Notes under the pieces: generated by a model
Told to the model about the DNA's origin: nothing
Database searches by the model: none
What the model saw: only the letters and a program-made list of their open reading frames with translations
Shown here: positions 1 through 64,000 of the stretch, piece by piece
Position numbering within the stretch: the stretch's first letter is position 1
How the letters are laid out: each line of letters starts with the position of its first letter
Source: Dendrobates tinctorius
Taxonomy: Eukaryota
DNA: 64,000 nucleotides
NCBI RefSeq assembly: GCF_039654945.1
Contig: NW_027361834.1
Span: forward strand, 1,426,001 to 1,490,000
Direction: 5' to 3'
Made by a program: the position numbers and the translations under genes

Positions 1-831
1 ATTTCTTTACACTAAGAGGAATTACATGCAAAGTTGCATGATTTGAATATTTTGATAACACAAGTTTATGACAATTATGAAATAATCCAGATCATGGAAA
101 TATTAAGGGTATATGTTACTGAAGACATAACTACACTGCATCAACATAAAGGCCTTATTCTTATTTTTATTTTTATTCTTATTTTTCATTATTTTTAATT
201 CTTTCACCAATATTTAGTAAAGTAATATCTACTGAGAATATTGCTTCATTAAATATAGCAATTATATGGTTCTATTACTAAGAAAATGTTTCACTTCTGA
301 GTTATATGCAACAATTCTTTTATTCATTCATTCGCTCACTCATATATTCTTATTTTGGTTCATGGCTTTACATTCCTACATATTATTAGTATAATGAATA
401 TATTCCTTATTAATAAAGATGAAAACACTGGTTACATAAAACACAGTGACACCTATGGGTTGAAAAAGGTAATTACACCTATGACATAAAAATGTTCTAT
501 CACATGAAAAATATGGATAATAATGTATTATCACTTATTATTGGTTTATTATTTCAAATATTGAAATCCATATACAGTACAAATTCTGATAATAATTATA
601 TGGATATTACTGATTGCTATGGTACGCTGTGATATTATGGGATAGGGAAATTACCAGATTTGGTATAGAATAGGGAATGAAGACTTCAAGCAAGATACTG
701 AAATTATGTTAATAAAGACTTTTCACATTTCTAAACTTCATTGATTTTTATCAGTTGCAAGAAGAAGAATGCCGCGATCCAGAAATCCCAGAAGGTAACA
801 AAGCTATGATTACTGAGTAATAGACTGTGTT

Positions 832-923
832 AGTCACAAGTGCAGTATCCACCACTGACAGTCACAAGTGCAGTATCCACCACTGACAGTCACAAGTGCA
901 GTATCCACCACCGACAGTCACAA
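832..923. repeat. 28-bp tandem repeat, about 3.3 copies
   Basis: AGTCACAAGTGCAGTATCCACCACTGAC at 832, 860 and 888, partial at 916. Confidence 0.9.
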
Positions 924-1582
924 TTAAAGTGTCTAACCTGACAACCAGAGGACGATGATCCTATGATGCTGAGATGAACGGTGTTATCACGTTCTTATCA
1001 AGTTCCAGAGGTTTTCAATCACCTGAAAAGCTTCGATGAAAGCTGGTGAACAATGAAGGTAATTATCAGGAAGCTACAACCCTGACATATGTCCTGTGCA
1101 TTAGGACAAGGACTGGTTATGGTGCTATGTTTAGCAAGGAAGAGTCATTTTAACCCTTGCTTTGCTGACCAAAGACGTCACACCTGTTCAAAGACCAGTA
1201 CCGATGGAGGATTCCAGAATATCCAAGGCGAGCCAATGTAAGCCCAGGTTTTTAAAGATGACACTGCACAGATATTAAAGCTGCATTTCATCTATAGACT
1301 TTGTTTCTTATCAACATTTGAATTTATGGACTTTGATTTGATACACCACACAATTCCTACAACATCTATATGCTATAAGAAAACTGTATTTTTAAAAGAA
1401 CCAAGAAGAAGACATCAAAATGAAGACCAGATGACATCAGATGATGATGACTGGACCTGAGATGCTTCAATTTAGACTTAGGGAAGTATAATTATACATA
1501 TTTTATATGAATATTGTTCACGACTTACCATAACATGAATTCACATCAATTATGTCATTGAGTACTTATAACGGTAATCTAA

Positions 1583-1619
<37 letters not shown>
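1583..1619. repeat. (ATT)n microsatellite
   Basis: Read directly from the sequence. Confidence 0.9.
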
Positions 1620-1716
1620 GATATTAAATTATTTTGTCAAAGAAGAAGAAAAGAAGAAAAAAGATCGTTATATTTGAGGGTTCCAATTAATGTCTGTCTC
1701 CCTCAAAAGGGGGAAT

Positions 1717-2256
1717 TGTTAAATATTAATAATCCGTTAATTTCTTATAAGACCCAGTTCTGTAGAATGCTTTAGCTTACATGACATAGGCTATTTTTAA
1801 GCTTGGCTCATGGTAGAAATGTCAGCTCACTACATATTTAAGTTTAGCCTTGAGGTAAATGTCAAACTCCATATATACCGAGATCACGTGTTTCAAGAGA
1901 CGTATATAATTCATGGCTAACTGTAGAGGGTGCTGTCTTCTTCCCTCACCATCATGAGAGACAGATGCAAGATGACATGACATAACAGCTGGTATATTAC
2001 TTGACGGCGATGTGAGAAGCCGAACTGAGACACAGCAGCCATTTGCTATTCAGGATCTCGGAGAGAAGAAGGATACATGTTGCTTTTGCCATTTGGGATC
2101 TCAGAGCATGATCTAATGGACAATTTCTCTTTCACCTATTTTTATTCACCTGTTTTTCTGTAATAACCTTTCTTTGATGGAAGAAACCAAATAAACCACT
2201 ATATTTTTATCTGGTAACTAGTCCTGAGTATTTTACAGGATATGCATTATTTTACA
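1717..2256 (+). mobile_element. 3' LTR (about 540 bp)
   Basis: TGTTAAATA...TATTTTACA termini (8/9 inverted match), preceding PPT, TATATAA near 1903, AATAAA at 2190; Tc1 coding sequence resumes abruptly at 2257. Confidence 0.7.
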
Positions 2257-3034
2257 GGAGAGAGATTGTGGGCCCCTTTAGGATCCCTGAAGGGGTAAAG
2301 ATGAACTCCATAATCTATGTGGAGTTTCTAAAACAGCACTTCCTGCCATGGTTCAAGAGGAAGAACTGTGCTTTCCGCAGCAAGATCATTTTCATGCATG
2401 ATAATGCACCGTCTCAGGCTGCAAATAACACATCTGTATCTCTGGCTGCTATGGGCATAAAAGAGGACAAACTTATGGTGTGGCCACCATCTTCCCCTGA
2501 CCTCAACCCCATTGAGAACCTCTGGAGCATCATCAAAAGGAGTGTCTATGATGGCGGGAGGCAGTTCACATCTAAGCAACAGCTCTGGGAGGGTATTCTG
2601 TCCACATGCAAAACAATTGAAGCACAACTCATCCAAAAACTGACAAATTCAATGGACGAGAGAGTTCAGAAGCTTCTTTCGAACAAGGGGTCCTATGTGC
2701 AAATGTAACATCACCTAGAATAAAGTTTTGACTTGAAAACTGTTTGATTTCATTTTGTAATAAGCTGATAATGCTTATAATATCACAATTCACCATTTTT
2801 TTGTTCAAAATAAAAATAAAAAGGTTGAAAACTCTGCTGTGCATAATTTGGAACATGCATTTTGAGTGTTTATCATTTTTAAAAATATACTGTTTTCATA
2901 GGCAGTTTGTTCCAAAACATTGCAATTATACTAGAATATTAGATGACTGGAAAATAACAATGACTGCAATTCATATAGGTAATTTAGAGAAAATATGAGG
3001 AAATATTTTTGGCATAATAATTTGGAACACAGTG
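2257..3034 (+). mobile_element. 3' half of a Tc1-like DD37E (TRT-type) transposon; transposase C-terminus ends at 2708
   Basis: FMHDNAPS...[15 protein letters not shown] with 37 residues between D and E; right end ...TTTGGAACACAGTG followed by TA; inner repeat GCATAATTTGGAAC at 2841. Confidence 0.9.
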
Positions 3035-3364
3035 TAGAGGTCACAAAGGGAAAAACCAGGAACAGGAGGGCAGTGTGAAAGAGATGATTGCACATAGGGG
3101 CAAGAAGCCCTGTGAAGAAAAAAATGATTGATACAAAATAAATGTAAAATGGATCCACAGAGATCCCTGTAGATAAAGCTACCTCATATACTCAGGAACA
3201 GCTCCAAGTCACCACATGAGGCCATAATAGGCATAGAAACCCTGATCCCTGGGTTTTCTATGACAATTATGGCATAGCTCTTGTATGCGCAAAATCGTCA
3301 AGGCGTTTATTGAGCAACTAAAAATGTAAATTTTCCCATTTCAATTGTCTATTTTCATCTGTTA

Positions 3365-3565
3365 GGGCAAGGTCAGACGGCCGTATAACTCATGCGAGAA
3401 TCGCATCGTAATCCTCCTACTGGCTGTCGGCTCTCCTGACCTGAGCTTGACAGCTGCAGAGTAATCCATCATGCCGTCTTGCTCAGGTCAGGAAAGGTGT
3501 CGGTCCGGTCTGTGCAGTGTGATGCGATTCTCTCACACGAGTTATACGGCCGTCTGACCTTGGCC
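3365..3565. mobile_element. Harbinger/Tourist-type MITE
   Basis: TIR GG(G/C)CAAGGTCAGACGGCCGTATAACTC; TTA TSD on both sides. Confidence 0.85.
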
Positions 3566-3735
3566 TTAAAGTGAGATACTAACCTTACCAAACAACTCAA
3601 AATGTACAAAAATAAAGTTCTGACATTTCAAATGTGGTTCCAGGAGGTGTTCCATTTTCCTTCACTGTAAGGGTTTGCTTACACTAGCATATAAATTGGG
3701 CGAGTGCAATGTGAGAAAGAAAAGTCTATCTTTAA

Positions 3736-3878
3736 GGCCGGGATCACACATGCGAGATCGGAGCGTGCGGCTGCATAGAAATACATGCAGCTGAACGCTC
3801 CGCTCCCGAGTGCTGGTGGCAGTGCCGGGTATTAAGATGCAAGACTCGTCCGAGTTTCTCGCATGTGTGATCCCGGCC
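3736..3878. mobile_element. Harbinger-type MITE (same family as 23205 and 29360)
   Basis: TIR GGCCGGGATCACACATGCGAGA; TAA TSD. Confidence 0.85.
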
Positions 3879-3889
3879 TAAGCCGAAAT

Positions 3890-4390
3890 GGTCCAACTAG
3901 CTCATCTTTAATACCAGCCCATTGCAGGACTCCACCTTGCTGGCCACAGAGTAAGAAGTCCCATTACTGATCCAGTCACGGGCCCAACCAATTGGTCCTT
4001 CAAGAGTCACTCAACTCAACAGTCCATAAAACCTTTCAATAATGGGTCTTCACTTCAGATATTTCTTGGCCCAGGCATGTCATTTCCACTTGTGTCTTGC
4101 TCAGTAGTGGTCGGGTTTCAGCCTTCCTCACCTCCACCATGTCTCTGAGCACTGAACAGCTTATACTTCTGGGCACTCCGGGGAGGATGCAGTTCTGCAA
4201 TATGACAGCACTGCAGGATCATGGCTTCCTGGCCGCTTCACGTTTGATTCTTCTCAAATCTTTGGTAGTTACTGTGCTTTTTTTTCTCAAAATGTTGTTG
4301 TGACCTTGTTGACTAGGTGTAACAAAACTTTTGATGGTTTTGATCACACCCCAATATCTTAGCAATTTCAGCATGGCAAAAGTGGCTTCA
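3890..4390 (-). pseudogene. Decayed Tc1/TRT-like transposase fragment (N-terminal to first catalytic D)
   Basis: Minus strand gives broken WAKKYLK, VLWT and WARDWISNG-type motifs. Confidence 0.6.
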
Positions 4391-4574
4391 TTCTGAGTTC
4401 CTTGTACTTACACTGTTTTAAACTAGGTCATTTTCCACCTATTCATATCCAGGCATATGTATTTTTTTCATATGTGTGTTTTTAACTTGTATAAAAAATT
4501 TTCTCATTCACTTAGGGAAATAATTTTTGCCTCATTTTTTGTGATACATGAGACTTAATTTTTATGTTCATGTA

Positions 4575-4790
4575 ATTATTATTATTATTATTTATTGTTA
4601 TAGCGCCATTTATTCCATGGCGCTTTACATGTAGGGAGGGGTATACATAAAAACAAGTACAATAATGTTGAACAATACAAGTCATAACTGGTACAGGAGG
4701 AGAGAGGACCCTGCCCGCGAAGGCTCACAATCTACAAGGGATGGGTGAAAATACAGTAGGCGAGGGTAGAGCTGGTCATGCAGCGGTCTA
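4575..4790 (-). mobile_element. L2-like LINE/SINE 3' end
   Basis: Minus strand TGTAAAGCGCCATGGAATAAATGGCGCTAT stem-loop followed by an (AAT)n tail. Confidence 0.6.
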
Positions 4791-5796
4791 TGTAATATAC
4801 GGTATATATTTAATTTTTGCTCATATCACGAGAAAATGTAAATTAAAAAAAAGGAACGATAAGTCTATTTTTCACAAGACCATAAAGGGGCCATTAATTA
4901 TATTTTAAATTCTGTTGCTCTTTCCGTAATTTTTTTTTATATATATCAGACTTAAAGGGATTGTCCACTACTTGTTAGGAGCGGCGGAACGCACTAAATA
5001 AAAATGATAATAAAGTGTGTTCGCCGCTCGGGGTCCACCGTGCAGTAGGTGTTACAACCGCTGCAGAGTGATGGCAGGAGCAATATGGCGGTATAATGCA
5101 CACGGGTTCAACTTCACCCATAGTGCGCCGAGCGGGCTCTGTTCACACACAGAGATGCCGCAACACAAAAACACAAAGAACACTGAATCTGTTAGTGTCA
5201 TAGAGTTCAGTTGAAATGCACACACGGTATCTGGTCACAGGAGCAGAGCCAAAGACAGCAGAACTGCATCCGTCTAGACCTACCGTGTGTGCGGCGTCGC
5301 TACTGCGGGCGACAAGGGGGGCTACAACTGCAGCGCGGCATAGGACACTGCCGCTCAACAACAAGGCTGGAAGGCAAGCACGATGTCGGACGCTAGCGTA
5401 GCGGTGCGGTGAGCACAGTGGCTTAAGGGTATGTGCACATGGTGCAGATTCTGCAGCTGCGGGTCCGCAGCAGATTCTCCTGCGTTGTACAGTACCTTTA
5501 TTTCCTATGGAAATGTAAAAATCCTCTGCACATGCTGCGGATTTTTCCGCGCGGTTCTGCTGCAGTTTACAATCCGCAGCATGTCAATTCTTTGTGCGGT
5601 TCTGCTGCGTTTCTGGACCCATTGACTTCCATTGAGTCCTGCAATTCTGCAGCAAAACCGCAGAGATAAAAATATCTGCGGTTATTGCTGCGGAATTGGG
5701 TGAAAAAACGCAGCAGAAGGAAGTGATGTAGGGAGGAAGAGGAAGTGCGGGGGCGGAGTGTAGTGTAGGGAAGAAGAAGGAAGTCGCCATAACGTC

Positions 5797-8700
5797 ATGG
5801 AAGGATACCGTCGCATGGGGATCGATGTGGGCTGTCTCATTGATTTGGTATGTATGCATGTATGTATGTGTGTGCGTCAGTATGTTTGTGTCTGTCTGTG
5901 TGCTTCAGTCTGTGTGCGTCAGTCCCCATGCGACGGTAAGCCCACAACTGTGCTGTATGGGACTGCTGCTACCATCCGGCTATAGGATGGGAGAGTACTC
6001 CCTGCGACGACCGTGCACAATTGTTCAGTTTTAAATGGTTAAAAAAAAAACATACATGACACATACAATACACATAGAACACATGTAACATACAATAAAG
6101 GACATACAACATACAGCATTAAATACATACCCATCACATAGCGGTGCTCCTGCCCTTTTTCGCGGAGTTTACCGGTGTTCGGCCGCTCCGAGACCTCGCT
6201 TTACGGCACTGTAGCTGCGTGTGACCTTTCCCACACAGCAGTGCCGTAAAGGAGAGTACCGGAGTCAATGAACTCCGGTAAACTCTCTCGCGCATGCGCA
6301 GTAACACACTGCAGGAGCTTAGCTCCTGTCAGTGTGTTTCTGCAGCCATGGACGATGGTCACATCTTAGGATGTGACTGTTCTCCATGGCAGATCGTCGT
6401 GAGACCCTCGTTTATGGACTGCGTCGGACCAGGGAGTATGAATTTGGTTTTTTTTTTCCTTTTTTCTAGGTGAACGAGGGCGTTGCAAAGGATTGAGTGT
6501 ATAATAATATTTTTTGTCAAAAACTTCTGTCTTTTTATTTCATTAAATGTTTTTTTTTTGGTGTCTGTGTTTTATTTCCAATATTACTGTTTTGGATTAA
6601 TAATGGATCGGCGTCTTCTTGACGCCTCTCCATTATTAACCGGGCTTAATGTCACCGATCAAAGGTGACATTAACCCCTTTATTACCCCACATCCCACCA
6701 CTGCGTGGGAGTGGGAAGAGAGAGGCTAAGTGCCGGAATTGGCGCATCTTATAGATGCGCCATTTCTGGGGCGGCTGTGGGCTGATATTTGTAGCCGGGG
6801 GGGGGGCCAAAATCCATGGCCCCTTCCTAGGCTATGAATATCAGCTCGCAGCTGTCTGCATAGCCTTTCTGGCCCTAAAATAAATTTTTTTTTTTGGTGG
6901 TACCCCTATTTTTAGAGCCAGAAAGGCTACGCAGACAGCTGTGGGCTGATATTCATAGCAAGGCTGCAAAGTTAACCCTCAGCTGTCTGCTTAGCCTTTC
7001 TGGCCCTAAAATGTAGGGGAACCCCACGTACATTTTTTTGGGGGTCCCACCATTTTTTAGAGCCAGAAAGGCTGTGCATACACTACAGCCTGGGTACATA
7101 TGGTCTACATTAACCCCTCCCAGCCAACACGTAACCCATGACGTATTTTGGATTCTGTTTGGGATATTGATTATGGTAGGGATTGTACTAAGTGTAGGGA
7201 TTAGTGTAGGGATTATACTAAGTGTAGGGATTATGGTAGGGATTAGTGTAGGGATTGTACTAAATGTAGGGATTAGTGTAGGGATTATGGTAGGGATTAG
7301 TGTAGAGATTGTACTAAGTGTAGGGATTATGGTAGGGATTAGTGTAGGGATTATGGCAGGGATTGTACTAAGTGTAGTGATTAGTGTAGTGATTACGGTA
7401 GGGATTAGTGTAGGGATTAGTGTAGGGATTGTACTAAGTGTAGAGAATAGTGAAGGGATTAGGGTAGGGATTAGGGTAGGGATTGTACTAAGTGTAGGGA
7501 TTAGTGTAGGGATTACTGTAGGGATTGTACTAAGTGTAGGGATTAGTGTAGGGATTATGGTAGGGATTAGTGTAAGGATTATGGTAGGGATTGTACTAAG
7601 TGTAGTGATTAGTGTAGTGATTATGTTAGGGATTAGTGTAGGGATTAGTGTAGGGATTGTACTAAGTGTAGAGAATAGTGAAGGGATTAGTGTAGGGTTT
7701 AGGGTAAGGATTAGGGTAGGGATTGTACTAAGTGTAGGGATTAGTGTAGGGATTGTACTAAGTCTAGGGATTAGTGTAGGGATTATGGTAGGGATTAGGG
7801 TAGGGATTGTACTAAGTGTAGGGATTAGTGTAGGGATTATGGTAGGGATTAGGGTAGGGATTGTACTAAGTGTAGTGATTAGTGTAGGGATTATGGTAGG
7901 GAATAGTGTAGGGATTAGTGTAGGGATTGTACTAAGTGTAGAGAATAGTGAAGGGATTAGTGTAGGGATTAGGGTAGGGATTGCACTAAGTGTAGGGATT
8001 AGTGTAGGGATTAGGGTAAGGATTAGGGTAGGGATTGTACTAAAGGGCATGTCACACTAAGCGATATCGCTAGCAATATCGCTATAACTTGTGACGTTAT
8101 AGCGATATTGCTAGCGATATCGCTGTGTCTGATACTTACCTCCGACCCACTCCCCCGCTGATTATCGCTGATCGCGCGAGAACGTCCAGGACCGTTTCTC
8201 GTCGTCAGCTTCCTGCGGCGCTTCCTGCTGTGACGACGAGCGACGCATGGAGCCGGGCGGGAGGACGCAGGATCGCCTGGTGTGACAGGTAAGTAGCGAC
8301 CCCCGTCCACAGCGATGTCGCTGGTGAGATCTGCCTGTGTGGCAGCTCACTAGCGACCACTTAGCGATGTACCAGCGATCCTGACCGCGTCATATTGCTG
8401 GTCGGGATCGCTGGTACATCGCTAAGTGTGACAGTACCTTAAATGTAGGAATTAGTGTAGGGATTGTACTAAGTGTAGGGATTAGTGTAGGGATTATGGT
8501 AGGGATTATGGCAGGGATTAGGGTAGGGATTGTACTAAGTGTAGGGATTAGTGTAGGGATTGTACTAAGTGTAGGGATTAGTGTAGGGATTGTACTAAGT
8601 GTAGGGATTATGGTAGGGATTAGGGTAGGGATTGTACTAAGTGTAGGGATTAGTGTAGGGATTAGTGTAGGGATTGTACTAAGTGTAGGGATTAGTGTAG

Positions 8701-11700
8701 GGATTATGGTAGGGATTAGTGTAGGGATTATGGCAGGGATTAGTGTAGGGATTGTACTAAGTGTAGGGATTAGTGTAGGGATTATGATAGGGATTAGGGT
8801 AGGGATTGTACTAAGTGTAGGGATTAGTGTAGGGATTAGTGTAGGGATTATGGTAGGGATTGTACTAAGTGTAGGGATTGTACTAAGTGTAGGGATTCCT
8901 GTAGGGATTATGGTAGGGATTAGTGTAGGGATTATGGTAGGGATTAGTGTAGGGATTGTACTAAGTGTAGGGATTAGTGTAGGGATTAGTGTAGGGATTA
9001 TGGTAGGGATTGTACTAAGTGTAGGGATTAGTGTAGGTATTAGTGTAGGGAATATGGTAGGGATTGTACTAAGTGTAAGGATTAGTGTAGGGATTAGTGT
9101 AGGAATTAGTGTAGGGATTATCGTAGGGATTGTACTAAGTGTAGGGATTAGTGTAGGGATTATGGTAGGGATTAGGGTAGGGATTGTACTAAGTGTAGGG
9201 ATTAGTGTAGGGATTGTACTAAGTGTAGGGATTCCTGTAGGGATTATGGTAGGGATTAGTGTAGGGATTATGGTAGGGATTAGTGTAGGGATTGTACTAA
9301 GTGTAGGGATTAGTGTAGGGATTATGGTAGGGATTAGTGTAGGGATTATGGCAGGGATTAGGTTAGGGATTGTACTAAGTGTAGGGATTAGTGTAGGGAT
9401 TGTACTAAGTGTAGGGATTAGTGTAGGGATTATGATAGGGATTGTACTAAGTGTAGGGATTAGTGTAGGGATTATGGTAGGGATTAGGGTAGGGATTGTA
9501 CTAAGTGTAGGGATTAGTGTAGGGATTAGTGTAGGGATTATGGTAGGGATTGTACTAAGTGTAGGGATTGTACTAAGTGTAGGGATTCCTGTAGGGATTA
9601 TGGTAGGGATTAGTGTAGGGATTATGGTAGGGATTAGTGTAGGGATTGTACTAAGTGTAGGGATTAGTGTAGGGATTAGTGTAGGGATTATGGTAGGGAT
9701 TGTACTAAGTGTAGGGATTAGTGTAGGTATTAGTGTAGGGAATATGGTAGGGATTGTACTAAGTGTAAGGATTAGTGTAGGGATTAGTGTAGGAATTAGT
9801 GTAGGGATTATCGTAGGGATTGTACTAAGTGTAGGGATTAGTGTAGGGATTATGGTAGGGATTAGGGTAGGGATTGTACTAAGTGTAGGGATTAGTGTAG
9901 GGATTGTACTAAGTGTAGGGATTCCTGTAGGGATTATGGTAGGGATTAGTGTAGGGATTATGGTAGGGATTAGTGTAGGGATTGTACTAAGTGTAGGGAT
10001 TAGTGTAGGGATTAGTGTAGGGATTATGGTAGGGATTGTACTAAGTGTAGGGATTGTACTAAGTGTAGGGATTCCTGTAGGGATTATGGTAGGGATTAGT
10101 GTAGGGATTATGGTAGGGATTAGTGTAGGGATTGTACTAAGTGTAGGGATTAGTGTAGGGATTATGGTAGGGATTGTACTAAGTGTAGGGATTAGTGTAG
10201 GTATTAGTGTAGGGAATATGGTAGGGATTGTACTAAGTGTAAGGATTAGTGTAGGGATTAGTGTAGGAATTAGTGTAGGGATTATCGTAGGGATTGTACT
10301 AAGTGTAGGGATTAGTGTAGGGATTATGGTAGGGATTAGTGTAGGGATTAGTGTAGGGATTGTACTAAGTGTAGGGAATAGTGTAGGGATTAGTGTAGGG
10401 ATTATGGTAAGGGAAGAGATTAGGGTAAAGGTTAGGGATAGTGATTCGGGTAAAGGGAAGGGGTAGGGTTAGGGTTATTTATTTTTTGGGTTTTTAGTTT
10501 TTGAGGGTTAACATAGTATCTAATGATGCAAATCTCTACATTGTAGGTCCGTGATTTTCCACCCATATGGGACCCTTCTGACGAGGCCTACAAGGACCGC
10601 TATTACCGCGATCACTGCTGGACGAAAGTGTTACGCCAGCTGTATCCTGACTGGGATTCTTGTAACAATACAACACAGTTGCAAATTGGTAATTAGAATA
10701 TTCTTTTTACACTCCAAAAATTGGTGTACCTAAATATTATAATTAATGATTTGTAGCTTTTTTTCTTTTAGAAAAAGATGTAAAGCAGCGATGGAGATCC
10801 GTGAAAGACAGATTCCATAAATATGTGGCAAGCTGCAATAAAAGTGGATCCTCTATCACCCGACACTCCTTCCCTTTTTATGAGGAACTGCAATTTTTGG
10901 TAACTGGCAGGACATTGCGTAGGTAAATAATTTTTATTTCTAAAAAGTATTTTAAAGCTATCTATCCTCTATTTGTAGGTTGTATAACACAATCGGCAAT
11001 TGTATTCAACTCTGCATACAACTGCACCGTTATTTTAATTTGTTGTGCCCACATAGAACAGGATAGTAGAGGAGATGTGATGAATTTCCCTCTCCACTAT
11101 GTGTACAAACAGTGGAGGTTGTAGCGCTGTTCCCGTACAGGTGACACGTGTTTTGTCCCCACTGCATGGCACTTGTCTTGCGTTTGCACTCTGTCTCTGC
11201 AAGATAAGTATTGATATTATGCATTTTTTATCTCAAACAGCACTCAAGGCAACACTGACCCTCCGGCAGAGGAAGATTCAGAAGAGGCATCTGGACCTTC
11301 AACTGGAGCTGCTGTGAACTGTTCTTCAGCTGGTGAAGTTGGTTCTGGTGGTGCCCCATTGTCATCAGATGCTGGGGCATCGTCGTCCGCTGCTGCTGAA
11401 AAATCTGTAGTAGTGGAAACAGTTGGTAGAGGAAGGGCTGGCGGTCCGGTGTCAGGAGAGCCCAACCAAAAAAAAAAAAAAAAACAAGGATAAAACAATA
11501 AAAGCGGCAAATGAGTCGCTAGCCTTGATTAAGAAGTCAACCACGGAAGACGAATTCGACTTTTTCGCTTTACAAGGCTCGCTCCCTGCCACCGGATCGC
11601 CAGAACATTTTCACAAGCCTGGTCCAGATGTCGCTTACAGCGTTACATGATCCCACACCTATTTTGCCATATGATGACATTTTGATGTCGGTTTTGGGAC

Positions 11701-11858
11701 TATTCCGAAAAAAAAACCAAGGCCAAACACCAATTCAACAATATCAAGCCAGTCGCCCATACACTAGTGAGCTGCTTGGACCACCAACAAATCATACTTA
11801 CAATCAGGATGCATCATCAAACTATGGGTACTACCCACAGTACCAGAATTTAAACTAA
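5797..11858 (+). CDS. Harbinger MADF/Myb-SANT-like DNA-binding protein, join(5797-5847,10547-10688,10772-10922,11241-11858); last exon frameshifted (stop at 11491-11493 as written, 198 aa)
   Basis: GT-AG introns with matching phases give IDVGCLIDL|VRDFPPIWDPSDEAYKDRYYRDHCWTKV...|EKDVKQRWRSVKDRF...KSGS...FYEELQFL..R|STQGN, the tryptophan pattern typical of MADF; AATAAA at 11861. Confidence 0.8.
6832..7075. repeat. Two adjacent hairpins in the MADF gene intron 1
   Basis: CTATGAATATCAGC...TAGCCTTTCTGGC pairs with GCCAGAAAGGCTA...GCTGATATTCATAG (6832-6958); a related arm pair at about 6990-7075. Confidence 0.7.
7170..10475 (+). repeat. G-rich minisatellite of 12- and 18-bp units (GGGATTAGTGTA, GGGATTATGGTA, GGGATTGTACTAAGTGTA)
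   Basis: Read directly; rare variants recur at a 690-bp period (8891/9581 and 9031/9721). Confidence 0.97.
8044..8439. mobile_element. Harbinger-type MITE inserted in the minisatellite
   Basis: TIR AGG...TGTCACACT(A/T)AGCGAT; TAA TSD; removing it restores the unit GTACTAAATGTAGG. Confidence 0.85.
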
Positions 11859-12280
11859 ATAATAAAGTTTGTGGTTGACCTTTTTGTTGTTGGCCCAAAA
11901 TGTTTGTGGCCATATGTTATCTTTCAAATTGAAAAATCAGTTACAATGTTTGTCATAAAGTTTACTGTTTTTCAAATAAATTTTTATTGATACATTTACT
12001 TTGTGTTCTTTCTCATAATTAAAGGGGGCTACACTACGGCTACATAAGGCCAGTGTCATGGGAACATCATGACAACACTATTGGGTAGAGTCAAAGAATG
12101 GTTATGGTGTAAGTTAATGGGACTATGGGACCTAGATTACAACAAACGTTTCCTTATCCATAGTGGGGGTCGGGTGGTCCTGCTGGTGCCCATAGAAACT
12201 ATGTTGTTATCAATCCAAAAAAAGAAAAAAAAAGACGGGTCCTTCTTTGCTGCCGCTCAATCTTCTTCTTCTCTGATCTT

Positions 12281-14620
12281 TCACTGCTGTTCAGGCTTCC
12301 CATCACCAGCACAGGAGTATTGCCAGTGCACGGCACCTTCTGGACTCATAAAATAGTCAGTAAAGGTTTCTCTCACACGCACACCCGAGTTGGATGCTCT
12401 TCCCACATGGCGCGCTGGATTACATTGTGGCTGCTGGTACTCCACATCTACCTCGGAGCTGTACTCACGAGCGTAGTTGTGGAGTACACAGCATGCTTTA
12501 ATCACGGCGTCAATGGTGTCTGGATCCAACTGGATGGCAGTGTGAAAGATCCTCCACTGACTAGTCATGATCCCAAAGGTGCATTCCACATATCTTCGTG
12601 CACGACTCAGCCGATAATTAAAAATCCTCCGCTGGGCATTCAGTCCCCTTCGTGGGTATGGGCGCAGCAGGGTGGTCATTAATGGAAAGGCCTCATCCGA
12701 TACCATCACAAAGGGCACTGGATGTGTGGAACCCGGCAAAGATCTTGGGGCTGGGAGTGTTCCGCCATCTCGAAGAATTTGCTGTCCAACATGTGATGTT
12801 CGCAACACCCGAGAATCCCCAGTACTGCCATAAGCACCAACGTCGATGGCAACAAATTTGTAATGGGCATCAGCCACCGCCATCAGGACCACCGAAAAAT
12901 ACTTCTTATAATTAAAGAAGCGTGATCCTGATCGTGGTGGCTTCTGCACTCTTACATGTTTACCATCAACTGCACCTATGCAGTCTGGGAAACTGGCCAC
13001 AGACTGAAAGCCTGCTGCAACCTGCAGCCAAGTCTCCTCGGTCGGGGAAGGCATCACCATGGGCTGCAACTTCTGCCAGATGACGTCACATGTGCACCTC
13101 ACAATTTGAGAGATGGTGGATTTACCAACTCTAAATTGGAGGTGTAGGGATGTATAGCTCTCTCCTGTGGCCAAATACCTGAAAAGAAAAAAAAAAATTA
13201 GAAAAGTCACACAAAAATGTCCTGTAACCTGTCAGCATGTATGGCCGCTATAGATGCCTAAACCGCCTTTCATGTCTTCTATGAAGTATTCTATGTTGTC
13301 GCTAACAACACGGTGTAAAAATAAAGCTGGAAAGAAACACAGTGACATGTACATAGACCCATTAATTAGAGTGTGTCTACCTGTGTCAGTGTCTCCGTTA
13401 CATGTTCAAAATTTAATAACCCGTGCCCGATACACTGATGTGTGAAAGGAGCGTAATGACATTCAAACCGAAAATTAGTTACTTACCGCAAGGTGATGAG
13501 CAGCCTTTCCTCAGCAGTGATGGCCATCCTCATGACCGTATCAGCAAATGTAATATGAGGACCCAAGATTTCAAGCAGATGATCAAAGGCGGTGATTGCA
13601 AGCCGGCAGAAGGACACAAACTTGTCCGGATATCTGGAAAGTAAACAAAAAAAAATGGTTAGTTAATGATTATAGACATTTTACATTGTAAAATTGCTTG
13701 CCATATTTGGCAACTTACCTCCTCAAATCATTATAAAGAACGTTAAAATGCCCTTTGTGGGTTCTGTCCACTAAGAGTGGGTGCACCCAAAATTTACGCC
13801 CTTGCTTTCTCCTTCTGCGCTGAGCCTGAAATAAAAATATACTTTTAGTACACAGCACACTCAAAAAACAAAGACATGTGAACAATTTTATGATTCATAA
13901 CCCTAATCCCCAAAATAGTCTTAATCAAAAACATATTCTAAAATCTGATTTCCCAAAAAACACCAATCCGAAATCTATTCATAATCCAAACAATAATAAC
14001 AAACCTAACCAAACCACAACCATTATCCAAAACCCAACCATAACCCTAATCCCATACGCAATCCATAATCCCATACCCAATCCAAAATCTATTAATAATC
14101 AAAACAATAATCAATAACCTAACCCAATCACAACCCTCCAAAACCCAACCATAACCTAATCCCATACGCAATCCATAATCCCATACCCAATTCAAAGTCT
14201 ATTAATAAACAAAACAATAATCAATAACCTAACCCAATCACAACCCTCCAAAACCCAACCATAACCTAATCCCATACCCGATCCATAATACCATACCCAA
14301 TCCCAAGTCTATATTATCCAAACACTAATCAATAACCTAACCCAATCACAAGCCTAATCCAAATGCAAACCAACCCTATTCCCAACAAACCCCAATCCTC
14401 TCTATTATCTAATCCCAAACATAATCACGGTCCTTATCCAAAAAAATAGCAACCCTAACGTTATCAAACCCAAATCTATTACCTGCTCTCTGTGCTGCAT
14501 CAGGATTTGCAGCAAACACCTCAGCATGAGGATTTTGAAGGGCCTGCGGACCGTTTGGCGCTGCACGCTGTAATCTTCATCCTGCTGGGCACTCTGCTGC
14601 TCATTTCTGTCACTCATCAT
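12281..14620 (-). CDS. PIF/Harbinger DDE transposase (HARBI1-like family), join(14620-14483,13825-13719,13633-13487,13178-12281), 429 aa, uninterrupted
   Basis: 138+107+147+898=1290 nt; GT-AG introns in phases 0,2,2; motifs FWVHP, EERLLITLRYLATG, IGAVDGKH, FNYKKYFS, VSDEAFPL, FNYRLSRARRYVECTFG. Confidence 0.93.
13890..14470 (-). repeat. Degenerate CCTAATCCC-type repeat with a 110-bp unit (about 3 copies) in transposase intron 1
   Basis: AACCCAACCATAAC recurs at 14031, 14142 and 14252. Confidence 0.8.
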
Positions 14621-16575
14621 TCTTTTTTTGCTAAAAGCAAAATGGAGGCTGGGGGCTTGGAGCAGGAAATGACATCACCTTTTTTTTTCCTTGAGTATAG
14701 TTTGTCAAACTTTATTTATATTCTTCTTTGAGAAAACCGCAGACAATTCTGCAAAAAAAAAACGCAGTAAAAACCGCAGCAAAACCGCACTTGCGGTTTC
14801 TGCCAAGAGGTGCGGTTTTTGCAAAACCAAAAACGCAGAAAAAATTCCTATGTGTGCACATAGCCTAAGGCTTGCCACTGACAGGCAATGACTACTAAAC
14901 TAATTCCCTATCACCATGCGTAATATCAGAGGGAAGGGGTTTCAAATGAGTCAGTCACCAGAGTCATACATCCGTCACCATTCACACATAGCAGTATAGT
15001 CTATACTAGCACATGGCGGAACGGCCATGCGCGCTTTTTATAGCTGTGCGGGACCTTCCAGATCTCCGAGATGGACCAATGAGATCTGGAACAGGACCTG
15101 GGCACATGACTCCCGATCTCCAATGGGAGATCGTCCCGTGAGCATGCCCAGTAGGAGCACAGAGGGACTTAGTCTCTGGAGCGGTCTGCTGCAAAGTAAT
15201 CTCCTCTGTAGTAGAAAGACAGCAGGAGACCGCAGAATGTGAGGCTCTAGATTCCTGCAGAGCAGACGCAGAAACCTGACGCCTAACACTACTAGGACAA
15301 CCTCTTCTCGATCTGAATGTTTGACGCCGATAAAATAAAAGCACTTACACTCCCCTCCCGTGCCAGTGCCGTTCCAGCAGTGTCTGCACTCGTGGTCCCG
15401 GGGCACTCGTGCGGTTGTTAGAACACATGAGCCTGGCACCCAATCAGCACTGGTGTCACTGTTTCTGCCTTCGGACAAATCGAACATCAAGAGGAAGTCA
15501 GAGATCAGCTGCAGCCCTGACTTCCTGTTGATGTTCAATTCTTCTGAAGGCGGGAACAGTGACGCCAGCGCTGATTGGGCGCAAGGGTCATAACAAACGC
15601 ACGAGAGTCCCAAAACCTTGAGCGCCGTCAAACCTGAAACAACGTCGACACAAGAGGTGAAGATAGGTGTTTTTATTTTATTTAATTTTCCTAGTAGTGG
15701 ACTACCCCTTTAAGGATTTTTTTTTTGCCTGGAGAGCAATTCAGACATTGGGTTTCTTTTTTTAAACTATTCATTTTTTTCTTGCTTCTTCTCGCTTTTG
15801 CTCTTTTTATTTATTTTACACATTATGCCTTTAGAGGCATTTCAACATATAAATACATTTAATTTCTTAATTCTCCTGTATAAGCGACGGGAATATCAGC
15901 CACATTTATAAAGCAAATTCAGCCCCCTGCCTGCACTTCAGAAACATAAAGCAACCAATGTCCCTGCAAAGTATTCATGGAAAGGGCAAATGGATGAAGC
16001 CTAGTACTGTAACACAGCGCTGTCTGTGCATGGAACAATAAGCCTGTGAGCAGCAGATGGGATGGAGGGCTGTACATGAGAATGGATGGGGAGCGCAGCC
16101 CTAGAGGTTTAGAGTCTGTACCTTTTTTGTCTCAAATCTCATACAGGGGCACACAGGTTACCTTTGTGCAATTCTGTACGAATCCAACACAAATAAATTA
16201 TTGTATGATACATTAGAATGATGTTGTATTATAAAAGGTATTCTCCCGTAATAGCAATGCTTCCAGAGAAAATCGAAGTGAATTTGGCCAGCAGGTTACT
16301 TATTCTGAAGCATTGCTTCTAGGTAAAAATATCTCCACAATACAGTGCTCTACGTAGGCACCAAGCAAGGGCACCTGAAGCTCCAAGCGCTACGAACAGA
16401 GCAAACGGAACCATACACCCACACATAATATTTTACTCCCTGGCCCTAAGAGTCCCTTCTTAATAAATGTTAATCATGAAAAGAATATGCCCAGAGACCA
16501 CAACGTTCTCCTAATGTCACCTAATGTCTACTAAAACATGGTCTTTCAGATACACCAAATGGACATTTACATATA

Positions 16576-18141
16576 CAGCGGGGAAAATAAGTATTTGATA
16601 CATTGCCGATTTTGCAAGTTTTCCCACCTATAAAGAATGGAGAGGTCTGTAATTTCTATCGTAGGTGCACTTCAACTGTGAGAGACAGAAGCTAAAAAAT
16701 AAAAAAACTGAAAATCACATTGTATGATTTTTACATAATTAGCATTTTATTGCATGAAATAATTATTTGATACAATGGAGAAACAGAACTTAATATTTGG
16801 TCCAGAAACCTTTGTTTGAAATTACAGAGGTCAGACATTTCCTGTAGTTCTTGACCAAGTTTGCACACACTGCAATACAGATCTTCTCCAGATCTTTGAG
16901 GTTTCAGGGCTGTCGCTGGGCAACGTTGAGTTTCAGCTCCATCCAAAGATTTTCTATTGGGTTCAGGTCTGGAGACTTTCTAGGCCACTCCAGGACCTTG
17001 AAATGCTGGTTACGAAGCCACTACTTAGTTGCCCTGCTGTGTGTTTTGGGTGAGAAGACCCAGCCACAACCCATCTTAAATGCTCTTACTGAGAGAAAGA
17101 GGTTGCTAAAATCTCATGATACATGATCCCATCCATCCTCCCTTCAATACGATGCAGTAGTCCGGATTACTTTGCAGAAAAGCACCCCAAAAGTATGAGG
17201 ATTCCCCCACCATGCTTCACAGTTGGGACGTTGTTCTTGGGGTTGTACTCATTCTTCTTCTTTCTCCAAACACAGCGAGTGGAGTTGATACCAAAACATT
17301 CTATTTTGGTCTCATCTGACCACAAGACCTTCTCCCATGCCTCCTCTGGATCATACAGATGGTCAATGGCGAACTTCAAATGGGCCTGGACATGTGCTGG
17401 TGTGAGCAGAGGGACCTTGCGTGCCTTGCAGGATTTTAATCCATGATGTATTGTGTTACTAACGGTAATGTTTGAGACTGTTGTCTCAGCTCTCTTCAGT
17501 CTTCAGGTCATTGACCAGGTCCTCCCGTGTAGTTCTGGGATGATTTCTGACCGTTCTCAGAATCATCCTTACCCCACAATGCGAGATTTTGAAGCCCCAG
17601 ATTGAGGAAGATTGACAGTAATCTTGAGTTTCTTCTATTTTCTAATAATTGCGCCAACAGTTGTTGCCTTCTCACCAAGCTGTTTGCTTATTGTCTTGTA
17701 GCCCATCCCAGCCTTGTGCAGGTCTACAATTTTGTCCCTGGTGTCCTTACACAGTTCTTTGGTCTTGGCCATGGTGGATAGGTTGGCTTGTGATTGTGTG
17801 GACAGGTGTCTATAATACAGTTAACGATTTCAAACAGGTGCAGCTAATACTGGTAATGAGTGCAGAGTAGGAAGGCTTCTTAAAGAAAAACTAACAGGTC
17901 TGTGAGAGCCAGAATCCTTGCATACTGCATATTGGTAGGTGATCAAATACTTATTTCAAGCAATAAAATGCAATTTAATCATTTAAAAATTATACAATGT
18001 GATTATCTGGTTCTTATTTTTAGATTCTGGCTCTCACAGTTGAAGTGTACCTACGATAAAAATTACAGACCTCTCCATTCTTTATAGAGGTGGGAAAATG
18101 TTCAAAATTGGCAGTGTATCAAATACTTATTTTCTCCAGTG
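16576..18141 (-). mobile_element. Full-length decayed Tc1-like transposon (IR-DR type); pseudo-transposase at about 17772-16790
   Basis: TA flanks; long TIRs CA(G/C)..G.GAAAATAAGTATTTGATAC; [44 protein letters not shown]; several frameshifts. Confidence 0.92.
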
Positions 18142-19749
18142 TAGTGCTTGCTGGATTTGAGTAAACTCTATCCAGATATAACAAAAGCAGCACCATGGAT
18201 AATATTTTTCTAAATCTCATCCAAAGGAATAATCTGCAGCATAAATTGACCTGTCAATTTAGGCAGCAAATTTTCACCGTAGATTACACCTTATGCAAAC
18301 AGTAACATTTGCAGCTTTTCCGGATCAAAAATAACATAATTTTGGGTGGTTTTGTACACTGATTATTTTGCTGCGGATGTCCCGTGTGTAAATACACTTA
18401 CTTTTGAAGGGTCTTTACAGGTCAGACATGGCAGTGACAGTGGTTTATAGGTGACAGGGTCAATAAATCACCTTGTGACCATACACCTTAGATCGCTGTC
18501 AGCCAGATTACCTTCCGGCTGATAGCCATCTCTCCTGACTCTACCATACACTTGAATGCTAGAAACAAATGTTACTTTTAGATTCATTTACAACAGTTTA
18601 CAGATGAAAATACATCAATCTGGATCCAGATCCATCATTAATGGCATCTTGCAATCCTGATGAAGAGTCTGAGGGGTGCACCAAATCCATTGTGAGGCAT
18701 GTGCCAGAGTAAGAAATACGCTCCGGTCATGGATTGGAGTACGTTCCTGTTGGAGCTGACCAGACGTGTCGTAAAAACGTCAAAAGGCACAAAATATTTA
18801 CACGACTATGATTGACACAAACATTCTGCGACATTTCAAATGAATTTATGCCAGAATTCTGGAGAAAACTAATGAATTATGGCCATTGTGTTTAGGTTTT
18901 ATGGAGCCAATTGCTGACCTTTATCGGACACGTCTGAATCAGGGTTCACAACTTGATTTTTTTTTCCTGGACCACTTATGAAAAAACACACTGAAAAACC
19001 ATAACACATAAAGAGGTCAGTTGCTAGAAGTCTACGGCCCATCATTCTGATAAGAAGACATGTTCTCCATTCACCGGGAACAGAAAAATGATAATAAAAG
19101 ATTGTGCACAGAATGATTTTAAAACTATGAGCGCTATCCGTGGTTTTCAGTCAGCACTTGTACCCATCATATTCTATGGGGCCGTGCACATGTCCGATTT
19201 TTTTCTTCGGACCGATGAAAAAATCTGAGACATGTCCAATTTTGAGTGTCGGATGAAAATAGGCAATAAAGTCTATGGGTCGATGAAAATCGGACTGCAC
19301 TCGGATCACATCTGTCTGGACCGGCGCTGGCTGAGCGGGGCCGACGTTGGTGCCGCTCCGGATACTTGCTGACGTACAACCAGCGTTATTTCCTAAACTC
19401 TTAATAGAAAATATGAATAAACTTTTTCTTTCTTTTGGAAGATTATTTTCCACATTTTCCTTGTAACTTGACTTATTCTGCATTATATACCAAGGAATGG
19501 TCTCCGACTTCACCGTCACAGGGCAATAATCGCCATATAACCTGGGGGGCTAGTTTTGTGGGGTCTTTTCCTCACAATTTCTAATGACTGACCACAAATA
19601 TCTACAACATTAAAAAAAATGACAAAACAGAAACAATGAACTAAATGATATAGTAATAATTAATGATAAACCGGAAAACACAGGCTGGCTATAATGGCGC
19701 TATGTGCCCTGTAATGTGCGGTCAGGGCCTGCTTATTACTGCAGATTAT

Positions 19750-20260
19750 GGGATTACTGTGCACTGCTGTATATAGAGGTGTATACAGTCTGAGAGGCAT
19801 GGAGGACACACGGAGGGCGAGCCACCCACACCCCCCTCACAGCCGCCTGTAGTGGTACACGACCGGGCAGCAGTCATATATGCACACATACATTCCCGGA
19901 TGTACCATCTGTCACCGGGGGAGCGCACCTGCTGCCCGCAAGCCTCGGTCACACATCCATCCCGAGCTGCGTGCAATGTATCACGTAGGGTCCCCCCGCA
20001 CAGTGACTTTCCCGCGTCCTGCCCCTCACAGCCGGTACTCACCTGCATCCAGGCCGGACACCGAGCGCACAGCGCAGGGATGGAGAGACTCCAGTGACCG
20101 AGCTGCAGGCGCCGCCCCGCAGTCAGAGCTGTGTGGAGCACTGGCGGCCGGGCCGTGTAATGCACGTACTGGAGCGGCCACTGGAGTCACGTCCTGGTGC
20201 TGTGCAGATGTGCTCCGTGGGGCTTAGCCCTGGAAGAGAGTGTCGACCCCATAACACAGA
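19750..20260 (-). promoter_or_regulatory. CpG-rich promoter and probable first exon (donor after 20043) of a minus-strand gene, likely SCRN1
   Basis: GC/CpG-rich, non-repetitive; consensus donor CAG|GTGAGT on the minus strand; the name rests only on vertebrate synteny SCRN1-FKBP14-PLEKHA8. Confidence 0.55.
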
Positions 20261-20925
20261 CACCGAATGGAGCTCGGTGTATATCAGGGAGATCTATACT
20301 GAAGGGACATGGCCCCTATAGAAATGATACCAGTAATATACATTGTAGTGGCTGTGTAATAGACATTTAATCCTTATGCAAATGAGGGGGCAGCTAGCTC
20401 TATGTACCAGTACACCGTGCCTGTAATGAAGAAAAATACAATGCACATTCAAGTACTGAAAATTCTCCTATACGTCACAGTAGCTATTGCTGCTGCCTTC
20501 AGTGCTAAAGATTGGGAGTTCAAATCCCAGAAAGACCAGACTTTAACAAAAGAGAAGAATAGGGTCATTCAACAAATGTACGTCTGTACAGAGCAGAGAG
20601 ATGCATAGCATTATAGCTACAGGAAGCCTTTTTCGGCGCTTTCTCCACAACTCAAGTGACATGATGACATCATTGTGCCAAATTTTTTCATTTTAAAGTA
20701 GGTGCACATGGTCAGGAATCGGCAACGCTTTGGACGCACCACATGTACGCTGATGTGGAATCACCTGTGTTCATTGAACCGTGCAGATTCACCGCGTCCA
20801 ATATATTGTATGGGTGACATTTATCTTGTGGGGACTCACATCCCCGCCAGATAGACATGTTACAGTCTGGAAAGACGCGCCGCATGTCCGTCTCCGCGGG
20901 TGAGCCGCGTGCGTCTGTGCATGCA

Positions 20926-21037
20926 TAGAATCATAGAATGGTAGAGTTGGAAGGGACCTCCTGGGCCATCTGGTCCAACCCCCTGCTCAAAGCAGGATTC
21001 GCTAAATCATCCCAGTTAGATGTCTGTCCAGCCTCTT
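20926..21037 (-). mobile_element. Extremely 5'-truncated CR1 3' end
   Basis: Nearly identical to 56454-56565, including the (ATTCTATG)n tail. Confidence 0.9.
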
Positions 21038-21083
21038 TCTTGAAATCCCATACACTATGCTGTAACATCTGAACGCTGCGGAA

Positions 21084-21482
21084 GGGCAGTTTCACACGTC
21101 AGTATCTCTGGTACGTGTAGTGAGTTTTCTCACGTACCGGAGACACTGACACACGTAGACACATTCAAATGAATGTGTCTATGCAGATGTCAGTGTGTTT
21201 TCACGGACCGTGAGTCCGTGTGCAAAACACACTGCCATGTCTGTTTTTGTGCAACAGCACGGATCACACAGACCCATACAAGTCAATGGGTCCGTGTGCG
21301 ATCCATGTGCATTTTTAAAAGTCAAAGGGTTAACATTGAAAATAATTTTTCAAAAACACAGACAGCATACGGATGGTACACATGGACATACGGATAGCAC
21401 ACAGATGTCATACGTATGCACACGGACAGCTCCAGTACCGGTTTTTCCGGTACCGGAATTATCTGCACGTGTGAAACTGCCG
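21084..21482. mobile_element. Harbinger-type MITE
   Basis: TIR GGCAGTTTCACACGT; flanked by duplicated (G)GAA. Confidence 0.8.
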
Positions 21483-21865
21483 GAAGTACGCAACGTCCAA
21501 CCCGTAGGATTTACTGACCGTGTGCATCTACCCTAACAGGCAATGCTGTTGAGGAAAGTGGAGCTGCAGAAGATCTTCTGGACAATAGAGTATTTTTTTA
21601 TACAGTGAAGAGAGCATCATGGGGTGGGTTTGGGAGAAAAATAACACACAGGACAGGAACTTGCAATGAATTGGGAAAATGACACAGGACAGGGACTGAT
21701 AATGAGTTGGGGATGAGGTGCACAATGTCTAATTAATTTATATTTTTATTCGGTTGGGGAAATGTTGGTGCTTATAATTAATAGGAGTCCACAGTGCTGA
21801 AGTAATTTACTATTTTGAGTGATAATGTCTGCAAAGTGCTACAGAATATGATGGCGCTATATAAA

Positions 21866-22247
21866 GTGGTCTGAAAAAGGGTTTGCCCTCTCCTGATTTC
21901 CTATTGTTTTGCATGTTTATTACACTTAAATGTTTTGGGTGATCAAACAAATTTAAATACTAGACAAAGCTAACACAAGTAAACACAAAATGTTTTTAAA
22001 TGAAGGCCTTTATCATTAATGGAAAAAATAAATCCAAATCTACAGGGCCTGTGGGAAAAAGTGATTGCCCCCCATTTAAAACATAAATTAACTGTAGTTT
22101 ATCACCTCTTTGGGAAGCCGAGTCAAAATTCCCTTGGCACACTCAGGCCTGATTATTGCCACTCCTGTTCTCAATCAAAAAATCACTTACATAGGACCTG
22201 CCTGACAAAGTGAAGTAGACCAAAAGATTCTCAAGGGCTAGACATCT
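21866..22247 (+). mobile_element. Left end of a Tc1-like element (no coding region)
   Basis: GTGGTCTGAAAAAGGGTTTGCCC with inner repeat GTGGGAAAAAGTGATTGCCCC. Confidence 0.55.
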
Positions 22248-23204
22248 ATGTACTGAAATGATAGTAACCAGAACACGGAATATAAATAGACATTTTCAAA
22301 CTATTCCCAGCTCTTGAAAAAAAAAAGTGAGTATGAAAGGAAGGAATACATTTCCAGGCAGCTACTCCTTTATCAGAGCCAATCTAATTCCATCCTTAAA
22401 TTTTAAAAGGCTCAACAAATTTAACATCTGCAAGTTTGAGCATTGCTCACTCCATAGCTCAGCATGGAAAAGCTCTCAGTGAGGGAGAATTTATTAAGAT
22501 GTTTATCAGTTCTATTTCACGATATGCAGAATAAAGATGCAATTAAGAGAATATCTTACATTGGGAATCTTGTGTCACTCAACTGTTTGTCATCACGTGA
22601 CGACTTGTATGTGATTTGCGTAACAGTCACGTGTCAACTTATTTCTCTTCCTGTTTCTCTCACTTATCCATTACATACTGTTAGGATTACCAATATTAGA
22701 TTATCTGCCTAATTTAACATTTACTTGTAGGAGAAGCTGTCCAAATTATCCCCAGAAACTCAAAACTTGGCAAAAACTTGAAGCTTCCACTTAAAAAACG
22801 ACTGACGATTAATCAAAGTGTTTTAGGGAGAAAACTAAAGTAAAACACTTTGTGCAACGAGGAGTTGTGCAAAAAAAGTGGTGTCTTTTGATGGTTTCAT
22901 GCCAGTTTGAAGCAGCTCTTCATGATTAGGTGGAGCTGGGGAGGAGTCAGAGAGTAAAAGGCAGAGCTACTCCAAATTCAGCAAAATTGTCAGCATCCAG
23001 AGACAAACATTATTGAGAAGATGCAACAAATTCATTAACTGGTGTGTGTCTCTTAATGAATTTGCGAGCCCTTCATGAAGCTGACAGTCCATTGATGTAC
23101 GAGGCCAGATGACCTGATTGTCCCAACCTGGATTCTGGGTTCAGTGGTCAATGAAGCAGTTCTGTATTTCTTCAGTTGGAGCCATGATGCCATGTCTTCT
23201 GTAA

Positions 23205-23366
23205 GACCAGGGTCACACATGCGAGAAACTCACACGAGTCTCGTATTTCAATAACCCGGCAAGTAGAAATACAGGCAGCTGAGCGATCCGGTCCCAAATA
23301 CCGGCAGCAGTGCCGGGTATTGAGATGCGAAACTCGTGCGAGTTTCTCGCTTGTGTGACCCCGACC
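23205..23366. mobile_element. Harbinger-type MITE
   Basis: TIR GGGTCACACA.GCGAGAAACTC; TAA TSD. Confidence 0.8.
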
Positions 23367-23599
23367 TAATGTAGAGTCCCTCTAAACACAGGCAGATCCT
23401 CCTTTCTTATAGGTCACAACTTCTCATTCAGGCATTCCTCCACAGGCTTGGGGGAAGGAGACCATTCCTCACTGCTGGAGTGTTCAAGCAACATGAATTG
23501 ATTGTCCTTCATATTTGCAGAGCATCAATGGGTCATCAATATATTAACAAACGTTGCGGTTTTGCTTCCCAAAAGGTAGAACAATTCTAGGACTGCAAT

Positions 23600-23870
23600 A
23601 CTCTGGGGGGGGGGGGCTGCATTGTACCTTAGGAAGGGGTACATTATTCTATGGGGGGTTGCATTATACTCTGAGGGGGCTACATTATATTCTGTGGAGA
23701 GCTGCATTTTACCCTATGAGGTGGCTGCTTTATATTGTGTGGGGGGGCTGCATTATATTCTATGGGTGGTTGTACTATACCCTATGAGGGGGCCAACATT
23801 ATACTCTGTGATGGGGGCTACATTATATTCTTTAGGGGGCTGCATTATATACTATGAGGGGGGCTACCCC
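23600..23870. repeat. Degenerate 22-24 bp minisatellite (GGGGGCTGCATTATATTCTATG)
   Basis: Read directly from the sequence. Confidence 0.75.
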
Positions 23871-23890
23871 ATCCCCTGCTATTTCATTAA

Positions 23891-24315
23891 GGCTACTTGC
23901 ACACTTGCGTTATCAGGCGCAGCGCTCGGCCGCCGCTAAGCTCTGCCCGGCTGCGCCCCCTCCGGTCAGCTCCTCCTATGGGCCCATGACGCTGCATGCG
24001 ACCAGCGTACCCTATATTTAGCGTTGGGTACGCTGGCATGGTTTTGCCGGAGCATATGCCCTTTTTGCGCTGCGCCGATGTGCACCAAACGCACCATGTT
24101 GCATTTTTGTGCGTTTGGCTCAGCGCAAAAAGGGCGTATGCTCCGGCAAAACCATACCAGTGCACGACCAGCGTACCCAATGGTAAATATAGGGTACGCT
24201 GGTCGCACGCAGCATCATGCGCCCATAGGAGGAGCTAACCGGAAGGGGCGCGGCCGGGGGCGGAGTTTAGCGGCGGCCGAGCGCTGAGCCTGATAGCGCA
24301 AGTGTGCAAGTAGCC
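23891..24315. mobile_element. Almost fully palindromic Harbinger-type MITE
   Basis: TIR GGCTACTTGCACACTTGCG; TAA and CAA flanks; related to 51643-52084. Confidence 0.85.
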
Positions 24316-26630
24316 CAAGATGTGTACTACCTTATATTACACCCTGATATTAGCGTGTTTTACCGCACAATTGGTCTTGTATTTATTTATATGTAGCTAC
24401 ATAGTGGGCCCCAAAAATGATTTTCTCTGGTAGGCCCAAGGTGCTCCAGTCCAAAGTTGGACATCAGTGCACATGCCACACTCTGATTTACATATCGAGC
24501 ACTTTTCTAGCGGGAGCGCTGTCTGAACTAAATGTTCCTAGGTGTGCAACTGACACTGGGGGGCGCGAGTAAGGCAGATACTGTGTATGGGGGCACTTTG
24601 AACCATGCACATGTCTGCTCAGCGTGACTTCGGGCACACTCTGACCCCTGGGCTTCCTTTACGCACTCGCTCACATCAGTGTATAAATCGAACAAGTGCA
24701 ATGACAGGAAAAAAATGCACGTTGCAAACTGACCAATGTTATTCAGTGAGGCAGTGCTCATCTGAGAGTTCTAACTGTGCTCTAATTGGGCTGAGAAAAA
24801 TATTGCTTATTTTCATTGCCCTCATCCAACATTTCAGGATGAACATCGCAACGATTTTATATACGCTAATGTGAGTGACCCCTTAGACTGCAGTCAGACG
24901 GCCGTATGGTCTCATGTGAGAGAATTGGCCAGATTGAGCAGAGTTTCATCAGCATAAATTGTTAGCGTCATCTGAGTGCTCCGATTCACTCATGAGAGAA
25001 ACAGATCACAGGTGCGGAGAAGACAGAATTTTATTTCTCCATCTTCTCTGTCCGAGTAAACCAGACTGCACTCAGATGACATCCATGTGCAGTTCGATGT
25101 TTCACAGGCACCCATAGACTTGTATGGGTGCACATTGTTCAATTACCAAATACGACCACTGAATGCAGTGATTAATTTTCTCATCCCAATTCTGCATGAG
25201 AAAATAATCAGAGATCTGCACTGCCCCATAGTATAACACTGGGCTGAGTGCTATCCGATAAAACATCCGTTTTATCAGATCGCACTCGGCCATGTAATAT
25301 GCTTGTGTGAGCGATCTCTTACTCACAGTATTGGTACGGGCACGCTCTGACCCGTTCCCCTGTCTGCTCACAGTGTGGGTATGAGCATGCTCGGATACTT
25401 TCCGACTCCTGTTTGCAAACAGTATAGGTGCGGGAACACTGATCCTTAGCTCTTTTTTCCCCCTCACAGTGTGGGTGCCGGCACGCTCTGATCCCCGGTG
25501 AGCAGACAGGAGCCAGTGCTGTGCGTAATGTCAGTGCACACAGGAAAGACCAGAGCAAGAGCAGAGTACGGGGGAATGGGAGCAAGGGGATTTTTTTTTT
25601 TTTTTTTTTAAATGTATGAATGTGTGGGCTTATAGTGTATATAGGTGCCTGTGTGCGAGATCACTGTTTAGAGGGGGCTCATACTGTGTATAGAGGGTGC
25701 TGTTTGTGGAATCATATCGTATACAGGGGGCTGTGTGGAGTCATACTGTATATAAGTGGCTCAAAATGATAGGGTGGCGCTGTATGTCAGCTCACTGTAT
25801 ATAGGGGCAGTGTGTGCTCATACTGTATATAGTGGGTGCTCTGTGTGGAAGCTCGTGCTGTATACAGTAGGGCTGTGCATGGGGCTCATACTGTACATAC
25901 AGGGAGCTATTTCTAAGTTCATACAGTATATAGTGGGTGTCAGCATACTTAATTCTACATAATACAACTAGAATATGTGATCAGTTGAGTGCAGACATTA
26001 ATGCTCAAGATTTATTTGGAGTTGGAAACAAAGTATTAAAAAAACAAAGCAAAAAAAAAAAAATATCAGTGACACATACAAGACAACTTACACTAAATAC
26101 AACTTTTGAGATAGTGTAAGAACTTGGACATGACTACTACACAATTCCTGAAAAAAAAAAAAAAAAAATGCTCTCCCTATAAACTTATTCTCAAGTGCCC
26201 AATGTGGGCTATGAAGTATGGATTTGGTTTTTTGTTTCTTTTACAAGAAATCAACATGGCTACCAGAGTAGCAGGGAACAGGGAATTCAGCCTTATATAT
26301 AGGAGATGGTCCATACCCGCTGTCAGTGTCTGGAGTCCACTGAGCATTAGTGCAGCTTTCTGGAAGTACACTAAATCTCGGATTAATCTGAAATGTAACC
26401 ATCGCAGTTCTGCCATAAATGCAAGCTAAACAGTTAAAGAACATCCGTGTAGTCTCTACTTGTCTCCCTTTGAATTAATCAGCCATATTCGTAACAAGAG
26501 CAGAGGAGATTTAAAAAAGGAGAAAACAAACAAACAAAAAAAAAAGCTTCAACCCCCAATATAAGATGTGAAATGTTTTCTTTAACCATATACCGTGCAT
26601 TTGTAACAAACAATCACTGAGAATTGCACT

Positions 26631-26789
26631 TTAGAGCTCGTCGTGTATATATGTAAATTCTCTGGCAGAAATATATCCATCACTGTCTTCGTCTTCTTTT
26701 TCAAATATGCTGGAAACGAGGACATCATGATGACTTTCATTCACGGTGTTACCGTGCTTCTCAAACTCCGCCTTAAGATAAGCTCTTAC
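26631..26789 (-). CDS. FKBP14: FKBP14 exon 4
   Basis: [13 protein letters not shown]...[20 protein letters not shown]. Confidence 0.97.
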   Translation of the reverse strand, partial: VRAYLKAEFEKHGNTVNESHHDVLVSSIFEKEDEDSDGYISAREFTYIHDEL

Positions 26790-29700
26790 CTGGATTTTAA
26801 AGAGGGAAAAAAAATAATGTATCAACAGTGTAAAGTTAGTAGCAAGAGGAGCAAAAACAAATCAGACATAGAATACCATCACGGCAACAAACATTTTATA
26901 ATACAAAATGTTCAGCACTTATAGGAATTACTGCAACAGTTCACAAATGCAGGAATTGCACAAACAGTATTATTAGGGATTACTATTTTTTATGGACTTC
27001 TGTATGAGGGATGAGTCAGGCGGCTGTACAAGTCAGACGAGGATCGCAATGCAATGTTCGGACTGGTCGTCAGCTCTCCCAACCCAAGAGTAACAGCTAC
27101 ATAGAAATACATGCTGGCATGCTCGGGATGGGAGAGCCGAAAGGCAGTTCGAGCATTGCAATCCTCATCCGAGTTATATGGCTGCCTGACTCCTTCTCTA
27201 AGAAAAAGAAACACATACAAAACAAGCACCAAAAAAGCAACTTAATTAAAAAAAAAAAAAACAACACGGGATGGGCTGTTGGGGTTGATTTGTTCTATTG
27301 CTTTCATGCAATACTGAAGTTGGTTTCTTATTCATCCAGTTTCTTATTCAGAACTGAAGCTGGTTTCTTATTCAGCAATTTCTTTTTGTCACTTTTTTTT
27401 TACAAGTATAAAAGACAAAAAATATACAAATACAATAAAATACAACGCAGCAAGGTGCCCTTATGTGAATACGCTTAAAACGAGGTACAAAAGTTATAAA
27501 ACTGGCACAAAAACGGGCATCAAAGTGGCCAAGGAAGGGCGTTATTAAAAGAGTTAAACGACTATGGTCCATTGATTTCACACCAGCATTACATACACAG
27601 TGATGGCCTACGTCAAATTCAGGTCACTCTAGCCTGGCCCAAATGTGTTCTGGGCATTAAAACGGGCATCAAAGTGCGCAATTAGCCAATGTTAACAGAT
27701 TTGAATAAGTACCATATATACTCGTGTATAAGCCGAGATATTCAGCCCATTTTTGGGCGGCTGAAAGTCCCCCCCCCTAGCTTATACTCAAGTCATATAC
27801 CGGGGGGGTGAGCGGGGGGAGGGGGAGCGGGGAGGGTCAGAGACCATACTCACCTCTCCTGGCACTTCTCTGCAGCCCCTGCGTCTCCCTCTGCTGTCTG
27901 CTTCCTGCATTCAGCGGTCACGTGGTACCGCTCATTAAACTCATGGATATGCGCATATTTATGAGTCTAATGAGCGGTACCACGTGACCAGCTGAATGCA
28001 GGAAGCAGACCGCAGAGGGAGAAGCATTGGCTGCTGCTGCAGAGAAGACCTTGCGGCTAGGAGCGGTGAGTATGACGGGGACAGAGTGATATTCACCTGT
28101 CCCCGTTCCAAGCTGTGCACCGCTGTGTCTCTGGGTCCTCCTGCTGTGACGGCAGAGGGCGCAATGACGTAGTCAGTGCGCGCCTTCTGCTGTCAATGCA
28201 GAGATCCGGGAGACACAGCGGTGCACGGCTTGGAACGGGGACAGGTGAATATCGCCACTGACAGGGGCTCAGGACACCGGCACCTGTCCCCCAGCGACGG
28301 AGAGGTGAGTATGTCATTTTTTTTTTTATTGCAGCAGCAGCAAATAAGGGGTATTTATGGAGCATCATACGGGGGGTATTTATGGGGCACCATTAACCCT
28401 TGTGGAGCAGCATATGGGGGGTATTTATGGGGCAGCATTAACCCTTGTGGAGCAGCATATGGGGGGTATTTATGGAGCATCTTCTTGGGCCAGCATTAAC
28501 CCTTGTGCAGAAGCATATGGGGGGGTTTTAGCTATGGAGCATCTTTTTGGACCACCATTTAATCCCAGGCTTATACGCGAGTCAATAGGGGGGGGGGGGA
28601 AATCGCTTTATACACGAGTATATACGGCAAATGTTTTTTTTTTTTAGAAGGTCAATGACTTTGGCCCACTGATCTCACACCACCATTATATACACAGTGA
28701 CGGCCCCATAAAATTAGTCCCTTCAGCCTGGCCCAAATGTGTTCTGGGCATGAGGACTGTCCACTTTGATGCCAGTTCTTATGCCCAGAGCATATTTGGG
28801 CCAGGTTGTAGGGACCTGAATTCAATGCGTGCCATCACGGTCTATGTAATGGTGGTGTGAGATCAGTGGCCCAAAGTCATTTAACCCCAGAATAACACCA
28901 GTTACTTATTAAAATCTGTGAAAAATGGCTATTTTCCCTCTTTGATGCCAGTTCTAAATGTCGAGAACACATTTGGGCCAGGGTGGAGTGACCGAAATTT
29001 GATGTGGGACACCCTGATCTATGTGTCTGCAGTGTGAGATCAGTGGCCCAAAGTCATTTAACTCTTTCAAAGACATTAAGTGTCCACTTTAATGCCCATT
29101 TTTTGTGCCAGTTTTCTAACTTATGTAGCCGTTTTTAAGCGTATTCACATCAGGGCACCTCGCTGCATTGTATTTTAGTATTGTAATTTTTTATTTGTGT
29201 CGTTAAATAGAAAAAAAAAAATTCCATAATAAGAAACCAGCTTCAGCATCGCTGCTTTCTTATCCTAGCAAAACTAGTATAAAAAGTTAATTCCAGCTCA
29301 CCCAGTTGCTCTATGCTCATCCACCTGGGGCTTAGACACCAGCCTCACATCAAGGATAAGGCTGGGGTCAGACTTGCGAAAAACTCGGACGAGTCTCGCA
29401 CCTAAATACATGGCACTGCCGCCGGCACTCGGATCAAAGTGCTCAGCTGCATGTATTTCTATGCAGTTGAGCACTCCGGTCCTGAGTGGCGGCGGCAGTA
29501 CTGTGTATTGATGTGCGAGACTCGTCCGAGTTTCTCGCAAGTCTGACCCCGGCCAAATAGTAAAAATTGGGAGTCCGGCTCCAGGAGTAAGACTGCAAAT
29601 TGAAAAGTTGCAGATTTCAAAAATTGCACCACCAGTCAATTTATGCAAAGTAGAAAAAAAAAATCATAGTGGGTATGAGATTTCTAAGAATTCCATCCAC

Positions 29701-31750
29701 TTTGCTGTAACTGTGATAACGCCGTGTTACTTGTGCAGTGAAAATACCCAGCGCTAAAAACTCATCATCCTAAATTCAGAATATATATTCAACTCAATTC
29801 AAAGGAGTCGTACGCTTCCATGCGAAGCAAAACAGGCCCTGGAGACCATTTTTCCCCCTTTAGTTTACCTCTTCTTTAGATAGTTTCCAGTCATCATTCA
29901 GATCCATTTCTTGGAATGACTCATGGGACCTCGGACCATTTCGGATATCCATCAGGCTAATGTTGAAGATTAATGTACTGTCTGGGGAAATTTTTCCTAG
30001 AACAAAAAACCTTATTCAGAGAAGACATGAAAAATGCTACTGCGCTAACAGATTAGTAAAAACGGCACAGTCATGCAAATATAGAAAACCTGGCCATAAA
30101 TCCAGCTTTTGCCAAGAATGCAGGCCCCCAACCCTCCTCCAAAGGGTCAGCTGTTCGGGGACGTGGAAAGACATGCCTTCCCTGAGCTCTCGCAGCACTC
30201 AACCTGGACGGACCATTTAGGGGCAGATTTTACGGTAGCATCGTGAAAACGATGGGAAGTGTGTAACTCTGCTGACATTTTGTGAAAGCCTGTGGCCCGC
30301 CGCAGTCTCAGACTGCCGAACACCCCCACCTCCCAGACCCCGTAGCATCGCCAAAATTGTGCTGATGTAAAGTAGACATGTGGGAAATATTATTTATTAA
30401 CTATTTTTTGTCACATAAACTCTCTGGTTTAACAGAATAAAAATTCAATTTTTTTTGACAAATAAACGCAACAATTAGGCTGGGTTCACACGAAGCGGAA
30501 CTCTCGTGGAAATTACCGCGAGAATTCCGGAATTCCATGGGAAAATCGCATTTTAAATTCCCGCGATTTTCCCGCGGAAAAACTAGCATTTTGCAAACGT
30601 AATTAGCTTGCAGAATTGCTAGCGTTTTCCAAGCGATCTGGAGCATCGCTTGGAGAACTGATTGACAGGTTGGTCACACTCGTCAAACAGTGTTTGATGA
30701 GTGTGACCAACTTTTACTATTGAGGCCGCCTATGCGGCATCAGTAGTAAAAGATAGAATGTAAAAAATAAAAAAAATATTGTTATTCTCACCTTCCGATG
30801 TCCCGCGCAGCCTTCCCGCCTCTCTCCACGCTCCCGATCCCAGTAATCCTTTGCGACAATTACCGCGATGATGTCTGTTCTCGCGGGATCGCGACGCCTC
30901 GCGGTCATTCGCGATGACGTCGCGCGAATGACCGCGAGACTTCGCGATCCCGCGAGAACGGACGTCATCGCTCGCAAAGGCTTACTGGGACCGGGAGCGT
31001 GGAGAGAGGCGGGAAGACTGCGCGGGACATCGGAAGGTGAGAATAACAATATTTTTTATTTTAAATTCTATTTTTTACAGGGATATGGTGCCCAAAGCCC
31101 GGAGGACAGTCTCCTCTCCTCCGGACAGTGGGTACCATCTGCAAATGTTCTGCTTACATTTCGCATGGTGGGCACAGTCACATGCGGGAAGTAAGCGGAA
31201 CAATGCATTCCTATGGGTGCGGGATCGCCGCGATTCCGCGAAATTAATGAGCATGCTGCGGTTTTACCGCAAAGCAATTCCGCCGCAGTAAAAACCGCAG
31301 CATTAGCACAGCATTGCGGAATCCCATAGGAATGCATGGGATGCTTATTTTTCGCGGTTAAAACCGCCGTGGAAACGCAAAAAAAACGCCACGTGTGAAC
31401 TCAGCCTTATCGACCTAAATATACCACTAACATGAAGCCCAATATGTCCCGAAAAAACACCTCTCAGAATCGCTAGGATCCGTTGAAGCGTTCCTGAGCT
31501 ATTACCTCATAAAGGGACACTGGTCAGAATTGCAAAAAATGGCCAGGTCATTAAGGTCAAAATAGGCTGGGTCATGAAGGGGTTAAAAAACATACATCCT
31601 TAAGAAAATTTCCGTGAAACCATATTAAAAGGAATAGGCCATCAGAAAGATCTGAAAAGGACATTCAAATCAGATTTTGTGCTAAATTAAAAAAATAAAT
31701 AAAAATACCATAAAGTGAGAAATCTTCCAATTGTCATGTTGGCCACTGAG

Positions 31751-31781
<31 letters not shown>

Positions 31782-34437
31782 TCCTACTTCGCATTCCAGT
31801 AAGTCCACGTGTGTACATTAGCCACAGTGAACAGACTATATTTTGTATTGAAGCATCTGATGAGAGTGTGCAAAAGCAACTGTGAAGGGAGGGGGAGCAG
31901 GTCAGCTGTGATGCACTTGTTGCGATTGTTGGATTCTGTGTCATCAGATATGTATACAGCTGTTATCTGCCAGAGTAATCCTGCCCCTGAAGGTAATGAG
32001 TCTGCTGAAACACTGGTACAGTGGAGTGTTCACATCATGCCGTGTGACTGGCTTACCGGTTATAGTAAAGGCATTGGCAAAAGGGAGGAGGATCCACATG
32101 CATTAGTTCTGTGAGGACAAAGATGTTTTCCAAAGGAGAATATTCATGCAAAACCAGACCACACTTTGGATCAAGTACTACACAAACAGAATAGGTTAGT
32201 AAATGTTAAAAAACAGTGAGCATAGAATAGATAAAACATACGCAATTGTAAGCTTTGAATAATAATAATAAAAGATAGATCGATATCTCTCTTCATTAAA
32301 GGGGTATTCCCATCTCCAAGATCGTATTATCCTATTATGTAGTATTTGCCAATATTATTATTGCACTTACCTCCAATTAGAAATGTAGCATAGTTCTTCT
32401 GATTGGCCAAGTTGCTTTCCCCATGTGTAGGGCATTGCAGTAGCTTTGGAATCCATGGTTACGACCACTCATATAGTGACAGTGAGTTAACTGTTAGTGG
32501 TTGTAACCATGGATACTGAAGCTACTGCAATGCCCTGCACATGGGGTAAGGAGCATAGAGAATCAGAAGAACTATACTACATTTCTAATTGGAAGTATTT
32601 CCTAACATTATTATTATTACACCTGCTACATATTGGGATAGGATCTTGGAGATGGAACATCCTTTCAATGTGAGTATATTCTACATAAACTAAAAGGTGA
32701 GCGACTACAAACCAGTGACTAGCTACAGCTACAAGACCGCGCTTGTTGATTACAATGTAGCCCTGTGAACAGTCACTTTCAAATACCATTTCTCAGCTTA
32801 ATGTACAAAGAGTAATTGAACAGAAGTGCTAAATTACACTTGTACTGTTCCTGGGTACCTGCCAAAATGACAGGTCGGGAGCTGGAATTACAACTCATCA
32901 GTCTTCAGAGCTAAGATCTCCCAGAATTCCTTGCAAGTCTCAGCACCTGCACAGAATTTGCATTTTGAAAAATTTAATCTTAAATGAGGTTTTTTGCTTT
33001 CAGAAATCCCTCGTCACCCAAAACAGGTTTTTTTTTTTTTTTGTTTGTTTTTAAATCCATCCTCCCCTGGGTCTACCACGGAGTCTCAGTGCCTGTTATT
33101 GCCGCAGCTCAGCTCTTTCATCGGCTGCAGTGCTGTTGCCCTGAAATGAGTGCTACAGACAATAACAGACACCGGGAGCTTGAGCGTAAGACCCAGGGAG
33201 TGCGGGCGAAAAAATATTATATATACATAGGCAATTTATTTTTTTGTTGCAGCCAGGAAACAGATGTTACCCAAAACCGGAACGCCAGGTTTTAACACAA
33301 TTGTGGATCTGTGATCTACAAGATTTGAAAAATTCTGCTCACCCTCTACTAAACCTATAGTAATGTAATTGAGGGGGTCTTCCACCATGAAGCCTGTGAG
33401 CCAGAAAAATACAATATGGATCTATACCAAAATCAACTGTTCACCGGGAGTGGAAATCTGGGCAATCGGACCACCGTAATAGGCGTGGACTGATGGGACG
33501 ACCCCTTACGGGGTCAGAAGGTCTGTTGCAGGCATTTTGACATACTGCAGTGGAAAAGTCAGTACACCCAGTTAGTGTCTACTATTGAATGAAGACTGTG
33601 CCTCCGCAGTAATGCTAGAAAGTCTGGAAAATTTACCTTTCCCTTCCTTCCCATAGGCCAGAGCAGGAGGGACAGTGATCTGCCGCTTTTCTCCCACGCA
33701 CATATCTTGGAGGCCCGTGTCCCAGCCTTTAATAACTTCTCGAATACCAAGTGTAAACCATACAGGCTGCCCGTTGTTCTCCACATACCTGCAAATTAGA
33801 GAAATACAAGTCAGCACACAGGCCCCTCTGCTGGACAGCGGCCATTACACAGCACACGAGGGAGCGGGCTCAGCTCCTGAGCCCGTTCCATAATCACACA
33901 CCTCAACTGGGACGTGTTTTTATTACAAGATCTATTGATTAAAATGTAAATTTTCATGGAAAAATAACTTTAAGTTGAAAAAAAAACAAAAAAAAAAAAA
34001 ACACGTTGCTGAAAATGGGCAGCACCTTTAACCTCTTCACGACCTTGGAGGTATCCACACGTCCAGGTCAATAGGTACAAACGAGGCTGCAAAAGGCGAA
34101 AGTCACAAAGGAGATAAGAAAATCTCTCTCCCATCACTGAGTGTTTCCCTGGTATGCAGGCGTCGCAGGCCCTGAGGTGGCCATGGTTACAGCCACACAG
34201 CGATGTGGGGACAGCGGTCCTCCTGCCAGGCCGGCACATGTCTGAGCGCACTCACGTGGAATAGAACCGCGTCCCGTTCCCCTGCAGGAAGCCCTCGGAG
34301 TGCACCAGCAGCATGTCCCCGTTCTTGGTCTTCCTCTTGCACAGGAAGGGTTTCTCCAGGACCTGGATCTGCACCTCGGGCTCGGGGATGAGCGCAGCGC
34401 CCGCACAGGCCAGCAGAGCGGCCACCAGCAGCCACAT
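26631..34437 (-). CDS. FKBP14: Peptidyl-prolyl cis-trans isomerase FKBP14 (FKBP22), join(34437-34256,33788-33637,29996-29869,26789-26631), 206 aa
   Basis: 182+152+128+159=621 nt, all GT-AG; signal peptide, [12 protein letters not shown] domain ([22 protein letters not shown]), two EF-hands, C-terminal HDEL; head-to-head with PLEKHA8. Confidence 0.97.
27314..29246. mobile_element. Foldback-type non-autonomous element with long modular inverted arms (FKBP14 intron 3)
   Basis: CTGAAG(C/T)TGGTTTCTTATT at 27314 and 27354 pairs with AATAAGAAACCAGCTTCAG ending at 29246; arms at about 27430-27700 mirror 28760-29180. Confidence 0.7.
27712..28627. mobile_element. Pogo/Tc1-mariner-type non-autonomous element (CCGTA termini) nested in the foldback element
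   Basis: TIR CC(G/A)TATATACTCGTGTATAA; TA on the left; internal hairpin and minisatellite; same family as 44795. Confidence 0.8.
29360..29554. mobile_element. Harbinger-type MITE
   Basis: TIR GGC(T/C)GGGGTCAGACTTGCGA. Confidence 0.8.
29869..29996 (-). CDS. FKBP14: FKBP14 exon 3
   Basis: [43 protein letters not shown]. Confidence 0.96.
30351..31582. mobile_element. piggyBac-like remnant (one end), interrupted by a MITE
   Basis: Ends ...GGTCATGAAGGGG followed by TTAA; the other end was not found. Confidence 0.5.
30478..31406. mobile_element. Harbinger-type non-autonomous element with a large internal palindrome
   Basis: TIR GGCTG(G/A)GTTCACACG; TTA TSD; hairpin at about 30775-31055. Confidence 0.85.
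32300..32664. mobile_element. Palindromic T2/Kolobok-type MITE
   Basis: TTAA+AGGGGTATTCCCATCTCCAAGATC pairs with GATCTTGGAGATGG; arms pair almost to the centre. Confidence 0.8.
33637..33788 (-). CDS. FKBP14: FKBP14 exon 2
   Basis: [50 protein letters not shown]. Confidence 0.97.
34256..34437 (-). CDS. FKBP14: FKBP14 exon 1
   Basis: [33 protein letters not shown]...; donor GTGAGT. Confidence 0.96.
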
Positions 34438-34868
34438 CCTCGCCCCGACCCCGGCTCAGTCGGCCCCGCTCTCCCCCCCCCCGCAGACGTGGCACAACTT
34501 TCTGCCGCGATACGTTCAACCACACAGCGACCCAGGCGATAGGCTGAGAGTGGGCGCGGCCACAGCGGGAATACCTCATTGGTCAATAGTAGAAGTCAGC
34601 TGGTCTGGATGTGAGCGGTGATTGGTGAAGAGCTCTTCCAGGAAGCTGCGGATGGGTGCGAACAATGGCATGTTTGTGCTCTGCTGATGGGGCCGTAGAG
34701 GGGCGGGGCCGTGACGCCTGCGCTGTCCTGTCTGCGCCGGAGCCGCCGCCGCTTGTTGCTATTCACAACGGAAATGCGCTGCGGCCGCCTGTCAGTGTGC
34801 GCCGTGTGACCAGCGCCTATCCCGGGGGAGAGATGCCAGAGTCCGGCTCATGTGCGCCCCCCAGCGAC
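34438..34868. promoter_or_regulatory. Bidirectional CpG-island promoter of FKBP14 and PLEKHA8
   Basis: 431 bp between divergent ATGs; ATTGG (CCAAT) at 34578 and 34621; GC box GGGGCGGGGC at 34700; GACGTGGC at 34486. Confidence 0.85.
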
Positions 34869-34908
34869 ATGGAAGGGATCCTGTACAAGTGGACGAATTA
34901 CCTGAGCG
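34869..34908 (+). CDS. PLEKHA8: PLEKHA8 exon 1
   Basis: [13 protein letters not shown]. Confidence 0.95.
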
Positions 34909-35927
34909 GTAGGTGCTGTGACCCGGAGCGGCTCCGCCCTGCCTGGTGTGTGAGGTGATCCTCGGTTACCCCTCCTGTCAGTGAGCACACTGCCCCCTCC
35001 TCTCCAGAGTCCCTGCCTGGATAGAGACCATGGAAGGGCGCCCCCAGCTGGTGAGAACCCCAGTGTGCACCAATAATGGCCCAACACCGAGGCTTACCAG
35101 CTGCAGTTTATTATAAAGAAAACCGAAAGCCTTACTCCCCCTCCCCGGGTCCAGGTAGCGCTGACGTCATGTAGACATTGCATTAGCCTATTACTGAGTT
35201 TAGCAGGTCTGCCCGCGTACAGGAAGCCCCCCTCAGGGCCGCCGAGGTCACAGATTGGCTGCGGAGCTGGGAGTGGGATCAGAGACTAGTGCTGGACCTG
35301 GGGAGGGTGAGTATAACACAGTTTATGCTTTCATAATAATCTAAAGCTGGGGGCAATCCCTTCTGGGGTAAGTCCAAAGCTTGTGTACTGGTGTGGATTT
35401 TAGAGCAACTTTCTAGACTGAGATCAGACGAGTTTCTGCTTCTAAAATCCGCACGTCCTTTCTGCACTGATTACGGTTCTGATTGGATGAAGTCCGCACC
35501 ATAAAGGTTTGTTTCTACGGCAGAAGTCGACAAGCTGCGGCTTTGAACCCACAACAGCTGGACCCTGTGAAGTGCTGCCGGTGTATGTGTGTGGAAAATC
35601 TCCACCGACCGCACCGTGTGTGAACACAGCCTTACAGAAAGCTATGCCAGGATTGGTTTAATATGATGAATGTAAGGATCTATGGAAACAGACATGGAAG
35701 GAGAGGGTTGGGGTCTCTGTAATGCCGATCCCAGTAGACACAGGGGGTCCCCGAACCTGATGAGGCAATAGTGGAGGCAGTGGTGTAATTTTGGTATCGC
35801 GGCCCCCAACCAGCAGGAGACTTTAAGGCCGGAGTCACACTAGCGAAAAAATCGGACGAATGCAATGTGATAAAAAATCGCATTGCATTCGTCCCAGTGT
35901 TATTCTATGGGGCAGCTCCCATCATCC

Positions 35928-35974
<47 letters not shown>

Positions 35975-38900
35975 CGGAACGTTTCCTCGGACCGGGACAA
36001 TTGCAGCATGCTGCGATTGTCACCGATTCTCGGATCGGACTCGCCAATGCAAGTCTATGGGTGCGATTAAAAATCGGATTACAAACGGACCACACGTGTG
36101 ACTTGCGATAAAATTGCAAGACTTCTCCAGGTCAACAGGAAAGAGCATCAGGCATTGGATGTCAATTTGATGCTTAGATGCGAATAAAATCGGTTCATCG
36201 CCGGAAATTCTGATGACAGACGGATCCCTGGACAAGAAATCTTTGTGCGATTTCGTACCGTAAAAATCGGATCAATTTTTTAATGGTTGTGTGTGACTCC
36301 AGCCTAATAGTATTCACCTTCTCATATTCACAAAAGGAACTTTTTGCTCCCCTCCCACCCCTCATCCAGGCTCCATGGCCCAGTGTGATTGTCCCCATGC
36401 AATGCTATAGTTACGCCCCCAAGTGGAGGTGTAAATGGCGCAGGTTCAGGTGCTTTTACATCAAACATCCGATGATCATCGGCTACATACATGTTGGTTG
36501 GCTCTTATTTAATGTCTTATTTATACAGTCTAACCGCACTTCTGATGTGCACAGAATGTCAGTAATAGACTGTTTCCTGCACATAGACTAACTGTTCTCG
36601 GCAGCACATTGCGCTCATTGTGCTGCCGAGAACAATTATTTTTTTTTTTTTTTTTAAGTAAGTTTAAAGATCATTTCACCAAGTAACATTGGCATAGACC
36701 CCCTGGTACGAACCTTTAGGATCTCTATTTGACACCAGCTATTTTTGTTGGGGAAACTGTTCATCAACGTACCAGAATAGATGGTCACTCTGGCCACACT
36801 GCAATCGCCCTGGCCCTTTCCAGGTCGCTCTGGCCACACTGCAGTCACCCTGGCCGTATCGAGGTCGCCCTGGCCACACTGCAGTCACCCTGGCCGTATC
36901 GAGGTCGCCCTGGCCACACTGCAGTCACCCTGGCCGTATTGAGGTCACTCTGGCCACACTGCAGTCACCCTGGCCGTATTGAGGTCACTCTGGCCACACT
37001 GCAATCGCCCTGGCCCTTTCCAGGTCGCTCTGGCCACACTGCAGTCACCCTGGCCGTATCGAGGTCGCCCTGGCCACACTGCAGTCACCCTGGCCGTATT
37101 GAGGTCACTCTGGCCACACTGCAGTCACCCTGGCCGTATTGAGGTCACTCTGGCCACACTGCAGTCACCCTGGCCGTATTGAGGTCACTCTGGCCACACC
37201 GCGGTCACCCTGGCCGTATTGAGGTCACTCTGGCCACACCGCGGTCACCCTGGCCGTATTGAGGTCACTCTGGTCACACCGCGGTCACCCTGGCCGTATT
37301 GAGGTCGCTCTGGCCACACCGCGGTCACTCGGGCATACACTGCATAGTATTCAGCTGTTGACAAATGCTCCCTGAGACTGTAAAGCTTGGAGTAACCTGT
37401 CGGTCTGGCTGCGTGTTCTCCCCGGAGGGTGGTGCTGTCTGTCCTCACCCTTTTTCCATTGTAGCTGGGTTTCATCAGGTTATTGCTAAGGTTTTCGGGC
37501 AGGCACTTGTAAGTTGTTCTCATTGCCTGACGTAAGCCTGTGAGTAAGCCGTCAGCCATGCCGCACTGCGAGCAAACAGCAGCCAATGGCAGAGACTTCT
37601 TTTTTCTTCCTTTGCCGTTTAAACAAACATTGATACAAAATAATAAATACATCAAGCAGAAGCTGTGGAAATGCCACACAGTCTACAGCAGCGAGATACA
37701 GAGCAGATTGCTGTACGGGTGGCGGGGGTAAACCATCACTGTGTTTTGGGCATTGTTCACACAAGTGTTCTCTGCCGTACATAAATCCATCTGCATTTCC
37801 CAGGAACATGATTCGGAGTTTGCTCGATGTAGTTATTGACTTCAGTGAAGCAAACAAAAGTCCAAAATATCAAACTCCGATCTCCGTATCGCTGTCTTTC
37901 TGGTGATGTCCATCTCAGTCAGACACAACAGTGTAGTCTCCGGTAGAAACCTAGAGATTTGGGGCATTATGTCTTCGATTCGTGCCCTACATTGTGGTGG
38001 TCTGTCCCTGGGGTATAACGCAGTCCTGCTCCCTCTTCTCTGTAGGGCTGAACTATATGCAAAGATGTAAAATATTCTTATTTTCTATTATTCTCAAATG
38101 ATTTTTATATTCAATTTAACAAGGAGAAAATACTTTTTGTGAAATGTCATGTGCCATTTCCTAGTCTCTATGTCTTGTGCTGGGCTTGGTGCGGAATCTG
38201 TTGGACAGATCGGCCCTGCGTGCTGCTCATGGCTGCAGTTATTGAAAAAACATTAAGAAAGGGTTTTTCAGAAAGCTCCTCCGTTCCACTTTACTATGTT
38301 GATGACAATCATTGGGAATCATTGGATATCCACAAGTAAAGTGTATATAACAACTTATTCTCCATATGATGAATTCTGTTGCCGGTACCGCCAGAAATCC
38401 ACTGCCAACGCCAGGGGGCTCTGTCAGCACAATCACGGGTATCGGGATAAGGCTTTGTTCAGACGTCCAGTTTTTACGTGTGTGTTCTATTCAGGTTTTG
38501 CAAGAACCAATTGTAGGCAATGGGCACATTCACATGTCTATAAATTTATTTATTTTTTTTTAATTTCAATTTGGCACAAAAAAGTAGATGTGTATTTTTA
38601 TTAATTTTTTTAATTAAAAAATTGTGGTCTTTTTTTATTTTTTTTGGGGGGAGGTGTATGTGTTCTAATGGGTCAGAAAAAGGAAAACTTACAATAATGG
38701 CCAAAGCCACAAAGCCAAAGGTGATTACAGTACAGGAGGGAGTAGTCATTAAAGGGAATCTGTCACCTCATTTTTGGCCTATAAAATGCGGCCACCGCCT
38801 TCTAGTAATATTTCATCGATATTATGTTTGTAACTTTCTTTTCTCCTTATCGGCTAATGTAAGGGAAGCAATCTTCTGATTGGGGACCACTTGTTCATGG

Positions 38901-41900
38901 ATACGTAGGGATCTGAATATGAATCATATATAATCCCCACCCCACACTCTTGCTGCTATGGTTCCTGAGCTGCATTCTTTTAGTGATTTATGCCTAGGAT
39001 ATTATTTTATAGTTTGGTTACTTTTATATTTTATTGCCATGTCTTTCTCGTGATTCTCGCAGGGTGGCAGCCAAGATGGTTTCTTCTGTGCGGTGGAATT
39101 CTTTCCTATTATGACTCAAGGGAAGACGCCTGGAAGGGCTGTAAGGGAAGCATCCAGATGGCGGTCTGCGAAATTCAAGGTGTGTTTCTGGAAATGAACA
39201 ATAACGTAAAATGACTTTTACCTGGGAAAGCCGCAGCAAGTCAACCGGAAAACATTCATGTAATACACGAAGGGCGTGTGTCCTCCGGAGCAGGAGCCAT
39301 GGTTGCAGAGCAGGTCTCCATTCTGGCTCGTTGGTGGAAGAGCCCTCTCTATTGTCCATATGTCCCAAACAGGGTTTGGCTTCGCAAATCTTTAATACTT
39401 CTATCGCTAGGCTTATTCTACAGTCAAGGAGACCGGAGACTCCACATTCAGCTATTCAAGATAGCGTTACGTAGGAGAGGGGAACAGTCTGCTGTCAGAC
39501 ACTCTTGGTGGCAGATTACCTCCCATGAGAGGAGAAGGATTGGGAATATTTTAATTCATCTGCTCGACATCTAGTATCGGGAGGCCCCATCAGCCTATGG
39601 GTGTGACTATTTAATAATCTATAGTAGCCTTTAATTCCAGAAGAATGCTGCCATTTTATGCTTCTCTCACCACTTTTCAAAATCGATGAGATAAGTAGGC
39701 AGGGTGGGTTTAGGGAGAGCTGCGGAGCATCCCTTGAATAGTTAAGTTTGCAATAAATTATTAAAAAAATTGGAGTAAATTATACCATTACGTGCATTTC
39801 TGCTCATGTCGTCATAAGGGGTAAACCACAGCAACCACTGCAGAGGAAACATTACTTAACTGTTATCCAGATGGGTGGTCAGTATGCGTTCCCCGCAGCG
39901 AAAGCTGCTCCTGCAGATCAGGTCTCCAGTCTAATCTGTTATCTCACAAGTATTACTAGCTAAAATAAAAGCATCATGAATATAGTGGCAAGGAACACTC
40001 TAGTCCTTACTGGAGTCTCCTCTATTTCCTACACTTTGTAAGGCACATCTGATGAGTTAGACGATGTGCGCATGGAGTCTTTTTGCAGAGTTTTCCGAGT
40101 AGAAACTGAAAAGTTTTGCGATTTGGAGATTTTCTGCTCAGTTTATTCTCGCAATAACCTCTTGGACACATCCTTATACAGTAATTCTACCTAACCCCAC
40201 GGTATAACCTGGGACATCTGTTGGTCAGGTCTGTAGGGGATCTGAATAACATTCCCTACACCCATAGCGGACAGCTTCACAGTCGAGTCAGGTCATGTCT
40301 AGTGTGATTTTTATTTTATATAGTCTTCACAATGTCTTCATTATATATGATGTATGCACACATTATCCTCTGTACATTATATTATACATTTTGCATTGAC
40401 AGTACACGCCACGGATAACACTCGGATGGACCTAGCAATTCCAGGGGAGCAGTACTTCTACCTGAAAGCCAGATCGGCAGCAGAACGACAGCAGTGGCTT
40501 GTTGCATTGGGTTCTGCTAAAGCCTGTATAACAGACATCAGAACCAAGAAAGAGAAAGGTATGAGTTTCCTGTAATCTATTGTTATTAAAATATACCGTA
40601 TTTTTCGGACTATAAGACGCACTTTTTTTCCTCCAAAAATGTGGAGGAAAATGGGATGGGGGGGGGTGTGCTAATAGTCCGATGTACCTGCTCTGGCTGA
40701 GGTGGGGGAGCGGTTTCGGCGGAGCAGCGGGTCACAGAGGCAGGAGCCGGATGCTGCAGCTAACTCCTGTGCCCACTTCTAAAGAGAAATGAATATTCAC
40801 TGCATTCCACTCCCATGGGCATGCAGGGCAATGAATATTCATTTCTCTTTAGTGGCATCCTAGTGTGATTGGACCCATCCTCTCCTTTTCCTGGTATGAT
40901 TGGCCCCCACCCCCATCCTGGTATGCATGGCCCCATCAGCAAATCCAAACTTATGTTTCAAATGTATACTTTTTTTTGGCATCTAGACAGCCCATTAACT
41001 TTTAGCTAATGAGTGACTGGTTTAGGGCAGTCGGACGTTGTATTACTCGTGCAAGCATCGCATCCCATTCCCCTGACTGGCCGTCGGCTATCTTGACCTG
41101 AACATGATGGCTGCGTAGAAATACATGCTGTCAGGCTCAGGTCAGGAGAACAGAGTGTGACTGCTCTCTTAATCATATAACCTCCTGCTCTTCCTGGGAT
41201 TTCCGGTCCTGTGGGCGGTCCTATTAGTGACTGACAGCTTTCCTTGTATAAGTGTGCATAGAGAGATCGCTGCCGGTCACTGATAGGACCGCCCACAGGA
41301 CCACAAAAGAGCAGAGGTTTGTATGATGAAAAAACAGGTGTACTGAATCTTTTCTCACAAATCTATGTATCAATCTCCTCCGCTCACCCTGCTCTATTAC
41401 ATGGTGCCTGCAGATTGGACTACACTTTCAAGATGACAGGTTTCCTTTGAAAGAATAAAAAAAGCCCTCAAAAGGGTCGAAATATCTTGACTTGGGCCAC
41501 AGTCATACAAGTGATTTATTCTCTCTTCTGAGAGAATCAAATCAATTATGATAATGACACTCTGATCCGCGTGTCATTTTACTGTGATCTGATTCTCTCG
41601 GCTGAGAGACTCGTATCACAGGAGAAGCGAGATCTGAATGTCTCCATTGTCTTTGTGCACGTAAATGGGACTGTACTCCGATGACATCCAAGGGCAGTCC
41701 GATTGTTTTACCTGCACTCATAGGCTTGAATGGGTGCTCGTGATCCGATTTGAGGAGCCATTCGCAGCATGTTGCGACTTTTATTTTTTATATTCTTTTT
41801 TTTTTTTACACAGACTGATTTGGCGCTACACTGCCCCATAGTATAAGATTGGTCTGAGTGCTATCCGATAAAACATCGGACAGGACTCGTCCTAGTAATA

Positions 41901-44900
41901 TGAGCGAGCCGCTACTAGGCAATATTGCAGCTTTTCAGCAAATACAGCATAACTTTAAAAAGATTCGGGCACAAAGGGAGTTGTCTGCTGCACGTCACCA
42001 CTTTTTTTTTTTTTTTTTTTCTTCCCACAACCTGATTTACCAGTTGTTCACTATTTCTAAGCCTTGGTCTAAAGTATTTTGACATACTGGCACTGTGAGG
42101 ATTCTCTGTTGCTGGCGCCAGGAGCGGGCGAGTGGTTTGCATACTTCGGCCACATTCCAACTAGATGTGTCCGGGAGCAACGGCTGCACACGTCTAGTCA
42201 GCACATGACTGCATGTAGGCAAATCACCTACTTGCAGTCACCAGAGAATCCTCACGGCACACAGTGCACGCGGTGTTAAGATTCACAAGTCTGCAGTAAC
42301 ATAGAAAGACTTCAGACTTGCAGCCTAAGGCCGGACAGCCCCTTTAAATGATAAATACATTAAACTAGTAATCATTTCATAGTTTTTCTTTTGTTTTACA
42401 TTTCACACAGGGGAAGAGCAGGTTTCCTCTTGTCTGCTGTATATGTCCACTGTCACATCTGTTGAACTGCAGATTATACATTTTAATCAGAAGCTTAAAT
42501 CTCTGTATTGGTGACCTGCCACCTCCTCAAATCCTGTGATTCAGACAGGATAATAAACTGCAGTAACACATCATTCTGTAGCCGCTTGTGTTGTATTTGA
42601 TTCTGTTGTCTCCACTTTTCATGATGTACAATAAAACATTTAATTATGGTCCTGGGTTAGCCAGAAAATCTATGTAACTACTATAAAGTTAAATAATAAT
42701 CTTTATTTTTATATAGCGCTACCATATTCCGCAGCGCTTTACAGTTGGCACACATTATCATCACTGTCCCTGATGGGGCTCACAATCTAGATTCCCTATC
42801 AGCATGTATTTGGAATGTGGGAGGAAACCCACGTAAACACGGGGAGAACATACAAACTCCTTGCAGATGTTGTCCTTGGTGGGATTTGAACCCAGGACCC
42901 CAGCGCTGCAAGGCAAAAGATAATAGTATTCTGGGTGTGATAAAATTATTCTGGTTGGCCAATAGCACTCTTTCCAGTCTTTCGAGCCCAGAGGCCCCCT
43001 CAACAGGGCAATTTACTAATGAATGACTGTGTCAAATATGTTACGGCAAGACATTTGTACATGTAGAAAAAAAGGGGGGTAGGGAGCACCACTAAAGGGC
43101 AAAATGATCAATTTTCAAAAATACGCAAGGGGTGCTGCATAATTCAGAAAGGAGAACAAAGAGCCCAGCATATTAGGCGCACACCCAAGACAATGGAGGT
43201 ATATGAAAAAATGTATATAAATTTTATTGAAAGACAGAAAAAAAAAAAAAACACAATAAAAGCATTTAAAAGGCAAAGCACACCCCCAAATGTCCCAAGT
43301 AAGTCTAACAATAAGTACTAATAGACAGCAACCACATGGTTGAAAAAACAAGATGTTAGCCTAAATGTACATAATAATACATAACCCAATGACCCCAAAT
43401 CTGGGCATCCCCAGAAAAACAATAACATACAAACGCTCACTCAAAGCGGCCTCAGAAAAAACCAGGGGGCCCTGTAAGTGGCCCTGTAAGGGAGGGAGTG
43501 AGATGAACATCCACTATAGAGATAAGAGAAAATAATATACCAACACTCACTCCAAGAGGCCTAATGAAGGCCAGAGGGCACTGTAGGTAACCCTGGTAGA
43601 GAGGGAGCAAAAAACCATCCACTCTAAGGATAAGGAAGCGGGCTGAACTGGAGGAAAATGCAGGAGGCAGAAATTATATGCCAAAATATATAAATGGGAA
43701 AAGTGGAATCGCCATAGAGAGCGGTCCAGCATGGAGCGTCAGGGGTCAGGCCGTCAGAGGAAGATAGTCCCGGGACAAGGGCAGTGTGGGGAGGTATTTG
43801 TGATACTGTGTCTCTTCAGTGCTGTGGTTCCTGTATGGTCTGCAGTCTGATGGCAGGTAACAACTCCCAGCATCTTCTACCATTGTTAAGGACATACTGG
43901 GAATTGTAGGTTCGAGCAATACAATTATATATGGGTCTGACCTGACATTACAATTGATCACTGTACTAAGCTTGGTGTTGTATACATTTACTGTGTTTGG
44001 TTCTGGCTCTGCATTCATGTACTGATGGTGGTTCTTGTACCGCATACATGTGCTGACAGTGGTTCTGATCTTGTACATGCTACTGAGCCCCATCTGGGAC
44101 AGTGCCAATAATGTCTGTAAAGCGCTGTGGAATTAATGGTGCTATATAAATGCGTAAAATAAATAAATAGCTATGTTAAAACTTAAAAAAAAAAAAGCAA
44201 AAATAGAAAGCGCACATAGGGTGTATCGTTTAAAACCGCAGTAGTACGCCCAATTTGTTAGACTCACCTGCTAAAGTTGTGCGAGTTGTGCAACAAACTG
44301 GGAATCGCTCAAGAATATCCAATAGTCGCTGGTATCCCGCTAATGATAAGGAAATCCAAAGGAGTAAAAAGAGCTGGGCTTTCAAAACCGCGCTGACCAG
44401 AAACACACCTTCCGTGGTAGATATCGTAAAAAACTTCTTTGGATTTCCCTATGTTAAAACTTAAAACTCCTCAAAAGTTAGAGATGTGAGATTATGAGGA
44501 GGATTTGGAGGAGGATTTGGTGAGATTCTGCTGCAAAAACTCAGTTTAAGTTAGTGTCTATTCATACTGAATTTTTTTGGAGCAGAAACTCTCCAAATCC
44601 TCCTCAAATAATGAAAACTTGGATCTGGTGATGTAGTGATGTATTCATGTAAGTACCCCTTTACATTTTTTTTGCGGCTTTTGAGATTGTTTCAGTATGG
44701 CAATGTGGCCCTTGGACAATAAAAATGTTGTGCACCCCTGATATAGATGATCAATATCAGATCATTAGTGTCCGACACTCACACCAAACATCTACCGTAT
44801 ATACTCGAATATAAGCCGAGATTTTCAGCCCATTTTTTTGGGCTGAAAGTCCCCCTCTCGGCTTATATTCGAGTCATATACACCAGGGGGTCGGTGGGGG

Positions 44901-47900
44901 GGGTCAGGTCATACTTACCCGTCCTGGCGCTGTCTCTGCAGCCCCCAGCTTCTCCGCGATCTCCCTTCCTTCCTTCAGCGGTCACATGGTACCGCTCATT
45001 AAACTCAAGAATATGAGCATATTCATGAGTTTAATGAGCGGTACCGTGACCGCTGAAGGCAGGAAGGGAGATCACGGAGAAGCTGGGGGCTGCGGGGACA
45101 GCGCCAGGACGGGTAAGTATAGCGATATTCTCCTGTCCGGGGACAATAGCTGCTTGCTGCTGTCTGGCACGTCATCTGTCAGTGACGTTCAGACAGCAGA
45201 GGGCGCGGTGACGTGGTTAGTGCACGCTGCGCCCCCTGCAGTCTGAGCGTCACTGATAGATGATGTGCCAGACAGCAGCAAGCAGTGATGGACCAGGGGA
45301 CAGGTGAATATCTCAGGTGCCAGCAGTGACACCGGCACCTGGCCCCCAGCGACGGAGAGGTGAGTATGTCTTTTTTTTTTTATTTTTAAATGCAGCGGCA
45401 GCACATGGGGGAATAATCTATGGAGCATCTTATGGGGCAGCATATAGGGGCATAATCTATGGAGCATCTTATGGGGGCAGCATATGGGGGCATAATCTAT
45501 GGAACATCTTATGGGGCCATAACCTTTATGGAGCAGCATATGGGGCATATTATTCTATGGAGCATCTTATGGGGCCATTATTAACCTTTGTGCAGCATTA
45601 TATGGGGTATATTTTATATGGAGCATCTTATGGGGCCCATCATGAACTGTATGGAGCATTATGTGAGGCTCCTGATTCAATATAGATATTCAAAATGCAT
45701 TTAGCCTACTGATGTCTCAATTAATTTTACTTTTATTGGTATCTGTTTTTAATTTTTAAATTCACCAGTAGCTGCTGCATTTTTGCACCCTAGGCTTATA
45801 CGCGAGTCAATACGTTTTTCCAGTTTTTTGTGGCAAAATTAGGGGGGTCGGCTTATACTCGAATATATACAGTATCTGCTGGAACACCACAGCGCCCTAC
45901 CTTGTGTAGTGGCCAAACTTTAGTACTGCATCTTTTCTGTCATTTACTTTTTTTTTTTAACATACATAGAGTTTAATGACAGCACGGAAACTCTTAAAAC
46001 GAAGATGTCTGAATTAAGGCTGTTCTGTGACATATTGGTCCAGCAAGTGAATAAGACGAAAGACACAGCTAGTATTGGTACATCTGAATCTCAGGTAGGT
46101 GAATCTGGGTCAAGCTTATTTTATTTGCTCATGAAAACTGAGTAGAGGAAGTTTACCATCTGACTCATAATAGGGCAGTGGTGAATGTGTGCTGTTAATA
46201 AGTAACTGCTGCTGTAAGAGAGAGCTCAAAAACCTGTGTCTCAGATACGTCTCGGCAGTGCTGTGATCCAAGTGGGTGAGCAGGATGCAACTTTTCCCCA
46301 GTTTCTTCATTGGAGATATTCTCAATCTCCATGTGAAGAGAACAGATCATTCATCAGTTGCCATGAAGCTCCTCATTCCTTGTCTTAAAGAGGTTCTGCA
46401 TCAGCTTGAGTAATTAAAGCATAATTAATTTATTGTAAGAGACAATCTATATAAAGCTGAGTGTGTGTGTGTATTTATCAAGCCACGCCCACTCCACATA
46501 GCTCCACCCATTCCGCATAGCTACAGGGAAAGAGCCCCTGATGCAAGGACACCCTACAACAGTTGTGACACACAGCTTGGCCTCACATACATTACACACA
46601 CAGCTTTGCTGCAAGGACCCTCTGATCCCATGTATACGGGGTTACTATACTTCCCCCAGTGATGTGATATAAGACCCTGCTCTGTGACATAAGCTCACAC
46701 TTCTACTCCAGCACCAGTACAGCTCTGCGTCTGACTCCTCCTCCCAAGCACATGACTGGTCACATGGTCGTGACATCATCACAGGTCCTTTAGTTGCCCA
46801 GGATCTCGCATCTACCGACAGTTCGGCAAGGGAAGAGTGCTGGCATGGAGGGGACGGGGCACTAGTGCTGCCATGGAGGGGACGGGGCAGCGCTGACTGC
46901 CCGGTGACACTGCCTGCCACTGTGTATATTAAAGCTGTGCTGCAGAAAAATGCTGTGTACAAAGGAGGCGAGTGAGGTGCAGGAGGAGGCTGTGTAAAAA
47001 GGAGCATGAGGGGCAGAAGGGAAAAGGCCCCCTCACTTCGGCCGTTATTTGCTATAACTATCCACAGTTAGTTACTATGCCCGGGCAACGCCGGGCTCTT
47101 CAGCTAGTCGCTAATAATGACAAGGCGCCGGAGTGTTCCTGTATCTTCTTACTACTTCTTCATTGCTCACGTTTAAAGTCTTTTTGTAAGTGACCTTATG
47201 ATATCTGAAGACCTCACGAGCTATAATGACATTGTGGCATACACCTCTTTAGGAAGAGCCACTCTGTAACGGGAGATGTGCTTTTGCTGTTCTATTAGGA
47301 TGAACTTGATATGGGCGCTCTTTTGAAGTCGACATGCAATACGTTCCTGAAAACCCTGGAGGAGTGTATGCAGATTGCAAATACCACCTTCACGTCTCGC
47401 CCGCTGTACGCCACTCCCCCAGGATCCCCACATCTCTCTGCCCTTAGACCGAACAAGGTACTGTCTGACAGCTAGCACACCTGCATTAGAGATCTGCTGC
47501 GGGGATGACGTCTTGTGAAGTGCTTCAAAGGCACGGTCATCAGCGTCCCACTGTGTACATTGCTGTAGTGTGTGTGATTGCACGTCATTCCCCTGTGCGT
47601 AGAAAAACCTTAACTCACCACACCAGAGGTGTTTTGTTTTTTTTGTTTGTTTGTTTCTTATCCGAACATTCCGGTAAGATCCGAAGATGGCGACTGGTAA
47701 ATTTTTTGCTTCGGACAGGAAACATGCATTAGTAATACTACTCGGATATGAAATTTAAAAAACAAAAACACAAATGCAGAATAGGTGTTTAAAGGGAATC
47801 TGTCAGCAGGTTGTTTGGTATGTAATCTGTCAGCAGCATGAGGTAGGGACAGAAACTCTAATTTCAGCGATGTATCACTTAGTTTACTGGGTGCGGCAGT

Positions 47901-50900
47901 TGTGATAGAATCACAGTTTTCTCTGCTGCCGACCTATGCTGAGCTGTGTATAACCTGCCCACACCACTGATTGTCAGCTTTCTGTGTACAGTGATAGAAA
48001 GCTGCTAATCAAAGGTGGGAGCGTGGTTGGACAAGCAGGCTTGAAACAGTTTGTCCTGTAATGATCATCTCCTGCTGATAAAACACTGATTATATTGAAA
48101 CAACAAAACACAGCTGTTATCAGGGGGCTCAGCCGCTACATCATGGCGCTCTTTGATTCCATAGCAAAAAACCTGCTGACAGATTCCCTATTAGTATTTC
48201 TTGTCAGGATAACACTGCTCTAAAAGAAAAGCCTCAGGTGATGTCCATAATGTCTAAGGTGGAGTATGAACAAATCGGAGATGTGGGTAACCTGTGCTGC
48301 TGGTAATTTGTCAACAAATCATTCCAATATGTGGTAGATGGTGACCGTGAGGTTTATTCTTAACCAGTTTCGAAGTTCTCAAACGTCTTCAGGAAACCAT
48401 TACGTGAGAACTTTCAAAATGTGTTGAGATAAACTTCACCGTAACCTCCTATTGTATATTGGAATTATTTGTGGACACGCTAGCAGCAGCACAGGTTACT
48501 CACGTCTCCAATTGCCTGTTATTCGGTGTGGGGTCTCAGGGATTTCTCCCAGTGCCGCAGATAGCTGGTAAATGCCAGTTGGGGGAATACTCTTTAATAT
48601 TTTCTGTACATGTAACTTTGGCACTTTGATTCATCATGCTAGCCATTGTAGAAATAGAGGTTACCGGGTTCATAACACTGACCAAACACGGTTTTGTTTT
48701 TTATTTACACAAATTTTTCATTTTAGATTTTTTTTCCATAATATTAGGTACGCCGATCTATCCTGTCCAGTCAGAATTCAGCACAAAGGTAAGTGCGCAT
48801 ATAATAATCTCGAGCATTGATAGCTTAATATATTTTTGGCTTTGTTTCTCATTTTCAAATTCATTAAATGGTCCAGATGTAAAAGTGACCAGATGTTACT
48901 CCTTCATGGCCTCCAATGCCCCCTCTCAGTCTCCAAAGGGGGAGTCAGTGTTAGCCGAGGCGTCCCCCCCTCTTCTCTGTAGTCCTGGCATGTCCTTACG
49001 ATATCTGTAAGGGGCAAATACCATGTCATATGACACTATTTGTTTTTCCCTCATGGAGCTCTTCTATATTATAGTAGCTGAAAAGCCCGGCGTTGCCCGG
49101 CATAGTAACTAACTGTGAGTCCCGCTCTCTCCCTTAACAGCCCCGCTTTCCACCCGCCATCACACTCTCTCTTTCCGTAGCCCTGCTCTTCACCTGCCGT
49201 CCCACTCTCTTCTTCTACAGTCTTTCTCCATGCCCCATCCCGTTCTATCCCTCTGCAGCCCCACTCTCCATCCGTGTCCCTCTCTTCCTCCGCAGCCCCG
49301 CTCTCTTCCTCCGCAGCCCCGCTCTCCAAGAAACTAGTGGGCGGGGCTATGTGGAGTGGGTGTAGCTTGATACACACACACACACACTCTCTCAGATAGA
49401 TAGATATATTTACACTTGTTTTATCGTCATGTAGCAATACATTGTTGCCATATAATCTTTTCAAATCCTTTAGGAAAATGGAGCTAAATAATAACCTTGA
49501 AAACGAGGAGACCATTAACTCCGATCATTCCAGAGTCGAAAATGTTCGTGTTCTTGGTATGGAAATTTCCAAGACTGTCCCTGTACCTTCCCAGGAGAAA
49601 GAAAAATCAATCGATTCAGGAGGTAAAGAGACATCTGCTCAAACTACCTTTTAGGAAGGCAAAAGTGTGCTTCATTACTTCCTTATCGCATTTCCACTGG
49701 GGTCTCACTGCTATGTCCTCCACCAGTCTCAAGAGCAGGGCTCTCAAATACATTGACTGCCACCGCCCTATTCATTCATTGGCTGTGGTACTGCCATCGA
49801 TGGGACCCCCAGCGATCAGTGCAGTGATAACTTTCCATATAGCGAATTAGAAAACATGGCCGCTTTCTTTTAGAAACAGCTCAACCACTGACCAAAGATT
49901 GTGCATGGCAGTGCAGCTCCTGTCATCTCGGGGATGGCACTGTTTCTGAAAGCGTTTCTAATTCTGGACATCCCCCATTTTGTATGGCACTAAGAGCTTG
50001 TACTCCCTGCTAAGACAAAGCTCTAGTTTGCTTGTGATGCCATAATAACATAAAAGAAACAATGAAAAGTGTTAAAAAAATTAATAAAATACGGAATAAA
50101 CAATTTATTTTTAAAGGAGGTTTCCATTTTTAGAAAACCTCTGTCACCCGAATATATTTGGTTTAAAAAAATAAATAATTGTTCTTTACTCACCCTCCCC
50201 AGGTTGACGTCTGAGTCTCTGCCACCACTCTCGGCGCCTGTACCGTATGTCTGCAGCACTAACATCATGTGTAGAGTGCCACAGACCGTAACTGGGGTAA
50301 GAAGCTCTGCTTCAGGTGATGGACCAAGTTGCTGAATCCAGTTATTGGCTGCAGCACTGTTGATGTTACATCTGCACTGCAGAACATAATGGGCACCAGG
50401 AGCAGTGGTTGGGACCTGGGGAGGGTGAGTAAAGCCACATTTAAAAAATAAAAAAATGCTTGTGGTGTCCAGAGTTTTCTAAAACTGGAAAACCACCTTC
50501 AATTTTTTTTATTTCATTTAGAAGTTATGAAACGTAAAACATACATATATTTGTTATTCTATTATTTATTACAACCTGTATAGAAAATGTAAAACCGTTT
50601 TCCTAGACATCATAAATTATATCCAGAAAAACCGAATCACTTGCAGAGGAGGAAGAGAGTCGGGCTGTGGATGAAGAGAGCGGGGCTGTGGAGGAAGAGA
50701 GGGACACGGAGAGTGGGGCTGCAGAGGGATAGAACGGGATGGCGCATGGAGAAAGGCTGTAGGAGAGATGTATAATTATGTGCTTAATTGTAAAACACTG
50801 GGCAAAACTGTCAGTGAAAAAGACCTGGGTGTATGGGTGGACAACAAACTCACATTTAGTGGCCAGTGTCAGGCAGCTGCTGCAAAGGCAAATAAAATAA

Positions 50901-53900
50901 TGGGATGCATTAAAAGAGGCATAGATGCTCAGGAGGAGAACATAATTTTACCTCTATATAAGTCACTAGTGCGACCACACTTAGAATACTGTGTACAGTT
51001 CTGGTCTCCGGTGTATAAGAAAGACATAGCTGAGCTGGAGCGGGTGCAGAGAAGAGCAACCAAGGTTATTAGGGAACTAGGGGGTCTGCAATACCAAGAC
51101 AGGTTATTACACTTGGGGTTATTTAGTGTGGAAAATCGAAGGCTTAGGGATGATCTTATTACAATGTATAAATATATGCGGGGACAATACAAAGACCTTT
51201 CTAATGATCTTTTTACTCTTAGACCTGTGACGGGGACAAGGGGGAATCCTCTACGTCTGGAGGAAAGAAGGTTTAAGCATAATCATAGACGTGGATTCTT
51301 TACTGTAAGAGCAGTGAGACTATGGAACTCTCTGCCATATGATGTTGTAATGAGTGATTTCCTAATAAAATTTAAGAAGGGACTGGATGCCTTTCTTGAA
51401 AAGTATAATATTACAGGGTATATACACTAGTTTCCTTAATATTGCGTTGATCCAGGGAGCTAGTCTGATTGCCGTATGTGGAGTCGGGAAGGAATTTTTT
51501 TCCCCCGATGTGAAGCTTACTGTTTGCCACATGGGTTTTTTTTTTGCCTTCCTCTGGATCAACATGTTAGGGCAAGTTAGGATAGGATATGGGTTGAACT
51601 AGATGGACTTAAAGTCTTCCTTCAACCTTAATAACTATGTAAGTCCGGTTTCACATTTGCGTTTCAGGGCGCAGCGACGGCCTGCGCACGGCCGCCGCGA
51701 AGCCCCGCCCCCTGCCGCGCCTCCGCCGGTAGCTCCGCCCATCGGCGCATGACGCTGCATGCGTCCCCTATCTTTATCACTGGGGACGCAGGCTGTGCGC
51801 AGTATGCGTTTGGCGGCGCATGCGTCCTTTTGACGGTGCGCCGAGCGCAACCAAATTGCAACAGGTTGCATTTGGCGCTGGTTGGCGCACCGTCAAAAGG
51901 ACGCATGATCCGCCAAACGCATACTGCACACGGCCTGCGTCCCCAGTGATAGGGGATGCAGGATGCATGCAGCGTCATGCGCCGATAGGCGGAGCTACCG
52001 GCGGAGGCATGTCAGGTGGCGGGGCTTAGCGGCAGCCGTGCGCAGGCCGTCGCTGCGCCCTGAAACGCAGGTGTGAAACCGGCTTTACTATGTTACTTTT
52101 TTTGCATGCTTTTGCTTAAAAATAAAATCAAAATATTGCATACAAAAAACAAGAGACACAGAAGGTAAAAGGTTTAATAGTGTGCTACTTCAAAAACAAA
52201 TATCATTTTAGAGTCAAAACAAAATCACTGATGCGTATACTGCAAGGTTTATGGCAATAAATGTATCTGCTTTTTCATGCGAGTACAGATTCTAATGAAA
52301 TGGCGCTTCCACGTTACAGTGCGCAGTACGTGCTGCTGGGATGCTAATGGTGGCTGCTGCCACGTAAATGGTTTTTGTAAGTGATCTATCACTGTAAGGA
52401 CGCTTGAAGGACATTTAGCTAGCGGTTATCTGAAACTGGAGAATGTTTTTATTACTTTGATGTTTATATCTGCTGGCGATTATTTCCTTACAGGAGCTGA
52501 AAGTGATATTGACATAGTGCCACCAAATACACGTGACGGCGACCTACACGATGATGTGAATGACACCGGCGAAGATTTACAGGCAGCGATCTTACAGCAA
52601 GACGAAGGAGGAGGGAGTGTGGAGGACAGAGGGGGCAACTCTAGAGATCTGCCCCAAACGTTTTTCAGCACAATGACTCATAGGTATGAATGATTCTATT
52701 AGGCCACTTTTAGAGGAATAATGTTTCATATGCCGTACATCATATTGTTGGAGGCTTTCCCTATGTATACATCTGACAGAGAACTCCATTATATACCCCG
52801 TTATACTGTATATAATGTACAGTGCTGTGAAAATTAATTGGGACAAAGCATTTTTTGAAGTAAAATCGTAAGTTGGTTACCAGTCAGTGATTCCAACCAG
52901 TTTTAACTGCTTTGTACGGGCACTCACACCTGCTCAAAGCAGTTATAACTGGTTTGAATCACTGACTGGTAACCAACTTACGATTTTAATTAAAAAAATG
53001 CTTTGTCCCAATTAATTTGCACAGCACTGTATAATATATATCTTTCCATATCTGTACAGTGCTGGGGAATTGATGACGCCTTATAAGTGAGTACAATAAA
53101 TAAATGTGACTTGAGCTTTTCCAGCTCCTGCACCGATCACATGCACAGCGAGCTGTGAGAAGAGCCTACAGATGGCCTACATGTTTGTAGGAATTTACAC
53201 TAATTTCTATAGTCATTTACAATCCTCTCAAATCCCCATTAGTGAGTGAAAATTGTCCATGTTGCCCATTGCAGCCAATAAAGACACATTTTTTTTAATC
53301 CCAAAACTTTTCTTTGAAATCCAAAAACTGAACTCGAGCTAGATACAAGGTGTAACATTTAATCACAATGGAGCAGGTTATAAGGCAAACGTCCGATTCC
53401 TAAGACCGGTGTGATATGGACCATTAGGTGTCTGGATTCAGAAAACCAGAGAATTAAATATTTATTCTAATTGTCATGAAATATGAATATGCATCCAAAT
53501 ATTAATCATCTGATCTATGCGTATAATGGTGGATCATTTGTCTTCTCAGATTTAGCGATCTTGTGTATGAAGAAGAAGAAGGCATACCCTCCGAATATTT
53601 CTTGGATTCCTGCTATGCAATAGTGCCAGTTTTGGGTATGTTCTCTGTGTAGTTTATTGGTTGCTGTGTTGCCTGTACAGATCAGGGCTTACTTTGCGAA
53701 AAAGGAGACAAAATATGAAGGCAACATTCATTCATTCATTGATTGATACAAATGGATAAAAGTGTGAAAGTGTGATACTGCCCCTTTCCCTGTCTTGGTG
53801 ACATGTCAGAAGACATTTAAAAAGAATCTCCTCAGATTTTTACTACCTAATCTGAGAGCAGCATAATGTAGAGACAGAGACCCTGATTCCTGTGATGTCA

Positions 53901-55494
53901 CTTACTGGGCTGCTTGCTGTAGTTTTAATAAAATCACTGTTTATCAGCAGCGTATTATCACTAGAAGACTAGTAAACCTGCTGCCAGGTAGTCGTCTGAG
54001 CTCTGTATAACCCTGTCCCCATCACGAATTGCAGTTTTTTGCCTATACGCAGTGCACACCGAAAGCTGCCAATCAGTAGTGTGGGCGGATTATACATGGC
54101 TCAGCATTCAAAGAACTGCTATATCTGCAGCGGATAATAGTGATTGTATCACAATGAGAGCAAGTAGCCCAACAAGTGGCTCAACGCCGGAATCAGGATC
54201 TCTGCCCCTGTATCATGCAGCTCTCAGATGGGGAAGTAAAATCCTGGTGTTAGATTCCCTTTTAAAAGTGCTCGTTCCTTTTAATATCATCTAAGGTACA
54301 AGAGCAGTTTATAAGACCACCGCCAAGAAGAGGTGTCCCTGCTCAGTTGCACTGTTGCGTGTAGCGCACAATTTTATTCTCCGTATTCTCTCTACCTTCA
54401 TTTAGGCCAAACACTGTTAGAATTAATCTGCTACCTCTCTGTGGTAGGAAGGATAAGACTTTATTCACATCCGATGCACCTAATCCTGCTCTACTATAGG
54501 CTGTGGACACAGGCAGGGTGTCCGGAGAACATGCACCGCACTCCATTGTGGTGTAAACAGAACCTTACACTTTTGTGTATGGGTAGATACTTATCATTTG
54601 GTTAAAATAAAGATGGTTTTAAAAGGCTATCCAGACAAATAAAATTACTGGCTTAACCCTTTGATAGCTAGATCGCACACATTTTAAAAGGCTGGATAAC
54701 CCCTTTAAGGTTTTGGTTATTGAACTGCTGGTGGGGATTTCGACAAAATTGTTAATCTCATTCTTTCTATCTCCATAGACAAGCTTGGACCGACTGTATT
54801 TGCACCGGTAAAAATGGATTTTGTAGGGAACATAAAGGTGAGCTATAACAGAATCTTCAGAAATCATCACTATCCTTAGTTACGGTTGTAGCATTACCAA
54901 CATTTGTCAGCAATTAATCTTTTCCCAGATGTTGTAATAAGAAGTAATTTTAGTACAGTGGTGAATATTGTGGATGGTCAGAGGTGTGGGCCCGGATGGC
55001 ACGTGGCTGCAGTAACCGGCACAACCCTGTGTACTCGGGAGCCACTGTGAAATGATGAGCATGCAGCAGTCTCAGGATTGCCCTGCTCTCTTCATTGTGC
55101 CGGTCCTTGGGCTCCCATGGATTTTGCATTAATAAATCTGTCTTAAAGTTATAGACCACGGCCGCAGCTGGTAAACCACAGTTAACTTTTTTTTTTACCT
55201 CTTCTCAAAATTGGCAGATGCCAAGAAAATCATAATTTTTACTCTAGTAGTGTAAACTAAAAAATAAATGTGGTCCTTTCTGTTTCTCCCTAATGGATGG
55301 GAGGGTGTTCCCCTGCATTATTGTTGCTGAGGTCTGCTCACTTTTTTTATTTTAATTTTTCAGAAAATAAATCAAAAATTCATAACCAATAAGGAAGAAT
55401 TGACAACCCTCCAGAAGATTGTTCTCCATGAAATTAACAATAATCTGGCTCAAGTTCGCAATTCTGCAACTGAAGCCCTTCTGTGGCTGAAAAG
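34869..55494 (+). CDS. PLEKHA8: PH domain-containing family A member 8 (FAPP2; PH + GLTP domains), exons 1-11, 3'-partial
   Basis: 11 phase-consistent GT-AG exons (1253 nt); [27 protein letters not shown] domain; GLTP domain [21 protein letters not shown]...[11 protein letters not shown] distinguishes it from PLEKHA3. Confidence 0.97.
35827..36304. mobile_element. Harbinger-type MITE containing a T43 run (35930-35972)
   Basis: TIR GGC(C/T)GGAGTCACAC; TAA TSD. Confidence 0.8.
36783..37330. repeat. 40-bp minisatellite (dimer of 20-mers), about 14 copies
   Basis: GAGGTCACTCTGGCCACACTGCAGTCACCCTGGCCGTATT. Confidence 0.95.
39063..39179 (+). CDS. PLEKHA8: PLEKHA8 exon 2
   Basis: [38 protein letters not shown]. 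Confidence 0.97.
40403..40558 (+). CDS. PLEKHA8: PLEKHA8 exon 3
   Basis: [41 protein letters not shown]. Confidence 0.97.
40596..40950. mobile_element. Partial pogo-type element
   Basis: TA+CCGTATTTTTCGGACTATAAGACGC; only one end seen. Confidence 0.55.
42693..42912 (-). mobile_element. tRNA-derived SINE (V-SINE-like core, L2-like tail)
   Basis: Minus strand has B box GGTTCAAATCC, core GGAGTTTGTATGTTCTCCCCGTG and tail TGTAAAGCGCTGCGGAAT. Confidence 0.75.
44189..44448 (-). mobile_element. Unclassified 260-bp insertion with 18-bp TSD (possibly Penelope-like)
   Basis: CTATGTTAAAACTTAAAA at 44171-44188 and 44449-44466; family and strand are guesses. Confidence 0.65.
44795..45872. mobile_element. 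Pogo/Tc1-mariner-type non-autonomous element
   Basis: TA TSD; TIR C(C/T)GTATATA(C/T)TCGA.TATAAGCCGA; internal hairpin 44910-45120 and minisatellite 45400-45670. Confidence 0.85.
45970..46094 (+). CDS. PLEKHA8: PLEKHA8 exon 4
   Basis: [31 protein letters not shown]. Confidence 0.95.
46446..47107 (+). mobile_element. Non-autonomous Helitron
   Basis: A|TC 5' end; subterminal hairpin GCCCGGGCAACGCCGGGC; CTAG|T 3' end; no TSD. Confidence 0.85.
47299..47457 (+). CDS. PLEKHA8: PLEKHA8 exon 5
   Basis: [28 protein letters not shown]...TPPGSP. Confidence 0.96.
47793..48189. mobile_element. T2/Kolobok-type MITE
   Basis: TIR AGGGAATCTGTCAGCAGG; TTAA on the left; a related inverted copy at about 53821-54260. 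Confidence 0.8.
48277..48509. repeat. Old degenerate palindrome (probable MITE)
   Basis: GGAGATGTGGGTAACCTGTGCTGCTG pairs with CAGCAGCACAGGTTACTCACGTCTCC. Confidence 0.7.
48748..48788 (+). CDS. PLEKHA8: PLEKHA8 exon 6
   Basis: 41 nt, phase 0 to 2, AG|GTAAGT donor; bridges the phases of exons 5 and 7. Confidence 0.8.
49074..49404 (-). mobile_element. Non-autonomous Helitron, same termini family as 46446
   Basis: Minus strand A|TCTAT...GCCGGGCAACGCCGGGCTTTTCAGCTAC|T. Confidence 0.8.
49474..49622 (+). CDS. PLEKHA8: PLEKHA8 exon 7 (linker)
   Basis: [12 protein letters not shown]...; phase 2 to 1; the donor could instead be at 49556 (same phase). Confidence 0.75.
50115..50498. mobile_element. 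T2/Kolobok-type MITE
   Basis: TTAA+AGGAGGTTTCCATTTTTAGAAAAC pairs with GTTTTCTAAAACTGGAAAACCACCT. Confidence 0.75.
50769..52097 (+). mobile_element. 5'-truncated CR1 LINE (ORF2 C-terminus ends at 51430), tail split by a MITE
   Basis: [39 protein letters not shown]; (ACTATGTT)n tail. Confidence 0.92.
51643..52084. mobile_element. Palindromic Harbinger-type MITE in the CR1 tail
   Basis: TIR CCGGTTTCACA..TGCGTTTCAGGGCGCAGCGACGGCC; TAA and TTA flanks. Confidence 0.85.
52494..52683 (+). CDS. PLEKHA8: PLEKHA8 exon 8
   Basis: Acidic linker ending [10 protein letters not shown], the FFAT-like segment preceding the GLTP domain. Confidence 0.9.
52820..53029. mobile_element. Tc1-type MITE (about 95-bp arms)
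   Basis: TA|CAGTGCTGTG...CACAGCACTG|TA. Confidence 0.88.
53550..53635 (+). CDS. PLEKHA8: PLEKHA8 exon 9
   Basis: [28 protein letters not shown]. Confidence 0.96.
54779..54837 (+). CDS. PLEKHA8: PLEKHA8 exon 10
   Basis: [20 protein letters not shown]. Confidence 0.96.
55364..55494 (+). CDS. PLEKHA8: PLEKHA8 exon 11
   Basis: [23 protein letters not shown]...[10 protein letters not shown]. Confidence 0.96.
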
Positions 55495-55629
55495 GTAACA
55501 AGTGTGTGGAGCTGATACTGGTGATGGCAGAATGGGATAGTCTAGATTTTATACCTTCTGTGTATGAGATCCCAGAAGCTGCGACTAAGATGGTAACACA
55601 TGCATATAAGTATAGTGGACTCGATGCTG

Positions 55630-56455
55630 TTACAGCATGCAGTCTACCTGCACATTAATATTATACTGTGCAATCTACCTGCACGTTAACACTGCAGCGT
55701 GCGGTCTACCTGCACATTAACATTATAGTGTGCAACCTACAAGCACATTAACATTATAGTGTGCAATCTACCTGCACATTAACACTGCAGCATGGGGTCT
55801 ACCTGCACATTAATATTATACTGTGCAATCTACCTGCACATTAACACTGCAGCATGGGGTCTACCTGCACATTAATATTATACTGTGCAATCTACCTGCA
55901 CATTAACACTGCAGCATGCGGTCTACCTGCACATTAACATTATAGTGTGCAATCTACCTGCACATTAACACTGCAGCATGGGGTCTACCTGCACATTAAT
56001 ATTATACTGTGCAATCTACCTGCACATTGACATACTGTGCAATCTACCTGCACATTAACATTATACTGTGCAATCTACCTGCACATTAACATTATAGTGT
56101 GCAATCTACCTGCACATTAACACTGCAGCATGCGGTCTACCTGCACATTAACATAGCGTGCGGTCTACCTGCACGTTAACATTATAGCGTGCGGCCTACT
56201 TGCACATTAGCATTATAGTGTGCTGTCTACCTTCACATTAATATTATAGCATGCTGTCTACCTTCACATTAACATTATAGCGTGCGGCAAACCTGCTCAT
56301 TAACATTATAATGTGCGGTCTACACTCACATTAACATTATAGCGTGCAACCTACCTGCACATTAACGTTATATTGTGCAGTCTACCTGCACATTAACATT
56401 ATAGCCTGTGGCTTTGGCACATTAACATTATAGCGTGCTTTCTACCTGCACATTA
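55630..56455. repeat. 31-bp satellite, left (diverged) block
   Basis: TCTACCTGCACATTAACATTATAG... units with alternating variants. Confidence 0.95.
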
Positions 56456-56529
56456 GAATCATAGAATGGTAGAGTTGGAAGGGACCTCCTGGGCCATCTG
56501 GTCCAACCCCCTGCTCAAAGCAGGATTCG

Positions 56530-59500
56530 CTAAATCATCCCAGTCAGATGTCTGTCCAGCCTCTGTTTGAAGACATCCATTGAAGGAGAACTCACCACTT
56601 CTCGTGGCAGCTTGTTCCACTCATTGATCACTCTAACTGTCAAAAAGTTTTTTCTAATATCTAATCTGTGTCTCCTCCCATTCAGTTTCATCCCATTGCT
56701 TCTAGTCTTTCCTTGTGCAAATGAGAAAAAAGTTGATCCTTCTACAATGTGACAGCCCTTTAGATATTTGTAGACAGCTATTAAGTCTCCTCTCAGTCTT
56801 CTCTTTTGCAAACTAAACAATCCCAAATCCTGCAACCTTTCCTCATAAGACAGGGTTTGCAGACCGGTCACCATTCTGGTTGCTCTTTTCTGAACTTGCT
56901 CCAGTTTGTTGATGTCTTTTTTAAAATGTGGTGCCCAAAACTGGACACAATATTCCAGATGAGGTCTGACCAAAGAGGAGTAGAGAGAAATAATGACTTC
57001 ACGTGATCTAGACTGTATGCTTCTGTGAATACATCCTAGAATTGCCTTTGCTTTTTTTGCTGCTGCATCACACTGTTGACTCATATTCAGTCTGTGATCT
57101 ATTAGTATACCCAAGTCTTTTTCACATGTGCTGTTGCTTAGGCCTATTCCTCCCATTCTGTATATGCTTTTTTCATTTTTATTTCCCAGATGTAGTACTT
57201 TGCATTTTTCCCTGTTAAAAAGCATTCTGTTAGTTGCTGCCCACTTCTCCAGTTTATTTATATCTTTTTGAATCCTCTCTCTCCTCTAGTATTAGCTATC
57301 CCTCCTAGCTTCGTGTCATCAGCAAATTTAATGAGTTTACCCTCAATTCCTTCATCTAAATCGTTGATAAAGATGTTGAACAATACAGGGCCCAGGACAG
57401 AGCCCTGTGGTACCCCACTTGAGACATTCTTCCAACTGGATGTGCAGCCATTTACGACCACTCTTTGGGTCCGATCACTAAGCCAGTTATGAATCCACCT
57501 AACAGTTGCCTTGTCCATTCCATACTTAGTCATTTTTTCAATAAGGATTGTATGAGATACTTTGTCAAATGCTTTTCTGAAGTCAAGATATACTATATCT
57601 ACAGCATTTCCTTGATCCACCCAATCAGTGATTCCGTCATAGAAGGAAATTAAGTTAGTCTGACATGACTTACTAGTTACAAACCCATGCTGGCTCTGTT
57701 TAATCACTTCATTCTTATCCAGGTACTGACATACATGTTGTTTAATAATTTGTTCAAAGATCTTTCCTGGTATAGCAGTCAGACTCACCGGCCTATAGTT
57801 GCCTGGGTCCACCTTCTTCCCCTTTTTGAAGATAGGAACAACATTTGCTCTTCTCCAGTCTTCTGGGACTTCTCCTGTTCTCCAAGAATTTTCAAAGATT
57901 ATGGAGAGGGGTTCAAAAATTTCTTCTGCTATCTCCTTCAGTACTCTGGGGTGTAATTCATCTGGACCTGGAGACTTGAATTCATTTAGGTTAGCTAAGT
58001 GTTTCCTCACTATCTTTCTGTTTATAGATATCCTGGATTCTTCTATTCCCTTAATAGGACAGTGAAGAACAGTTGATGTCACATTTCCTTTCTGAGAGAA
58101 AACAGATGCAAAATGGGAATTTAAAAGTTCGGCCTTCTCAACATCCTGTCTTACCATTTCATCATTTTCATCCTGTAAAAATCCTATAGCATCCTTGACT
58201 TTTCTTTTACTTTTGACATATCCCCAAAATCCTTTATTATTGCTTTTGACATCTCTTGCAAGCCTCAATTCATTGTCAGCTTTAGCTAATCTGATTTGTG
58301 CCCTGCAGGTTCTGCAGACAGCATTGCGACGGGGTCCATTGGTCCCCGTCGCAACCACCAGCAAGTGAAACTGACGTGGTCATGTGTTGACTCACATCAC
58401 GAAGGTCCTGTATACCTGGAGCAGCTCACAGACGCCGGGAGCACGAGAGGCCGCTCACGTCTGCTCCACAGCTGGAGGTACACTGACAGGAGGCTGCCAC
58501 CGGCCTGGGCAGGCCCTGTAACTCGTCTATACCCCAGTGTACAAACCCCCCCCCTCCTTTTCCAAGCGTTGGAGCAAAAAGCGCTATTTTAACTTGCACC
58601 GCTTACTGGAGTAAGGACTTTGCATCGCATTATCTTTACAGGTACCGCTCTCTGACTTGTGCATTTACTATTGCGGCTACTCTGCACAGCCGTTCACAGG
58701 CTGCAATTTGACTTTGACTTTTTTTTTTAAGCTACTATCAGGGAGAATTACCCTGCAGTCTATAACCTGTTCAGTGATTTCAGGCTTTTACCCTCACTCA
58801 TGCCTTTTTAGTTTGTGATTGTTCAGGTTGGAACTAAGATTGCCACCAGCATCTATATATATTCTTTTTCCCTTAAGCACTTCTGAGGTCTTACAATTGA
58901 CTATTACTAATTGCTATTTTCTCGCTATTATCCAGCTACATAAAGAGCACTTAAGAGGTTTTTTTTTTTTCTTCTATAACCACCCAATTTAGATTTCCCT
59001 CTTCTTTGAGTGTTCCAAGCGCACACTAATATTAGTTATTTTACCTTATTTCTTTGACACCCTTGTGACAGGTGTCTTAGTGTTTGCTGCTGGAATTACA
59101 CTCGTACACAAGCGCCACTGAAACTCCATTAGCATTATATTCTTCTTTAGATATGCCTCCCTCTTTCCATTTTATAAACATTTTTTTCTTCCATTTTAGC
59201 ATGTGCTTAAGTTCTGTGTTCATCCATCCTGGTTTCCTTAAATGCTTCCTATTCTTCCCACTTTTCGGAATTGTTAACAATTGTGCTTTGAGAATTTCAT
59301 TTTTCAAGATTTCCCATCCTTCCTGGACATTTTTGTCTTTAAGGATATCCAGCCATTGGATCCCTCCAATTCTCTTTCTGAATCCCTTAAAATCTGCCTT
59401 TCTGAAATCTAACCTTGACGTCTGAGTCTTCACAGGTCTTCCTCCTCTAGTTATCCAAAATTCTAAAATAGCATGGTCGCTACCTCCTAGGGTCCCAGCC

Positions 59501-60110
59501 ACTTTTACCTCCTCAACCATTTCCTCCCTGTTTATAATGATTAGATCCAAGGTAGAAGTTCCCCTTGTTTTGTCCCCTACCTTTTGGAAGATAAAGTTGT
59601 CAGCAAGAGAGGATAAGAATTTCCTTGACCTGTTAGTTTTGCCTGAGAGAGATTCCCAACAAATGTCTGGATAGTTGAAATCTCCCATGACAACTATGTC
59701 ATATTTTTTGGAGAACTTGGCCATTTGATGCATAAAGAGTTCATCCATATCTTCAGCTTGCACAGGCGGACTGTAGTAAATGCCTACAATGGTGTCCTTT
59801 CCATTGTTCTGTCCTTGTATTCTTACCCAAACAGTTTCCACAGAACTCCCAGTCTCTGAAGCTTCAATCTCTGTGCAGATATACGCGTTTCTAACATACA
59901 ATGTGACACCCCCTCCTCGTTTATCAAGTCTGTTTCTTGCAAATAAGTTGTATCCTTCTAGCCTTGTATTCCAATCATATGTATCGTCCCACCAAGTTTC
60001 AGTGATTCCAATGACATCATATTTCTTTTCCTGTGTTAGTAGTTCCAATTCTCCTTGTTTGTTGCCCATGCTTTGTGCATTAGTATAGAAACATTTTAGT
60101 TTGTGATTGG
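56530..60110 (-). pseudogene. CR1 ORF2 (endonuclease + reverse transcriptase), split by an 805-bp insert and frameshifted near 57280
   Basis: GITETWW, MGDFNYPDI, GSDH; [23 protein letters not shown]. Confidence 0.93.
58326..59130. mobile_element. Unclassified 805-bp insertion with 6-bp TSD
   Basis: AGCATT at 58320-58325 and 59131-59136; removal restores [12 protein letters not shown]. Confidence 0.85.
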
Positions 60111-60248
60111 TTTCTCTTTCTCCAATATTTTTATTAATTAGATTCTTTTGTCTTTGTTCTTCCTTTCCACTTTCAATAGCAGAGTTCTCAATAGCATTTG
60201 TCAGGTGTATGGCTTTTTCTGGTCTTTTGCTTCCCTTCCCATGTTGTT

Positions 60249-61209
60249 CTAGTTTAAAGCTCTCCTTACAAGTGTAGCAAGACGACTTCCAAATACATGC
60301 TTACCAGTCTTCGTAAGGTGCACCCCATCTCTAGCAAGTAGTCCATCGTAAAGGTAACTCACTCCGTGATCCAGAAATCCAAATCGTTGCTGACGGCACC
60401 ATCGACGTAGCCAGTTGTTCACCTGCAGAATCTTATTCCACCTCCTTGTTCCTTGGCCATCCACTGGGAGGATGGAAGAGAAGACCACCTGCGCTCCCAG
60501 TTCTTTCACTTTCTTGCCTAAGTCTTCAAAGTCTCTGCAGATGGTTTCCAGGTCGTTTCTTGCTGTGTCATTTGTCCCCACATGTAGTAGCAGGAATGGG
60601 TAGTCATCTGTAGGTCTGAAGAGTCCTGATATCCTGTCAGACACATCTTTAATTTTTGCACCTGGAAGACAGCACATTTCTCTTGAAGTTATATCTGGTC
60701 TGCAGATAGCAGCCTCTGTTCCTCTCAACAGGGAATCCCCCATGACCACCACTCTCCGTTTCTTCTTCACAACATTTTTCTTTCTCCATCCAGGAGGACT
60801 CTGAAGGCGTACAAGGTTGCTGTTTGTTGGCAAAGTCTTATCCTGATGTATTTCTTCATTGGTTTCCTGCGTGAGAGCCTGGTACTGGTTCCTGAGGAGT
60901 ATGGGAGCTGACTGCCTCCTGATCCTCCTGCTTCTCTGTGTCACACGTTTCCATTTCTCTGCTTCTTCAGGTGCACTTCGAATTTCTTCTTTCTGTAACA
61001 TGAAGAGATAATTCTGCTCTGTCCAAGAACTCTTCACCTTCCTTAATGATCTTCAACGTAGCTAACCTCTCTTCAAGACTTTGCAACTTTTCCTCCAACA
61101 GGGACACAAGCTTGCATTTGTGGCATGTGAAGTTTGGCTTTTCCACTGGTAAGTCTGTGAACATGTAGCAAGAAATGCAGCTCACCAAATGGCTCCTGGC
61201 CTCTTCCAT
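60249..61209 (-). pseudogene. CR1 ORF1 (zinc finger/leucine zipper + SGNH esterase), one frameshift near 60990
   Basis: CxxC-x14-CxxC, heptad leucines, GDS, GTND and DGVH motifs. Confidence 0.9.
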
Positions 61210-61261
61210 ATTGAGATTTCTTAAAAACGATGAAAGATGAGCCAAAATATCGGCGCGCGGC

Positions 61262-61511
61262 TTTCCGATTTCCTCTTTTCAGCTGCAACAGCCAAAACCC
61301 AGTGATCGTTGAGCTTGCGGAGACTCTTCACTTATCCCAGAAGGCACTGGGAATATGCAAATGATCTCCTCAAGACTCTTCCCCTGGTTTTCCGATTTCC
61401 TCTTTTCAACTGCAACAGCCAAAACCCAGTGATCGTTGAGCTCGCGGAGACTCTTCACTTATCCCAGAAGGCACTGGGAATATGCAAATGATCTCCTCAA
61501 GACTCTTCCCC
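61262..61511 (-). repeat. 127-bp tandem monomers (2 copies) in the CR1 5' UTR
   Basis: Copies start at 61262 and 61389; each contains ATGCAAAT. Confidence 0.9.
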
Positions 61512-61518
61512 TTGAGGA

Positions 61519-64000
61519 AGCGTGTGGTCTACTTAAACATTAACATTATAGCGTGCGTTCAACCTGCTCATTAACATAGCGCGTGGCCTACGCACTCATT
61601 AACATTATAGCATGCTGTCTACCTGCTCCCTAACATTATAGCTTGCAGTCTACGCGCTCATTGACATTATAGCATGCTGTCTACCTGCACATTAACATTA
61701 TAGCGTGCGGTCTACCTGCTCATTAACATTATAGCTGGCAGTCTACGCGCACATTGACATTATAGCGTGTGGTCTACCTGCACATTAACATTATAGCGTG
61801 CTGTCTACCTGCTCATTAACATTATAGCGTGCTGTCTACCTGCTCATTAACATTATAGCTGGCAGTCTACGCGCACATTGACATTATAGCGTGTGGTCTA
61901 CCTGCTCATTAACATTATAGCGTGCTGTCTACCTGCTCATTAACATTATAGCGTGCTGTCTACCTGCTCATTAACATTATAGCGTGCTGTCTACCTGCTC
62001 ATTAACATTATAGCGTGCTGTCTACCTGCTCATTAACATTATAGCGTGCTGTCTACCTGCTCATTAACATTATAGCGTGCTGTCTACCTGCTCATTAACA
62101 TTATAGCGTGCTGTCTACCTGCTCATTAACATTATAGCGTGCTGTCTACCTGCTCATTAACATTATAGCGTGCTGTCTACCTGCTCATTAACATTATAGC
62201 TGGCAGTCTACGCGCACATTGACATTATAGCGTGTGGTCTACCTGCACATTAACATTATAGCGTGCTGTCTACCTGCTCATTAACATTATAGCGTGCGGT
62301 CTACCTGCTCATTAACATTATAGCTGGCAGTCTACGCGCACATTGACATTATAGCGTGTGGTCTACCTGCTCATTAACATTATAGCGTGCGGTCTACCTG
62401 CTCATTAACATTATAGCGTGCTGTCTACCTGCACATTAACATTATAGCGTGCTGTCTACCTGCTCATTAACATTATAGCGTGCTGTCTACCTGCTCATTA
62501 ACATTATAGCGTGCTGTCTACCTGCTCATTAACATTATAGCGTGCTGTCTACCTGCTCATTAACATTATAGCGTGCGGTCTACCTGCTCATTAACATTAT
62601 AGCGTGCGGTCTACCTGCTCATTAACATTATAGCGTGCGGTCTACCTGCTCATTAACATTATAGCGTGCGGTCTACCTGCTCATTAACATTATAGCGTGC
62701 GGTCTACCTGCTCATTAACATTATAGCGTGCTGTCTACCTGCTCATTAACATTATAGCGTGCTGTCTACCTGCTCATTAACATTATAGCGTGCTGTCTAC
62801 CTGCTCATTAACATTATAGCGTGCTGTCTACCTGCTCATTAACATTATAGCGTGCTGTCTACCTGCTCATTAACATTATAGCGTGCTGTCTACCTGCTCA
62901 TTAACATTATAGCTGGCAGTCTACGCGCACATTGACATTATAGCGTGTGGTCTACCTGCATATTAACATTATAGCGTGCTGTCTACCTGCTCATTAACAT
63001 TATAGCGTGCGGTCTACCTGCTCATTAACATTATAGCTGGCAGTCTACGCGCACATTGACATTATAGCGTGTGGTCTACCTGCTCATTAACATTATAGCG
63101 TGCTGTCTACCTGCTCATTAACATTATAGCGTGCTGTCTACCTGCTCATTAACATTATAGCGTGCGGTCTACCTGCTCATTAACATTATAGCGTGCTGTC
63201 TACCTGCACATTAACATTATAGCGTGCTGTCTACCTGCTCATTAACATTATAGCGTGCGGTCTACCTGCTCATTAACATTATAGCGTGCGGTCTACCTGC
63301 TCATTAACATTATAGCGTGCTGTCTACCTGCTCATTAACATTATAGCGTGCTGTCTACCTGCTCATTAACATTATAGCGTGCGGTCTACCTGCTCATTAA
63401 CATTATAGCGTGCTGTCTACCTGCTCATTAACATTATAGCGTGCTGTCTACCTGCTCATTAACATTATAGCGTGCGGTCTACCTGCTCATTAACATTATA
63501 GCGTGCTGTCTACCTGCACATTAACATTATAGCGTGCTGTCTACCTGCACATTAACATTATAGCGTGCTGTCTACCTGCTCATTAACATTATAGCGTGCG
63601 GCCTACCTGCTCATTAACATTATAGCGTGCGGTCTACCTGCTCATTAACATTATAGCGTGCTGTCTACCTGCTCATTAACATTATAGCGTGCGGTCTACC
63701 TGCTCATTAACATTATAGCGTGCGGTCTACCTGCTCATTAACATTATAGCGTGCTGTCTACCTGCACATTAACATTATAGCGTGCTGTCTACCTGCTCAT
63801 TAACATTATAGCGTGCGGTCTACCTGCTCATTAACATTATAGCGTGCGGTCTACCTGCTCATTAACATTATAGCGTGCTGTCTACCTGCTCATTAACATT
63901 ATAGCGTGCGGTCTACCTGCTCATTAACATTATAGCGTGCGGTCTACCTGCTCATTAACATTATAGCGTGCTGTCTACCTGCTCATTAACATTATAGCGT
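61519..64000. repeat. 31-bp satellite, right (homogenised) block, running off the window
   Basis: ACATTATAGCGTGC(T/G)GTCTACCTGCTCATTA, about 80 copies. Confidence 0.97.

What the first reader, a model, noticed from the sequence alone, without database searches (positions are those of the whole stretch)
5427..14865. Complete two-gene Harbinger transposon with an intact spliced transposase and a hidden MADF partner gene
Seen: 13-bp TIRs, a TAA TSD, a stop-free 4-exon 429-aa transposase with the D-D-E motifs (VDGKH, SDEAF, VECTF), and a convergent 4-exon MADF/Myb-like gene whose 51-nt first exon lies 4.7 kb upstream of the second. Known: PIF/Harbinger transposition needs both a DDE nuclease and a Myb/SANT-like protein that binds subterminal motifs. 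Inference: this is a young, near-autonomous vertebrate copy from a family that may still be active, and a candidate for reconstruction as a tool.
Basis: partly seen in the sequence, partly recalled or inferred. Interest (0 to 1): 0.85.

Follow-up and report, generated by a model that had tools for sequence, protein, structure and literature searches.

The report
Harbinger transposon copy, partner gene broken
This is a real 9.4-kb Harbinger "cut-and-paste" jumping gene in a poison-frog genome whose cutting enzyme is still readable but whose DNA-binding partner gene carries two frameshifts, so it is an ordinary decaying copy of a family that is expressed and abundant in these frogs.

Summary
The terminal inverted repeats match at 13 of 14 bases. 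A TAA target duplication flanks both ends. A stop-free 4-exon, 429-aa DDE_Tnp_4 transposase keeps its D-D-E triad. A convergent MADF gene has a 51-nt first exon 4,699 nt upstream of exon 2.

Spliced contigs from RNA-like runs, absent from a DNA run, support four of the six predicted junctions. The other two are supported only by collinearity with annotated frog proteins.

The element is not complete. Its MADF gene tiles the 323-aa Dendrobates tinctorius homologue in three frames. One frameshift lies in an A17 run. A second is a loss of three residues plus two bases inside the conserved C-terminal block. The open frame stops at about 198 aa, after the MADF domain.

The transposase looks plausible but untested. 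It deviates at 3 of 85 strongly conserved columns, including a unique N196D next to the first catalytic Asp.

The best reading is a non-autonomous-by-decay copy that could probably still be moved in trans. A 9-bp motif, AAACCGCAG, is crowded into both ends.

The family itself looks recently successful. Dozens of annotated intact gene pairs exist in Ranitomeya imitator, and many near-identical contigs exist in the host species. The scan has already found many other Harbingers in this genome. I class it as a new member of a known kind, of modest interest.

The parts
5424..5426 (.). Left target-site duplication, TAA
5427..5440 (+). Left terminal inverted repeat GGGTATGTGCACAT
5441..5796 (.). Left subterminal region and presumed MADF-gene promoter. 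It holds six copies of the 9-mer AAACCGCAG (at most 1 mismatch, both orientations) between 5535 and 5713.
5797..5847 (+). MADF gene exon 1 (51 nt, MEGYRRMGIDVGCLIDL), with donor GTATGT
   Evidence: 94% identity to the N-terminus of P0121, and also conserved in P0123 and P0130
5848..10546 (+). MADF intron 1 (4,699 nt). It holds palindromic MITE-like debris (about 6150-7100) and a (T)AGGGATT minisatellite (about 7160-10460).
8044..8439 (.). Nested Tourist-like MITE (396 bp) inside the minisatellite, with its own TAA duplication (8041-8043 and 8440-8442)
10547..10688 (+). MADF exon 2 (MADF_DNA_bdg profile positions 5-41)
   Evidence: junction 10688|10772 seen in spliced contigs of X8 and X15
10772..10922 (+). 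MADF exon 3 (MADF_DNA_bdg profile positions 44-84)
   Evidence: junction 10922|11241 seen in X15, plus a loose end in X8
11241..11858 (+). MADF exon 4, broken. Frame 1 runs to the stop at 11491-11493. The text continues in a second frame (about 11485-11575) and then a third (about 11574-11858, natural stop).
11468..11484 (+). A17 run, the site of frameshift 1. The lysine run is out of register with KDKTIKAANE.
   Evidence: the read tool skipped 11457-11495
11570..11582 (+). Site of frameshift 2. FFALQ abuts KARSL. Three residues (ITS, IAN or VAR in relatives) plus 2 nt are missing.
12281..13178 (-). Transposase exon 4 (DDE_Tnp_4). D202 is at 12965-12967, D292 at 12695-12697 and E329 at 12584-12586.
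13487..13633 (-). Transposase exon 3
   Evidence: junctions 13178|13487 and 13633|13719 seen in spliced contigs
13719..13825 (-). Transposase exon 2 (basic run RRRRKQGRK, then WVHPL)
13826..14482 (-). Transposase intron 1. It holds a GGGATT-type minisatellite in the gene's sense strand (110-bp period, 13963-14355).
14483..14620 (-). Transposase exon 1 (46 aa), collinear with the N-termini of homologues
14621..14851 (.). Right subterminal region and presumed transposase promoter. It holds seven copies of AAACCGCAG (at most 1 mismatch) between 14734 and 14838.
14852..14865 (-). Right terminal inverted repeat (GGCTATGTGCACAC on the minus strand)
14866..14868 (.). Right target-site duplication, TAA

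Best explanation
Window 5427-14865 is one insertion of a PIF/Harbinger DNA transposon in a dendrobatid (poison-frog) genome. The family moves by cut-and-paste. This mechanism is inferred from established knowledge of Harbinger3_DR and rice Ping/Pong. The MADF/Myb-like protein binds short motifs repeated in both subterminal regions; here the candidate is the 9-mer AAACCGCAG. It recruits or imports the DDE transposase, which cuts at the 14-bp TIRs and reinserts at TAA.

In this copy the transposase gene is still open, with its catalytic triad in place. The partner gene is disabled. Two frameshifts in its last exon leave a product of about 198 aa that has the MADF domain but lacks the conserved C-terminal block. 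The copy therefore cannot supply both proteins. It is non-autonomous by decay, but it keeps its ends and could be mobilised in trans by intact relatives.

Shown here: the anatomy, the domains, the breaks, the splicing of family transcripts, and the multi-copy state. Inferred: the binding motif, the need for the C-terminal block, the activity of the transposase, and the age (about 1% from the family majority, so likely millions of years rather than very recent).
For: - TIRs and TSD.
- Gene models.
- Pfam DDE_Tnp_4 at 1.6e-32, and MADF_DNA_bdg on exons 2 and 3.
- DDE residues in invariant columns.
- The transposase deviates at 3 of 85 strongly conserved columns, against a median of 2 among 73 annotated homologues.
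- The MADF pieces tile D. tinctorius XP_073401193.1 (P0121, 323 aa) in three frames.
- The C-terminal block is as conserved (0.78) as the MADF domain (0.75) across eight relatives.
- The same convergent pair is annotated in R. imitator: a 335-aa MADF gene and a 451-aa transposase about 510 bp apart, in 90% clusters of 33 and 43 members.
- Spliced contigs in X8 and X15, with none in DNA run X1, sit at 10688|10772, 10922|11241, 13178|13487 and 13633|13719.
- 13 of 28 near-matches to AAACCGCAG in the 64-kb window fall in the roughly 615 bp of the two end regions.
- DNA run X1 gives 1,217 contigs on the stretch: 187 at 99% or more, 309 at 95-99%, 448 at 90-95% and 273 below 90%.
Against: - Frameshift 1 sits in an A17 homopolymer. 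It could be an assembly error, or be bypassed by slippage, and the reads tool skipped that run.
- Frameshift 2 rests on comparison with proteins of other copies, not on reads of this locus.
- No experiment shows that the C-terminal block is required. A truncated MADF protein might retain DNA binding.
- The 'family majority' mixes subfamilies at 85% likeness or more, and only the best-supported 41 of 558 differences were listed. The ~1% figure and the 7:2 ratio are therefore rough.
- The two exon-1 junctions were not covered by the stretch laid.
Confidence: 0.85

Rival explanations
1. One reading: a complete, near-autonomous, possibly still active copy that supplies both proteins.
For: The transposase is open with its triad intact and is not an outlier at conserved sites. 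The TSD is perfect and the TIRs match at 13 of 14. The family is transcribed and spliced. Frameshift 1 lies in a homopolymer that assemblies often miscall.
Against: The second frameshift lies in non-repetitive sequence, in the middle of the most conserved C-terminal block. The copy has private replacements at conserved positions in both genes. In the transposase these are N196D and P277S. In the MADF gene the window reads C where relatives have R in exon 1, and I where they have P in SSPT.
Confidence: 0.07
2. A domesticated host gene pair, like HARBI1/NAIF1 or the insect PLG/MADF pairs, rather than a transposon.
For: Co-domestication of PIF transposase and MADF pairs is recurrent (PMC9710019). 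The transposase ORF is preserved.
Against: The TIRs and a TAA duplication are intact. Hundreds of contigs at graded identity in a DNA run show many copies. Clusters of tens of members exist in R. imitator at different loci, inside introns of unrelated genes. The partner gene here is frameshifted.
Confidence: 0.02
3. A chimera of two separate insertions, with the MADF half and the transposase half coming from different elements and the matching ends a coincidence.
For: In DNA run X1 the transposase exons have 10-20 times the summed depth of the MADF half. The transposase is 89% identical to R. imitator proteins, but the MADF protein only 44-50%.
Against: The same convergent layout and spacing are annotated in R. 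imitator, 508-510 bp against 422 bp here. There is one pair of matching TIRs with one TAA duplication. The same 9-mer motif sits at both ends. MADF partners are known to evolve fast (PMC9710019).
Confidence: 0.04

Closest known systems
Annotated Harbinger gene pairs of Ranitomeya imitator (451-aa DDE_Tnp_4 protein P0001 with the 335-aa MADF protein P0130/P0123, GCA_032444005.1)
   Same: Convergent two-gene layout and spacing. Transposase 89-90% identical. Same N-terminal MADF peptide (ME[GA]YRRMGIDVGRLIDL). Same conserved C-terminal block.
   Different: Both ORFs are intact there. The MADF protein is only 44-50% identical. The MADF gene spans 3.4-3.7 kb there and 6.1 kb here.
Dendrobates tinctorius XP_073401193.1 (P0121, 323 aa) and P0128
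   Same: These are the closest full-length MADF partners. The window's pieces are 79-96% identical to P0121. The gene also has a long range (6.8 kb), so the long first intron is a family trait.
   Different: P0121 is in one frame throughout. No transposase gene was called within 10 kb of it.
Harbinger3_DR of zebrafish (reconstructed; Sinzelle et al. 2008, as summarised in PMC9710019)
   Same: Two genes, a DDE transposase and a Myb/SANT-like partner. The partner binds a 9-bp motif repeated in the subterminal regions and is needed for nuclear import and transposition. 3-bp TSD.
   Different: The partner here scores as the MADF subtype. Both genes have introns and are convergent. No binding or transposition data exist for the frog family.
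Insect PIF elements with MADF partners and their co-domesticated pairs (PMC9710019)
   Same: DDE_Tnp_4 transposase plus MADF-domain partner. The partner evolves fast.
   Different: This is a vertebrate host and a multi-copy element with TIRs and TSD, not a domesticated pair.
Decaying PIF/Harbinger lineages of Caenorhabditis inopinata (PMC13668399, abstract only)
   Same: A family in which descendant copies differ in which of the two genes they retain.
   Different: A different phylum. Here the transposase, not the MADF gene, is the survivor, whereas other windows of this genome show the opposite.

Membership tests
PIF/Harbinger superfamily (DNA transposon) | DDE_Tnp_4-type transposase with a D-D-E triad | tested here: met
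   Pfam PF13359 at E = 1.6e-32, profile positions 1-158 of 158. D202, D292 and E329 fall in invariant or near-invariant columns.
PIF/Harbinger superfamily (DNA transposon) | 3-bp target-site duplication, typically TAA or TTA | tested here: met
   TAA at 5424-5426 and 14866-14868.
PIF/Harbinger superfamily (DNA transposon) | Short terminal inverted repeats | tested here: met
   13 of 14 bases match. These are the only two matches in the window, against 0.13 expected.
PIF/Harbinger superfamily (DNA transposon) | Second gene encoding a Myb/SANT/MADF-like DNA-binding protein | tested here: met
   MADF_DNA_bdg on exon 2 (1.2e-5) and exon 3 (1.5e-5), both above the cut-off. The full domain is seen in homologue P0121 at 3.8e-13.
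PIF/Harbinger superfamily (DNA transposon) | Repeated short motif in both subterminal regions (partner binding sites) | tested here: met
   13 of 28 near-matches to AAACCGCAG lie in about 615 bp at the two ends. Binding itself was not tested.
Autonomous (self-sufficient) Harbinger copy | Both ORFs intact | tested here: not met
   MADF exon 4 reads in three frames against P0121, with a premature stop at 11491-11493.
Autonomous (self-sufficient) Harbinger copy | Transposase catalytically competent | tested here: inconclusive
   The ORF is open, the triad is present, and there are 3 deviations at 85 conserved columns, including a unique N196D. There is no assay.
Currently active family | Insertion polymorphism or empty sites, or near-identical full-length copies | not testable with these tools
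   Only assembled contigs of runs were available, and DNA of other copies could not be fetched because the files were too large. Indirect signs are 187 contigs at 99% or more and 33-43-member protein clusters in R. imitator.
Currently active family | Transcription with correct splicing | tested here: met
   Four junctions appear in contigs of X8 and X15 and none in DNA run X1. That these runs are RNA is a guess from the record, and the transcripts come from family copies, not necessarily this one.
MADF-BESS proteins | BESS motif (PF02944) C-terminal to the MADF domain | tested here: not met
   There is no BESS hit in P0121, P0123, P0124, P0125 or their C-terminal parts, even at E up to 10. Any resemblance of the 'DFFAL..K.RSLPPDRQ' block to BESS is my recollection only.
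Domesticated HARBI1/NAIF1-like gene pair | Single-copy host locus without TIRs or TSD | tested here: not met
   TIRs and TSD are present, and the element is multi-copy.

The most novel reading that the evidence does not exclude
The family to which this copy belongs may be a naturally active vertebrate Harbinger in dendrobatid frogs, with intact copies elsewhere supplying both proteins. The inverted, telomere-like (T)AGGGATT arrays in the first introns of both genes may be a functional part of the element, for example an ancestral pair of subterminal repeat arrays bound by the MADF protein or used for regulation, rather than passive minisatellites.
Probability: 0.2. Interest if true: 0.55.

Novelty: new member of a known kind. 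Interest (0 to 1): 0.3.

Why it matters
Naturally active Harbinger elements have not been demonstrated in vertebrates. The zebrafish tool Harbinger3_DR was rebuilt from dead copies. A frog family with dozens of intact, expressed gene pairs is therefore a reasonable place to look for one.

This particular copy adds little. It shows the family's full anatomy: the ends, a candidate 9-bp binding motif, both gene structures, and long array-filled first introns. It also shows how copies die, with the fast-evolving partner gene lost first while the transposase frame survives.

It also illustrates a large rate asymmetry within one element lineage. The transposase is 89% identical between the window and R. 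imitator, the MADF partner only 44-50%. That bears on how transposon lineages become mutually incompatible.

Tried and rejected
1. BESS motif in the C-terminal block: no Pfam hit, even at E up to 10.
2. Solved structures: no PDB relative by sequence for the transposase or for P0121.
3. Rfam: no RNA family anywhere in the window.
4. DNA of other copies: four look-ups (R. imitator and D. tinctorius) returned gene tables but no DNA, because the sample files were too large. I therefore could not measure copy-to-copy nucleotide divergence, compare TIRs, or check splice-site conservation at the DNA level.
5. Other copies in the window: tblastn with six homologues found none, and the TIR pattern occurs only at the two ends.
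6. The whole spliced proteins have no reference, so they were not sent to the database tools. Exon pieces were searched apart. The spliced transposase was used only inside scripts.
7. The two exon-1 junctions (5847|10547 and 13826|14482) were not tested with reads. I kept the single read-laying run to 10510-13900 to stay under the size limit and away from the long tandem arrays.
8. Domesticated gene pair and chimera readings: rejected for the reasons given under rival explanations.
The breaks are only described.
Full report
**Observation**

The window contains no N. The element runs from 5427 to 14865, 9,439 bp.

- **Ends.** The ends read GGGTATGTGCACAT and, on the opposite strand, GGCTATGTGCACAC. 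They match at 13 of 14 bases. Similarity stops after position 14. The degenerate TIR pattern occurs nowhere else in 64 kb, against 0.13 matches expected. TAA flanks both ends.
- **Transposase.** Four minus-strand exons join through GT-AG introns of 657, 85 and 308 nt: 14483-14620, 13719-13825, 13487-13633 and 12281-13178. They give a 1,290-nt, 429-aa frame without a stop. Exon 4 matches Pfam DDE_Tnp_4 end to end, E = 1.6e-32. The Asp of VDGKH (D202) and the Asp of SDEAF (D292) sit in invariant columns of an alignment with nine homologues from frogs to insects. The Glu of VECTF (E329) sits in a nearly invariant column.
- **MADF gene.** The plus-strand gene starts 370 bp inside the left end with a 51-nt exon (5797-5847). 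A 4,699-nt intron follows, then exons at 10547-10688 and 10772-10922. These two carry the two halves of MADF_DNA_bdg, profile positions 5-41 and 44-84, each above the gathering score.
- **Exon 1.** Its peptide MEGYRRMGIDVGCLIDL is 94% identical to the N-terminus of a D. tinctorius protein. It recurs as MEAYRRMGIDVGRLIDL in R. imitator proteins that are only about 45% identical overall.

A search of 1.8 billion representative proteins with the last 96 codons of the gene returned a 323-aa protein, P0121. It is D. tinctorius XP_073401193.1. tblastn of P0121 on the window tiles the protein completely, but its last exon falls into three frames:

| P0121 residues | Window coordinates | Frame |
|---|---|---|
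| 112-189 | 11230-11463 | 1 |
| 202-226 | 11504-11575 | 2 |
| 230-323 | 11574-11855 | 3 |

The alignment shows both breaks.

- **Break 1.** It falls inside the lysine run encoded by an A17 homopolymer (11468-11484). The open frame ends five codons later at the TAA at 11491-11493. The product is about 198 aa.
- **Break 2.** It falls between FFALQ and KARSLPPDRQ. All eight relatives have three more residues there (ITS, IAN, VAR or IAR). The window lacks those nine bases plus two more.

The block that follows, about 80 residues from KTIKAANE to GLFR, is as conserved among eight relatives as the MADF domain. Mean majority frequency is 0.78 for the block, 0.75 for the domain and 0.66 for the linker. 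It is therefore very probably functional, and this copy cannot make it. The first break could be a homopolymer assembly error, and the reads tool skipped that run. The second break is in ordinary sequence.

**Transposase state**

Against 73 annotated homologues of 370-480 aa, the window protein deviates at 3 of 85 columns where at least 93% share one residue. The median among homologues is 2, and the window ranks 23rd of 74. It is not visibly degenerate. One of the three deviations, N196D, is unique among the 74 sequences and lies six residues before the first catalytic Asp.

One search listed sites where at least 90% of the depth of DNA run X1 disagrees with the window. At those sites in the transposase CDS, the changes are 7 non-synonymous to 2 synonymous. 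That is what neutral drift after insertion gives, though the listed sites are a selected subset. About 1% of positions in both genes differ from the family majority. I infer an age of millions of years, not a very recent jump. This rests on typical vertebrate neutral rates, which is my knowledge and was not measured here.

**Expression and copy number**

All runs offered were assembled contigs. I laid one DNA run (X1) and three small runs (X5, X8, X15) on 10510-13900 at 85% likeness or more.

- **Junctions.** Contigs of X8 and X15 skip exactly the predicted introns. Junctions 10688|10772 and 13178|13487 appear in both runs, and 13633|13719 in X15. Junction 10922|11241 appears in X15, with a matching loose end in X8. 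None of these joints appears among the 1,217 contigs of the DNA run.
- **Source of the transcripts.** These contigs differ from the window by several letters, so they come from other copies. One carries a 1-nt difference in exon 3 that would shift its own frame.
- **The other two junctions.** The exon-1 junctions lay outside the stretch. They are supported only by collinearity with annotated proteins.
- **Copy number.** X1 contigs split 187/309/448/273 into the bands 99% or more, 95-99%, 90-95% and below 90%. The family is multi-copy with a broad age spectrum. Summed depth over the transposase exons is 10-20 times that over the MADF half.

**Relatives**

- The best transposase hits are all hyloid frogs, led by R. 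imitator (89%, with 90% clusters of 43, 21 and 23 members) and Anomaloglossus (84%). This points to a dendrobatoid host.
- In R. imitator the 451-aa transposase gene is followed 508-510 bp downstream by a convergent 335-aa MADF gene. One such pair sits inside a P450 gene. The two-gene layout is therefore the family's norm, and intact pairs are numerous there.
- The MADF partners are far more diverged than the transposases, 44-50% against 89%. This agrees with the statement that PIF gene 2 evolves fast (PMC9710019).
- MADF gene spans vary: 3.4, 3.7, 4.1, 6.1 (here), 6.8 and more than 9.5 kb. That fits a variable array in intron 1.

**Mechanism**

PIF/Harbinger elements need both proteins. In Harbinger3_DR the Myb-like protein binds a 9-bp subterminal motif and brings the transposase into the nucleus (PMC9710019).

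Here the 9-mer AAACCGCAG (at most 1 mismatch) occurs 6 times within 5535-5713 and 7 times within 14734-14838, in both orientations. That is 13 of the window's 28 matches, in under 1% of its length (k-mer counts). I take this to be the partner's binding motif, which is an inference.

The copy keeps its TIRs, its TSD and these motifs. It should therefore be mobilisable in trans, but it is not self-sufficient.

**Comparison and novelty**

Every defining feature of the superfamily that I could test is met. The feature 'autonomous' is not met. A BESS motif was tested and not found.

Harbingers with MADF partners are known in insects and nematodes. Harbingers and their MITEs are known in Xenopus. 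Earlier notes of this scan list at least eight other Harbinger findings in this same genome, mostly a different family with a 7-exon MADF gene.

This is a new member of a known kind. The finding is sound as annotation and overstated as a discovery.

- Read laying received 3,391 letters.

Noticed in passing
window 7160-10460 (+) and 13880-14480 (complement): Telomere-like (T)AGGGATT minisatellites fill the first intron of both convergent genes, each in its gene's sense strand: about 180 GGGATT on the plus strand on the left, and AATCCC on the plus strand on the right. Because the genes are convergent, this is simply an inverted pair of arrays near the two ends, like the subterminal repeat arrays of other DNA transposons. 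The varying MADF gene spans in relatives suggest the array is a family trait.
   Followed up: partly
window 8044-8439: A 396-bp Tourist-like MITE is inserted in the minisatellite. Its TIRs are AGGGCATGTCACAC and AGGTACTGTCACAC, and it has its own TAA duplication. A second Harbinger-type element therefore jumped into this one.
   Followed up: partly
window ~31150-31407: A MITE-like sequence carries the same AAACCGC(A/G) motifs in both orientations and ends in ...CACGTGTGAACTCAGCC|TTA. It resembles the right end of the main element. It may be a related Tourist-like derivative. Its left end was not defined.
   Followed up: partly
window 10510-13900 (read laying): In DNA run X1 the transposase exons, and also part of intron 3 (13360-13486), have 10-20 times the summed contig depth of the MADF half. 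Either many copies lack this MADF gene, or related families share the transposase at 85% or more.
   Followed up: no
family level (P0001 against P0130/P0123, P0121): Within what appears to be one element lineage, the transposase is 89% identical between this window and R. imitator, but the MADF partner only 44-50%. This means either very fast partner evolution or partner swapping.
   Followed up: partly
window 2268-2705 (+); 56530-61037 (-): There is a Tc1/mariner-type DDE_3 fragment. There is also a LINE with RVT_1, an Exo_endo_phos endonuclease and a GDSL-lipase-like ORF1. The window is TE-rich, and no host gene was recognised.
   Followed up: no
window 5806-5821 and 5923-5938: A perfect 16-nt inverted repeat (TACCGTCGCATGGGGA / TCCCCATGCGACGGTA) has one arm inside MADF exon 1 and the other in intron 1, 101 nt away. 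Its meaning is unknown.
   Followed up: no
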